DNA from: a virus
Taxonomy: Duplodnaviria > Heunggongvirae > Uroviricota > Caudoviricetes
Reading direction: 5' to 3' (one strand)
IMG/VR virus record: IMGVR_UViG_3300017917_002605
Coordinates: 1-46,470 of that record
Length of the DNA stretch: 46,470 nt
Shown here: positions 1 through 46,470 of the stretch, piece after piece
Numbering within the stretch: position 1 is the first letter of the stretch
Layout: the number at the start of each line of letters is the position of its first letter
Notes under the pieces: generated by a model
The model's database searches: none
Told to the model about the DNA's origin: nothing
What the model saw: only the letters and a program-made list of their open reading frames with translations
Translations under genes and position numbers: made by a program

Positions 1-99
1 ATCGTTGATGTATGTCAGAGCATTCTTAAAGAATTGAATTCTCGCACTTTCCAATTACGTGACTTTATAGCATGGGAAAGATTCATTCAAGGTGTCTGA
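1..99 (+). CDS. uvsY: UvsY recombination mediator, C-terminal fragment (5'-truncated by window)
   Basis: Frame 1 reads IVDVCQSILKELNSRTFQLRDFIAWERFIQGV*, resembling the T4-like UvsY C-terminus; lies directly upstream of uvsW as in T4-like phages. Confidence 0.75.
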   Translation: MVDVCQSILKELNSRTFQLRDFIAWERFIQGV

Positions 100-1558
100 C
101 ATTAATCTGTATAAGGTAGATGAAGCATTCATCAAAGTAGAATGTGAAAGAGGATTCGCACAAGAACTCAGCGACTTCTTCACATTCTTCGTACCTGGCT
201 TTCAATTTACTCCAGCATTTAAGAACCGTTTATGGGACGGTAAAATAAGACTGTTTGACCTACGAAACAACCTAATGTATCGTGGGTTAATCCCATACAT
301 CCAAAAATTTTGTGATGAACGTGATTACAGTTTATCAGTTGAACCATCATTACAGCTTACTAAAAACTTCTCAGTCAAAGAGGCATTAGAGTTTGCAAAC
401 ACTTTAAATTTGCCATTTGAACCAAGAGACTATCAAATTAATTCGTTTGTTCATGCAGTACGTAACAGACGATTACTGCTTCTCTCACCTACCGCATCTG
501 GTAAATCTTTCATTATCTACCTGATACTGCGTTATCTACAACACACAGGTAAGAAAAAAGGTTTGTTGATTGTTCCAACCACATCATTGGTTGAACAGAT
601 GTATTCTGATTTCAAATCTTACGGATATGATTCAGAAACACATTGTCACCGACAGTATGCAGGTAAAGAGAAGACTACCGATAAACTCTTAACAATCACC
701 ACTTGGCAATCAATCTATAATTTGCCACAAGAATACTTTGAACAATTTGATTTTGTTCTAGGTGATGAAGCGCACCAATTCAAAGCAAAGTCTTTGACAA
801 CCATTATGACTGGTCTAAGAAACGCATCGTATAGAATTGGTTGTACAGGTACTTTAGACGGAACTCAAACTCACCGTTTGGTACTTGAAGGTTTGTTTGG
901 TGCAGTCTATAAGGCAACCACAACAAAAGAACTTATCGATAGTCAACAACTTGCCGATTTTAAAATCAAATGTTTGATTCTGAAATATCCGGAAGCAACC
1001 TGCAAACTAGCCAAAGATTGGGACTACAATGCAGAGATGGACTACATAGTAGGAAACACAGCAAGAAATCAGTTCATCAAGAATCTTGCTCTGTCACTTG
1101 AAGGAAATTCTCTGATTCTGTTCCAGTTTGTTGAAAAGCATGGCAGAGAACTCTATAGAATTATTAATGATGAAAAGAAAAAACGCAAAATATTCTTTGT
1201 GTTTGGAGGGACAGACGTAGATGTTAGAGAATCCGTTCGTGCAATTACTGAGAAGGAATCTGATGCCATTATTATTGCTAGTTATGGCACTTTCTCAACT
1301 GGTATTAATATACGTAATCTACACAATGTCATCTTTGCTAGTCCAAGTAAGTCTCGCATTCGCAATTTGCAGTCAATCGGCCGTGGTTTACGAAAAGGAA
1401 ACAACAAAACAGAAGCCGTTCTATTCGACATTGCTGATGATTTCCGACAAGGCAAATTTACCAACTACACATTGAAGCATTTCATCGAACGTGTTAAAAT
1501 TTATGACGAAGAAAAATTCGAATATAAGTTTTACAATATAGAGTTGAAAAATGGATAA
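92..1558 (+). CDS. uvsW: UvsW SF2 DNA helicase
   Basis: PRDYQ Q-motif, SPTASGKS Walker A, DEAH, TGT, SIGRGLR motif VI; T4-like synteny. Confidence 0.95.
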   Translation: MSDINLYKVDEAFIKVECERGFAQELSDFFTFFVPGFQFTPAFKNRLWDGKIRLFDLRNNLMYRGLIPYIQKFCDERDYSLSVEPSLQLTKNFSVKEALEFANTLNLPFEPRDYQINSFVHAVRNRRLLLLSPTASGKSFIIYLILRYLQHTGKKKGLLIVPTTSLVEQMYSDFKSYGYDSETHCHRQYAGKEKTTDKLLTITTWQSIYNLPQEYFEQFDFVLGDEAHQFKAKSLTTIMTGLRNASYRIGCTGTLDGTQTHRLVLEGLFGAVYKATTTKELIDSQQLADFKIKCLILKYPEATCKLAKDWDYNAEMDYIVGNTARNQFIKNLALSLEGNSLILFQFVEKHGRELYRIINDEKKKRKIFFVFGGTDVDVRESVRAITEKESDAIIIASYGTFSTGINIRNLHNVIFASPSKSRIRNLQSIGRGLRKGNNKTEAVLFDIADDFRQGKFTNYTLKHFIERVKIYDEEKFEYKFYNIELKNG

Positions 1559-2018
1559 TAACGTAAAAATCGTAAGAATGCAATCAGGTGAGGATATCAT
1601 CGCTACTGTTACAGAGCATGATTCAGAGGATGCAGTTACGCTTGGTAATCCAATGGTGGTCATATTCAAACGACTACCTACAGGTAGAGCAGTTATGATG
1701 ATGGCACCTTGGTTGCCTATTGAGTTGGTAAAGTACAATGTGGCAACAATCTATACGGCAGACATACTCACCATCATTGAACCTAAAGAATCAATGATTC
1801 AATATTATGATACTGCGGTAGGCGAAGCACAAGAATTGATGGAAGATTCCGATTCTGCCGTTGAGGAAGCTTTACAATCAAAAAGAAATGATGTTGGTAG
1901 TTCCGACTTTGAGAATGCCATGACTGACGAATCTGATGAAGAATTCGATGATGAAGAAGACTTCTTTGATAGGATGGAATCGGTTGGCAAGGAATCCAAG
2001 AAGCGGTTACTACATTAA
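1551..2018 (+). CDS. Conserved T4-like hypothetical protein (Sm-like N-terminus, acidic C-terminus)
   Basis: 155-aa ORF overlapping the uvsW stop; KIVRMQSGEDIIA start typical of the small gene between uvsW and gp55. Confidence 0.7.
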   Translation: MDNNVKIVRMQSGEDIIATVTEHDSEDAVTLGNPMVVIFKRLPTGRAVMMMAPWLPIELVKYNVATIYTADILTIIEPKESMIQYYDTAVGEAQELMEDSDSAVEEALQSKRNDVGSSDFENAMTDESDEEFDDEEDFFDRMESVGKESKKRLLH

Positions 2019-2098
2019 ATCTTCAACGGTCAACACCAAGACTGTAACATGTGTCAAGCGTTAATTGAGGCAAAGGTGATATAAAAGATGTACAAAAC

Positions 2099-2127
2099 TT
2101 GACATTTCTGCCAGACACATGTATTAT
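2099..2127 (+). promoter_or_regulatory. sigma70-type promoter upstream of gp55
   Basis: TTGACA (2099-2104), 17 nt, TATTAT (2122-2127). Confidence 0.75.
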
Positions 2128-2157
2128 GAGTATATTATGTTTTATTGAAGGGATATT

Positions 2158-2766
2158 ATGGATACAACCACCGAAAAGAAACCGAGTAGGCACTATGTTA
2201 ATAATGCCGACTTCCTGAAAGCACTTGTCGATTACAAAGAGAAGTGTAAACTTGCCAAAGAACAAGGCAAGGAAGACCCACAGATACCGAATTACGTTGG
2301 TGAATGCTTTTATAAGATTGCGGACCACCTATCACGTAAACCAAACTTCATCTCTTATTCTTTCCGAGATGAGATGATTTCAGACGGCATCGAAAACTGC
2401 ATCATGTACTTCCGCAATTTCGATGAAACCAAATCCAAGAATCCGTTTGCATACTTCACCCAAATTATCTACTATGCTTTCCTTCGCCGTATTATGAAGG
2501 AAAAGAAACAGTTGTATGTCAAGTATAAGGCAACACAACAGTTCGGCATCCTTGATGAAGGTGAAATGTATGAAGATGAAAACGGTAACATGAAACAGTT
2601 TCAACTGTACGACAACATTTCCGAATTCATTCAGACGTTTGAAGAAAACAAAAAGAAGAAAAAAGCAAAGGCAAAAGGACTGGACAAGTTCATGGATGCC
2701 GAAGAAGTTACGGAAGATTTACCAGAACTGCCTGAAATTGATTTAGAGGATTTGGATAAAGAATGA
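2158..2766 (+). CDS. gp55: Late-transcription sigma factor gp55
   Basis: HYVNNADF, YSFRDEMISDGIENC and NPFAYFTQIIYYAFLRRI are hallmark gp55 motifs. Confidence 0.95.
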   Translation: MDTTTEKKPSRHYVNNADFLKALVDYKEKCKLAKEQGKEDPQIPNYVGECFYKIADHLSRKPNFISYSFRDEMISDGIENCIMYFRNFDETKSKNPFAYFTQIIYYAFLRRIMKEKKQLYVKYKATQQFGILDEGEMYEDENGNMKQFQLYDNISEFIQTFEENKKKKKAKAKGLDKFMDAEEVTEDLPELPEIDLEDLDKE

Positions 2767-3179
2767 AATTAGGATTCACTTGTTCATGTTTTGATTTGTT
2801 CCATGCCGGACACATTATGATGTTGAAAGAGGCAAAAGAACAATGTGACTATCTTTTGGTTGGTTTACAAACTGACCCAACAATAGACAGACCACAAAAG
2901 AACAAACCTGTACAATCTGTGTTTGAAAGATATGTACAATTACAAGCGTGTAAATATGTGGATGAGGTAGTCGTTTACGCTACGGAAAAAGACCTCATGG
3001 ATGTATTGCGTTCTTATCCAATTGATGTTAGAATCATTGGTGATGAATATCGAAACAAAGATTTTACAGGTAAAGAACTTGACATTGAGATTTATTATAA
3101 TCGCCGCAATCATAGTTTTAGTACAACAGAGTTGCGTCAAAGGGTTATCGAAGCCGAAAACGCAAAATTATACAAATGA
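2763..3179 (+). CDS. Glycerol-3-phosphate cytidylyltransferase-like (TagD-like HxGH nucleotidyltransferase)
   Basis: FDLFHAGH, VGLQTD, RYVQLQACKYVDEVV, FSTTELRQR. Confidence 0.85.
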   Translation: MKLGFTCSCFDLFHAGHIMMLKEAKEQCDYLLVGLQTDPTIDRPQKNKPVQSVFERYVQLQACKYVDEVVVYATEKDLMDVLRSYPIDVRIIGDEYRNKDFTGKELDIEIYYNRRNHSFSTTELRQRVIEAENAKLYK

Positions 3180-4243
3180 AGATTATTATTTTAGGTGATA
3201 CACATTTCGGTATGCGTGGAGACTCACTTGAGTTTCATTCATACTACAAGAAGTTTTATGATGATGTTTTCTTTCCTTACCTTCTAGAAAACAATATCAA
3301 GATTGTTTACCAACTAGGTGACTTGTTTGACCGCCGCAAGTTTATCAACTTCAATTCGTTGTATCTTGCTCGCCAATATTTCTTCAACAAGTTAAAAGAA
3401 CATGACATTCAATTCTACACCTTACTTGGTAACCATGACGTTGCCTACAAAAACACCCTTGAGGTTAATAGTTCTCAACTCTTGCTCAATGAGTATGACA
3501 ACATCCGCATATTTGATGAGGCAACAAAAGTCAACATTGACGGTGTTGATGTAGATATTATTCCTTGGATATGTGCAGACAACGAAGCACATATTTCCGA
3601 ATTCATAAAATCTTCAACATCTGAAATTTGTTTTGGGCATTTTGAAATTGCTGGGTTCGAAATGGACCGAGGCAATGTTTGTCACGAAGGTATTGACAAA
3701 TCAATGTTAAATCGTTATGATGTTGTATTGAGTGGACATTTTCACCACAAGTCTTCTGATGGGCAGATTACCTATGTTGGTACTCCCGGCGAAATGACTT
3801 GGGCAGATTATAATGACCCACGTGGATTCCATGTGTTTGATACTGCCACACGTGAGTTGACCTTTGTAGAAAATCCTTACAAGATGTTTTACAAACTGAC
3901 TTATGATGACGGCAATCAAGACTTCGAATACTGGAAGACCTACAATTTTGAACAGTATAAGAGTTCTTATGTTAAGGTAGTTGTTCTTAATAAACAGAAC
4001 CCATATTTGTTTGATAACGTTATTGACAACCTATACAAGGCAGTTCCCGCAGACATTTCAATCGTTGAAGATTTCACCGAGACAATCACAGAAGAAGATG
4101 AAGAATTGATTGACCAGGCAGAAGACACGATGACAATACTTGGTAAATACATTGATGGTCTTACCGTGAATGTTGAACCAGAAAAGTTAAAAACACTGAT
4201 GCGTGAATTGTATGTTGAAGCATTGAATACTGAGACTGAATGA
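3176..4243 (+). CDS. gp47: Recombination endonuclease subunit gp47 (Mre11/SbcD-like)
   Basis: GDTHFG, GDLFD, LGNHD, SGHFH metallophosphoesterase motifs; precedes gp46. Confidence 0.95.
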   Translation: MKIIILGDTHFGMRGDSLEFHSYYKKFYDDVFFPYLLENNIKIVYQLGDLFDRRKFINFNSLYLARQYFFNKLKEHDIQFYTLLGNHDVAYKNTLEVNSSQLLLNEYDNIRIFDEATKVNIDGVDVDIIPWICADNEAHISEFIKSSTSEICFGHFEIAGFEMDRGNVCHEGIDKSMLNRYDVVLSGHFHHKSSDGQITYVGTPGEMTWADYNDPRGFHVFDTATRELTFVENPYKMFYKLTYDDGNQDFEYWKTYNFEQYKSSYVKVVVLNKQNPYLFDNVIDNLYKAVPADISIVEDFTETITEEDEELIDQAEDTMTILGKYIDGLTVNVEPEKLKTLMRELYVEALNTETE

Positions 4244-5952
4244 TTATTTTTCGTAAGATTCGTTGGAAGAATTTCCTTAGCACAGGCAATTACTTCACAG
4301 AACTTGAACTTGACAAAGAATCGAATACACTGATTGTTGGTTCTAATGGTGCAGGAAAGAGCACAATGCTTGACGCATTGTGTTTTGGTCTTTTTGGCAA
4401 ACCATTTAGAAACATCAACAAACCACAGTTGTTGAATTCTATCAATGGCAAGGATGCTGTTGTTGAAATTGAATTCGACACAGGCAACAAGTCTTATAAG
4501 ATTGTTCGTGGTATCAAACCAAACAAGTTTGAAATCTATGTCAACGGCGACATGTTGAATCAAGATGCCGCAATTCGTGATTATCAAGAACACCTTGAGA
4601 AGTTTATTCTCAAACTGAACTATAAATCATTCACTCAGATTGTAATTCTTGGTTCGGCATCATTTGTTCCGTTCATGCAGCTGTCTGCTGCTGACCGTAG
4701 AGCAATCATTGAAGACTTGCTGGACATTCAAATCTTTTCCGCCATGAATACGGTGTTGAAAGATAAGCTGTCCAACAACAAAGACCTCATTACTGCAAAG
4801 AAGTATGAGATTGATTTGGCTGAACAGAAGATAGAATTACACGAAAAACATCTTGAAGAACAAAAACAAGACAACGAATCCAAGATTGTTGAATATGAGA
4901 CTGAGATTGAAAACAATCAAAGTGTTGTAGAAACTATTACTGCCGAAATCTCTACTCTAACTGAAGAAGTATCGACACTATCAGAACAGGTTTCTAGTAA
5001 AGTTGAAGTTGAAGGTAAAGTAAAACAACTTACCAAACTTGAATCGCAGATTGAAAGCAACCTGTCCAAATTCAAAAAAGATATAACCTTCTTTGAAACT
5101 AACGATAGTTGTCCAACATGCCGCCAGGCTATTGCTATGGAGTTTAAGCAATCTGAACTCACTGGCTTATCTACGAAGGTACAGAAGTGTGAGCACGGAC
5201 TAACCGAACTTGAACAGAAGTTGAATGAAGAACAGGAAAAGTTGAATCACATTTCCAGTATTCAGAAACAGATTCAGTGTAAACAAGTTGAGATTGCAAC
5301 CAAGAACACCACTATCACAGAAACAAATAAGTTGATTACTAGGTTGCAGAAAGAGATTAAACAACTCAAGGCAAAAGGTCAAAATTCTACGGACGAAGAA
5401 TCACAATTAAGTGTCTTAAAAGATACTTTAAATGAGTTAAAGCGCAATTTAAAGACACTTATAGATGACAAGACCTATCTTGAGGTTGCTTCTAATCTGT
5501 TGAAAGATACCGGCATCAAGACTAAAATCATTCGTCAGTACTTGCCAGTAATTAACAAATTAGTCAATAAACACCTTGCTACTCTTGATTTTTTCGTCAA
5601 TTTTAATCTTGATGAAGGTTTCAAAGAAACAATCAAGTCTCGCCACCGTGATGAATTCAGTTATGCATCATTCAGTGAAGGTGAGAAACAACGTATTGAC
5701 ATGGCACTGATGCTTACATGGCGTGCAGTTGCCAAACTGAAGAATTCTGCCAACACCAATCTGTTGATTCTGGATGAAGTGTTTGATAGTAGTTTGGATG
5801 CCAATGGTACAGAGTACCTAATGAACATCTTGCAGATGTTGGAGAACGTAAACCTGTTTGTTATCTCTCACAAGGGTGATATACTTGCAGATAAATTTAG
5901 AAGTGTAATTCGTTTTGAGAAAGTCAAAAACTTTTCGAGGATTGTGAAATGA
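4240..5952 (+). CDS. gp46: Recombination ATPase subunit gp46 (Rad50/SbcC-like)
   Basis: GSNGAGKS Walker A, coiled coil with CPTC zinc hook, FSEGEK signature, LILDEVFD Walker B. Confidence 0.95.
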   Translation: MIIFRKIRWKNFLSTGNYFTELELDKESNTLIVGSNGAGKSTMLDALCFGLFGKPFRNINKPQLLNSINGKDAVVEIEFDTGNKSYKIVRGIKPNKFEIYVNGDMLNQDAAIRDYQEHLEKFILKLNYKSFTQIVILGSASFVPFMQLSAADRRAIIEDLLDIQIFSAMNTVLKDKLSNNKDLITAKKYEIDLAEQKIELHEKHLEEQKQDNESKIVEYETEIENNQSVVETITAEISTLTEEVSTLSEQVSSKVEVEGKVKQLTKLESQIESNLSKFKKDITFFETNDSCPTCRQAIAMEFKQSELTGLSTKVQKCEHGLTELEQKLNEEQEKLNHISSIQKQIQCKQVEIATKNTTITETNKLITRLQKEIKQLKAKGQNSTDEESQLSVLKDTLNELKRNLKTLIDDKTYLEVASNLLKDTGIKTKIIRQYLPVINKLVNKHLATLDFFVNFNLDEGFKETIKSRHRDEFSYASFSEGEKQRIDMALMLTWRAVAKLKNSANTNLLILDEVFDSSLDANGTEYLMNILQMLENVNLFVISHKGDILADKFRSVIRFEKVKNFSRIVK

Positions 5953-6521
5953 GTGAAGTATTAACCTTTAACACCGAAACTGGTGTCGTACAACAAGAAG
6001 ATATTCGTCCTCTTACCGTACTGAATGAAAATTTTCCTGGCCTACAACAGGTTATGCCTGAATATGATGTAACATCTTTGCCTAATCCAGTTATGTCAAG
6101 ACTGGTCAAACAAATGAAAATGACCATGAAGTTATACAACGGCCTTGGTCTTTCGGCAAATCAATGTGGTGTATTACAGAGACTGTTTGTTATCGGCAAC
6201 GGCGATTTTCAAATGGTCTGTATCAACCCAAAAGTGGTAAATGTTGCGGCACAAGTTAAGGCAGACAAAGAAATGTGCTTGTCTTTCCCAGCACTTGCGC
6301 TTACAATAGAAAGACCTACAGGTATTGATGTAGAATTTTATGATGAAAATGGGCAGAAACAAGAAATGCATCTTGATGGTTTGACTGCTCGTTGTTTTTT
6401 ACATGAACTGGACCACCTGAACGGCGTTCGTATGGTTGACCATGTTAAACCACTTGCTCTCGCAATGGCACGTAAGAAACAACAAAAATTGATTAAGAAC
6501 TACGTTAGAAGAAACAAATAA
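5949..6521 (+). CDS. def: Peptide deformylase
   Basis: GLGLSANQCG, EMCLS (EGCLS variant), HELDHLNG. Confidence 0.9.
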   Translation: MSEVLTFNTETGVVQQEDIRPLTVLNENFPGLQQVMPEYDVTSLPNPVMSRLVKQMKMTMKLYNGLGLSANQCGVLQRLFVIGNGDFQMVCINPKVVNVAAQVKADKEMCLSFPALALTIERPTGIDVEFYDENGQKQEMHLDGLTARCFLHELDHLNGVRMVDHVKPLALAMARKKQQKLIKNYVRRNK

Positions 6522-7861
6522 TGGCATATTCCTTTGACCCAAAAGATGATGTAGAAGAACAGTGGAGAAAATGGTGCGATGCAAATCCACCAGATTCTTT
6601 CGTGCATGTGAATGAAGAAGAACTCCGCCAGAAAATGGTTGAGGACTTAACCTATGTCTCTCAGATGGATGTCAAAGAATATACACTGTACCAAAAGTGG
6701 TGTGAAATTCAAGACAAGTATCCTACAAAAACAGTAAATGATTTGTGGGAAGGAGAGAAGGTTGTACTTGAAGATGATGCACAGGCAGAAATGATTGCTG
6801 CCGTGAAGAACAACATTTGGATTCCAGAAAAACCAGAAGACTATCTGAACCTGAAACCTATTCTAGTATATACAGATGATTCAGGTTCAATCACTTCTAC
6901 AGGTCTTGATGGTTCGGCGGTTGAGATTGCCAAGAAACGCAGTAATCTACCAGAAGTTTGGAACACCATTCGTAACTTCATTTCAACAATGAAGAACAAC
7001 TCCAACATTGGTCGTAACTTGAATTTTTTGGTGATGGATGAAATCACTGGCAAGTACCTTGGTGTTATTTGCATTTCATCCGACTTCCTTGATTTGACTC
7101 CACGTGATAACACGATTGGTTGGCCAAGAGAATTGAAGACACAAGGCGGCATGATTAATCATACTGCCATCGGTTCAACGATTGTTCCTTTTCAACCACT
7201 AGGTTACAACTACGTTGGTGGTAAGTTGCTTGCTCTATTGTGTTTGTCTGATGAAGTACAACGCCTATGGAAGAAACAGTACGGTGATATTCTTGTTGGT
7301 GTAACGACAACATCACTATATGGCAAAACAAAAGCAGGTGGTCTTTCTCAGTATGACAATCTTGACCATTGGTTGCCTATGGGTTTCTCCAGTGGTTCAG
7401 TATCTTTTGAACCTGAAAAAGAAACACGTTATCTGATTCGTGAATGGTTGAAGACTAATCATACACGCAAATATTTTGAATGGTACGTTGCCAAGAAACC
7501 TAGTGGTCAACCACATAAACGTGACCACAAGAATCGTTCTCTAAACTTCACATATTCGAAGTTGAAGATTCCGAAAGAAATCATCAAGGCAGAACATCAT
7601 CGTGGCATTTACTTTTCACCTCTGTATGATAACACGTATGAATTCCTGCGTGGTGAAATTACCGAAGACAAGTTGATTAAATCATTCGACACATCGTATG
7701 ATGCTCTGGTTTCAATTTGGAAAGACAAGTTGGTGAAAGGTCGTATCAAACAACTGATGAAGAAGAATCAGGTATCTTACGAAACATTGTTCTATGATGA
7801 CCTAATCTATCTGACATGGGAAGAAACAAAGACGAAATATTTGCCTCAAGTTGGTAGATAA
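6521..7861 (+). CDS. DUF4338/DruA-like protein, probable Mom-related GNAT-fold transferase (paralog 1)
   Basis: IVPFQPLGYNYVGGKLLALLCLSDEV...W...YG...TTTSLYG...SQY...W..MG.SSG resembles the DUF4338 (DruA) core; fold assignment is from memory, not a search. Confidence 0.65.
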   Translation: MAYSFDPKDDVEEQWRKWCDANPPDSFVHVNEEELRQKMVEDLTYVSQMDVKEYTLYQKWCEIQDKYPTKTVNDLWEGEKVVLEDDAQAEMIAAVKNNIWIPEKPEDYLNLKPILVYTDDSGSITSTGLDGSAVEIAKKRSNLPEVWNTIRNFISTMKNNSNIGRNLNFLVMDEITGKYLGVICISSDFLDLTPRDNTIGWPRELKTQGGMINHTAIGSTIVPFQPLGYNYVGGKLLALLCLSDEVQRLWKKQYGDILVGVTTTSLYGKTKAGGLSQYDNLDHWLPMGFSSGSVSFEPEKETRYLIREWLKTNHTRKYFEWYVAKKPSGQPHKRDHKNRSLNFTYSKLKIPKEIIKAEHHRGIYFSPLYDNTYEFLRGEITEDKLIKSFDTSYDALVSIWKDKLVKGRIKQLMKKNQVSYETLFYDDLIYLTWEETKTKYLPQVGR

Positions 7862-7880
7862 AGTGGATATATAATTATAT

Positions 7881-7948
7881 GCGGTGAGTGATAGCACGAC
7901 ATTGGGTTCCCCTCAATGTTACCTGAGCAAAGCAGAGACACCGCTCCA
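7881..7948 (+). ncRNA. Non-canonical tRNA-Gly(UCC)-like RNA, 68 nt, with encoded CCA
   Basis: Acceptor GCGGTG/CACCGC + U73 + CCA; 3-bp D-like arm GTG-ATAG-CAC; 7-bp stem ACATTGG/TCAATGT with 7-nt loop GT-TCC-CC; 3-bp T-like arm CTG-AGCAAAG-CAG; TATAAT at 7870-7875; terminator just downstream. Confidence 0.75.
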
Positions 7949-7955
7949 CATACCG

Positions 7956-7989
7956 ACCGTTGTTGTAGAAATACAACAGCGGTTTTTTT
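7956..7989 (+). terminator. Intrinsic terminator after the tRNA-like RNA
   Basis: 12-bp stem ACCGTTGTTGTA/TACAACAGCGGT, GAAA loop, T-run. Confidence 0.85.
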
Positions 7990-7993
7990 ATGC

Positions 7994-8021
7994 TTGCCTT
8001 TCCTGTTGGTTGTGTTATACT
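7994..8021 (+). promoter_or_regulatory. sigma70-type promoter
   Basis: TTGCCT, 16 nt, TATACT with TGn extension. Confidence 0.6.
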
Positions 8022-8045
8022 GTCCTTTTGATTAGGAGAGCAACC

Positions 8046-8237
8046 ATGTTAAATCAGGAACTAGAACAAAAGTTTTACTTTTCCGTGTTCGATGTGTCGG
8101 ATGCTTTCCGAGAATTCGGTGTACGTGCCGTCCTTGAGGAGGTACGACAAAATCCCCTTATAAATCAACAGCTTACCGAATATATAAGGACGCTTGACAT
8201 TCCTGCGGAAACCTGTATAATGGACAGTGTTGAGTGA
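8046..8237 (+). CDS. Small hypothetical protein (63 aa)
   Basis: AGGAG SD upstream of ATG 8046; the longer 7884 start in the track runs through the ncRNA and terminator and is unlikely. Confidence 0.65.
   Translation: MLNQELEQKFYFSVFDVSDAFREFGVRAVLEEVRQNPLINQQLTEYIRTLDIPAETCIMDSVE
8194..8221 (+). promoter_or_regulatory. sigma70-type promoter for the peptidase-vWA gene
   Basis: TTGACA (8194-8199), 16 nt, TATAAT (8216-8221). Confidence 0.75.
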
Positions 8238-8251
8238 CTAAGGCAAACTAA

Positions 8252-10612
8252 ATGACTACTTTTTCCGTTGAATCAAAATCGCAGCTGGCCAAACTGTTGG
8301 CCACTGAAAACCTGACCATTCAACACCAAAAGATTCGTACAGCCAAGTTTGACCCTACAAACCGTGTGCTGTATTGTCCTATTTGGAAAGATATGTCCGG
8401 TGACCTCTATGACCTGCTGATGGGACATGAGGTTGGTCACGCATTGGAAACTCCTGCTGACGGTTGGCATGAAGCTGTTAAGGAAGGTGTTTCTAAAAAG
8501 TACAAGCACTTCCTGAATGTTGTGGAAGATGCCCGTATCGAAAAGAAAATCAAGCGCCGTTATCCTGGTCTCCGTGCCAGCTTTGTTCGTGGTTATAAAA
8601 ACCTGCTTGACCGTGACTTCTTCGGTATCGCTGACCGTGATGTAAATACACTTCCTTTCATTGACCGTTTGAATCTGTACACCAAAGGCGGCACCCTTCT
8701 TGGTATTGAATTCAATGCTGAAGAAACGGAAATGCTTCGCCGTGTGGAATCTTGCGAAACTTGGCAAGATGTTTTGAATGTTACTGCTTCGGTTTACGAA
8801 TATTCTAAAACCGAACAACAACAAATGCAAGAGCAAGAAATGGCTTCAACTGCCATTGGTTCTGGTGATTATGATGAATATGAAGATGATTACGAATATG
8901 ATTACGATTCGTATGATGAAAATGAAGATGAACCTGAAGACACCGAAACTGGTGATTCCAATGAATCGTCCGATGAAGATGATGAAGGTGGCAAACAGAA
9001 CGTAGGTGAAAAACGTGACGTTGAAGAAAAATCGGAAGAAACCAAAAATTCTTCCGATGAAGAAACCGACAAATCGCCTGATGGTGAAGACACCGATGTT
9101 GTCAATAAGTTGAATCGTTGGAAAGATTCGACCGAATCCTATCACAAAGATTTTGAACCTGTTTGTTCAACTGATGAAACTTTCCGTGAAAACGAATCAC
9201 AGCTTCTGAATGAAGTGTGTAAGGAATATGTGTATGCCAATATTCCTACTCCTAACATGAAGCAAATTCTTACACCTTACAATCGTGTGCATGAACAACT
9301 TGAAGAAAAATTCAAGGAGCACCAAATTGATAGTGCAAAACTGTACAACGATTTTAAGTCCAAGAATGAGCGTTACATTTCTTTGCTTGCCAAAGAATTT
9401 GAAATGCGTAAGGCAGCTCGTTCATATTCTAAGACCAAAACTTCCGTGTCTGGCGACATTGATATTTCTCGCCTGTGGAAGTATCAAGTCGATGACAACA
9501 TTTTCAAGAAACTGCAACGCACACCTAAAGGCAAGTCCCACGGCCTTGTGATGTTGCTTGACCGTTCTGGTTCGATGACTGACAATATGGCTGGTTCTCT
9601 TGAGCAGATTATGGTGCTTGCATCGTTCTGCCGCAAAGTGAATATTCCTTTTGTTCTGTATGGTTTTGGTGACTGTGAAGATTCTCGCCGTATCGATTTT
9701 CCTAATGAGTTGAAGACCAAGTGCTTTAGTAACAACATCGGTGAATTGAACATGAGCAATATGTACCTGCGTGAATATTTGAATTCACGTATGGGTAATG
9801 CCGAATTCACCCGTTGCATGAGAAACTTGGCTGCTCTGAAAAAGTCCTACGAATCTCGGTACAGTCGTTATCTCCGTCCTTATTCGGAACACCTGAGCAA
9901 TACTCCTTTGCTGCAAGCAATGGTTGCCATGAAGAACATCGTTCAAGATTTCCGCAAAGTGAATAATCTTGACCTTGTTAATATGGTCGTTGTGCATGAT
10001 GGTGATGCCGATTCGTGTGATTACGTTATCGCTCAACGTAAAGGTTATGATGGTTCTATCTATTTGGGTGCCATGCCATTTGACAATCGCCGTCAAAATG
10101 TTGTGATTCGTGATGTTAAAAACAAAATCGAGATTCAACTTCGTAGTGAAGGTCCTAATCACCAATATGATGATGCGCTTCGTGCCGGCCTTTTCAAGTG
10201 GTTCAGCAAAGTGACTGGTGCCAAGATTTTTGGTTTCTTCATCACTGGCGGTAACCGCAGCACCAAGTTTGCTGTGTGTAACAAGTATATTGACAAAGAT
10301 GGCAGAAACGTTTATGATATGATGGGTATTGACCGTAATGCAAATTACGTTCATCGTCCTGACCGTAGTGAGTACGTTTCTTCAATTTCTAAGATGTTGA
10401 CAAAAGATAAATTTGTTGAATCTTTCAATGAAGGTTACACTGCTTTCTACATGATTCCTGGTGGTGAACACCTGCGGGTCGTTGATGAAGAATTGAATAT
10501 TGACGGTAAAGTTACCGCTGGTAAATTGAAGAATGCGTTTATGAAAGTTGCCAAGGCAAAGCAAGTGAATCGTGTTCTGGTTTCTCGGTTTATTCAAGGT
10601 ATCGCAGCGTAA
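8252..10612 (+). CDS. Zincin metallopeptidase-acidic linker-vWA protein (CobT-like partner of MoxR AAA)
   Basis: GHEVGH (HExxH) and NVVEDARIE; long D/E-rich linker; LLDRSGSM MIDAS and VHDGDA. Confidence 0.8.
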   Translation: MTTFSVESKSQLAKLLATENLTIQHQKIRTAKFDPTNRVLYCPIWKDMSGDLYDLLMGHEVGHALETPADGWHEAVKEGVSKKYKHFLNVVEDARIEKKIKRRYPGLRASFVRGYKNLLDRDFFGIADRDVNTLPFIDRLNLYTKGGTLLGIEFNAEETEMLRRVESCETWQDVLNVTASVYEYSKTEQQQMQEQEMASTAIGSGDYDEYEDDYEYDYDSYDENEDEPEDTETGDSNESSDEDDEGGKQNVGEKRDVEEKSEETKNSSDEETDKSPDGEDTDVVNKLNRWKDSTESYHKDFEPVCSTDETFRENESQLLNEVCKEYVYANIPTPNMKQILTPYNRVHEQLEEKFKEHQIDSAKLYNDFKSKNERYISLLAKEFEMRKAARSYSKTKTSVSGDIDISRLWKYQVDDNIFKKLQRTPKGKSHGLVMLLDRSGSMTDNMAGSLEQIMVLASFCRKVNIPFVLYGFGDCEDSRRIDFPNELKTKCFSNNIGELNMSNMYLREYLNSRMGNAEFTRCMRNLAALKKSYESRYSRYLRPYSEHLSNTPLLQAMVAMKNIVQDFRKVNNLDLVNMVVVHDGDADSCDYVIAQRKGYDGSIYLGAMPFDNRRQNVVIRDVKNKIEIQLRSEGPNHQYDDALRAGLFKWFSKVTGAKIFGFFITGGNRSTKFAVCNKYIDKDGRNVYDMMGIDRNANYVHRPDRSEYVSSISKMLTKDKFVESFNEGYTAFYMIPGGEHLRVVDEELNIDGKVTAGKLKNAFMKVAKAKQVNRVLVSRFIQGIAA

Positions 10613-10636
10613 GCTGTTGATTTTAAAGAGGAAATC

Positions 10637-10654
10637 TGTTGTAAAAAAACAACA
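10637..10654. promoter_or_regulatory. Palindromic operator-like site TGTTGT-N6-ACAACA
   Basis: Perfect 6+6 inverted repeat 9 nt upstream of a -35 box; same motif at 7961-7978. Confidence 0.5.
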
Positions 10655-10663
10655 ACGTGTGGC

Positions 10664-10691
10664 TTGCCATCCTCCAGGTTTCCTGTATAAT
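10664..10691 (+). promoter_or_regulatory. sigma70-type promoter for the AAA ATPase
   Basis: TTGCCA, 16 nt, TATAAT. Confidence 0.7.
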
Positions 10692-10719
10692 TGTGATGTT
10701 CTAGTGAGAAAGGTATATT

Positions 10720-11931
10720 ATGCGTATCAAGATTGAAGCTCGTGAGAAGTTCATTAAACTTGCTCAGGCTACCGGTAAAACGGTTCTTACATTGCAGGAA
10801 ATTAAAGACCTGTGTGAAGAAAACGGACTTAAATTTCCTCAGTGGTTTGCTAAAGATATGGCGAACCGTGCCGGCCGTGGAATGTATTGGGTTCCCGCCA
10901 CGACCGTTGCTCAGGCGATTGAACCTGCTCCTGCCGTTGCTATGGCGCCTGCTCAAGTATTGAAAATGAAAACTGACCACGATAAAAATATGTCAGGTAA
11001 CCGTATCTCTAACGTTACAACTGACCTTGAAACCGTAAATCTTGTTCCAAAAGTTTATAAGAATTATGTTCCTTTTGGTAACTACGATGATATCCTTTCC
11101 ATTGTTGCTTCGAAGCAATTCTTTCCCATTCTAATTACTGGTCATTCTGGTAACGGCAAAACAATGTCTGTTGAACAGGCTTGTGCAAAACTTGGCCGTA
11201 AATTCATCTGTGTGTCCATGACACCTGAAACCGATGAATCTGACCTGCTTGGTAACTTTGTGCTTATCAACGGTCAAATGGAATGGCGTGATGGTCCTGT
11301 TACCGTTGCTGCACGCCAAGGTGCCGTGCTGTGTATCGATGAAATCGATTATGGTGCTCAGAACCTTTCCACTCTGCAACGTGTCCTTGAAGGCAAACCG
11401 TTTCTTCTGAAAAAGAAGAATGAACTGATTGTGCCTGCTGAAGGTTTCACAATCATTGCTACTGCAAACACCAAAGGTAAAGGCAGTGAAGATGGTCGTT
11501 ACATGTTCACCAACGTGCTTAACGAAGCTTTCCTTGAACGTTTTCTGAATACGATGGAACAGGAATATCCTCCTGTTACCGTTGAAAAGAAAATCATTAA
11601 GAAGGAACTTTCATCCGCTGGCCGTGCCGATGATGAATTTGCCGATAAACTGGTAACTTGGGCTGATGTGATTCGCAAAACCTTTGCTGAAGGTGGTTGT
11701 GATGAAATTATCTCCACTCGCCGTCTTGTGCATATCACCCGTACCTACGGTATTTTCGGTGACAAGATGAAGGCAATCAGTCTGTGTCTGAATCGTTTTG
11801 ATGATGACACTAAACTTTCCTTCCTTGACCTGTACACCAAGGTTGATGCAGGCGCAAATGCCGATACCATTAATCAACCGGCACCTGAAGAAATTCAAGT
11901 TGCCGAAAAGGATGAAGAAATCCCGTTTTAA
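10720..11931 (+). CDS. CobS/MoxR-like AAA+ ATPase
   Basis: GHSGNGKT Walker A, ETDESDLLG, LCIDEID Walker B, ATANTKG, AFLERF, ISTRRL. Confidence 0.9.
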   Translation: MRIKIEAREKFIKLAQATGKTVLTLQEIKDLCEENGLKFPQWFAKDMANRAGRGMYWVPATTVAQAIEPAPAVAMAPAQVLKMKTDHDKNMSGNRISNVTTDLETVNLVPKVYKNYVPFGNYDDILSIVASKQFFPILITGHSGNGKTMSVEQACAKLGRKFICVSMTPETDESDLLGNFVLINGQMEWRDGPVTVAARQGAVLCIDEIDYGAQNLSTLQRVLEGKPFLLKKKNELIVPAEGFTIIATANTKGKGSEDGRYMFTNVLNEAFLERFLNTMEQEYPPVTVEKKIIKKELSSAGRADDEFADKLVTWADVIRKTFAEGGCDEIISTRRLVHITRTYGIFGDKMKAISLCLNRFDDDTKLSFLDLYTKVDAGANADTINQPAPEEIQVAEKDEEIPF

Positions 11932-11952
11932 TTTCCTCTCTCACTAGAGGTT

Positions 11953-11980
11953 GACCCATCGGCAACGGTGGGTCTTTTTT
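11953..11980 (+). terminator. Intrinsic terminator
   Basis: GACCCATCG-GCAA-CGGTGGGTC followed by T6. Confidence 0.85.
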
Positions 11981-12001
11981 GAATGTTTACCTTAAAAGTG
12001 G

Positions 12002-12030
12002 TTGACATTCAAAAGAGAATTAGATACAAT
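12002..12030 (+). promoter_or_regulatory. sigma70-type promoter
   Basis: TTGACA, 17 nt, TACAAT. Confidence 0.8.
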
Positions 12031-12037
12031 AAAGAAT

Positions 12038-12080
12038 CTGAGGAATGAACCACTCCTCAGGTAATTGTGAAAAGTGGTTC
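12038..12080 (+). ncRNA. Predicted H-type pseudoknot in the 5' leader
   Basis: S1 CTGAGGA(12038-44)/TCCTCAG(12054-60); S2 GAACCAC(12047-53)/GTGGTTC(12074-80); both perfect 7 bp. Confidence 0.65.
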
Positions 12081-12101
12081 GTTTTATTATGAGGAAACAT
12101 T

Positions 12102-12374
12102 ATGTCCGCAAAATCCAAAGTTCTGTCTTATCTGTCCAAAACTGATGGTTACAACACTCTGACTGCACAGAAGATGCAGAGCGTTTTTGGTATTTCTAAT
12201 CCAAGCGCAACCATTAATGAGCTTCGCAACGAAGGTCATGCCATCTATTTGAACACCCGCATTAACTCTAACGGTGAGAAGGTTTCTTTCTACCGTCTTG
12301 GCACTCCTACTAAGCGCCAAGTTGCTGCTGGCCTTTTTGCCCTACGCCAAGCAGGTATTAGCACTTTCGCCTAA
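12102..12374 (+). CDS. Small winged helix-turn-helix protein
   Basis: GAGGA SD; LTAQKMQSVFGISNPSATINELRNEGHAI followed by a beta-wing ...FYRL. Confidence 0.65.
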   Translation: MSAKSKVLSYLSKTDGYNTLTAQKMQSVFGISNPSATINELRNEGHAIYLNTRINSNGEKVSFYRLGTPTKRQVAAGLFALRQAGISTFA

Positions 12375-12394
12375 TTCATTAGGTGTAACTAGCG

Positions 12395-12431
12395 AGAGGA
12401 GCGATATATAATAGTATCGCTTCTCTTTTTT
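12395..12431 (+). terminator. Intrinsic terminator
   Basis: GAGGAGCGATA/TATCGCTTCTC 11-bp stem (loop TATAATAG) followed by T-run. Confidence 0.75.
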
Positions 12432-12447
12432 ATTTTATGGGTATATT

Positions 12448-13263
12448 ATGGAAATTCAAGTAAAAGTAGATGACTTGAAACAACACAAGTTGTTTGTTGC
12501 CACACCAATGTATGGTGGCATGAATCACGGACTCTACATGAAGTCCTGCCTTGACCTTCAAGGTATGTTAAACCGCTACGGCGTGGAAGTGAAATTCTCC
12601 TTCCTTTTCAATGAATCTCTTATCACCAGAGCTCGCAACTACTTGGTGGATGAGTTTCTCCGCACAGATTACACACACATGCTGTTTATCGACAGCGACA
12701 TTCATTTCAATCCCCAAGATGTGATTGCTCTACTTGCACTTGATAAAGATGTTATTGGTGCACCGTATCCTAAGAAGTCTATCAATTGGGGCAACGTAGC
12801 ACAAGCTGCACGTACTCACCCAACTATGGAACCACGGGAATTGGAAAACCTGGTCGGTGAATATGTTTTCAACGTAGTTAAAGGCACTGAATCGTTCCAA
12901 GTTTCTGAACCACTTCAGGTTATGGAAATCGGTACTGGTTTTATGATGATTAAGCGTCATGTTTTCAACAAACTAGAAATCGAATTCCCTCAACTGCGAT
13001 ACAAACCAGACCATGTTGGTCAAGCCAACTTTGATGGTTCACGTTACATTCATGCGTACTTTGATACGATTATTGACACCAAAGAATCTGCAACTGGTGG
13101 TGGTTCCGACCGTTACCTAAGTGAAGATTATATGTTCTGTCAATTGTGGCGCAAGATTGGTGGAGAAATCTACCTGTGTCCATGGATGCGTACTCAACAC
13201 ATCGGCACATATGCCTTTACTGGTAATATGCCTGCTGTTGCTAACTATACTGGAAGACTGTGA
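12448..13263 (+). CDS. GT-A fold glycosyltransferase-like protein
   Basis: VATPMYGG, SLITRARN, LFIDSDI (DxD), GTGFMMIKR, LSEDYMFC. Confidence 0.7.
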   Translation: MEIQVKVDDLKQHKLFVATPMYGGMNHGLYMKSCLDLQGMLNRYGVEVKFSFLFNESLITRARNYLVDEFLRTDYTHMLFIDSDIHFNPQDVIALLALDKDVIGAPYPKKSINWGNVAQAARTHPTMEPRELENLVGEYVFNVVKGTESFQVSEPLQVMEIGTGFMMIKRHVFNKLEIEFPQLRYKPDHVGQANFDGSRYIHAYFDTIIDTKESATGGGSDRYLSEDYMFCQLWRKIGGEIYLCPWMRTQHIGTYAFTGNMPAVANYTGRL

Positions 13264-13514
13264 TGCAAGAAACACAAAGCGAAATTAAAACTGTTGAAAC
13301 TGTAGAAGAACTACAGAATCTTTCTACCACATTGAAAAACCTTCATGTGCCACAACGCCTTGAAGGTGAATCATTCGATGACTATGTTAAGCGCCGCACT
13401 CTTTCCAATCTGAACATCAAGTACAATCGTAAGAATGGAAAGATGTTTTGGAATTCTTCTGAATTGGGAACTTATGTAAAGGCGAAAAATGGCAACGAAA
13501 CGGTTGAAGTCTGA
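13260..13514 (+). CDS. Hypothetical protein
   Basis: 84-aa ORF coupled to flanking genes by overlaps. Confidence 0.6.
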   Translation: MMQETQSEIKTVETVEELQNLSTTLKNLHVPQRLEGESFDDYVKRRTLSNLNIKYNRKNGKMFWNSSELGTYVKAKNGNETVEV

Positions 13515-13842
13515 AACCGATGCGGTCGCCGCTTCTCAGGTGGCGACCACCGGTGGTAGAAAATTTGACGGCGGTAAACTTGAATATGGTTTGTTGCCAC
13601 CTCAAGCACTAAAGGCAACTGTAGAAGTACTTACCTTTGGTGCTCAAAAATATGAACGTGATAACTGGAAGAATGTTCCGGATTCTAAACGTAGATATTT
13701 TGATGCATTACAAAGGCATCTATGGGCATGGAAAGAAGGTGAAATCCAGGACCCCGAATCTGGTAAACATCACCTAGCACATGCGCTTTGTTGCCTCATG
13801 TTTCTATATGAACATGATACAATCTATTCACGTGACGAATAA
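13489..13842 (+). CDS. dATP/dGTP diphosphohydrolase domain protein (DUF5664-like)
   Basis: GRKFDGGK..YGLLP, GAQKY..DNW, DPESG.HHLAHA.CCLMFL. Confidence 0.8.
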   Translation: MATKRLKSETDAVAASQVATTGGRKFDGGKLEYGLLPPQALKATVEVLTFGAQKYERDNWKNVPDSKRRYFDALQRHLWAWKEGEIQDPESGKHHLAHALCCLMFLYEHDTIYSRDE

Positions 13843-13860
13843 ATTTTTTTGGAGTATATT

Positions 13861-14541
13861 ATGAAACTATCTGCTGACACTATCTCTTTGCTGAAGAACT
13901 TTGCTACGATTAATCAAGGCATTCTTTTCAAGCAAGGCAAAACAATCAAAACCGTTTCTTCACACAAGAATATTCTTGCTGAAGCAAACATCACCGAAGA
14001 AATTCCGACTGAATTCGGTGTCTATGACCTGAACAACTTCCTCTCCGTTGTTTCTCTGCACAAAGATGAACCCTCTTTTGAATTCGTTCAGAATGATGTT
14101 GTCATTTGTGGTAACAAAGGTCGTTCTAAAATCAAGTATCGATTCTGTGACCCTAAGAGCATCGTAACTCCTCCTGAAAAGTCTTTGCAAATGCCTGACC
14201 CAGAGATTGCATTTGAACTTTCAGAAGAAGACCTTGGTTGGGTTCTGCGTGTTGCTTCTGTACTTTCTTCTCCTCAGATTGCTGTTGAATCTGATGGTTC
14301 TAAAATTAGTCTTGTTGCAATGAACCTGCAAGACAATTCTGCTCACACCGATACACTTGAAATCGCTGATGGTAATGGTGACAAGTATCGAATGATTTTC
14401 AAGACCGAGAATCTAAAGATGATTTCTGGTTCTTATGATGTTAAGATTTCCTCTAAGGGTATTTCTCATTTCAAGAACAAGAACAAAGACCTTCAGTATT
14501 GGATTACCACTGAAGCTGGTTCTACTTTCACAAAGGCCTAA
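13861..14541 (+). CDS. gp45: Sliding clamp gp45
   Basis: MKLS..T...LKNFATINQGI, FGVYDLNNFL; ATG at 13861 with GGAG SD. Confidence 0.95.
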   Translation: MKLSADTISLLKNFATINQGILFKQGKTIKTVSSHKNILAEANITEEIPTEFGVYDLNNFLSVVSLHKDEPSFEFVQNDVVICGNKGRSKIKYRFCDPKSIVTPPEKSLQMPDPEIAFELSEEDLGWVLRVASVLSSPQIAVESDGSKISLVAMNLQDNSAHTDTLEIADGNGDKYRMIFKTENLKMISGSYDVKISSKGISHFKNKNKDLQYWITTEAGSTFTKA

Positions 14542-14543
14542 TT

Positions 14544-14720
14544 ATGTCCAAGTTTGCATTTGTGGTCGATGCGACCAATAAACAATCTATGGCTTTGAAT
14601 GTTGATAAGATTATGGCAATCATTGATGAAAAGCCTGTATTGATTCGACTGGTCGATGAAGTTGCTGTCAAGGTTGAAGGTGATTTTCTGGAAATCGTTG
14701 CACGTTTGAAGGCTGAATAA
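14544..14720 (+). CDS. Small hypothetical protein (58 aa, not in ORF track)
   Basis: MSKFAFVVDATNKQSMALNVDKIMAII...ARLKAE*; fills the gap between gp45 and the next gene, TAATG coupling at 14718-14722. Confidence 0.65.
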   Translation: MSKFAFVVDATNKQSMALNVDKIMAIIDEKPVLIRLVDEVAVKVEGDFLEIVARLKAE

Positions 14721-15067
14721 TGGAAAAGATAGGCCGTAGAAACTTTGCTAAGTCTCTTGGCCTTCTTGGTTTAATTGGCGTTGGTGTCGCTGGTTATAAA
14801 GAGGCCAAAGAACGAATTGTCTATAAACAGGACGAACTTCCAACTAAAGAGTTAGAAGAACAACTGAACACCAAACCTGTGTTGCAATTGACCGCAACGT
14901 ATGGTGAAGAATTACCAACACAACAACAAAGTTACGGAAACTATTACTTCATTGGTACAGGTCCAAATTACAAACCCGGTACAGAAAAACGGGTAGATGT
15001 AAGAATTGTGCCTGGTCCTGATGGCAAACTTTACGTCAAAGAGAATGACACTTGGCGTAAAATCTGA
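14720..15067 (+). CDS. Hypothetical protein with twin-arginine (Tat)-like signal peptide
   Basis: N-terminus MEKIGRRNFAKSLGLLGLIGVGVAG. Confidence 0.65.
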   Translation: MEKIGRRNFAKSLGLLGLIGVGVAGYKEAKERIVYKQDELPTKELEEQLNTKPVLQLTATYGEELPTQQQSYGNYYFIGTGPNYKPGTEKRVDVRIVPGPDGKLYVKENDTWRKI

Positions 15068-15098
15068 TATAATGTTATTTTTATTATGAGGTCTGTGA

Positions 15099-16031
15099 AT
15101 GTCGGAACAACTACTGTGGACGGAGAAGTATCGTCCTAAAACTATTGCTGATTGTATTCTTCCTGAGCGACTGAAGAAGCCGTTCTCTGAATACGTTAAT
15201 GCAAAAGAAATCCCTAACTTGCTTCTGAGTGGCGGTGCTGGTGTCGGCAAGACAACTGTTGCCAAGGCCATGTGTGAAGAAGTTGGTTGCGATTATATGG
15301 TTATCAACGGTTCAGATGAAACTGGTGTTGATGCCGTTCGTTACAAGATTAAGAACTATGCTTCCAGTATGTCTCTTGCTGGCGGCCGCAAGGTCGTTAT
15401 CGTAGATGAGGCAGACTATCTCACGCCAAACGCTCAGGCTGCGTTTCGTAATGTGATTGAAGAATTTGCTGGTAACTGTTCTTTCATCTTCACATGTAAC
15501 TTCAAAAACAAAATCATTGAACCTCTGCACTCTCGTTGTGCGAACGTTGAATTCATACTGAAGGGTAATGAGAAGGCTCAGATGGCTGCTCAATTCTTCA
15601 AGCGAATTCAGATGATTTTGCAAAGTGAAGAAATCAAGGCGGATGATAAGGTTGTTGCTGAACTGGTCAAGAAACACTTTCCAGACTTCCGCCGTGTCAT
15701 TAATGAACTGCAACGTTACTCCAAGTTTGGTGAGATTGACACCGGCATTCTGTCTCAGATTGTTGAAGTAGGTCTGAATGATGTTATCAAGTTTCTGAAA
15801 GAGAAAGACTTTGGTAACATTCGTAAGTGGGTTGCTTCCAATGATATCGATTCTGCAAGTCTGTATCGTAAACTATATGATGCCTTGTATGATGTTTTGA
15901 AACCTCAGTCTATTCCACAAGCAGTCATTATCCTGGCTGACTACCAGTACAAACATGCGTTTGTTGCTGATGCCGAAATCAATACGGTTGCTTGTCTGAC
16001 TGAATTGATGGTGGAATGTGAGTTCAAATGA
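15099..16031 (+). CDS. gp44: Clamp loader large subunit gp44
   Basis: LWTEKYRP, GGAGVGKT, DEAD, LHSRC, PDFRR. Confidence 0.95.
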   Translation: MSEQLLWTEKYRPKTIADCILPERLKKPFSEYVNAKEIPNLLLSGGAGVGKTTVAKAMCEEVGCDYMVINGSDETGVDAVRYKIKNYASSMSLAGGRKVVIVDEADYLTPNAQAAFRNVIEEFAGNCSFIFTCNFKNKIIEPLHSRCANVEFILKGNEKAQMAAQFFKRIQMILQSEEIKADDKVVAELVKKHFPDFRRVINELQRYSKFGEIDTGILSQIVEVGLNDVIKFLKEKDFGNIRKWVASNDIDSASLYRKLYDALYDVLKPQSIPQAVIILADYQYKHAFVADAEINTVACLTELMVECEFK

Positions 16032-16318
16032 TTGATACTATATTCAAACCGACTATAGACTGGATTAAAGAAGATTATGCTAGCCATCCTTTTCGCTTTA
16101 TTGTCGAGCTTCTTGCTTGGGTTATTAGTATTGGCTGTAGCATCGCAATGGCCCTTACGGTCCCTACGCCACCTTTGCTTATTCTCTATCCCATTTGGAT
16201 TACTGGTTGTGCTTTGTACGCTTGGGCTGCTTTTACTAGAAAGTCTTTTGGCATGTTGGCTAACTACATCCTGTTAACCACTATTGATACTATTGGTCTT
16301 ATCAGGATGTTAACATGA
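16028..16318 (+). CDS. Small multi-pass membrane protein
   Basis: Three hydrophobic segments; ATGA overlaps with gp44 and gp62. Confidence 0.7.
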   Translation: MIDTIFKPTIDWIKEDYASHPFRFIVELLAWVISIGCSIAMALTVPTPPLLILYPIWITGCALYAWAAFTRKSFGMLANYILLTTIDTIGLIRMLT

Positions 16319-16698
16319 GTCCATTTGATTTTGTAAACCAGATTCTACAAGGTAAAGAGAACCTTATTGTAGATGAAGATACGGAGAACGATTACGCACC
16401 ATTCCTGGTGAATCGCAGTCTATCTTATCATAAAGACTGTATTCTATTCGCAAACGAAATGAACAGACGGCATTTCCTCGATAAAAAGTTGCAGAATGAC
16501 TTTTTACTAAATACCGTCAGGTCTCGGAAAAGACCTTTCGTTAAGTGGGTTAAACCTGAGAAAAGTGAAGATTTGTCATGCATAAAACAAGTCTATGGCT
16601 TTTCAGACGCCAAAGCCCGTGAAGCTCTACGCTTACTTAATGATGAAGAAATCCAACAACTAAAAAAACAAACCGATATCGGTGGATTGAGGAAATGA
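16315..16698 (+). CDS. gp62: Clamp loader small subunit gp62
   Basis: Y.PFLVNRSLS...D...ANEMN, YGFS..KAREAL. Confidence 0.9.
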   Translation: MSPFDFVNQILQGKENLIVDEDTENDYAPFLVNRSLSYHKDCILFANEMNRRHFLDKKLQNDFLLNTVRSRKRPFVKWVKPEKSEDLSCIKQVYGFSDAKAREALRLLNDEEIQQLKKQTDIGGLRK

Positions 16699-16702
16699 TA
16701 AA

Positions 16703-17107
16703 ATGTTTGACCTATCAAACTTTGTTGAGGTAACTCTCAATGAACAAGATGATTTCTTGAAGGTTCGTGAAACTCTTACACGAATCGGTGTATCGTCAAG
16801 AAAAGAAAAGGTACTTTATCAGTCTTGCCATATATTACATAAACAAGGCAAATACTATATCGTACATTTCAAAGAATTGTTTGCGTTAGATGGAAAGCCA
16901 TCTAATCTATCTGAGAATGATGTTCAAAGACGTAATGCAATTGCAAAGTTACTTGAAGAATGGGGATTGATTACGATTGTTAATCCACAAGTGATGAAAG
17001 ATAACATTGCGCCGTTACACCAGATTAAAATTATTGCGTTCAAAGAAAAAGATGAATGGGACTTGATTGCCAAGTACCAAATTGGAACAAAAAAGAAAGA
17101 TATCTAA
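16703..17107 (+). CDS. regA: Translational repressor RegA
   Basis: DDFLKVRETLTRIG, LYQSCHILHKQGKYYIVHFKELF. Confidence 0.95.
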   Translation: MFDLSNFVEVTLNEQDDFLKVRETLTRIGVSSRKEKVLYQSCHILHKQGKYYIVHFKELFALDGKPSNLSENDVQRRNAIAKLLEEWGLITIVNPQVMKDNIAPLHQIKIIAFKEKDEWDLIAKYQIGTKKKDI

Positions 17108-17122
17108 TGAGTGAGTATTGTT

Positions 17123-17290
17123 ATGAAAGTTTTGAAATTAAAGAACCGTTTCACAGGAGAGATAGTCTTCTGTAAGAACATTAATGATACTTCCGAGGGT
17201 AACGGAATCACCTTCATTAAGGTGTGGAAGGAAGAAAACCCTCAAAGAATTTTTCTTGTTAACCGTGAAGCCTTCTCGATTGTAGGATAA
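17123..17290 (+). CDS. Small hypothetical protein (55 aa, not in ORF track)
   Basis: MKVLKLKNRFTGEIVFCKN...FLVNREAFSIVG*; GAG upstream; fills the regA-hsp20 gap. Confidence 0.6.
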   Translation: MKVLKLKNRFTGEIVFCKNINDTSEGNGITFIKVWKEENPQRIFLVNREAFSIVG

Positions 17291-17293
17291 ATA
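17286..17293 (+). promoter_or_regulatory. gp55-type late promoter (GATAAATA)
   Basis: Variant of T4 TATAAATA at the start of the hsp20 leader; similar boxes at 16506, 21666, 30491, 39444/39451 and 45397. Confidence 0.55.
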
Positions 17294-17445
17294 TCCGTAC
17301 CCAATCGGGATGGGAACGTAAAGACTCTACTACCTTAGGAGCGTCTAACGCTGGCACAACGATATGGTGTCCCTGTATTCAGTAAGCAGGATTGATGCGC
17401 CTAATGGGCATCGCTTTTGATAACTCGCTTTAAAAGGAGATTAAG
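17294..17445 (+). promoter_or_regulatory. Structured hsp20 5' leader ending in a ROSE-like thermometer
   Basis: Serial hairpins; TCGCT (17425-17429) just before the AGGAG SD (17435-17439). Confidence 0.6.
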
Positions 17446-17892
17446 ATGACTTTGATTCGCTCACCTTATGGCACATTGCTGCCTTCTACCGTTGGCTTCG
17501 ACCGTATTTTCAATGTTTTTGAAAACATGGTAACCGAGAAGTCCAACTTCCCTCATCACAATATTTCAAAAACATCAGAGAACAACTATGTGGTTGAACT
17601 GGCTGTTGCTGGTTTCTCACAAGATGATATCGATATTGAAATTACTGATGGTGTTTTGAATATTCGTGGTTCTAAAGAAGACAAGAACGAAGTTCAATAT
17701 CTATACCGTGGTATTGCAACACGTTCTTTCCACAAGTCCATTCGCCTTGCTGATACAGTAGAGGTTCGTGGTGCAGACTTGGAAAATGGTATTCTAAAAG
17801 TTTACCTGGAAAATGTCTTGCCAGAAGAAAAGAAACCTGTTAAGATTCCTATTGGTAAAACTACCAGTAAGAAACAACTCTTGACAGAGTAA
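17446..17892 (+). CDS. hsp20: Small heat-shock protein Hsp20 (IbpA-like)
   Basis: VGFDRIF, FPHHNI, ELAVAGF, YLYRGIATRSF, GADLENGIL. Confidence 0.95.
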   Translation: MTLIRSPYGTLLPSTVGFDRIFNVFENMVTEKSNFPHHNISKTSENNYVVELAVAGFSQDDIDIEITDGVLNIRGSKEDKNEVQYLYRGIATRSFHKSIRLADTVEVRGADLENGILKVYLENVLPEEKKPVKIPIGKTTSKKQLLTE

Positions 17893-17905
17893 TACTTTAT
17901 AATTA

Positions 17906-17930
17906 GTGTGGATGTTTGCCGCATCCACAC
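17906..17930. terminator. Hairpin after hsp20 (possible terminator or processing stem)
   Basis: GTGTGGATG/CATCCACAC perfect 9-bp stem; no clear T-tail. Confidence 0.45.
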
Positions 17931-17956
17931 TCCACTTGTGATATAATAGGCATATT

Positions 17957-18847
17957 ATGAAAATTGCAGTCTGCTCTGACCTGCATCTTGAGTTTGCTCC
18001 AATTACTTTGGAGAATACTGAAAATGCCACGGTTCTAATCCTTAGTGGTGATATCATTGTCGAACGTGACCTTGATATGTACGACCGCAGGCAAGTTGAA
18101 TTAGGATTTATGAACAAGCGTTCGCTTATGTTCCATGAATTCTTTCAAGATGTTGCCTCTAAATTTCCCCATGTAATCTATGTTGCTGGTAACCATGAAC
18201 ACTATCATGGTGATTTTAAGTTTACTCTTTCGGAACTTAAACGCAAACTTGCTTACATTCCAAACCTGTATGTACTTGACCGTGAATTGAAAGATATTGA
18301 CGGAGTTAAATTCATTGGTTCAACTTTGTGGACCGATTTTAACAATGGTGATTCGTTGACCTTATATCACATGAAGTCGATGATGAATGACTTCAATTGT
18401 GTTATGAATAGTAACCGTGAAGTCTCATACAAAGTTCCTGATTTACTAAGTGAAATCCCCGACAAGATGATTTTTAAAACTCGTCCTGCCAAATTCACAC
18501 CAGAAGATGCTTTCGAAGAACATATCAGATGTAAACAATATATTCAGGTTTGTACCGAGTTTCTAGGTGAAAATCCTGACAAGTATGTTGTGGTTGGTCA
18601 CCATGCACCTTCTCGTAGTTCTACGCATCCTCGTTATGCTGATGATACTATTATGAATGGTGGTTACAGTTCTAATCTGGATGAATTCATTCTTGATAGA
18701 CCTTGTATCAAATTATGGACTCATGGACACACACATGAACCATTTGACTATATGATTGGTGAAACACGTATCGTATGTAATCCACGTGGTTACGCAAACT
18801 ATGAACATCGTGCTTCGGAGTTTGAATTGAAGTTTGTGGAGATTTAA
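17957..18847 (+). CDS. Calcineurin-like metallophosphoesterase
   Basis: SDLHLE, LSGDI, AGNHEHY, GHHAPS, HGHTH. Confidence 0.9.
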   Translation: MKIAVCSDLHLEFAPITLENTENATVLILSGDIIVERDLDMYDRRQVELGFMNKRSLMFHEFFQDVASKFPHVIYVAGNHEHYHGDFKFTLSELKRKLAYIPNLYVLDRELKDIDGVKFIGSTLWTDFNNGDSLTLYHMKSMMNDFNCVMNSNREVSYKVPDLLSEIPDKMIFKTRPAKFTPEDAFEEHIRCKQYIQVCTEFLGENPDKYVVVGHHAPSRSSTHPRYADDTIMNGGYSSNLDEFILDRPCIKLWTHGHTHEPFDYMIGETRIVCNPRGYANYEHRASEFELKFVEI

Positions 18848-18848
18848 T

Positions 18849-19181
18849 ATGAGAACCTATACGCCTGACCATTGGGTCGTATTGGAAATGAAGTATGGTG
18901 ATGAAACCATTCGAAAGGTTTTTTCAGGTTGGTCCGGCAGTTACATGTACGGTGCATCTTGGAAACTTTCGAGTGGAATCACCAAAGTTAATGAGTTTGA
19001 AGACCGTTATGAGTTTGAAAACTTTAGTGGCTCACTCTACGTATGTCGTAAAAATGCATATGGTATGAGTGGTTATATGATGAGCGTCTTCTCCAGTTTC
19101 GAAGAAGATGTAAAAAATAGTGATAATGTTAGTATGGAAATTGTAAAGGAATATGATGTACAAACCAGGACCCAACTTTAA
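18849..19181 (+). CDS. Hypothetical protein
   Basis: MRTYTPDHWVVL...WSGSYMYGASWKLSSG; ATG at 18849 just after the previous stop. Confidence 0.7.
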   Translation: MRTYTPDHWVVLEMKYGDETIRKVFSGWSGSYMYGASWKLSSGITKVNEFEDRYEFENFSGSLYVCRKNAYGMSGYMMSVFSSFEEDVKNSDNVSMEIVKEYDVQTRTQL

Positions 19182-19320
19182 AATCCCTAAGCAAGTCAAG
19201 CGCACCATGGCAACCATGGTAAATGCTGACGAAAGAAATGATTACAAGCGTTCTATGATTCAAGCAATTTTGTTTGAGCAGAACACCCGACCAAAGAGTA
19301 AAAAAGAAAAGTCTGAATGA
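19153..19320 (+). CDS. Small hypothetical protein (55 aa, not in ORF track)
   Basis: AAGGA SD; MMYKPGPNFKIPKQVKRTMA...KKEKSE*; ATGA overlap with the dCMP deaminase start. Confidence 0.6.
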   Translation: MMYKPGPNFKIPKQVKRTMATMVNADERNDYKRSMIQAILFEQNTRPKSKKEKSE

Positions 19321-19832
19321 AAGACAAATACATCCAAGCACATATGAAGGCAGCAGAGGTTTATGCCTCTCTGTCTTCCGCTGTTCGTCTTAAAGTTGGT
19401 TGCGTTGTCGTAAAAGATAACACCATCATCGGCATCGGTTACAACGGCATGCCATCTGGTTGGACGAATGAGTGTGAAGATAAAGAATACATGAGTGTTG
19501 ATGCTGGTGGTTGGCTTAGTCCCGAAGAAATCGAAGAACGTTGGCCATTTGAAGAAGAGGAACACGGACCTTATTACGAATATATTCGGCGTTATCGTCT
19601 AAAAACTAAACCAGAGGTGTTACATGCTGAATCAAATGCTCTGGCTAAGATTGCTCGTAGTACAAACTCAAGCGAAGGTGCCACAGTATTTGTGACCCAT
19701 GCACCTTGTATTCACTGTGCTAAGATGTTGTATCAGGCAGGAATTAATAGTGTTTATTATAGAAATGCTTATCGTGACGATGATGGTGTTAATTTTCTCC
19801 GCAAATGTGGTGTAGAGGTCAATAAATGTTAG
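19317..19832 (+). CDS. cd: dCMP deaminase
   Basis: KVGCVVV, GYNG, HAESNAL, PCIHC. Confidence 0.92.
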   Translation: MKDKYIQAHMKAAEVYASLSSAVRLKVGCVVVKDNTIIGIGYNGMPSGWTNECEDKEYMSVDAGGWLSPEEIEERWPFEEEEHGPYYEYIRRYRLKTKPEVLHAESNALAKIARSTNSSEGATVFVTHAPCIHCAKMLYQAGINSVYYRNAYRDDDGVNFLRKCGVEVNKC

Positions 19833-20224
19833 AGTGTTTGATTATAGGTGACTCTATTGCTGTAGGAACACATCAGTTTAGGCCTGATTGTGTTGCGTAT
19901 GCAAAGGGTGGTTGGAACACTTGGCAATGGAATCGTGATTATCTAAAGAATGATTTATCTGCCAAGACCGTGATTATCAGTCTAGGCTCTAATGACCACA
20001 AAGGTGTTCGTACAAAAGCCGAACTACAACGTATTCGTGAGAAAGTTGGAACGAATACTAGAGTGTTTTGGATTATGCCAGCAATCAAGCCAGAAATTCA
20101 AGATATAGTCAAACAGATGGCACAAGAGTATGGTGATACAATCGTGCCCATCACACGACTACAAAAAGACGGTATTCATCCTTCTTGGGCAGGATACAAG
20201 GACATTGCAAATGCAACAAAGTAA
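19826..20224 (+). CDS. SGNH/GDSL hydrolase
   Basis: GDSIAVG, SLGSND, DGIHP. Confidence 0.8.
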   Translation: MLECLIIGDSIAVGTHQFRPDCVAYAKGGWNTWQWNRDYLKNDLSAKTVIISLGSNDHKGVRTKAELQRIREKVGTNTRVFWIMPAIKPEIQDIVKQMAQEYGDTIVPITRLQKDGIHPSWAGYKDIANATK

Positions 20225-20414
20225 AACCTATACAGCTGAAGTTGTAGAAATCTGTGATAATGGTGACGCCATACTACAGTTGCCTCCCGAATTGTGTGAA
20301 GAATTGGGGTGGGTAGAGGGTGATACAATCAGTATTACCGAAAAAGATGGAGCAATCATTATTGCTAAAATCGATGATGGTGATAGGAATATATCATTAG
20401 ACAAACCAGCATAA
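20211..20414 (+). CDS. AbrB/MazE/SpoVT-family protein
   Basis: NGDAILQLPPELCEELGWVEGDTISITEKDGAIII; ATG at 20211 is more plausible than the track start at 20130. Confidence 0.7.
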   Translation: MQQSKTYTAEVVEICDNGDAILQLPPELCEELGWVEGDTISITEKDGAIIIAKIDDGDRNISLDKPA

Positions 20415-20458
20415 TAGTGATATACTATCGATAAGTATTAGAGTTAGTCTGATACTAT
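20414..20458. promoter_or_regulatory. OxyR/LysR-like boxes upstream of ahpC
   Basis: ATAG-N7-CTAT (20414-20428) and TTAG-N7-CTAT (20444-20458). Confidence 0.5.
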
Positions 20459-20480
20459 TAAATTTTTATTAGGAGAAAAT

Positions 20481-21023
20481 ATGAAAACCGTTGGTGATAA
20501 AATTGAATCGTTCGTTGTTACTGGTGTGAAACCAGGTCAACCAGAAGATGCATTCTTTGACATTACAGAAAAGTCCTTTGAAGGTAAGTGGAAGGTAATT
20601 GTTTATTACCCTAAAGACTTCACCTTTGTATGCCCTACAGAAATCGTTGCATATGATAAACTGTTCCAAGATTTTGAAGACCGTGATGCGGTACTTTTGA
20701 CTGGCAGTACCGATAATGAATTCTGTAAGGTTGCTTGGCAGAAGGCACATTCTGACCTACAGAAAATCAAACACATCCAGTTTGCTGACACTCAGCGTGA
20801 TTGGGAAAAGTCTTTGATTGAACAACTTGGTGTGTTCTATAATCCTGCTGGTGCAGCTCTACGTGCAACATTCATTGTTGACCCGGATAACGTTATTCAA
20901 CACGTTACTGTTAACAACCTGAACGTTGGTCGTTCACCTGAAGAAACTTTGCGTGTGCTTGATGCATTGCAGACTGGTGAATTGTGTGCGTGTAACCGTA
21001 CTGTCGGTGGAGAGACACTGTAA
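20481..21023 (+). CDS. ahpC: Peroxiredoxin AhpC
   Basis: YPKDFTFVCPTE peroxidatic Cys; ALRATFIVDP; GELCACN resolving Cys. Confidence 0.95.
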   Translation: MKTVGDKIESFVVTGVKPGQPEDAFFDITEKSFEGKWKVIVYYPKDFTFVCPTEIVAYDKLFQDFEDRDAVLLTGSTDNEFCKVAWQKAHSDLQKIKHIQFADTQRDWEKSLIEQLGVFYNPAGAALRATFIVDPDNVIQHVTVNNLNVGRSPEETLRVLDALQTGELCACNRTVGGETL

Positions 21024-21160
21024 TGGAAGAACAAAAGACTTTCCCTTGTGGTTGCGGCCGTAGTCCAACTGGTCAATGCATCGGTTGGCACAAGTTGACT
21101 GAAGAAGAATTCAAACAGAAACTTGCTGAGTATGAAGCGGAACAGGAGACAGGTGAATGA
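21023..21160 (+). CDS. Small CDGSH-like [2Fe-2S]/zinc protein (45 aa, not in ORF track)
   Basis: MEEQKTFPCGCGRSPTGQCIGWHKLTEEEF...; C-x-C-x2-S...C-x-G-x-H (3Cys-1His); coupled to ahpC (TAATG) and ahpD (ATGA). Confidence 0.7.
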   Translation: MEEQKTFPCGCGRSPTGQCIGWHKLTEEEFKQKLAEYEAEQETGE

Positions 21161-21663
21161 ACTTCATTGAATCCGTAAAAGCAGCATTGCCAGAATATGC
21201 AAAAGACACCAAGTTGAATCTTGATGCGGTTCTTTTGCGTAGCACATTAGAACCTGATGTTGCTATGGGTTGTGCTGTTGCCGCTTTGGCTGCAACTGGT
21301 AATGGCAAACTTTTGGGTGTTCTACTTGCAGACCAACCTGCTGACGCAAGCGCAGCGATGACAGCTGCAAGTTTGATGGCACAGAACAACGTTTGGTACC
21401 CTTACGTTGAAATGGCAGACGATGAACAACTCAAAGGTCTTCCTGCACAACTACGCATGAATGCAATCGCTACTCATGGTGGTACAACCAAGGCTCGATT
21501 TGAAGCATACTCACTCGCAGCTTCTATTGTAGGTAAGTGTCATTTCTGTGTGAAGGCACACTATGAAACTTTAAAGAAAGAAGGATATACCGTAGAACAA
21601 CTGCGTGATATCGGTAGAATTGCGGCAGTGATGAATTCGGCTGCAAAAGTTTTAAATAGTTAA
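21157..21663 (+). CDS. ahpD: Alkyl hydroperoxide reductase AhpD
   Basis: YAKDTKLNL, MAQNNVWY, SIVGKCHFCVKAH (CxxC...H). Confidence 0.92.
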   Translation: MNFIESVKAALPEYAKDTKLNLDAVLLRSTLEPDVAMGCAVAALAATGNGKLLGVLLADQPADASAAMTAASLMAQNNVWYPYVEMADDEQLKGLPAQLRMNAIATHGGTTKARFEAYSLAASIVGKCHFCVKAHYETLKKEGYTVEQLRDIGRIAAVMNSAAKVLNS

Positions 21664-21678
21664 TCGCTAAATAAAGTT

Positions 21679-21751
21679 AGCGGGTTAGTGAAATGGTATC
21701 ACGGTGGACTCATAATCCACAGTTCCGGTTCGACTCCGAGGCCCGCAACCA
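21679..21751 (+). tRNA. tRNA with CAT anticodon (Met; initiator-like acceptor stem)
   Basis: Cloverleaf: acceptor AGCGGGT/GCCCGCA, D-stem GTGA/TCAC, anticodon stem GTGGA/TCCAC with loop CTCATAA, TTCGACT T-loop, A73, CCA; CTAAATA late box at 21667-21673. Confidence 0.9.
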
Positions 21752-21760
21752 AGGATTATT

Positions 21761-22114
21761 ATGAATGATATGAATAAAGACGTTAATACTTTTATTGACG
21801 CATGTGAACAGATTCCATCGATAGAGAATGTTGAATTATACAAGAAATTGATTGAGGAAGAATATAAAGAATTCCTTGAAGCAATAGAATTAAATGATGA
21901 AGTTGAACAACTTGATGCCTGCATGGACATGATTTGGGTTATCCTAGGTTACTGTCGCATGAAAGGGTACAAGGTAGACCCAGCATGGGCAGAAGTTGCT
22001 CGTTCCAACCTTGCTAAGATTGACCCAACCACAGGCAAGGTTATCAAACGTCCTGACGGAAAAGTATTGAAGCCTGCCGACTGGACTCCCCCAAACCTAA
22101 CCGCCTTTGTTTAA
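21761..22114 (+). CDS. MazG-like/PRA-PH nucleoside triphosphate pyrophosphohydrolase
   Basis: LIEEEYKEF, EQLDACMDMIWV, WAEVARSNLAK, DGKVLKP. Confidence 0.85.
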   Translation: MNDMNKDVNTFIDACEQIPSIENVELYKKLIEEEYKEFLEAIELNDEVEQLDACMDMIWVILGYCRMKGYKVDPAWAEVARSNLAKIDPTTGKVIKRPDGKVLKPADWTPPNLTAFV

Positions 22115-22135
22115 GGCAAACATCTAACATTGCTC

Positions 22136-22164
22136 TTGCCTTCTAACATTAGCGATGTTATAAT
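22136..22164 (+). promoter_or_regulatory. sigma70-type promoter
   Basis: TTGCCT, 17 nt, TGn-TATAAT. Confidence 0.7.
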
Positions 22165-22194
22165 CATAAAACACTGTTACATTATTGAGGTATT

Positions 22195-22422
22195 ATGAAC
22201 ACAAGCAAACTCGCCAAGCAAATCGCCATCGAACACAAACTGTTTAGGGCTTATAAGTATGACCTTGCTCTACGTGAGTATGATGGTATGGTAGAGGTTT
22301 TGGGTTTGGTCGATGACCCAACTCAAGACATGAGTAGGTTTGAGGGTAGAGAAATGCTCTATCCTAAAAAGTGGGTGACCCTTGAGGTCCTCGACCCAAG
22401 TTACGAAGTAGAAAATGTATAA
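22195..22422 (+). CDS. Hypothetical protein
   Basis: GAGG SD; 75-aa ORF after the promoter. Confidence 0.65.
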   Translation: MNTSKLAKQIAIEHKLFRAYKYDLALREYDGMVEVLGLVDDPTQDMSRFEGREMLYPKKWVTLEVLDPSYEVENV

Positions 22423-22564
22423 AGTAACTTATACTAAAGGCGGTAACTCCGCCTTTTCTCAATGGTTTGAAAGCTTCGCAGAAGCAGCAAAGTTTTCATT
22501 AGAACAAAAATTTATTATTGAAATTAAATATTATGACCCTGAAACTTATTACCTTCAAGACTAA
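22415..22564 (+). CDS. Small hypothetical protein (49 aa, not in ORF track)
   Basis: MYKVTYTKGGNSAFSQWFESFAEAAKF...; fills the gap and overlaps both neighbours. Confidence 0.55.
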   Translation: MYKVTYTKGGNSAFSQWFESFAEAAKFSLEQKFIIEIKYYDPETYYLQD

Positions 22565-22838
22565 TCATACAATCTTAGGTGAAACAAACGAACAGACCGC
22601 TTTTGTTGAAGTGACAAAACCTGTTCAGGTTGTATCGATTCCACCTTCACCACAGAATCCTAATGGTGGTGTTGCGTTTGCTCCTTTTTTGGAATATTGT
22701 GATGAATTTAAGACAGGTATTCGAATTGAACGTTCAGATATCTTAACGATGACTACACCAGTCCGTGACCTTGAAAATCAATACAATCAAATTTTTGGCA
22801 GTGGCATTACGATTGCCTCTTCCATTCCAAAGATGTGA
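22533..22838 (+). CDS. Conserved T4-like hypothetical protein upstream of gp43 (Sm-like)
   Basis: MTLKLITFKTNHTILG...YNQIFGSGITIAS, typical of the gene before gp43. Confidence 0.7.
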   Translation: MTLKLITFKTNHTILGETNEQTAFVEVTKPVQVVSIPPSPQNPNGGVAFAPFLEYCDEFKTGIRIERSDILTMTTPVRDLENQYNQIFGSGITIASSIPKM

Positions 22839-22850
22839 TATAATAACTGA

Positions 22851-25394
22851 ATGAACTACTATACAAATGTTATTGCTCTAGGTAACAATGTTCTGTATCG
22901 TGGTGTCAAGGACGGTAGGCGAGTAAAACTGAAAATCGGTTACTCGCCTACTTTGTTTTTGCCTGCCAAGAAACAGGGTACCTATAAAACACTTCATGGT
23001 GAACCTCTTGAGCCCATGAAGTTCGAATCTATGCGTGAAGCTCGTGATTTTATTAAGAATTACGAAGACGTTGGTAATTTTAAAATTTACGGTCAAACAC
23101 GTTTTGAATACGCATTCATCGCTGAACAACACCCACAAATGGTTGAGTGGGACAAAGACCAAATTTCTGTTGGTGTAATCGATATTGAGGTTGGTTCAGA
23201 GAATGGTTTTCCTGACCCATACAAGGCATACGAACCAATCACCGCAATTTGTTTGAAGTATGTTAACGGTCAAACTTATGTTTGGGGTTGTGGTGACTTC
23301 AACAACTACGATGACAACGTTACCTATTTCAAGTGTAAAGATGAATACACGTTGATGCAACGTTTCATTGAGCATTGGCAAACAGATTGTCCTGATATTA
23401 TCACCGGTTGGAACATCAAGTTCTTTGATATTCCCTATCTGTGTAATCGTTTTGAGAAACTTGGTGGTGAAGATTACAAGAAGAAACTTTCTCCTTGGAG
23501 TCTTATCAACGAACGTAAAGTTGTTGCAATGGGTAAAGAAAACATTGCATACGAATTGCTTGGTTGTGCCACACTTGATTACATTGAACTGTACCGCTGG
23601 TATGCGCCAGGTGGTAAGTCACAAGAATCTTATCGCCTTGATAACATTGCCAACGTTGAGATTGGTGAAAACAAATTGTCGTATGATGAATATGACAACC
23701 TGCATCAACTCTATCGTTTGAACTATCAAAAGTTTATTGAATACAACATCAAAGACGTTGAACTGATTCTCCGCCTTGATGACAAGTTAAAGTTGCTTGA
23801 ATTGGCAATGACTCTTGCATATGACACAAAGACAAACTACGAAGATGTGTTTGCTCAAACTCGTATGTGGGATTCAATGACATATGCGTATCTGCTTGAG
23901 AAAAACATTATTGTTCCTCCACGTGTGGTGCAGAGCAAGAATGCCGCATTCGAAGGCGCATATGTTAAAGAACCTCAGGTCGGTATGCACAATTGGGTTG
24001 CATCATTCGACTTGAACAGTCTGTATCCTCACCTGATGATGCAGTATAATATTTCGCCTGAAACATTGATTGAACCTGAAGATTACACCGATGAAATGCG
24101 GCAGATTCTTTCACAAGGTGTTTCCGTTGATAGCATGTTGTCAAAGAAAATTGACACAAGTAAATTGACTGGTGCAACCTTGACTCCTAACGGTCAATTC
24201 TTCCGTACTGACAAGTGTGGTTTCCTACCTCAGATGTTGGAAGACATGTATGAAGACCGTAAGAAGTTTAAGAAGATGATGTTGTCGGCGAAACAAGAGT
24301 ATGAAAAAGAACACGACCCAACCAAAAAGTATGAAATTGAAAAGCGAATTGCAAGATTCAACAATCTTCAGTTGGCAAAGAAAGTATCTCTGAACAGTGC
24401 CTATGGTGCTCTTGGTTCTCAATACTTCCGTTTTTATGATTTGCGAATGGCATTGGGTGTAACTACAGCCGGTCAGTTGTCTATTCGGTGGATTGAACAC
24501 AAACTTAATCGATACATGAATGACCTATTGAAAACGGAAGATGATTATGTTATCGCCTCAGACACAGATTCGATTTATCTTAAGCTTGGTCCGCTTGTTG
24601 AAAAGGTGTATGGAGATGGAGGTAAAGTATCGCTGCCAGGAACCAAAGTCATCGAATTCATGGACCGTGTATGCGAAGACAAGATTCAACCTTATATCGA
24701 TTCAAGTTATCAGGAACTTGCTACGTATGTTCATGCGTACAAACAAAAAATGCAAATGAAACGTGAAGCCTTGGCAGACAAAGGTATCTGGACTGCCAAG
24801 AAACGTTACATCATGCATGTGTATAACAACGAAGGTGTTCAGTATGAAACACCCGATATCAAGGTCATGGGTCTTGAAATGGTCAAGTCTTCAACTCCAT
24901 CCGTCATTCGTGACAAGATGAAAGAGTTGATTGCTTTGATTTTGCGAAGTGACGAAACACGTGTGCAGGAGTTCATTGCTGATTTCCGTGATGCGTTTAA
25001 GAAGTTGCCACCTGAAGAAATTAGTTTCCCACGTGGTCTGAATGGTTTGAAAGAGTATTCTGATTCAGCAATGTTGTATAAGAAAGGCACACCTATTCAT
25101 GTTAAGGGTGCCATCATTTACAATCATCACCTGAAACAGTTGGGTCTTGACAAGAAATATCCTTTGATTCAGGAAGGTGAGAAGTTGAAATTCACCTATC
25201 TGAAACAGCCGAACATCTTCAAAGATACCGTGATTTCATATCCTTCTCGTTTGCCACCAGAATTCGGTATTCATCAGTATGTTGACTATGATACCCAATT
25301 TGACAAGGCATTCCTTGACCCGGTTAAGATTATTCTTGACTGCATCGGTTGGAACCATGAGAAGGTAAATTCGCTTGAATCGTTCTTTGGTTGA
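22851..25394 (+). CDS. gp43: Family B DNA polymerase gp43
   Basis: DIEV exonuclease I, GWNIKFFDIPY, SFDLNSLYP, KVSLNSAYG, SDTDS; uninterrupted. Confidence 0.97.
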   Translation: MNYYTNVIALGNNVLYRGVKDGRRVKLKIGYSPTLFLPAKKQGTYKTLHGEPLEPMKFESMREARDFIKNYEDVGNFKIYGQTRFEYAFIAEQHPQMVEWDKDQISVGVIDIEVGSENGFPDPYKAYEPITAICLKYVNGQTYVWGCGDFNNYDDNVTYFKCKDEYTLMQRFIEHWQTDCPDIITGWNIKFFDIPYLCNRFEKLGGEDYKKKLSPWSLINERKVVAMGKENIAYELLGCATLDYIELYRWYAPGGKSQESYRLDNIANVEIGENKLSYDEYDNLHQLYRLNYQKFIEYNIKDVELILRLDDKLKLLELAMTLAYDTKTNYEDVFAQTRMWDSMTYAYLLEKNIIVPPRVVQSKNAAFEGAYVKEPQVGMHNWVASFDLNSLYPHLMMQYNISPETLIEPEDYTDEMRQILSQGVSVDSMLSKKIDTSKLTGATLTPNGQFFRTDKCGFLPQMLEDMYEDRKKFKKMMLSAKQEYEKEHDPTKKYEIEKRIARFNNLQLAKKVSLNSAYGALGSQYFRFYDLRMALGVTTAGQLSIRWIEHKLNRYMNDLLKTEDDYVIASDTDSIYLKLGPLVEKVYGDGGKVSLPGTKVIEFMDRVCEDKIQPYIDSSYQELATYVHAYKQKMQMKREALADKGIWTAKKRYIMHVYNNEGVQYETPDIKVMGLEMVKSSTPSVIRDKMKELIALILRSDETRVQEFIADFRDAFKKLPPEEISFPRGLNGLKEYSDSAMLYKKGTPIHVKGAIIYNHHLKQLGLDKKYPLIQEGEKLKFTYLKQPNIFKDTVISYPSRLPPEFGIHQYVDYDTQFDKAFLDPVKIILDCIGWNHEKVNSLESFFG

Positions 25395-25434
25395 GTACCC
25401 GAATACTAGATATAAGATAGACAAAGGAGTTATT

Positions 25435-26499
25435 ATGAGTTTGCTTGAAAAATTGAAGAAGAACACCACAATCAAAGACTCTGCCATCCTGGCAAAGTCC
25501 AAATTCTTCTCTGAAAAAGACAGTGTGCCTACACCAGTACCCATGGTGAACGTTGCACTTTCTGGTCGCCTTGATGGTGGCCTGACACCAGGACTTACTA
25601 TGTGGGCAGGTCCTTCCAAACACTTCAAGACTGCATTCAGTTTGTTGATGGCAAAGTCCTATATGGACAAGTATCCTGATGCCGTGATGTTGTTCTATGA
25701 TTCTGAGTTTGGTACTCCAATCAAATATTTTGAAACATTCAACATCGATATGGACCGTGTTCTGCATACACCTCTTACCGATATTGAACAGTTGAAGTTT
25801 GATATCATGCAACAGTTACAAGAAATCAATCGTGGTGATAAACTAATCATCGTGCTTGATTCTATCGGTAACTTGGCATCCAAGAAAGAAGTTGAAGATG
25901 CACTTGAAGGCAAATCAGTTGCTGATATGTCACGTGCTAAACAAGTTAAGTCCTTGTTCCGTATGGTGACACCACACCTGACCTTGAAGAATATTCCTAT
26001 GGTCGTTGTCAACCACACTTACAAAGAAATCGGTATGTTCCCGAAAGATATTGTTGGTGGCGGCACAGGTTCTTATTACTCTGCTGACAACATCTACATT
26101 CTTGGTCGCCAACAAGAGAAAGATGGTACCGAGATTACTGGTTACAACTTCATTATCAACGTTGAGAAGTCACGTTACGTAAAAGAGAAGTCAAAGATTC
26201 CAGTCAGTGTTTCTTTTGAAGGTGGTATCAACAAGTATTCTGGTCTGCTTGACATTGCACTTGATGGTGGTTTTGTTACCAAACCAAGCAATGGTTGGTA
26301 CGCAAAGGTCGACCGAAACACCGGTGAAATCGGTGACAAGAAACGTTTTGTCGATACTCAGACGGCAGATTTTATGGAGCCTTTATTGGCAAGTGAAGAA
26401 TTTAAAGATTACGTGAGAGACAAATATGCTATCGCTTATGGCTCGATTATGGGAGAAACTCCTGTTCTGGAAGCAACCGCAGATGAAAACGCCGATTGA
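25435..26499 (+). CDS. uvsX: UvsX/RecA-like recombinase
   Basis: AGPSKHFKT, FYDSEFG, DSIGNLAS; AAGGAG SD before ATG 25435. Confidence 0.95.
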   Translation: MSLLEKLKKNTTIKDSAILAKSKFFSEKDSVPTPVPMVNVALSGRLDGGLTPGLTMWAGPSKHFKTAFSLLMAKSYMDKYPDAVMLFYDSEFGTPIKYFETFNIDMDRVLHTPLTDIEQLKFDIMQQLQEINRGDKLIIVLDSIGNLASKKEVEDALEGKSVADMSRAKQVKSLFRMVTPHLTLKNIPMVVVNHTYKEIGMFPKDIVGGGTGSYYSADNIYILGRQQEKDGTEITGYNFIINVEKSRYVKEKSKIPVSVSFEGGINKYSGLLDIALDGGFVTKPSNGWYAKVDRNTGEIGDKKRFVDTQTADFMEPLLASEEFKDYVRDKYAIAYGSIMGETPVLEATADENAD

Positions 26500-26806
26500 A
26501 TTTGAGGACTATGAACTGGTAGACTTTAAGGATTCATCCGTAACTGGTGTTGAAATCCTTAAAGGCAAATACAAAGGTGTCATTTATCATTATACCGGTG
26601 CAAGGGTTCTACAGGAAGAACCTTTGCCTAGGTTACAATTCGCTTATGTCATCGTAGATTCAGGCACACATGATACAGAGAGCTTGGAAAACGATGATGA
26701 ATTTGTTACAATGCTAGGTGACATCCTAACAAATATATTGACCAACGAAGCGGATTATAATGAATCGTTTAGAGCTCTCAATTCTAAAGAACCTGATTTA
26801 CAATGA
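26483..26806 (+). CDS. Hypothetical protein at the gp40 position
   Basis: ORF between uvsX and gp41; identity inferred from synteny only. Confidence 0.6.
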   Translation: MKTPIEFEDYELVDFKDSSVTGVEILKGKYKGVIYHYTGARVLQEEPLPRLQFAYVIVDSGTHDTESLENDDEFVTMLGDILTNILTNEADYNESFRALNSKEPDLQ

Positions 26807-28166
26807 AGACTATGCGAGGAAGGTTATGCCCTTCCTCAAGTCTGATTACTTCAACGATAACAACGAACGTGTTATTTTCAATGAAGTAAAACAATTCATT
26901 GAGAAGTATAACAAGTTGCCTACACATGAGGCGCTTGTTATTAATTTTACCGAATCTAAGAATCATACTGATGAGCAGGTAAAAACTGCCATCACTACTC
27001 TTAAAGAAATCGATGACAATAGAAATCAACCAACTGAAACAGAATGGTTGACTGAACAAACAGAAAAGTTTTGTCAAGACCGTGCGTTGTATAACGCAAT
27101 CATGGAATCTGTTTCTATTCTGGATGAAAAGAACAAATCACCGAAAAGTAAAGGTGAAATTCCTAAGTTGTTGGCTGATGCACTTGGTGTTTCTTTTGAC
27201 CAGAATATCGGTCACGATTACACACAAGATTTCGAATCTCGTTACGATTTCTACCATCGTAAAGAGACAAAGATTCCTTTTGACCTAGAATTCTTCAACA
27301 AAATTACCAAAGGCGGTCTGCCAGCAAAAACTCTGAACATCGCTTTGGCTGGTACCGGTGTTGGTAAATCTTTGTTCATGTGTCACGTGGCTGCATCTTG
27401 TTTGGCACAAGGCAAGAATGTTTTGTATATCTCCCTTGAAATGGCCGAAGAACGTATCGCTGAACGTATCGATGCCAATCTTTTGAACATCACAATGGAT
27501 GATTTGCACAGTATTCCTCGTTCTGATTATGAACGTAAATTCGGTGCTCTGAAAAACAAAACACATGGCAAACTAATCATCAAAGAATATCCGACTGCAA
27601 GTGCTGGCGCAATGCACTTCCGTGCTTTGTTGAATGAACTGCATCTGAAGAAAAACTTCAGACCAGATATCATTATGATTGACTACTTGAACATCTGTTG
27701 TTCCAGTAGAATGAAACCTGGTAACTCTGTGAACAGTTACACATACATCAAGGCGATTGCTGAAGAACTGCGTGGTCTTGCTGTTGAATTCAACGTGCCT
27801 ATTGTTTCTGCAACACAGACAACTCGTAGTGGTTATTCCAACTCTGATGTTGACCTGACCGATACATCTGAATCGTTTGGTCTTCCTGCAACTGCTGACT
27901 TTATGTTTGCGTTGATTAGTACAGAAGAACTTGAACAACTTGGTCAGATTATGGTCAAGCAGTTGAAGAATCGATATGGTGACCCCAACTTTAACAAGAA
28001 GTTTGTTGTTGGTATCGACAGGTCTAAAATGAGATTGTATGATGCTGAACAATCAGCACAAGTCGATATCTCTGATTCAGGTCAAGATATTCCCGATAAA
28101 CCTTTGAATACGTTTGGTGACAGAGAACGTGCTCGTGTTAAAAAGTTTGATGGATTTAAAGTATGA
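26760..28166 (+). CDS. gp41: Replicative helicase gp41
   Basis: LAGTGVGKS, ISLEMAEE, IDYLNI, ATQTTRSG, SESFGLPATAD, KQLKNRY. Confidence 0.96.
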   Translation: MNRLELSILKNLIYNEDYARKVMPFLKSDYFNDNNERVIFNEVKQFIEKYNKLPTHEALVINFTESKNHTDEQVKTAITTLKEIDDNRNQPTETEWLTEQTEKFCQDRALYNAIMESVSILDEKNKSPKSKGEIPKLLADALGVSFDQNIGHDYTQDFESRYDFYHRKETKIPFDLEFFNKITKGGLPAKTLNIALAGTGVGKSLFMCHVAASCLAQGKNVLYISLEMAEERIAERIDANLLNITMDDLHSIPRSDYERKFGALKNKTHGKLIIKEYPTASAGAMHFRALLNELHLKKNFRPDIIMIDYLNICCSSRMKPGNSVNSYTYIKAIAEELRGLAVEFNVPIVSATQTTRSGYSNSDVDLTDTSESFGLPATADFMFALISTEELEQLGQIMVKQLKNRYGDPNFNKKFVVGIDRSKMRLYDAEQSAQVDISDSGQDIPDKPLNTFGDRERARVKKFDGFKV

Positions 28167-28726
28167 AACATTATGTCACCGTCTTCCCTAATGTATGGGA
28201 CAAAGATTACTGCAAATCACTAATTGACCGTTTTGAGAAGAACACAAGTCAACATGTAGATACTTTTCTTGAAGGTCATAGACACTTCACTGAAATTACT
28301 ATTTCACAATATCCTGACTGGCAAGATGTACATGATAAAATTTTAACTGATGCTCAACGTGCATTGTTGCCATATAAACAACAACATGAAATTGATGACA
28401 AGGCTTGGCCAGAGAAACTAGGTTTTGAAATGTTTCGCATGAAACGTTATTTGCCAAATGGTCTGGATGAATTTGCTCACCATGTGGATGTAGGCAACTA
28501 TCAATCAGCACGAAGGTTCATGGTGTTCTTTTGGTATCTAAATGATGTTGCCGAGGGTGGTGAAACAACTTTCGAATACAACAGAAATGCCGAACCGTGG
28601 GCAGTTGTAACACCTGAAACAGGTAAGATGTTGATGTTCCCACCACTTTGGCCTTGGGGACACACTGGCAGAAAACCAATTTCTGGACCAAAATACATTA
28701 TTGGCGGATACCTGCACTACGTATGA
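28163..28726 (+). CDS. 2OG-Fe(II) oxygenase (prolyl-4-hydroxylase-like)
   Basis: HVD (HxD), WYLNDVAEGGET, FPPLWPWGH, KYI. Confidence 0.88.
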   Translation: MKHYVTVFPNVWDKDYCKSLIDRFEKNTSQHVDTFLEGHRHFTEITISQYPDWQDVHDKILTDAQRALLPYKQQHEIDDKAWPEKLGFEMFRMKRYLPNGLDEFAHHVDVGNYQSARRFMVFFWYLNDVAEGGETTFEYNRNAEPWAVVTPETGKMLMFPPLWPWGHTGRKPISGPKYIIGGYLHYV

Positions 28727-28728
28727 GC

Positions 28729-28757
28729 TTGCCAAGTAAAAGATTTTGTGTTATAAT
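28729..28757 (+). promoter_or_regulatory. sigma70-type promoter
   Basis: TTGCCA, 17 nt, TGn-TATAAT. Confidence 0.75.
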
Positions 28758-28763
28758 AGTCAC

Positions 28764-29369
28764 ATGAAACATAAAACTCTTTACAAAAAACTGGCTGCAT
28801 TTGCCCCTAAGTTTTACGGTGAGAAAACTATGGGGCAAATTATGTATTGGGTTCGCAAAATGTTGAAACCCCATGGTGTAAAAGTTAATCGTATAATCGA
28901 TAAAACAAATACAGCATTAAGTGCTTTCACGGTTGGTGGTTTCTATGACCCATACCATGAATTTGATGAAGCAGATATTGAAATGTATTTGGTGTTTAAT
29001 GAATGCGAAAGAGATAATGCATTCTTTTTTGATGAAGAAACCACCGATATATTAATCAATGAATTGTTTATCACATTATCGCATGAGAAAAGACACAAGT
29101 ATCAATTTAGAAAACGTGGTCAAAATTACGGTGCAAAATATAAATGCAAAGTAACCGATGAAAATCTGAAACAACAATTAGAATATTATGGTGACTCAGA
29201 TGAAATTGATTCTTATGCTATTGAACATGTTTTAGAATTACAATTACATAAAGCAACTGAAGTAACCACACGTGATAAGTATCGTGAATTGTTTGCTAAA
29301 TATGACCCTAAGATTTACAATAAGTTTTTGAAGAAGTATTATAAGTTTAATCAACAAATTATATTATGA
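28764..29369 (+). CDS. Hypothetical zincin-like protein
   Basis: LSHEKRH (HExxH) plus downstream EIDSYA. Confidence 0.55.
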   Translation: MKHKTLYKKLAAFAPKFYGEKTMGQIMYWVRKMLKPHGVKVNRIIDKTNTALSAFTVGGFYDPYHEFDEADIEMYLVFNECERDNAFFFDEETTDILINELFITLSHEKRHKYQFRKRGQNYGAKYKCKVTDENLKQQLEYYGDSDEIDSYAIEHVLELQLHKATEVTTRDKYRELFAKYDPKIYNKFLKKYYKFNQQIIL

Positions 29370-30481
29370 ATTTGAATAAAGAACAAGCAATTCATTGTGC
29401 AAATGTATTCTCGGATTATTTTGATAAGTTTGGTCGTATCGATGAATACATGAGAGAACAAAAACTGGCAGCAATGGCCGAAAGGCCATTTGTTTTGCCA
29501 GGTATGGGACCAGAAGAAGATTTGTTTTCTGATTTCTCCGTGTCGCCGGCTGACATGGAGTTTGAAATTGTGGAACTACCACAAGACAGATGGGATACCT
29601 ATCTTGATATGATTTCAAGTCACTCAAACATGACCAGTATTCCTGGTCGTTGTTTGCGTTTGGCTGTATGGGAAAAGACCACTAAGAAATGGTGTGGCTT
29701 CATTCGTCTTGGTTCTCCTGTTATCAACTGCAAACCACGTAATGAAATGTTGGGACAAGTATTCACCCAGCAAGAGGGTGGTGCTCAACGTTTCAATCAA
29801 TGTGCAACGATGGGTTTTGTTATTGTTCCTGCACAACCATTTGGTTTCAATTATCTTGGTGGTAAATTGCTGGCAGCCATCTGTACATCACATGAAGTCC
29901 GTAAAATGATGGACGAAAAGTATGACATGACCACGTGTCTGTTTGAAACCACCAGTTTGTATGGTTCATCAAAGACTGTATCACAGTATGATGGTATGAA
30001 GCCCCTGATTAGGTTCAAAGGTCTGACTGATAGTGATTTCTTGCCTATGTTGCACGGCAAGGCATACACCGATATTAAAGACTATGTTGAAGGTATCATT
30101 GGTGAACCTTTGGTTCCAGAAGATGCTTCATCACGTAAGTTGAAGATTTCCAACAGAATCATTTCACTCACCAAGGTTGCACTGAAAGGCACACCTGAAG
30201 GTGAAAAATTTAATCAGACTATCGAAAACGCAAAGAATCTGAATGAACAGAAACGATACTTCATTTCAGATTACGGTTTCAAAAACATGGTAGATTTCGT
30301 CAATGGCAGTGCAACTAAGTTGGTTCCTGGTGAAAACTATGAGAAACATAATCTTGCAAACATCATTGATTGGTGGAAGAAAAAGGCAATCAATCGTTAT
30401 GAAACCCTGAAGGCGGAGAACAGAATCCGAACCGAACAAGAGGTCTGGACTGGTGACAAACCTATTGACATTATCAGGTAA
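29366..30481 (+). CDS. DUF4338/DruA-like protein, probable Mom-related GNAT fold (paralog 2)
   Basis: IVPAQPFGFNYLGGKLLAAICTSHEV, ETTSLYG, SQYDG align by eye with the 6521-7861 protein. Confidence 0.65.
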   Translation: MNLNKEQAIHCANVFSDYFDKFGRIDEYMREQKLAAMAERPFVLPGMGPEEDLFSDFSVSPADMEFEIVELPQDRWDTYLDMISSHSNMTSIPGRCLRLAVWEKTTKKWCGFIRLGSPVINCKPRNEMLGQVFTQQEGGAQRFNQCATMGFVIVPAQPFGFNYLGGKLLAAICTSHEVRKMMDEKYDMTTCLFETTSLYGSSKTVSQYDGMKPLIRFKGLTDSDFLPMLHGKAYTDIKDYVEGIIGEPLVPEDASSRKLKISNRIISLTKVALKGTPEGEKFNQTIENAKNLNEQKRYFISDYGFKNMVDFVNGSATKLVPGENYEKHNLANIIDWWKKKAINRYETLKAENRIRTEQEVWTGDKPIDIIR

Positions 30482-30526
30482 TTTCATTAGGATAAATACC
30501 CAATAAAAATCTTTTTGGGTATAAAA

Positions 30527-31633
30527 ATGAAAGTTAAAGCCGATTCAACCACAACCAAAGATGATTCAGGTGGAATCTCTGGTGCAGGCTCAGAAGTAAC
30601 GGCTCTGGCCGAATCATTGCAGGCCTATGCTTGTGCGACCAGACAGTTCCTTGGTAAACCACTTGAGGACGTTTCTCAGATTACAGATAAAACTATCGCT
30701 GATGCTGATTGCGACCGTACATTAAAACAATGTATGGCCGGTTTGGATGAACAGTGGTTCTACAGTGTGATTGATACCGCCAATGCCATTTTCAATGATG
30801 TGCCTGGTGCCAAGTCTGGTAAACAATATAAGTTTTATCGTGGTGGTAAATTCGTAGATTCCATCTATGACGAATGGAGAAAGTTTAAAAAGGGCAGCGG
30901 TATTACTGGTGATGACAAGTGGAATCCTGCCGATATTTGGATGGTAAAGAAGACACATAAACATCAGTATGGATTCAATACGCTTGTAGATTACAATCAT
31001 TACATGTATAATCTGTTTGCGAATGCTGAATGTATTGGTATTTCTTTGAAGAAGTTGGCAAAAGGTTCACATGCACACTCTAAGATTTTCAATGCAGGTA
31101 AACCTTTAACAGCACAATACAAAGGAATCAAGTTGGGTGCCAATATGACCGATTCAAAGGACATATACATTCAATATAGTTCAGAAGGTAAAGATGGTGA
31201 AGTTCAGTTGAGAAACTTTTCTTCAAGACCGGTGCCTTCATCTTGGCAAGGTGAGATTAAAGGTAAGGCAGCTGCAGGTGGTAAAATTGGCGGCGGCGTT
31301 ATCTTTGAAGGTGCTTTAGATGTTGGTGTTCGTTCATCTAGTTTGGTTCTACCAAGTAAAACACCTATTGATAAACCAAAAGATTCAGATTTCAAAGAGT
31401 TTGCAACCGCTTTTAAGAACCTAACTGGTTCAAAAGAAAAACTTGAAACTCTTATCGCTCAAGCAAAAGCTGGTCACAGACAAGACAAAACCTGGTGGAT
31501 GTCTAAGTATATTGGTGTCATGTTAGTTGATACGGTTCTAAAAGAAAGAAAAATGGATGCACTGTGTTCTTATATTTTCCAGTATGCATCCTCAGCAACA
31601 AAGAATAGTTGTATCTTCATAAAGTATAGTTAA
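30527..31633 (+). CDS. Putative PD-(D/E)xK-like nuclease-fold protein
   Basis: KWNPADIW ... IGISLKK; GATAAATA late box at 30491. Confidence 0.5.
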   Translation: MKVKADSTTTKDDSGGISGAGSEVTALAESLQAYACATRQFLGKPLEDVSQITDKTIADADCDRTLKQCMAGLDEQWFYSVIDTANAIFNDVPGAKSGKQYKFYRGGKFVDSIYDEWRKFKKGSGITGDDKWNPADIWMVKKTHKHQYGFNTLVDYNHYMYNLFANAECIGISLKKLAKGSHAHSKIFNAGKPLTAQYKGIKLGANMTDSKDIYIQYSSEGKDGEVQLRNFSSRPVPSSWQGEIKGKAAAGGKIGGGVIFEGALDVGVRSSSLVLPSKTPIDKPKDSDFKEFATAFKNLTGSKEKLETLIAQAKAGHRQDKTWWMSKYIGVMLVDTVLKERKMDALCSYIFQYASSATKNSCIFIKYS

Positions 31634-31634
31634 T

Positions 31635-32867
31635 ATGAATTTTAAAGAATATCTAACGGAAGCAACCAAAGCTGGTAAGAACGTACACCTTGAACATATT
31701 GAGGATGAAGTTCTTAATCGTGGTGTAACTGGTGCTCGTGAAGCAATTAACTTTTTGCAGGCACTCAGAGATATGCTTGCTGGCCATTCAACAACCAAAG
31801 TGAATGTCACAACAAAATGGGACGGTGCACCTGCCATTTTCGCTGGCATTAATCCAGAGAATGGTAAATTCTTTGTTGGTACCAAGGGTGTCTTTGCTAA
31901 GAACGCAAAACTGAATTACACTGATGCTGATATCGATGCCAATCATCCTTCTGAAGGTCTGAATAAGAAACTCAAGGTTGCTTTGCGTTACCTGCCTAAG
32001 TTAGGTATCAAAGGTGTACTTCAAGGTGACATGATGTTCTCTAAGGGTGATATCGATAAACAAGTTATCGATGGTGTCTCCTACATTACGTTTCAACCAA
32101 ACACAATTGTATATGCTGTGCCTGCTGATTCTGCACTAGCACGTGCCATGTTAGATGCACAACTTGGTGTGGTGTTTCACACATCATACACTGGCAAAAC
32201 CATTGAAGACATGCAAGCATCTTTCAACATTGATATTGCACACCTGACCAAAACTAAAGACGTTTGGTTCCGTGATGCATCATTTATCGATGCGTCTGGT
32301 TCTGCCACATTTACTGAAGAAGAAACAAAACAACTTACAGGTATCTTGTCTGATGCTGGACGTTTGTTCAAACAAATAAATTCATTGACGATGAATAGAA
32401 TTCCTGCAAGTGAAGTTATTCAGACATATATCAAAACATTTAATAACACCAAGGTACGTTCAGGTGAGGCAATCAAAGACACACGTGCTCACACAGTACA
32501 GTTGATTTCTTGGGTTGAAACTAAATTAAACAAAGCAGTTGAAGAAGCAAAGAAAGCAGAGACAAAGAAAAAACGTATTGCTGAGAAGACAGAAATTATG
32601 CGTTTTTTCCGTTCTTATGCTGGCGATTTGAAACTCATATTTGATTTGCAAAATGACCTTGTTCGTGCAAAGAATATGATTATTAAGAAGTTGCAAGAAA
32701 TTAGACAAGTCACTGGCACATTCCTAAAAACTGAGAATGGTTTTAAAGTTACCAATCCAGAAGGATTTGTTGCAGTTGATAAATTAAAAGGTAACGCAGT
32801 TAAGTTGGTTGATAGAATGGAATTCAGTCAAGCAAACTTTAACGCACAGAAAGCATGGGACAAATAA
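31635..32867 (+). CDS. Conserved T4-like protein with ATP-dependent ligase-like motifs (probably DUF6267)
   Basis: TTKWDGAPA (KxDG), LQGDMMF, EGFVAVD, VKLVDR; N-terminus MNFKEYLTE. Confidence 0.65.
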   Translation: MNFKEYLTEATKAGKNVHLEHIEDEVLNRGVTGAREAINFLQALRDMLAGHSTTKVNVTTKWDGAPAIFAGINPENGKFFVGTKGVFAKNAKLNYTDADIDANHPSEGLNKKLKVALRYLPKLGIKGVLQGDMMFSKGDIDKQVIDGVSYITFQPNTIVYAVPADSALARAMLDAQLGVVFHTSYTGKTIEDMQASFNIDIAHLTKTKDVWFRDASFIDASGSATFTEEETKQLTGILSDAGRLFKQINSLTMNRIPASEVIQTYIKTFNNTKVRSGEAIKDTRAHTVQLISWVETKLNKAVEEAKKAETKKKRIAEKTEIMRFFRSYAGDLKLIFDLQNDLVRAKNMIIKKLQEIRQVTGTFLKTENGFKVTNPEGFVAVDKLKGNAVKLVDRMEFSQANFNAQKAWDK

Positions 32868-33148
32868 TGGCAGACGTAAAATTTGATATCAACGCCATCA
32901 TGGAAGAATATGGTGATGATGATTTTGGTTTCACCGCAGAATCGGAAGAAGAATTTGAGGCAGTTATTGCCGAGAAAGAAGAAACTGTAGAAGAATATAA
33001 ACAAAGACTTCAACAGGTTGAAAAGATTATTCTTCCTTTCCTTACAAAACTATTGAAGACTGCCGACCAACCAATCATCAAGTGGCCAAACCGTGGTCCT
33101 GTACTAGAGTCGCAGATTCAAAAGATTTTGAATTTGACCAGGGGATAA
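32867..33148 (+). CDS. Hypothetical protein
   Basis: TAATG coupling; acidic N-terminus, IKWPNR. Confidence 0.7.
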   Translation: MADVKFDINAIMEEYGDDDFGFTAESEEEFEAVIAEKEETVEEYKQRLQQVEKIILPFLTKLLKTADQPIIKWPNRGPVLESQIQKILNLTRG

Positions 33149-33149
33149 T

Positions 33150-33617
33150 ATGTTGCGTCAAGTAGATGGAAGATGGGCATTGGTTTCGAAGAAAACCGGT
33201 AGACCTTTAGCATATTATAAAGGCGAAGGCAAACCATCCGAAGAATGGGTGAAGAAACAAGAAGCCAGAATACAATTTTTCAAACATGGTGGTGTGTCTG
33301 AACAGATTAATGAGGCTGCATATGTTGGCAACATTGGTGCGATGGAAATGTTCAAGTTTTTCCAGAAAGCATCCGAAGAACAGAAAAAGAAATTAAAAAC
33401 ACTAATTGACGGACAGAAAACAAAAGAAGCCTGGAAATTGGTGCAAGATGTTACCGGCGTTAAGTTGCACAAGTCGGTACATGAAGAAGTTAAACCAGAT
33501 ATTCTCCCGAAATCAGGCGCTGGTGCGTGGGGCACCGATGAATTGGTGAATACATATAAGGATGCAACACCAGGTCAAGAAAGAAAGTTAAAGACTTTTA
33601 AAGAATTCCGTAAATAA
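33150..33617 (+). CDS. Modular basic protein, probable internal head protein
   Basis: Short modules separated by E-rich joints; ends in KLKTFKEFRK. Confidence 0.55.
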   Translation: MLRQVDGRWALVSKKTGRPLAYYKGEGKPSEEWVKKQEARIQFFKHGGVSEQINEAAYVGNIGAMEMFKFFQKASEEQKKKLKTLIDGQKTKEAWKLVQDVTGVKLHKSVHEEVKPDILPKSGAGAWGTDELVNTYKDATPGQERKLKTFKEFRK

Positions 33618-33635
33618 TTTGTAAGTGAGGTTGTT

Positions 33636-34505
33636 ATGAAAGATATTGTGGTAGGGTGTATTACCAATTACACCTTTGATAAGATTGCCCCTTGGGTAAA
33701 TTCTCTTGAGCGAAGTGGTTTCGATGGCCTCAAGGTAATGATTTGTTACAACATTGGTTATGATGTTGTAGAAGAACTCACCAAACGTGGTTTCACCATT
33801 TTTGGTTTCAAACGAAACGATGAACAGAAACGCCTTGAATACAAGGACAATTTCAACATCTGTTTAGACCGTTTTTCCCATATTGCCTATTTCTTCAATC
33901 GTTTGGAGAACAAAGAGCAATATCGTTATGTGATTTCAACTGATGTTAAAGATGTAATTTTTCAAACCAATCCTTCTAGGTGGTTGGAAGAAAACATTGG
34001 TGATAAGAAGATTAATGTTGCTTCAGAATCATTGAGATATGTCGATGAAGACTGGGGTAATCACAATCTTTATCAATCTTTTGGACCTTTAATTTATGAA
34101 CGAAACAAAGACAACACCATTTACAATGCCGGCACTATCGCAGGAGAGTTTCAACATTTTGTGGACCTCTGTGATAACATCTTTCTTGCTTGCGGAGGAG
34201 CTCCGCAAAATGTACCAGGTGGCGGTGGACCAGACCAAGCAGCACTTAACGTTCTATTGAATCTGAGTGCATACAGAAACATAACCAACTTTGCACCAAG
34301 TGAATCTGGTTATGCAGCACAATTGGGTACAACTGCTGACCCAAATAAGATTACACAATTCAGACCAAAGTTATTGGAACCTGAACCAATTATTGATTAT
34401 GGAACCGGTGAAGTCAAAACCTCCACAGGAAAACTATTCAGTATTGTTCACCAATACGACCGAGTACCAAAACTAAAAGAAGTCATTGAGAAGAAATTCG
34501 CATGA
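33636..34505 (+). CDS. GT-A glycosyltransferase (PLOD-GT-like)
   Basis: ISTDVKDVIFQ (DxxD), NAGTIAG, DQAALN, HQYDR. Confidence 0.7.
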   Translation: MKDIVVGCITNYTFDKIAPWVNSLERSGFDGLKVMICYNIGYDVVEELTKRGFTIFGFKRNDEQKRLEYKDNFNICLDRFSHIAYFFNRLENKEQYRYVISTDVKDVIFQTNPSRWLEENIGDKKINVASESLRYVDEDWGNHNLYQSFGPLIYERNKDNTIYNAGTIAGEFQHFVDLCDNIFLACGGAPQNVPGGGGPDQAALNVLLNLSAYRNITNFAPSESGYAAQLGTTADPNKITQFRPKLLEPEPIIDYGTGEVKTSTGKLFSIVHQYDRVPKLKEVIEKKFA

Positions 34506-35122
34506 ACTTCAGTTTCGGTATAACAACCGATTATTCTGACCTGAATCGGTTGAATGAAATTAAAGAATCTATTCGTGGTTTGCAAATACCGAATTACGAG
34601 ATTCTAATAATTGGCGGCCAACATCCCGAAGATGAGGATGATACATGCCACATCTTCTTTGATGAGGCTGCCAAACCAAATTGGGTTACACGTAAAAAGA
34701 ATACATTGGCACAGGCCGCCAAGTATGATAACGTTGTTATCTTCCACGACTATTACGTGTTCGACAAAGACTGGTATCAAAACTTTCTAACATTCGGTGA
34801 AGATTGGGACGTTTGTTCTAATGCTCAACGGTTAATTACCGATAAGAGACATTTCACCGATTGGGTTTGTTGGGATTCACCAATCTTCCCACGTTATACA
34901 TCATTACATTATGATGACTGGTCACATACTAAGTATATGTATCAATCTGGTGGTTACATGATTGTCAAAAAGAAATTCATGGAGAAATGTCCAATGAATG
35001 AAGAAATGACATGGGGTACCGCCGAAGATGTTGAGTGGTCTTTGAGAATGAGAGAGATTGCCAACTGGAAATGTAATGGTAAATCTATAGTGAAACATAA
35101 TAAAAGGCATCGTGATGCATAA
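34502..35122 (+). CDS. GT2-like glycosyltransferase
   Basis: YEILIIG, RKKNTLAQAAKYDNVVIFHD, GTAEDVEWS. Confidence 0.7.
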   Translation: MNFSFGITTDYSDLNRLNEIKESIRGLQIPNYEILIIGGQHPEDEDDTCHIFFDEAAKPNWVTRKKNTLAQAAKYDNVVIFHDYYVFDKDWYQNFLTFGEDWDVCSNAQRLITDKRHFTDWVCWDSPIFPRYTSLHYDDWSHTKYMYQSGGYMIVKKKFMEKCPMNEEMTWGTAEDVEWSLRMREIANWKCNGKSIVKHNKRHRDA

Positions 35123-36485
35123 GTTAATTATTTTTGACCTTGATGGTGTGTTGATTGAATCCCGTGAGTTGCATTATCATTCGCTGAATGAAGCACTCGC
35201 TAGAATTGATATGAAGTATGTCATATCACGTGAAGAACACCTTTCATTGTATGATGGTCTGAACACCACAAAGAAATTAGAAATGTTGGCGCAGAAAAAA
35301 GGTCTGCCCAATTCCTACTTCAATCAGATTTGGCAAGACAAACAAACTGCCACATTCAAACTGATTAGACAGATTCCAAAAAACAATAACCTGAGGCAAA
35401 TGTTTGCAAACATTCAATCAAAAGGTTGGAAGATTGCAGTTGCCAGTAACTCCATTCGTGAAACGGTAAAGTTGGCATTATTGTCGATTGGTGTCATGGA
35501 ATATGTTGATTACTATGTCAGTAATGAGGATGTAAAGAGAACCAAACCTTACCCCGAAATGTACTGGCAATGTATGACGGCATTAAATGCACTTCCAAAA
35601 AGTACAATTATCGTGGAAGATAGTCATATTGGACGCCAAGGTGCAACCGATTCTGGCGCACATCTTTTGCCTGTCGAAAACGCAAATGACTTGACTTCAT
35701 ATAAAGTTTTGTGTAAAATACAAGAGATTGAAGAAAAAGAACACCACCATCATATACCATGGAGAGATAATAAATTGAACGTACTTATTCCTATGGCAGG
35801 TGCTGGCTCACGTTTTGCACAAGCCGGTTACACCTTCCCTAAACCCCTGATTGAAGTCAGAGGCAAACCTATGATTCAGGTAGTTGTAGAGAACCTGAAC
35901 ATTCAGGCAAATTATATTTTCTTGGTTCAAAAAGAACACTATGAGAAATACAACCTGAAATATCTACTTAATCTGATTGCACCAAACTGTAAGATTGTAC
36001 AGGTTGATGGTGTGACAGAAGGTGCTGCTTGCACCACATTGTTGGCAAAAGAATTGATTGACAACGACCAACCATTGGTTATGGCAAACTCTGACCAGTT
36101 TATCGAATGGGATTCCAACAATGTCATGTATTCGTTCCAAGCGGATGGTATTGACGGTGGCATTCTAACATTTAAAGCAACACATCCAAAGTGGTCGTAT
36201 GCCAAGTTAGATGAAAACGGTTTCGTCAGTGAAGTTGCAGAAAAGAAACCAATCTCCGATAATGCGACCGTTGGTGTTTATTACTGGAAGAAAGGTTCTG
36301 ATTACGTTAAGTATGCAGAACAAATGATTGAAAAGAACATTCGTGTAAACAACGAATTCTATGTTTGTCCTGTTTTCAACGAAGCGATTGCTGATGGCAA
36401 GAAAATTCGTGTGAAACAAATTGAGAGAATGTGGGGCATTGGTACTCCAGAAGACCTCAACTATTTCTTGGAGAACCACAAATGA
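35112..36485 (+). CDS. HAD phosphatase fused to sugar/polyol-phosphate nucleotidyltransferase
   Basis: N-terminal FDLDGVL, SNS, KPYP, EDS..G; C-terminal IPMAGAGSRF...PKPLI, NSDQ, VAEKKPIS, GTPEDL. Confidence 0.88.
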   Translation: MMHKLIIFDLDGVLIESRELHYHSLNEALARIDMKYVISREEHLSLYDGLNTTKKLEMLAQKKGLPNSYFNQIWQDKQTATFKLIRQIPKNNNLRQMFANIQSKGWKIAVASNSIRETVKLALLSIGVMEYVDYYVSNEDVKRTKPYPEMYWQCMTALNALPKSTIIVEDSHIGRQGATDSGAHLLPVENANDLTSYKVLCKIQEIEEKEHHHHIPWRDNKLNVLIPMAGAGSRFAQAGYTFPKPLIEVRGKPMIQVVVENLNIQANYIFLVQKEHYEKYNLKYLLNLIAPNCKIVQVDGVTEGAACTTLLAKELIDNDQPLVMANSDQFIEWDSNNVMYSFQADGIDGGILTFKATHPKWSYAKLDENGFVSEVAEKKPISDNATVGVYYWKKGSDYVKYAEQMIEKNIRVNNEFYVCPVFNEAIADGKKIRVKQIERMWGIGTPEDLNYFLENHK

Positions 36486-37255
36486 ATAACAATATGACAG
36501 AAGAAAAGATTCAACAATATGCCGCAATGGCCAAGGCATTTATGAATCGACCAATTGGCCATCCTAACAACGTAGTAGGCAACTACGGATGGCATGAAAA
36601 ATATCCTTATGAAAAATACCTTCTTACTAGACCTTCTGATGAAAGTAAAACCGTGGTTCCAACCAATCAGTCTTTACTTGCTGTTGATTTTGGTTGTGGG
36701 CCTGGCCGCATGGTCAATCGTATGTCTAAGCTCTTCAAACGAGTTGATGGCATTGACGTATCCTCCTATGCGTTAGAATGGGCTCGCAAACAATTTCCAG
36801 AAAACAATTTCTATGAAGCCAGTGGTGCAGATTGTGGTGATGTTCCTGCAAACACTTATGATTTTGTTTACAACACTATTTCAATTCAACACATTCCCTG
36901 TCGTACTATTCGACAAAGAATTTATGAAGGACTATATCGTTGCATGAAAAAAGGTGCATCAATCACCTTGCAACTGGCATATAATCCAACATATGTTGCT
37001 GGTGTTTGGTCAAATGATACCGAACATGCATCATATGAATCCGACTTCTTTGATACCGACAAAACTAACGGTCATGCTGATTGTGTAATTAATGAAAAAG
37101 ATTTGCCTTTGCTGCAATCAGATTTTGAAAAAGTAGGTTTCAAAAATGTAGAGATTCGATTAGCTGAAGTTGCTAGTTTATATCCGAACCTAGAAGGTGA
37201 ATATCACGCACCTTATTGGGCTTCTCATTGGTTGTTTATTTACGGAAACAAATAA
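36482..37255 (+). CDS. Class I SAM-dependent methyltransferase
   Basis: VDFGCGPGR, GIDVS, YDFVY...ISIQHI; ATG at 36482 overlaps the previous stop. Confidence 0.85.
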   Translation: MNNNMTEEKIQQYAAMAKAFMNRPIGHPNNVVGNYGWHEKYPYEKYLLTRPSDESKTVVPTNQSLLAVDFGCGPGRMVNRMSKLFKRVDGIDVSSYALEWARKQFPENNFYEASGADCGDVPANTYDFVYNTISIQHIPCRTIRQRIYEGLYRCMKKGASITLQLAYNPTYVAGVWSNDTEHASYESDFFDTDKTNGHADCVINEKDLPLLQSDFEKVGFKNVEIRLAEVASLYPNLEGEYHAPYWASHWLFIYGNK

Positions 37256-37256
37256 C

Positions 37257-38039
37257 ATGCAAGTATGGATTTTGACGTTTAATCGTCCTGTTGTATTGAA
37301 CAGACAGATTAAAACATTTGGTGAACTTGGTTATGATGTTCATATCTTTTCCAATTATCCTGAAGTAGAAATTTACGCAGAGAATAAAGATTACATCAAA
37401 GAAGTATTCTTTAATAACCTATCTGACCCTGAGGCAAATTCTTATTGTGCTAGGTCATGGAACAATATCTTCATCAAATGTTTCAAGACCGAACAAGAGG
37501 CAATCTTTGTACAGGATGATACATGGTGCAGACCAGAGATTGGTAAACTAATCGAGGAAAACAAAGATAAGTTTGACCTGATTTGGGGACCTGCTGGCGA
37601 TACATTCTTCTACATGAAGAAAAGTGTTCTTGCAACCATTGGTTGGTTTGATGAGCGTTATCTTGCTTGTTATTGTGGTGATGCTGACTTCCTGAAACGT
37701 GCATGGCATTTTTATGATAAAGATAGATTGTCTATTGCTGAGACACACGATTGGGGATGGTTTCATAATGATGTAGGAATTCGTAATCATATTTCTTGGG
37801 ATTTACGTTCTAAATGTTTAGATGATAATTATGTAAATCAACATCAAGAAAATGAAGCCAAAATTGGTTCCTCAAACTACATGTTAGTACACTCACAAGG
37901 ACACTTTAAGAATAAATGGGCCACACCAGGTAATGGTATTAACGGTATTGGTCCTATTTGTTTATATGAAGAAGCACCACAGGTTGCAGAAATTGATTGG
38001 TATCCTTGGTTTACTAAAAAATATTTGAGAGGTGAATGA
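37257..38039 (+). CDS. GT2-family glycosyltransferase
   Basis: ILTFNRP, ARSWN, FVQDD, GWFDERY...GDADF. Confidence 0.75.
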   Translation: MQVWILTFNRPVVLNRQIKTFGELGYDVHIFSNYPEVEIYAENKDYIKEVFFNNLSDPEANSYCARSWNNIFIKCFKTEQEAIFVQDDTWCRPEIGKLIEENKDKFDLIWGPAGDTFFYMKKSVLATIGWFDERYLACYCGDADFLKRAWHFYDKDRLSIAETHDWGWFHNDVGIRNHISWDLRSKCLDDNYVNQHQENEAKIGSSNYMLVHSQGHFKNKWATPGNGINGIGPICLYEEAPQVAEIDWYPWFTKKYLRGE

Positions 38040-38500
38040 TGCGTATTATCGCACATAGGGGATTAATCAACGGTGCCGATAAGGCATTTGAGAATAGACC
38101 AGAAACTATCGAACTTGCATTTGATAATGATTTTGATGCAGAGATTGATATCTGGCGTGAAGATGGTGAATGGTTTCTAGGACATGATGAGCCACAATAT
38201 CCAGTAGATTCTGCTTGGATTATGTCGGCAGCACCACGAGCTTGGTTTCATTGTAAGAACTCAGAAGCAATGTTGTGGATGGCCAATCATTCCAAAGGTG
38301 TTAATTTCTTTTGGCACGATAGTGATGACTATACCCTCACCAGTACCGGATATGTGTGGGCATATCCAGGTTCTAAAGTTGAAGGCAATACGATTTTAGT
38401 TTTGCCAGAACGTATTATGAAAATTGAAGAAATTAAAAACATTCACTGTTATGGTGTTTGTACAGACTTTGCTATGCAAGCCAGAGAGGCACTTAAATGA
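38036..38500 (+). CDS. Glycerophosphodiester phosphodiesterase-like protein
   Basis: IIAHRG, EIDIW, GHD, HCKN, GVCTD. Confidence 0.75.
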   Translation: MMRIIAHRGLINGADKAFENRPETIELAFDNDFDAEIDIWREDGEWFLGHDEPQYPVDSAWIMSAAPRAWFHCKNSEAMLWMANHSKGVNFFWHDSDDYTLTSTGYVWAYPGSKVEGNTILVLPERIMKIEEIKNIHCYGVCTDFAMQAREALK

Positions 38501-39459
38501 AAATTTGTTTTGTTGTTCACCGATATGCACCATTTCCTGGTGGTTCTGAATACTATGTCCAACAGATGGCGGAAGAATGTGTTCAGAGACACCATGATGT
38601 AACTGTTATTGCTGGTGAACACAAAGGTGATTTGAATGGTGTTCGTGTAACAAGTGACGCACATTATTTGAATGACCAAGATTTGGTTGTAGTTCACGGC
38701 GGTGATGTTGGCGTACAGAACTTTGTTTTGTCACATGCAAGACATATAAACTCACCTGTCTTGTATATGATTATCAAACCGTCCGATAGTCAAGTATGCG
38801 TTCAGGCATTACATGACTGTGAATTCATTGGTTGTTCCGCACCCGAGGATTGGGACCATGTACGTAAACATGGCGTGGAAAATAAGGCACATAAAGTAAT
38901 TCACGGTATTTCTCCTGTTGATTGTATCGGCAAAAAAGGCAGATTCAAACACCAGTACGGTATTCCTGCCGACAAACGCATGTTTCTATCTTGCGGTGGG
39001 TATTGGCCGAACAAAAAGATGATTGAACTTGCCAAGGCATTTGAGTCCGCAAACCTAGAGGACAGTATCTTAGTCACAACTGGTTACGATAATCGATTCG
39101 GTATCATGCCTCATGCGTCCGAGAAGGTCTTTCCTTTGATGGTCGATGACCCTAAGGATGTCAAGGATGCGATTGCCGATGCCGATTGTTATGTGATGAA
39201 CTCGGATGCCGAAGGTTTTGGTCTGGTAATCCTAGAATCTATGATTAACAAGACACCTTGGATTTCTCGAAATATCGCTGGTGCCAAACTTTTGGCTGAA
39301 CATGGCCAAGTGTACAATACAGAAGATGAATTGGTTGAATTATTGCGTGGTTTCAAAAGAAACGACACCAAAGTTAAAACTGCTTACGAATACGTAATTC
39401 AGAACCACCTAATCAAGAACACGGTCGATGATATTCTAGCTCTAATAAATACTAAATAA
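38497..39459 (+). CDS. GT4-family (GT-B) glycosyltransferase
   Basis: PFPGGSE, PNKKMIELAKAF, SDAEGFGLVILESM. Confidence 0.85.
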   Translation: MKICFVVHRYAPFPGGSEYYVQQMAEECVQRHHDVTVIAGEHKGDLNGVRVTSDAHYLNDQDLVVVHGGDVGVQNFVLSHARHINSPVLYMIIKPSDSQVCVQALHDCEFIGCSAPEDWDHVRKHGVENKAHKVIHGISPVDCIGKKGRFKHQYGIPADKRMFLSCGGYWPNKKMIELAKAFESANLEDSILVTTGYDNRFGIMPHASEKVFPLMVDDPKDVKDAIADADCYVMNSDAEGFGLVILESMINKTPWISRNIAGAKLLAEHGQVYNTEDELVELLRGFKRNDTKVKTAYEYVIQNHLIKNTVDDILALINTK

Positions 39460-39491
39460 CATATAAACTTTAACTGCTGTAGAGGCGGGGT

Positions 39492-41924
39492 ATGAAATTT
39501 AGAGATTTTATTAGAGAAGAAAAGGAAAAGCATGCCGTCCTGGCTTTCGGACGCATGAATCCACCAACAACAGGACATGAGGTCCTGGTCAATAAAGTCA
39601 AAGAGGTAGCAAGACAAAACAACGCATCACACCATGTTGTGCTATCTCACTCACAAGACAAAGCAAAGAATCCTCTAACACCCTCACAAAAGGCATTACA
39701 TGCCAGACGATTCTTTCCTGGTACCAATATCACATTGGCTACCAAAGAACATCCAAACTTTCTAACTCAGGCACAAAAGTTACATCAAAAAGGTGTAACT
39801 CATTTACACATGGTTGCTGGTTCTGACCGTGTTCCTGAGTATGATAAACTGTTAAAGAAATACAACGGCACACATGAAGGTGCCTTGTTTAATTTCAAAT
39901 CAATCAAAGTACATAATGCAGGCGAACGTGACCCTGATGCCGATGACACAAGTGGCATGTCTGCATCAAAAATGCGTGGTCATGCGGCTGCATCCAACTT
40001 TAAAGAATTCAAAAAAGGTATTCCTTCTCACGTACCGGAACATCATGCAAGAGAATTGTATGACCATGTTCGTAGAGGTATGGGTATTCGTGAAAACATG
40101 GATTTCACATTACCAATGGATGAAGAAGTTGCACAACTATTGTATGAAGGTGTGCATGATAAAGGTATCTTTAAGGCAGTATTCTTAGCAGGTGGTCCAG
40201 GTTCTGGCAAAGATTATGTATTGGACAACACACTTGCTGGTCATGGCTTGACAGAAATCAATTCCGACAAGGCACTAGAGTTTTTGATGGACAAACACGG
40301 TCTTGATAAGACCATGCCTCCTTCTGAACAAGAGAAACGTGATTACATTCGTGGTCGTGCAAAGAACATTACTGAATTGCGCCAGCGTTTGGCTCTACTA
40401 GGTCGTAATGGTCTTATCATCAATGGTACTGGTGATGATGTTGAAAAATATAAGAAGATTAAAGAACGACTAGAAGAAATCGGTTACGAAACTTCAATGG
40501 TTTCTGTTGTGACTGATGATGAAGTTTCTCGTCAGCGTAATATTGAACGTGGTCAACGTGGTGGTCGTTCAGTGCCTGAAGAAATTCGTAAAGCAAAATG
40601 GGATGCAGTTACCAAAGCACGTGCTGAAATGGCAAAGATGTTTGGTGATAACTATGTAGAGTTTGACAACTCACAAGATTTACGTACTGCTGACCCTGAA
40701 ACAGTCAAAGCCAAAAAAGATGAAATGCTTGGTATATTCAAGCGTGTTAAATCTTTTGTTGAAACACCACCATCTACCGAAAAGTCTCAGGCCTGGGTTG
40801 CACAAGAACTGAGTAAAAAAGACAATACGCTTGTTTCAGATGAAGATGCTGAAAAACATCCTCATCCAGATAATGAATCTTCTCAGCAAGCTCGCCAATT
40901 AGGTTTGACATATTATGGATTCGGCCGTTGGGGTAAAAACGGAGAGGTCACTCACCATTCCGTACATGGTCAACTGGTTGCAATACAAAAAGAAAAAATT
41001 AAAGATGTGAGTGTGCCTATCGATGGTTCATCACAGAAACCACCAGTTACCGTTAAGAAGGTAACAGCAAAGAACGCTACAATGAAAACAGAAAGCCTCG
41101 ACCATGAGTTTGAAAGTTTCTTAACTGAAGCAGTAACCATTACAGTTAAGGCTGACACAGCTGAAGAAGCTGCAAAAGCAGTCAAACTATTATCTAACGA
41201 ACCTGATGAACAAGAAGAAGTTGAAGAAGAAGTACAAGACGGTTTCTCTGATTTGACCGCCAAACAACTTCTAACTTTGAATCAAACATTCGGCGTTCAA
41301 GCAGAATCAAAAGACAACAAGAAACACATCTTCCCTTCCGAACATCTATTGAAAGATTCAAACGGTAAAGTGCGTGTGTTTATGATGCGCCGTGCTGCAG
41401 CAGCAGAAGCACACCAAAAAGGTGGCCAGGTGCAAAAATCAGGAAATGGTTATGTCGTTAAATTAAAGGAGGATACTCATGTTACAAGCGTTAATCAATC
41501 TGTTCAAGAGAAAACAACCACAAGTGCAGGAAGCACCGTACAAAGTGGAAGTGGAACAACCAGTTCAGGAAGTCTCATTACCGAAAGTAGAGACTCCGGT
41601 TGTGGTTGCGGCTGTGGAGGAGCAGAAGCCAGTTGCCAAGAAAAAGGCACCGGCAAAAAGAAAACCATCGCAGAAGTCAAAGCCAGTTGGTCAAAAGAAA
41701 AAGCAGTAAAAGAATCTATTGACAAAGGCATCGAACCAGGTCTTTCGATGGCAACTTCTGGTGAAAATTTGGTGCGTGGTGCAACAAAGAATAAACCAAA
41801 AGAAAAACCATTAGAAGAAATGCAGGGTGATGAAACCACCGCTTCAATTGGTGACCAAAAAGAAGATGAATTAAAGAAGAAAGGCATTAGTCTTTCATCA
41901 TTTAAAAAGAGAAATTACGTATGA
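39492..41924 (+). CDS. HxGH nucleotidyltransferase + Zeta/Pnk-like P-loop kinase fusion with a long modular tail
   Basis: FGRMNPPTTGH, AGSDR, SASKMR; GGPGSGKD, INSD, RNIERG..GGRSVP; N-terminus MKFRDFIREE; late boxes at 39444-39458. Confidence 0.8.
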   Translation: MKFRDFIREEKEKHAVLAFGRMNPPTTGHEVLVNKVKEVARQNNASHHVVLSHSQDKAKNPLTPSQKALHARRFFPGTNITLATKEHPNFLTQAQKLHQKGVTHLHMVAGSDRVPEYDKLLKKYNGTHEGALFNFKSIKVHNAGERDPDADDTSGMSASKMRGHAAASNFKEFKKGIPSHVPEHHARELYDHVRRGMGIRENMDFTLPMDEEVAQLLYEGVHDKGIFKAVFLAGGPGSGKDYVLDNTLAGHGLTEINSDKALEFLMDKHGLDKTMPPSEQEKRDYIRGRAKNITELRQRLALLGRNGLIINGTGDDVEKYKKIKERLEEIGYETSMVSVVTDDEVSRQRNIERGQRGGRSVPEEIRKAKWDAVTKARAEMAKMFGDNYVEFDNSQDLRTADPETVKAKKDEMLGIFKRVKSFVETPPSTEKSQAWVAQELSKKDNTLVSDEDAEKHPHPDNESSQQARQLGLTYYGFGRWGKNGEVTHHSVHGQLVAIQKEKIKDVSVPIDGSSQKPPVTVKKVTAKNATMKTESLDHEFESFLTEAVTITVKADTAEEAAKAVKLLSNEPDEQEEVEEEVQDGFSDLTAKQLLTLNQTFGVQAESKDNKKHIFPSEHLLKDSNGKVRVFMMRRAAAAEAHQKGGQVQKSGNGYVVKLKEDTHVTSVNQSVQEKTTTSAGSTVQSGSGTTSSGSLITESRDSGCGCGCGGAEASCQEKGTGKKKTIAEVKASWSKEKAVKESIDKGIEPGLSMATSGENLVRGATKNKPKEKPLEEMQGDETTASIGDQKEDELKKKGISLSSFKKRNYV
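41479..41709 (+). CDS. Nested +1-frame small Lys/Pro/Glu-rich protein
   Basis: AAGGAGG SD at 41466-41472, ATG 41479; MLQALINLFKRK...EAPYKVE...KKKAPAKRK. Confidence 0.65.
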   Translation: MLQALINLFKRKQPQVQEAPYKVEVEQPVQEVSLPKVETPVVVAAVEEQKPVAKKKAPAKRKPSQKSKPVGQKKKQ

Positions 41925-42652
41925 AATCATTTAAACAATTTGTAAACGAAGACCTGCGTAAATGGTTCGATAAAGACCATCCTGAAGGTGGTTGGAAAAG
42001 AATTAATAGTAAAGGTGAGGCAATCGGTCCTTGCGCCAGAGAACCTGGTGAGCCAAAACCTAAATGCATGTCTAACGAAAAACGTGCTCAGTTGAGTAAG
42101 AAAGAACGTGCATCAGCAGTCGCAGCAAAACGCAGACACGACCCAAATCCAGAGAGAAAAGGTGAACCCATTAATGTTTCCAATTATGGAAAAGGAAAGA
42201 TTAGTGAAGACCAAGAATATCTTGAAGAAAAGAACGTACCAACAAGTCCTGAAAAATGGGCAAGAGCAAAGGCAATGGCAAAGGCTAAATTCGATGTTTA
42301 TCCTTCTGCTTATGCAAATGGTTGGGCTGCAAAGAAATATAAAGAAATGGGCGGCGGTTGGAAATCTGTATCGGAAGAAGTTGAAAATGTCGAAGAAGAT
42401 TGGCAAAAGGTCAACAAGTCCGATAGAACAGATGGTATGTCACAAAAGGCAGTTGATGCCTATCGCCGTGAAAATCCAGGTTCAAAACTAAAGACCGCTG
42501 TTACAGAAAAGAATCCTACTGGTAAACGTGCATCACGTAGAAAATCATTCTGCGCTCGTATGTCAGGTATGAAACGTGCTCATGCAAGTCCAGAAACTAA
42601 GCGTGACCCAGATTCACCAATTAATAAAGCTCTACGCCGTTGGAGATGCTAA
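41921..42652 (+). CDS. Modular basic polyprotein, probable internal head protein (DUF5872-like and DUF6321-like modules)
   Basis: MKSFKQFVNE start; modules ...YPSAYANGWAAKKYKEMGGGW and ...RRKSFCARM...ALRRWRC separated by EE linkers. Confidence 0.65.
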   Translation: MKSFKQFVNEDLRKWFDKDHPEGGWKRINSKGEAIGPCAREPGEPKPKCMSNEKRAQLSKKERASAVAAKRRHDPNPERKGEPINVSNYGKGKISEDQEYLEEKNVPTSPEKWARAKAMAKAKFDVYPSAYANGWAAKKYKEMGGGWKSVSEEVENVEEDWQKVNKSDRTDGMSQKAVDAYRRENPGSKLKTAVTEKNPTGKRASRRKSFCARMSGMKRAHASPETKRDPDSPINKALRRWRC

Positions 42653-43954
42653 GTGGCACAGTTTAGAACCGATTATATGAAATTGGATTCTGGTCAAGTA
42701 GTGACCAGATATGAAGTGTTTGGTTTAATGGAAACATTAACACCTTCCGGTTCGCTCGTGGATGCGTTTGGTCGTTTACGCACATCAAATCCAAAATCCA
42801 TATTCATGTCACAAAATGTTGGTGCAGAAGATGGCAAGTTTGATACCAAACTAACAGGTAATGCTAATACTGTTTATGTTGCCACAGAAAGTACCGTCTA
42901 TATGAATGTTGGTACAACTTCTGGTGATGAAGTTATTCGTCAATCAAAGGCCAGCATTCCTTATCAGCCAGGCAAGTCATCACAAGCGATGATTTCTTTT
43001 GTGATGGACACACCAAAAGCCAACCTCACACAAAGAGTTGGTTACTTTGATGAAAGTAATGGTGTTTACTTGGAGAGCGATGGTGTAAATTATAATTTTG
43101 TTTTGCGTTCAAACACAACAGGCACCATTGTTGAAACAAGAGTTCCACAAAGTCAATGGAATGTTGATAAGTTTGATGGTTCCGGTTATGCATATCAAGG
43201 CAATACCGATGTAAATAACAACTTACTTGACCTAACAAAGGGTAACATCCTTTGGATGGATTTTGAATGGTTGGGTGTTGGTGATGTACGTTGTGGTTTT
43301 GTTGTTGATGGAATTCCTTATGTTGCTCATATTTTCCATAACGACAATCATAAAACGTCCGTTTATATGACAACTGCTTGTTTGCATATAAGACAAGAGA
43401 TAAGAAATATAGGACCAACAACAAGTAATTCTAAATTAAAGCAAATCTGCTCAGCTGTTATGTCTGAGGGTGATTTTAATGTCCAAGGTAAGATTGAAGG
43501 TTGTGGTAGAGGATTCACGATTGCTGCGGCCGACACACTTGTTAGTGCAGGCACAGATTATCCAATGATTGCTTTCAGATTGAAATCTGGGAGACAAAAC
43601 AATATTGTTATTCCTCATTCTTTTCACGTTTATGTGGATTCAAATGCCACAGTATCATATAGAATTTGGAGAAATGCGACTGTAACTGGTGGCACATGGG
43701 AATCAAGAGATGCTGCAAGTCCTGTTGAATTTAATGTTGGTGTTACTGCAATGGACACAACAAACGCCGAAATTATCCAAGGTGGTTTTGTTACTGGTGG
43801 TCAAACAGTTGCGTTTGGTACTGGACTAGATAACCTTGATTATACATTAAGACACTTTTTAAACAATACTAGCGAAAACTATGTGTTGTCTTTAATACCA
43901 ACGAACAACAACATAAAGGTTTTATCAAAAGCCGACTGGATGCTTATTATCTAA
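42653..43954 (+). CDS. Probable virion structural protein (beta-rich, lectin-like)
   Basis: DAFGRLR, YQPGKS, DFEWLGVG; T/N/G-rich; late region. Confidence 0.6.
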   Translation: MAQFRTDYMKLDSGQVVTRYEVFGLMETLTPSGSLVDAFGRLRTSNPKSIFMSQNVGAEDGKFDTKLTGNANTVYVATESTVYMNVGTTSGDEVIRQSKASIPYQPGKSSQAMISFVMDTPKANLTQRVGYFDESNGVYLESDGVNYNFVLRSNTTGTIVETRVPQSQWNVDKFDGSGYAYQGNTDVNNNLLDLTKGNILWMDFEWLGVGDVRCGFVVDGIPYVAHIFHNDNHKTSVYMTTACLHIRQEIRNIGPTTSNSKLKQICSAVMSEGDFNVQGKIEGCGRGFTIAAADTLVSAGTDYPMIAFRLKSGRQNNIVIPHSFHVYVDSNATVSYRIWRNATVTGGTWESRDAASPVEFNVGVTAMDTTNAEIIQGGFVTGGQTVAFGTGLDNLDYTLRHFLNNTSENYVLSLIPTNNNIKVLSKADWMLII

Positions 43955-43971
43955 TAACTTAGGAGAAAAAC

Positions 43972-44634
43972 ATGGGTAAGATGGAAGAAGAACTAAAGGG
44001 CAATCAACACAAGATTGACAAAAACAAGAACAACAAAATCGATTCACACGATTTTGCCATTCTACGTGGTGAAAAGAAAGCCATGAAACAAGAAGAAGTT
44101 GAACAGATTCAGGAATATGAATCTAAAGATGGTGTTTATCGCCATCAGGCCAAACAAGGTCGTTATGGTGGTTCCGAGAAACCAGTAGATTCTCTTGCTG
44201 GTGTTCGTGGTCCTGCTAAGTCTGACCTAGAAAAGATTGAAGCTGCCAAAAAGAAAAAGAAGTTTTCTGAAATGGTAGAAATTTACAAACAAGAAGGTAT
44301 CAAAGGCTTGTTTGAAGAATTGCGTGTTGTTGAAGAAGAAGCTTCACAAGAAGAATTCAACAAAGAGATAGAAAAACAAAAGAGAAAAGCTTCTGGTACT
44401 GCTACCGAAGCCGAAAAGGCTGATGTTGCTGCACCTGCAACCAAAGGTACAAAAGAAGTAAAAGAAGAAGTTGAGCAGATTGAAGAACGTGAGCTGACCG
44501 ATGCAGAAGCCAAGAAAAAAGAAGAAATCGTTAAAGGCATGAAAAAAGGCATTTCTGGTTTCAAAGAACGTTACGGTGAACGTGCAAAAGAAGTCATGTA
44601 TGCAACCGCTACTGCAAGAGCTAAGGGTGAGTAA
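43972..44634 (+). CDS. Charged modular protein with EF-hand-like loop, probable head-internal protein
   Basis: AGGAG SD; DKNKNNKIDSHD; repeated EEVEQI(Q/E)E. Confidence 0.6.
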   Translation: MGKMEEELKGNQHKIDKNKNNKIDSHDFAILRGEKKAMKQEEVEQIQEYESKDGVYRHQAKQGRYGGSEKPVDSLAGVRGPAKSDLEKIEAAKKKKKFSEMVEIYKQEGIKGLFEELRVVEEEASQEEFNKEIEKQKRKASGTATEAEKADVAAPATKGTKEVKEEVEQIEERELTDAEAKKKEEIVKGMKKGISGFKERYGERAKEVMYATATARAKGE

Positions 44635-45396
44635 ATGAAAAATTTTGCTGGTCTTTTTGAGCAATTAAAACAAAAGCCAAAAGCTCGTGAAGCCAAGGAA
44701 GGCAGATTCAAATCTGCCCCTGCTCGTCACCCCTATACACCTGAACCTTTGGCCACACCAAGAGTTAATGAAGCTGAAGATATTTCAGGTGAACAAGGTG
44801 TGCATAAAGGCCAGTACAAATTTAAAAAGAAACCACAGGATATAGGTCTTCCACGTTCGGAAGCACCTATCATTCCTGAAGAAGTCGAACAGATTGAAGA
44901 AATCTCCAAACAACTGGCCACTGGTTATATGCATTCCGCAATCAGTGATAGAGCTCGCACAGATAAAAAAGTTTCTGATGCAATGGAGAAACAAAGAAGT
45001 TCATGGTCAAAAGTTCGTCATAAAAATATTACAAAAATGATGGATAAATCACAAAAGCGCACACAAGGAATTAGTATGGCACTAAGTAGAGTACAAAAAG
45101 AAGAAGTCGAAAAGAAAAAAGATGACGTTCCTTTTGACCCACCATACACAAAAAAGAAATCAGCTGTTGCTGGTAAACACGGACAAGGATATTCCACCGC
45201 TCGTCATCTTGCTAGACAAGCGATGGAAAAGTATAAGAAGAAACCTGTAAAGGAATCTCTACAAGAATCTCGCAAAGCAGAGATTGTGAAACAAGCATCT
45301 AAAGACGCTAAGAAGAAAGCTATGGAAAAGGTTAATTCTGACAAGTTTCAACCTGAACCTACTTTAGATAGCGAAATTATTAAAACAAATAATTGA
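44635..45396 (+). CDS. Charged modular protein, probable head-internal protein
   Basis: MKNFAGLFE start, EEVEQIEE, K/E-rich. Confidence 0.55.
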   Translation: MKNFAGLFEQLKQKPKAREAKEGRFKSAPARHPYTPEPLATPRVNEAEDISGEQGVHKGQYKFKKKPQDIGLPRSEAPIIPEEVEQIEEISKQLATGYMHSAISDRARTDKKVSDAMEKQRSSWSKVRHKNITKMMDKSQKRTQGISMALSRVQKEEVEKKKDDVPFDPPYTKKKSAVAGKHGQGYSTARHLARQAMEKYKKKPVKESLQESRKAEIVKQASKDAKKKAMEKVNSDKFQPEPTLDSEIIKTNN

Positions 45397-45428
45397 AATA
45401 AATACCTTAAACTTTTAGGAGAAAATAA

Positions 45429-45764
45429 ATGGCTCTATGGTCAAATACAGATGCTAACACCTCTGCACCAAAATTTGCAGTTGCAGGCGGTTACGGCGTT
45501 TCAGCGAACGGTAAAACACTTTTCAACACCAACACCGCAATCGGTCTAAACGGTACAGGTAATGTATCTGTTATGGGTGTTGATACCACAGAACAGCGTG
45601 TCGCTGGTAACCCTAAGGGTGGCCACGCAGGTTGGGTTTTGGTCAAACGTGGTACCGGTGGTCGTGCTGGCCGCATTCAAGTAGAAACATTGGTAGCAAT
45701 GGGTTCTATGACCGGTGACGGTGATGCAGTCGCTAATGATGACCCAACATTCGCTGATGCCTGA
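45429..45764 (+). CDS. Hypothetical late/virion protein
   Basis: AATAAATA late box at 45397, AGGAG SD; HAGWV...GRAGRIQVETLVAM. Confidence 0.65.
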   Translation: MALWSNTDANTSAPKFAVAGGYGVSANGKTLFNTNTAIGLNGTGNVSVMGVDTTEQRVAGNPKGGHAGWVLVKRGTGGRAGRIQVETLVAMGSMTGDGDAVANDDPTFADA

Positions 45765-46099
45765 TGATTACGTTTAATAACTACCTGGTCGAATCTGAAC
45801 ACCTCGACCAGGTGAATGACCAACTCAGTCAAAAGTTAGACAATTTTGTGTCTTCTTTATCTGGTGCCTTTGAGATTCTAATAGAAACCCTAAGTGCTGC
45901 TGGCCTTTCTTTCGAATTGTCAGAATATGATGAAGAAGGCGATGAACTTGTCTTTGACTTGAATTCCGGTGAAACATCAACCGGCTTATTTTTGTATGTA
46001 ATTTATTATCGAACCGATGATGGTCAATATGACTTCTACGCCGAAGTAACGGATGAAGAAGGATTGGATGAACTAATGTCGGAGGATGAAGACGAATAA
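45764..46099 (+). CDS. Acidic hypothetical protein
   Basis: TGATG coupling; MITFNNYLVE start. Confidence 0.65.
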   Translation: MITFNNYLVESEHLDQVNDQLSQKLDNFVSSLSGAFEILIETLSAAGLSFELSEYDEEGDELVFDLNSGETSTGLFLYVIYYRTDDGQYDFYAEVTDEEGLDELMSEDEDE

Positions 46100-46106
46100 T
46101 TAAGTT

Positions 46107-46470
46107 ATGCCTTTTGATGATTTGACGGACGAAAATGTACTCTTATATGCAATGAAAGCTTACGATAAGCCCAATTGTATAATGAGTGAGTTCAAAGAGG
46201 ACATGAAACGATTCAATTACCTTAAAAGATTGTTTCGTAGATATCGTAAGTTTGGTGAGATTAAAGAACGTTTGATATTAAACCATCTGGTTGTAATATA
46301 CAATGTTTTTGGTCCAGAGGTTGCAACAAGACTATTGTTTTTTAGAGTTATAAAAGACGATTATTCTACGTTGAAAACCTACCTTACCTTTTTGAATTTT
46401 ATGCCAGAAAGAGTACATGGTATAGAGGGGCATGATATAATTTCTTCTAATATTCCAATCGATATGACCA
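46107..46470 (+). CDS. Conserved T4-like hypothetical protein (3'-truncated by window)
   Basis: MPFDDLTDENVLLYAMKAYDKP...KRFNYLKRLFRRY...LILNHLVVIYNVFG; open to the window end. Confidence 0.75.
   Translation, partial: MPFDDLTDENVLLYAMKAYDKPNCIMSEFKEDMKRFNYLKRLFRRYRKFGEIKERLILNHLVVIYNVFGPEVATRLLFFRVIKDDYSTLKTYLTFLNFMPERVHGIEGHDIISSNIPIDMT

Follow-up and report, generated by a model that had tools for sequence, protein, structure and literature searches.

What is a tRNA-like RNA for when it is encoded directly behind a gene of the DruA (DUF4338) family in a phage genome? We analysed this question in a 46,470-nt stretch of DNA (the window), where a gene for a DruA-family protein, P1, in a locus that is part of a large aquatic T4-like phage, is followed by a small RNA with an encoded CCA end (Table 1). 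An earlier note had proposed that the two form a pair, a Mom-like enzyme of the GNAT fold and its private glycine-donor tRNA, and the layout from which it started was confirmed. P1 matches the Pfam DruA/DUF4338 family PF14236 with an E-value of 7e-19 and 68.5 bits (the family cut-off is 27 bits), the first base of the RNA (G1) lies 19 nt downstream of the P1 stop codon, and a strong terminator follows; the covariance model (CM) R2 scores the RNA at 63.8 bits (E ~1e-13), and the RNA/terminator region folds with z = -4.8 relative to shuffled sequences. The TATAAT box ends 5 nt 5′ of G1, a spacing from which transcription may start at G1 or next to it. In most related loci the RNA is preceded by this box too, in many of them together with a TTGACA-like -35 element; in the window the box is not among the promoters listed by the promoter scan, because the -35 element is missing. 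The 63-aa ORF further downstream has its own promoter-like site (7994-8021), and a spurious long ORF in the same frame (7884-8237) overlaps the RNA. The neighbours of P1 are T4-like replication genes, peptide deformylase and CobT/CobS-like genes.

Table 1. Features of the P1/RNA module, its surroundings and the second DruA-family gene of the window.
Feature	Coordinates	Strand	Basis
P1, 446-aa DUF4338/DruA-family GNAT protein	6521..7861	+	Pfam match, predicted fold
TATAAT box within conserved TATATAATTATAT element	7870..7875	+	Read in sequence
68-nt tRNA-Gly-derived cloverleaf RNA	7881..7948	+	CM R2, covariation
Intrinsic terminator: 13-bp stem, 4-nt loop (hairpin 7955-7984), then T run	7955..7991	+	Terminator scan, fold
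63-aa ORF 3′ of the terminator	8046..8237	+	Bounds the P1/RNA module, outside it
P2, second DruA-family paralogue, 371 aa	29366..30481	+	PF14236, phrog_19197

The RNA forms a four-arm cloverleaf, with a 7-bp acceptor stem (7881-7887 paired with 7938-7944), a mini D hairpin (7888-7897), a long 'anticodon' stem (7899-7919) capped by the 5-nt loop UUCCC (7907-7911), a T arm (7921-7937), a discriminator U (7945) and the encoded CCA (7946-7948). ARAGORN called no tRNA at 7881-7948, and Rfam, searched at gathering thresholds and with E-values up to 10, gave neither a tRNA nor any other credible family in the region; a match to SSRC10 (26.8 bits versus a gathering score of 56) was driven by the terminator and was rejected. 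Across the homologues, which are 63-69 nt long, acceptor positions 6 and 7 are frequently mismatched, the D arm is reduced to 3 bp and a loop of 3-4 nt that lacks GG, and the T loop retains only the U54-like, A58-like and G53:C61-like positions; a G18G19 D loop, a canonical T loop (UUCRANY) and recognition by tRNA finders are all absent. The T loop of the window's own subclass carries AGCAA, which is not family-wide; a link to Ro60/Y-RNA-like elements was for this reason rejected as a trait of the whole family. The 'anticodon' loop is only 4-5 nt long (4 nt in the 63-nt classes), on a stem of 5-9 bp that differs between classes, and a 7-nt loop with U33 on a 5-bp stem was not found across the RNA classes aligned.

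CM searches found copies of the RNA, one each, in about 100 related phage contigs, once per locus and always on the strand of the gene; of 75 evaluable contigs in the first set of relatives, 69 had one homologue per locus. RNAalifold on a plain MAFFT alignment recovered the acceptor stem only, and aligning these RNAs took a structure supplied by hand together with CM realignment in two rounds. With the resulting alignment, the covariation that the earlier note had asked for was found in all four cloverleaf helices: 92.3% of cells are paired (42-50% with slid partners), double-change cells number 194 versus 63±6.6 in shuffles, and compensatory change is seen in 17 of 23 pairs. The pairs closing the 'anticodon' loop, columns 25:33 and 26:32, covary too. 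The tRNA ancestry of the RNA and its place at the 3′ end of a gene could point to a tRNA pseudogene in decay, or to an RNase P or 3′-end processing signal for the P1 transcript. We consider this highly improbable, as the four helices are maintained by compensatory change despite only about 15 invariant bases in common among the homologues, these bases are identity elements and not processing determinants, and the RNA is retained in tRNA arrays as well. There is hardly any doubt, in our view, that the RNA is a real, selected tRNA-Gly derivative, and it is a solid result that these RNAs form an undescribed, widespread family of viral tRNA-Gly derivatives, which annotation pipelines overlook.

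We analysed which positions of the RNA have been kept. In 35 distinct sequences, G1 C2 G3 G4 / CCGC-U-CCA and the CC of the distal loop are invariant. The determinants measured for bacterial alpha2beta2 GlyRS are G1:C72, C2:G71, C35, C36, U73 and a purine4:pyrimidine69 pair (PMC10464925). This identity set is complete and invariant in the 35 sequences, including the loop CC and G4:C69; a class found in tRNA arrays differs by its A3:U70, a pair outside the determinant list. Judged from these positions, the RNA is probably charged with glycine by the host GlyRS. The varying length of the 'anticodon' stem, however, fits poorly with one fixed geometry on the anticodon-binding domain of GlyRS. In the complete 168.9-kb genome of the phage, which has 33 tRNAs, the next-best matches of the CM are two canonical tRNA-Gly genes (34 and 32 bits), both with the same GCGG...CCGC-U-CCA ends as the RNA; the phage encodes tRNA-Gly(UCC) and tRNA-Gly(GCC). 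The RNA has in common with canonical tRNA-Gly (RF00005) the acceptor GCGG.../...CCGC, U73, CCA, the CC at the anticodon positions and, in the T arm, the equivalents of G53:C61 and A58; it differs by its size and by the loss of the 7-nt anticodon loop and of G18G19.

If the end of the stem opened, a 6-7-nt loop would read UCC, ACC or CCC for glycine codons, making the RNA an unusual working decoder. Indeed, with one pair opened, the window's RNA has a 7-nt loop containing U33 and the anticodon UCC, and the forms found in cultured SAR11 phages (pelagiphages) have true 7-nt loops, one of them being called tRNA-Gly(ACC) by ARAGORN. Such decoding is, however, very unlikely, because the closing pairs covary, opening the 4-nt loops of the 63-nt classes yields no more than 6 nt, the elbow has been lost (no D-loop GG, aberrant T loops), and the phage already has two canonical tRNA-Gly; to our knowledge, ACC is also not an anticodon normally used by bacterial tRNA-Gly. 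From the covarying closing pairs, the 4-5-nt loops, the missing GG and the presence of the canonical pair, the RNA is almost certainly unable to read codons on the ribosome, which, together with its descent from tRNA-Gly and its encoded CCA, agrees with the earlier note. The pelagiphages HTVC008M and Mosig carry both P1 and the RNA, the latter as an unannotated aberrant 74-nt tRNA-Gly(ACC) form 2-4 kb from P1; in Mosig a spurious CDS covers one such RNA. The decoding parts are dismantled stepwise, from the 74-nt pelagiphage form through 67-69-nt to 63-nt forms, while the identity set and the acceptor/T minihelix are kept by selection. We know of no clearer natural example of a tRNA freed from the ribosome and not from the synthetase.

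We compared the positions of the RNA and of P1 across phages. Of 104 unique evaluable homologues, 64 are followed by an RNA that starts 2-72 nt 3′ of the P1 stop codon; among 80 homologues of a second sample, only 35 had the RNA within 1.5 kb. Thus, the expectation that the RNA is conserved next to homologues of the gene holds for the first set of relatives, but the pair is not obligatory: adjacency of P1 and the RNA is clade-specific and not universal. In most cases the RNA comes with a promoter-like box and a terminator of its own. In one clade it begins 2 nt past the P1 stop codon without a promoter of its own, and must therefore be co-transcribed with P1 there; in other clades the same RNA classes lie in tRNA arrays far from P1, 8 nt from tRNA-Gly(UCC). 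The RNA classes are, moreover, shuffled relative to the P1 tree. A non-canonical tRNA-Gly-like RNA is present in all seven complete or near-complete P1 genomes (G000, G003, G009, G015, G016, HTVC008M and Mosig) and in none of eight large P1-negative phage records with a CCA-type tRNA-Gly; no RNA was seen in several P1-bearing fragments. As the P1 phages all belong to a single group, shared ancestry confounds this co-occurrence. A whole-record CM search missed the true G015 copy, which an exact-pattern search found, so that the lack of a CM match in a whole record, as in five cyanophages, is weak negative evidence. Near the distant DruA homologues P0131, P0155 and P0194, in other elements, no such RNA was found, indicating that the DruA family does not need one in general. 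P2, the second paralogue of the window (35% identity to P1 across 162 aa), is of the type conserved in T4-like cyanophages (PF14236, E 4e-9, 36.4 bits; phrog_19197, E 8e-135), and a CM search near it gave no adjoining RNA match. In a 38-kb high-GC phage that has no DruA gene, a 69-nt look-alike is located upstream of a DNA methylase; convergence, or a remnant of an attachment site, may explain it.

It is possible that the RNA is independent of P1, and is a decoy or sponge for host factors that bind the acceptor end of tRNA-Gly or Gly-tRNA-Gly, for example TacT/AtaT-type GNAT toxins or acceptor-end nucleases, the slot behind P1 being merely permissive. The RNA's own promoter-like box and terminator, its presence in tRNA arrays and the shuffling of its classes, as of a mobile cassette, are consistent with this, as is the action of TacT-type toxins on Gly-tRNA-Gly (PMC13219725). 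However, a pure decoy for factors binding the acceptor end would have no need of the distal-loop CC, which is invariant, the RNA was detected only in P1-carrying phages (0 of the 8 P1-negative ones), and one clade must co-transcribe it with P1. We therefore consider a decoy rather unlikely.

Does P1 itself look like an enzyme that would use such an RNA? P1 is predicted with high confidence to have a GNAT alpha/beta core (residues ~106-390) within a full-length DruA architecture, its N- and C-terminal extensions being also present in bona fide DruA; the fold match to E. coli DruA (P0DW34) is full-length, with E 3e-15. P1 has both the Pfam family and this predicted architecture in common with DruA of type I Druantia, but, unlike it, lies in a replication block of a lytic T4-like phage, and DruB-E genes, and with them the type I Druantia gene set, were not found in the annotation of its neighbours. 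Membership of the family by itself gives P1 no mechanism.

Mu Mom (PF25680, PDB 8bv8), the precedent invoked by the earlier note, indeed uses Gly-tRNA-Gly, of which it reads mainly the acceptor end, for N6-adenine modification of dsDNA (PMC13219725). We compared P1 with Mom by closest fold, the HTH-like insertion and the catalytic residues R111, S124, D149 and R151. The anticipated GNAT fold was found and Mom is the top PDB fold match of P1, but it is tied with other GNATs, including ordinary acetyl-CoA-dependent acetyltransferases. Likewise, the segment TTTSLYG...SQYDNLDHWLPMGFSSG (residues 263-296) is the most conserved block of the P1 family, with T263, T264, S265, L266, G268, Y278 and G292 invariant or nearly so in the alignment, but it did not prove to be the Mom-type motif it had been taken for: hhalign of the P1 family gave 0.9% probability against Mom and 0.15% against an alignment of 33 Mom homologues. 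The Mom Pfam model has no match in P1, for which the Pfam scan lists only DruA, the Mom HMM has none in the whole genome, and a search of the P1 sequence against PDB chains returned nothing at E up to 10. A collinear P1/Mom series seen by eye (Q225/R111, the beta5 strand, Y278/Y159, RGIYF/RGVYL) was left unused because it has no statistical support.

After DruA, P1 comes closest in AlphaFold/Swiss-Prot to TmcA, a tRNA cytidine acetyltransferase whose GNAT domains match it with E ~5e-3, and NAT10 is among the PDB fold matches of P1. P1 also retains a Q-x-x-G motif that, on our reading, would stand where GNATs bind CoA. These likenesses, and the invariant loop CC, would suit a P1 that acts on the RNA and not from it, the RNA being its substrate, regulator or antidote: P1 would then acylate a base (for example a loop cytidine, compare C34 for TmcA) or else the charged glycine at its amino group (compare TacT). 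This is unlikely, however, given that TmcA matches P1 weakly (TM by query 0.2-0.27), that P1 has no TmcA helicase module, that distant DruA homologues have no partner RNA, and that pelagiphages keep P1 with the different 74-nt form kilobases away.

Non-proteogenic tRNA-Gly isoacceptors of S. aureus, the other precedent, serve the glycyl transferases FmhB/FemA/FemB have altered D and T regions and are poor partners of the translation apparatus (PMC7826273). By analogy, the phage RNA would be, as they are, an extra copy that GlyRS still charges and that feeds a GNAT-fold aminoacyl transferase. The staphylococcal tRNAs, however, are of full size, with an ordinary anticodon loop of 7 nt, and are recognised as tRNAs, whereas the phage RNA is viral and 63-69 nt long, has a D stub of 3 bp and a loop of 4-5 nt, and goes undetected by tRNA finders; the putative enzyme is of the DruA and not the Fem family. 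Bacterial Y RNAs (YrlA, with Rsr/Ro60) are likewise small non-coding RNAs that mimic parts of tRNA, but their tRNA-like modules are internal and, unlike the phage RNA, have neither a free CCA acceptor end nor the synthetase identity set.

In the explanation we favour, the 68-nt RNA descends from a phage tRNA-Gly, no longer decodes and has a dedicated role. Charged by the host GlyRS, it would provide a private pool of activated glycine, or else an acceptor-end mimic. Its most likely user would be the GNAT-fold P1 encoded directly upstream: on the model of Mom and the Fem transferases, P1 would draw on the glycine at the CCA end and pass it to an acceptor; the neighbouring RNA and the fold of P1 suggest aminoacyl-tRNA as its acyl donor. 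Our favoured guess for the acceptor would be phage DNA, since P1 and its paralogue lie in the replication/recombination block and, outside the family, the proteins closest to P1 in structure acylate amines of nucleobases. The array-borne copies of the RNA, the tied Mom match, the Q-x-x-G at the CoA position and the variable stem all count against this reading. We consider the whole chain, including the RNA as glycine donor for P1, plausible, with a probability of about 0.35-0.38.

If the RNA does feed P1, the Mom principle, a charged tRNA as donor for DNA modification, would extend to the much larger DruA/DUF4338 family, whose members are found in Druantia defence systems and cyanophages and as modules of transposases. 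It is doubtful, though conceivable, that DruA/DUF4338 GNATs as a whole are aminoacyl-tRNA-dependent nucleic-acid modifiers for which aquatic T4-like phages supply a private glycyl carrier. If true, the carrier would be a tRNA-Gly reduced to what GlyRS and the transferase read, in an abundant phage group that includes cultured SAR11 phages, and hypermodification of the genome would not compete with translation. It would also offer a first way into the mechanism of Druantia DruA and of the DUF4338 modules that transposases carry.

The RNA at window positions 7881-7948 is recognised by neither ARAGORN nor Rfam. The earlier note had placed it exactly, behind a P1 stop codon ending at 7861 and ahead of a terminator hairpin (Table). 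We collected 80 IMG/VR contigs encoding homologues (70-84% identity) of P1, the 446-aa product of the DruA/DUF4338 gene upstream, and in most of them a related sequence lay right behind the P1 stop codon. A covariance model was built from 13 sequences and a hand-drawn cloverleaf, then realigned and rebuilt. The rebuilt model matched exactly once, and on the coding strand, at each of 69 loci and in the window; six loci with sufficient downstream sequence had no match, and five more were cut off. Among 35 distinct sequences, standard pairs filled 92.3% of cells, compared with 42-50% when partners were slid by 1-3 columns; both sides had changed in 17 of 23 pairs, and double changes occupied 194 cells, against 63±6.6 in shuffles. 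Covariation, which the earlier note had proposed as a check, thus involves all four helices of the cloverleaf, and largely excludes that the RNA is a pseudogene or a processing signal. It is a new, selected, tRNA-Gly-derived RNA family.

Table. Positions of the RNA family and of neighbouring features in the window and other records
Feature	Record	Position	Strand	Remarks
P1 (DruA-like gene)	window	6521-7861
RNA	window	7881-7948		ends in CCA
Terminator hairpin	window	7955-7984
Small ORF	window	8046-8237
Promoter, perfect sigma-70 consensus (TTGACA, 16 nt, TATAAT)	window	8194-8221		within 3' end of small ORF; precedes CobT-like gene at 8252
Lone tRNA-Met(CAU)	window	21679-21751		in replication block, 60 kb from main tRNA array
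P2, second DruA-family paralogue	window	29366-30481		371 aa; phrog_19197
Possible modification cluster	window	35112-41924		HAD-nucleotidyltransferase fusion, methyltransferase, GT4 glycosyltransferase, 810-aa protein with Zeta-toxin-like P-loop kinase domain
tRNA array (ARAGORN)	G000, whole genome of the window phage	81995-89953 and 104907-105277		outside window; 32 tRNA genes and permuted tmRNA-like gene
74-nt RNA relative	HTVC008M	91140-91213 (L308:1341-1414)		unannotated; 7-nt loop reading ACC
74-nt RNA relative	Mosig	7779-7852 (L309:1480-1553)	minus on L309	unannotated; 7-nt loop reading ACC
Array-borne RNA subclass	G015	139614-139679	minus	A3:U70 (GCAG.../...CUGC) replacing G3:C70
Array-borne RNA subclass	G022 (L294)	3057-3122	minus	A3:U70 (GCAG.../...CUGC) replacing G3:C70
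69-nt RNA	L122	6183-6251	minus	6-nt loop AUCCAA
Small conserved hairpin	L001; L002	5590-5625; 5012-5040		GCTGTGCGA-NN-TGACGCA

The window phage encodes 33 tRNAs. After the RNA itself, the best matches of the model in the whole genome were tRNA-Gly(UCC) and tRNA-Gly(GCC) (34 and 32 bits), with nothing else above 18 bits. Negatives of the model on whole records call for caution, as a whole-record search missed the G015 copy, which an exact-pattern search alone recovered. Both tRNA-Gly genes have the ends of the RNA, GCGG...CCGC-U-CCA. Elsewhere in the phage group, copies of the RNA are found within the tRNA array, in several cases no more than 8 nt from tRNA-Gly(UCC). The RNA is therefore a remodelled tRNA-Gly copy. 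The cultured SAR11 myophages HTVC008M and Mosig carry a 74-nt aberrant tRNA-Gly(ACC) with non-canonical D and T loops, the D loop lacking GG. ARAGORN calls only the HTVC008M copy, and a spurious 'hypothetical protein' CDS (Mosig_000011) is annotated across the one in Mosig. Together the forms of the RNA look like a reduction series, from 74 nt through 67-69 nt to 63 nt.

Only about 15 invariant bases are common to the 35 sequences: G1 C2 G3 G4 and their partners, the discriminator U, CCA, two distal-loop Cs, and the T-arm equivalents of G53:C61 and A58. Among them are the determinants measured for bacterial α2β2 GlyRS (G1:C72, C2:G71, C35, C36, U73 and purine 4 with pyrimidine 69; PMC10464925). 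Judged by these bases, the RNA is probably charged by GlyRS. The RNAs measure 63-69 nt, and other parts of the molecule are reduced: the distal loop has 4-5 nt on a 5-9-bp stem closed by covarying pairs, and the D arm is cut down to a 3-bp hairpin lacking GG. With this architecture it is probably excluded from decoding, the rival being that it is an odd decoder.

An RNA of the same design (GCGG.../...CCGC-U-CCA, 3-bp D stub, canonical T arm) lies immediately 5' of an N6/N4 DNA methylase gene in L122, a high-GC phage of 38 kb that has no DruA gene. In the two pelagiphages (L001 and L002) a different small hairpin occupies the slot behind P1 in place of the tRNA-like RNA; in Mosig the slot of this hairpin is behind MazG.

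The GNAT-fold DruA-family protein is the usual upstream neighbour of the RNA. The earlier note's pairing held in the 69 loci and the window, and for 64 of 107 unique P1 proteins; 40 were not RNA-adjacent (three loci were cut off), and when a locus lacking the RNA was used as the seed to draw a second set of 80 homologues, only 35 of these had it within 1.5 kb. Adjacency requires at least four state changes on the P1 tree. RNA subclasses, recognisable from the T loop, are scrambled with respect to that tree, and members of one subclass may lie behind P1 or in a tRNA array; the RNA thus acts like a cassette, recombining and moving to new sites. A TATAAT-type box of its own, often with a -35 element, accompanies the RNA in most cases, while in one clade the RNA begins 2 nt past the P1 stop codon, so that the two must share a transcript. 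A non-canonical tRNA-Gly-like RNA is present in every complete or near-complete genome with P1 that was checked, adjoining P1 (G000, G003, G009), in the tRNA array (G015, G016) or 2-4 kb downstream of P1 (HTVC008M, Mosig); eight large phage records that have CCA-type tRNA-Gly and lack P1 yielded none. This co-occurrence is suggestive, though confounded by common descent. No RNA was found in several P1-bearing fragments, or in the vicinity of remote DruA homologues carried by other mobile elements.

P1 belongs to Pfam DruA/DUF4338. A 64-sequence alignment yielded a confident AlphaFold2 model (pLDDT 93.2, pTM 0.91), which superposes at full length on E. coli DruA (Foldseek E 3e-15); the core (residues ~106-390) is predicted to have the GNAT fold that the earlier note expected. 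In the fold search Mom came out nearest in structure, though level with other GNAT proteins. The Mom-type sequence likeness also proposed there found no support: the hhalign values were 0.9% for Mom itself and 0.15% for a set of 33 Mom homologues, so that no sequence-level link could be shown, and the whole phage genome lacks a PF25680 (Mom) gene. In the searchable literature, DUF4338 appears just as a GNAT domain (PMC10853773), DruA-like folds are noted in Synechococcus phages (bioRxiv 10.1101/2025.08.05.668817), and neither function nor RNA partner is described for DUF4338/DruA-like proteins.

The window belongs to a complete T4-like genome (168,911 bp, terminal repeats, 40% G+C), whose closest named relatives are HTVC008M and Mosig (Kyanoviridae; 54-60% P1 identity). 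P1 and the RNA are located in the replication/recombination block, in the order UvsW, gp47, gp46, peptide deformylase, P1, RNA, small ORF, CobT-like, CobS-like, gp45, gp44, DNA polymerase, UvsX, gp41, 2OG oxygenase, P2. In T4-like cyanophages the P2 type lies between clamp-loader genes, and GenBank names such proteins 'putative cytoplasmic protein', 'iron-binding protein' and, once, 'methylcarbamoylase mom'. The cluster at 35112-41924, whose glycosyltransferase matches the 'GT4-conflict' model just under cut-off, is a possible module for sugar-nucleotide or DNA/surface modification.

It is possible, with about one chance in three on our analysis, that P1 uses the RNA as a glycyl donor; rivals are that the RNA is an acceptor-end decoy, independent of P1, or is itself a substrate of P1.

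Follow-up and report, generated by a model that had tools for sequence, protein, structure and literature searches.

Genes that lie inside other genes are already established in phages. In lambda, Rz1 is embedded in the +1 frame of Rz as a small gene that was overlooked by gene callers, and its product is proline-rich and disordered (PMC6139136). In T4, gene 30.3′ lies within 30.3 and is annotated in NC_000866 as "internal translation, in a different reading frame". The nested gene described here resembles both: like 30.3′, which encodes 75 aa, it is fully nested, out of frame and on the same strand in a T4-type phage, and like Rz1 it is short, occupies the +1 frame of its longer host, appears to escape gene callers and has a proline-rich product predicted to be disordered. 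However, it is homologous to neither. T4 gp30.3′ gave no BLASTP alignment with the nested peptide at E ≤ 100, and our host gene differs from 30.3 in being a late, probably capsid-targeted enzyme fusion, whose overlap falls in a length-variable linker that is missing in some relatives. An o-spanin of the Rz1 type was considered and rejected: the peptide analysed here lacks Cys and the family is not one of lipoproteins (just 10 of the 136 nested peptides described below carry a Cys within their first 25 residues), the host is a nucleotidyltransferase-kinase and not an i-spanin, and the genome appears to carry separate spanin genes. A study of a phiKZ lysis regulator (PMC12894885) offered no parallel, and no description of this nested gene family was found in a literature search that most subscription journals lay outside. 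New here are the family itself, its proposed link to a free-standing late gene of jumbo phages, and a map of how constraint is handed over along the overlap.

The window, that is, the whole stretch of DNA analysed, takes up the opening 46,470 bases of a 168,911-bp record of an uncultured virus, which is complete and bears terminal repeats. The genes of this genome are T4-like, among them one for a gp21-type prohead protease (PF03420, E 1.4e-34). The host gene (39492..41924, plus strand, as are all features given here) encodes an 810-aa protein with a capsid-targeting-like N-terminus, an HxGH nucleotidyltransferase, a Zeta-like P-loop kinase and Glu-jointed C-terminal modules. Its cytidyltransferase/NMNAT-like domain spans residues 9–204 (39516..40103; PHROG 3041, E 5.7e-66) and its Zeta-toxin-like kinase domain residues 228–380 (40173..40631; Pfam PF06414, E 2.2e-12). 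Matches in cultured phages were confined to these two enzyme domains, the host C-terminus had no relatives in prokaryote genomes or GenBank phages, and no GenBank phage contains the nested region. All 89 host N-termini compared carry a Glu at positions 8–11 at a net charge near 0, which suggests that the host protein is targeted to the head and cut after this Glu. T4 gp21 cleaves by the rule L/I-X-E (PMC9026906), a pattern fitted by the L/I-T-E motifs that are enriched in the host frame of the dual-coding span (11 occurrences in 30 cluster representatives, against a mean of 3.2 and a maximum of 9 in 500 shuffles); the I-T-E at 41577..41585 is a candidate site for the prohead protease. A CGCGCG run in the host frame was considered as a metal site and discarded, as it is the shifted reading of a nested V-V-A-A-V and Cys motifs occur in just 29 of 136 regions.

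The nested gene (41479..41709) lies in the +1 frame beneath host residues 663–740. A Shine-Dalgarno (SD) sequence AAGGAGG (41466..41472), formed by host Lys-Glu-Asp codons with the disfavoured GAG and set in an AT-rich, weakly folding trough, precedes its ATG at 41479 by 6 nt, and 76 codons later the frame closes with TAA (41707–41709). Immediately 5′ of the start lies a conserved host module that is coding in a single frame (AAxEAH...GYVVKLKE, 41397..41471). Past the nested stop the host C-terminus is again conserved (SIDKG...KEDELKK, 41712..41924), a sign that translation of the host continues across the overlap. The preliminary description, which had pointed out this SD, ATG and 76-codon frame, an amphipathic start, an E/P/V-rich middle, a basic tail and an S/T/G/C-rich host stretch opposite, was reproduced in its coordinates and in each of these features.

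Such a frame could in principle be no second gene at all and merely the by-product of a hydrophilic, low-complexity linker. Linkers of this kind yield few +1 stops: given the host amino acids alone, the +1 frame in the window would be open with P = 0.047, and the 168.9-kb genome holds 75 nested same-strand ATG frames of at least 45 codons, so that the length of 76 codons is by itself within chance expectation. Other features do exceed chance: AAGGAGG, present in seven copies genome-wide, precedes only the frame at 41479 among these 75, the host frame is open with P = 1.5e-4 when the nested peptide of the window is recoded, and the SD, the ATG and the open frame are kept in 135–136 of 136 homologous regions.

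These regions were obtained from searches with the host C-terminus, which gave 182 loci; together with the window they collapsed to 137 distinct regions, and removal of one truncated region left 136 (L181, which shows either a contig end or a frameshift, and three contigs that end within the gene were not counted). An SD-type motif and a +1 ATG are present in all 136, at a spacing of 5–8 nt in 135, and the host frame is open and its C-terminus conserved in every one. When we looked for homologs with +1 stops or without the SD and ATG, we found the +1 frame uninterrupted over 50–113 codons in 135 regions and broken by one TAG in L159. This conservation is seen in a diverse family: nested peptides have a median pairwise identity of about 27%, the host segments across the same span one of 24%, and the family falls into 30 clusters at 50%. 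The host codon that carries the nested ATG is AAT in 61 regions, GAT in 39, CAT in 20 and TAT in 16, so that the triplet is conserved while the host residue varies between Asn, Asp, His and Tyr and is followed by five different residues.

The choice of codons points in the same direction. Among the 30 cluster representatives, the Glu codons that build the SD are GAG in 40 of 43 cases, compared with 19% elsewhere. Host Ile, Leu and Val codons never take the form that would create a +1 stop inside the span (0/195, against 853/2106 outside), and no nested codon creates a stop in the host frame (0/423); stops are thus avoided in both frames across homologs. Synonymous recoding of the host proteins predicts about 14 open +1 frames among 136, where 135 were observed, and recoding of the nested peptides predicts about 0.7 open host frames. 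The predicted folding energy at the start is about −1.5 kcal/mol per 40 nt, compared with −5 to −6 on either side, although this trough is partly explained by base content. The by-product reading accounts neither for the number of open frames nor for the invariant ATG, the SD built from GAG and the collapse of host third-position divergence from 0.21 to 0.037 beneath the nested N-terminus, and it is effectively refuted. The true dual coding proposed in the preliminary description is strongly supported by the 136 regions with SD and ATG and their single internal stop, and these sequence comparisons make it very probable that selection acts on both frames as well as on the internal start, and that the nested gene is real.

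An SD-like element within a coding sequence can also stimulate +1 frameshifting, as in RF2. By this precedent the SD-like sequence could act as the stimulator of a programmed shift that fuses the N-terminal enzyme of the host to the basic tail. Such a fusion is highly improbable: nearly every copy keeps an ATG at 5–8 nt past the SD, even though the host codon around it varies; moreover, most copies carry a +1 stop just 5′ of the SD, and no conserved shift-prone site was found.

Per-codon divergence, measured in 85 close pairs, revealed how constraint is divided along the overlap. Host codons differ at the third position at 0.208 per codon upstream, 0.037 in the first 14 nested codons, 0.105–0.109 in the middle and tail, and 0.209 downstream, and first-position differences of host codons are higher inside the span. 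Over the first 14 nested codons the dN/dS-like ratio is 0.33 in the +1 frame and 1.08 in the host frame. The corresponding values are 0.40 and 0.29 for the middle and 0.17 and 0.07 for the tail (the last 20 nested codons), compared with host ratios of 0.11 and 0.05 in the two flanks. The proposal that the alternative frame carries the constraint and the outer frame acts as a spacer therefore holds for the first 14 codons and partly for the middle, but not for the last 20, over which the ratio of the host resembles that of its flanks. Only beneath the N-terminal helix of the guest is the host frame a pure spacer; constraint in the middle is shared, and at the end it is led by the host. In 115 of the 136 regions, the host frame beneath the basic tail carries the motif K-I-T-L-x-x-I-R/K (the window has its version at 41658..41681), whose +1 reading is the recurring K-S-P-S-x-K-S of the tail. 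The Ser/Lys-rich, "histone-like" tail is thus in part the shifted shadow of a host motif.

The rapid divergence of the peptide (median identity 27%, lengths of 50–113 aa), with start and stop positions better kept than the sequence between them, would also suit a peptide that is translated but matters chiefly as a translation device, in which ribosomes that start internally and stop close to the 3′ end of the host gene boost the ribosome load on the late genes downstream or protect the mRNA. However, changes that are silent in the +1 frame are favoured inside the span (160/100, against 14/75 in the flanks; p = 2.5e-14, nominal values being inflated by kinship among the sequences, with cluster-level counts agreeing in direction), which argues for selection on the amino acids of the nested peptide. 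Furthermore, its amphipathic pattern is maintained, and the 212 nt from the nested stop to the next start are too many for ordinary coupling. A translation device is therefore quite unlikely.

Not all relatives of the host carry the overlap. In a full-library profile search, which returned 120 host relatives, the whole span is absent in-frame from L243 and L248, and L244 retains an SD-like remnant with almost the entire span gone. The distant marine loci L246 and L247 keep the SD-led +1 frame and lack the upstream host module. Hosts without the span are scattered on a quick tree, which has SH-aLRT support only and a midpoint root and therefore does not fix the order of gain and loss. Their grouping into a single clade was rejected (p-AU 0.003), in a test for which the group was defined by the trait but after a first inspection of the tree, and which left out four long-branch rows (P0099, P0084, P0109 and P0115). 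The simplest reading is repeated loss for the span-less hosts within the main clade, whereas in two such hosts close to the midpoint root the absence could be ancestral. Some lineages can therefore do without both the guest gene and the host span together. The in-frame absence of the whole span from some relatives counts towards the spacer view of the preliminary description.

Two TAAATA boxes, which we take from the T4 consensus to be late-promoter elements, lie 5′ of the host gene (39445..39458) and are the likely promoter for both genes. Of 88 homologs, 83 have a TAAATA ahead of the host ATG, and the box also lies ahead of 36 of the 39 free-standing genes introduced below, against a background of 2.5%; nested and free-standing forms are thus both probably late products. 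We looked for a separate promoter of the nested gene inside its host and rejected it, as no TAAATA is conserved within 150 nt (11 scattered occurrences in 136 regions) and sigma-70 sites occur at chance level. We infer that the nested gene is likely to be co-transcribed with its host as a late gene, on a single mRNA from the TAAATA box before 39492 that would be read in two frames.

For the nested peptide, AlphaFold, given an alignment of 57 sequences, predicted one helix at residues 2–10 and coil for the remainder (pTM 0.18). The first 15 residues of the representatives have a hydrophobic moment of 0.61, compared with 0.41 after shuffling, and the mean net charge runs from about +2.5 to +2.6 at the start through −0.9 in the middle to +8.0 in the tail. 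The helix is followed by a conserved, Pro-centred short motif (APYKVE, HPLD or FP), which may be a partner-binding site, within a disordered middle rich in P, E, V and Q that reads EAPYKVE in the window. For 57 nested members neither Pfam nor PHROG gave a significant match, the ESM Atlas returned no named cluster for the peptide, and the unnamed matches there, each a hypothetical protein of viral origin at 0.90 and of low recognition, are a weak lead. Seven nested peptides were absent from a collection of 15 billion proteins in which the host is present, although an exact-match look-up of this kind is weak evidence.

Stand-alone homologs of the 76-aa peptide, the existence of which the preliminary description had proposed to check, were almost missing from direct searches, where each of two gave just one weak match and none was significant in GenBank phages. 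A motif scan that started from these two matches added 56 viral loci, and together they gave 39 usable distinct genes that look like free-standing versions. These uncharacterised genes of uncultured phages encode 64–118 aa (one is cut by a contig end) with the same build as the nested peptide and with PEAPYKVE after the helix, a motif that is present in this set by construction of the search. The window peptide, which carries EAPYKVE, matched the free-standing profile at 27.9 bits (E 1e-7; best shuffle 6.3) as the only match among the ORFs of its genome, and a profile–profile comparison gave a probability of 90.8% across 17 columns. A profile of the other nested peptides scored 22 of the 39 free-standing proteins above 10 bits, compared with 0 of 195 shuffles; in the reverse direction, the free-standing profile scored 23 of 134 nested peptides above 10 bits and no shuffles. 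The signal in both directions is a short amphipathic helix, which can converge. An N-terminal amphipathic helix followed by APYKVE is found in the window copy and nearly so in L020, the only two of the 136 nested copies with PYKVE. The free-standing genes share architecture and late box with the nested gene, but they have a late promoter of their own, their tails are Ala/Lys/Pro-rich where the nested ones are Ser/Lys/Pro-rich, and their genomes lack the host fusion. Four near-complete genomes with the free-standing gene belong to jumbo phages of 316–356 kb, which encode a gp21-like protease and lack the host fusion, and genomes of the nested type contain no separate copy of the motif. The likeness may reflect descent, recent exchange or convergence on a binding motif. 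Since the link consists of about 17 aligned columns and a motif in 2 of 136 nested copies, the transfer of function from the free-standing genes is uncertain.

What might such a peptide do? In our proposal, initiation at 39492 would give the enzyme polyprotein of 810 aa, a probable component of the head and substrate of the gp21-like protease, and initiation at the internal SD would give the separate 76-aa protein. Its basic amphipathic N-terminal helix would sit in the cytoplasmic face of the inner membrane, on which T4 heads assemble (PMC9026906), and its Lys-rich tail, on a disordered arm, would bind a polyanion, most likely phage DNA. The peptide would then be a non-essential tether in particle assembly, from membrane to DNA or from membrane to prohead. 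The membrane reading is based on the predicted helix 2–10, on the moment of 0.61 and net charge of +2.6, and on two free-standing members (L229 and L239) in which a long hydrophobic, TM-like stretch takes the place of the amphipathic helix. Binding of nucleic acid is suggested by the tail charge of +8 and by two Pfam hints, both weak: a Rho_N-like C-terminal domain in the free-standing L214 (E 0.0027, below the Pfam cut-off) and an HC2 match in another free-standing member (E 0.021, 15.4 bits at a cut-off of 40). For the nested copies, the idea that the tail evolved to bind DNA is weakened, because the host motif dictates part of the tail sequence and leads selection on this segment. We therefore offer the combination of membrane helix, nucleic-acid-binding tail and tether role tentatively, as a possibility somewhat short of even.

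Late, small and basic, with a Lys-rich low-complexity tail, the peptide also recalls histone H1-like and HC2 tails and the internal proteins of T4. It could be an internal head protein that is packed into the prohead via its N-terminal helix and either helps to neutralise DNA or is injected, as the T4 proteins are. Its late timing, the gp21-like protease in the genome and its position among several genes with capsid-targeting-like starts, which also flank the free-standing L187, L202 and L226, would fit this role, and the hydrophobic spacing of the helix seems to resemble the capsid-targeting pattern. However, a cleavable Glu at positions 8–11 is found in only one of 136 nested N-termini, compared with all 89 host N-termini, and the charge is +2.5 where that of the host N-termini is near 0. 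Moreover, TM-like variants exist among the free-standing members. An internal head protein is thus an unlikely alternative to the tether. As for the histone-like tails, no HC2 match was found among the nested members, and no match exceeds its cut-off.

The small, cationic, amphipathic character of the peptide is shared with phiKT gp28 (disruptin), a membrane peptide of 56 aa that is cationic and amphipathic (bioRxiv 10.1101/515445). Together with the late timing, this character could also suit a lysis accessory that works like gp28, that weakens membranes or tunes holin timing; a lysis cassette starts about 5 kb downstream. However, gp28 is predicted to be amphipathic and helical and replaces the spanins, whereas the genome here encodes, as judged from translations, an apparent i-spanin/o-spanin pair and an endolysin at 46.7–48.0 kb. 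The amphipathic part of our peptide covers just about 10 residues and is followed by an acidic, Pro-rich middle in a long disordered arm, and the nested gene lies outside the cassette. We regard a lysis role as rather improbable, and retain the membrane-to-DNA or membrane-to-prohead tether as our preferred, if tentative, reading.

A wider scenario can be outlined, which we consider possible but doubtful. A single uncharacterised late family of membrane-anchor-plus-polycation proteins would be encoded by ordinary genes in jumbo phages and, in this T4-like clade, by a gene that was engulfed out of frame by a head-protein gene, with the host motif beneath the tail of the guest grown later. If true, this would be a well-sampled overlap that arose by the engulfing of an existing gene and not by de novo overprinting, and it would reveal a widespread, so far unrecognised late function that links the inner membrane to phage DNA.

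Overall, the gene-in-gene layout is itself known and therefore less of a surprise. Our analysis adds a gene that was apparently missed by gene callers across a whole clade of T4-like phages that abound in aquatic habitats. Its diverged copies, more than 130 in number, allow selection to be followed from one end of the overlap to the other and make it a good natural dataset on the origin of overlapping genes and on the sharing of constraint between them. The analysis also draws attention to a family of late phage proteins that has not been studied so far and whose free-standing members can easily be cloned.

The gene that hosts the nested reading frame (41479-41709) combines, in a single ORF (39492-41924), a cytidyltransferase/NMNAT-like domain with a Zeta-like kinase. 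In Pelagibacter phage HTVC008M, the two pieces matching the host ORF cover two annotated genes, and in many relatives the kinase stands without an HxGH domain. In L243, a relative, the host gene is represented by two called genes (L243:3985-5783), a split apparently due to a frameshift, and the nested span is also missing. The region immediately upstream of the host gene (33636-39459) is a cluster of genes that look like glycosyltransferases, methyltransferases and HAD/NTP-transferases, and similar clusters occupy the same place in L243 and two further relatives, L244 and L246. Just past the window end, positions 46663-49018 of the full genome record hold an apparent lysis cassette: ORFs resembling an i-spanin, a lipoprotein o-spanin and an endolysin, with small membrane proteins encoded after them.

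Only one nested copy, that of L159, carries an internal stop, a TAG at about codon 10, where its close relatives L153 and L156 encode Lys. This copy is known from a single 1-kb contig, and the TAG reflects either an assembly error or a recent inactivation. Besides 41479-41709, the only plus-strand nested ORF with a five-base Shine-Dalgarno sequence is an 84-codon ATG ORF (1221-1475, plus strand), which is preceded by GGAGG and lies in the +1 frame inside ORF 92-1558.

The PEAPYKVE motif marks an uncharacterised family of small free-standing phage genes (among L183-L242, for example L214:590-895, L229:5569-5922, L239:6535-6888 and L193:7456-7773), and a TAAATA late-promoter-like box precedes 36 of 39 such genes. 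Some variants have TM-like starts and one a Rho_N-like C-terminus. Members L183, L193 and L203 contain an inserted Cys/His segment (C-G-C-G-R-S...C-V-G-L-H), which we take to resemble the CDGSH iron-sulfur motif; Pfam gave no match for this segment.

Finally, the D-L-R-K-W-F...C-A-R-E-P-G-E-P-K-P-K-C unit belongs in the window to the next gene (41921-42652), and such modules are found within the host ORF, upstream of the match, in four loci related to the host C-terminus (L002, L003, L004 and L006). These Glu-jointed modules are shuffled among adjacent late genes.
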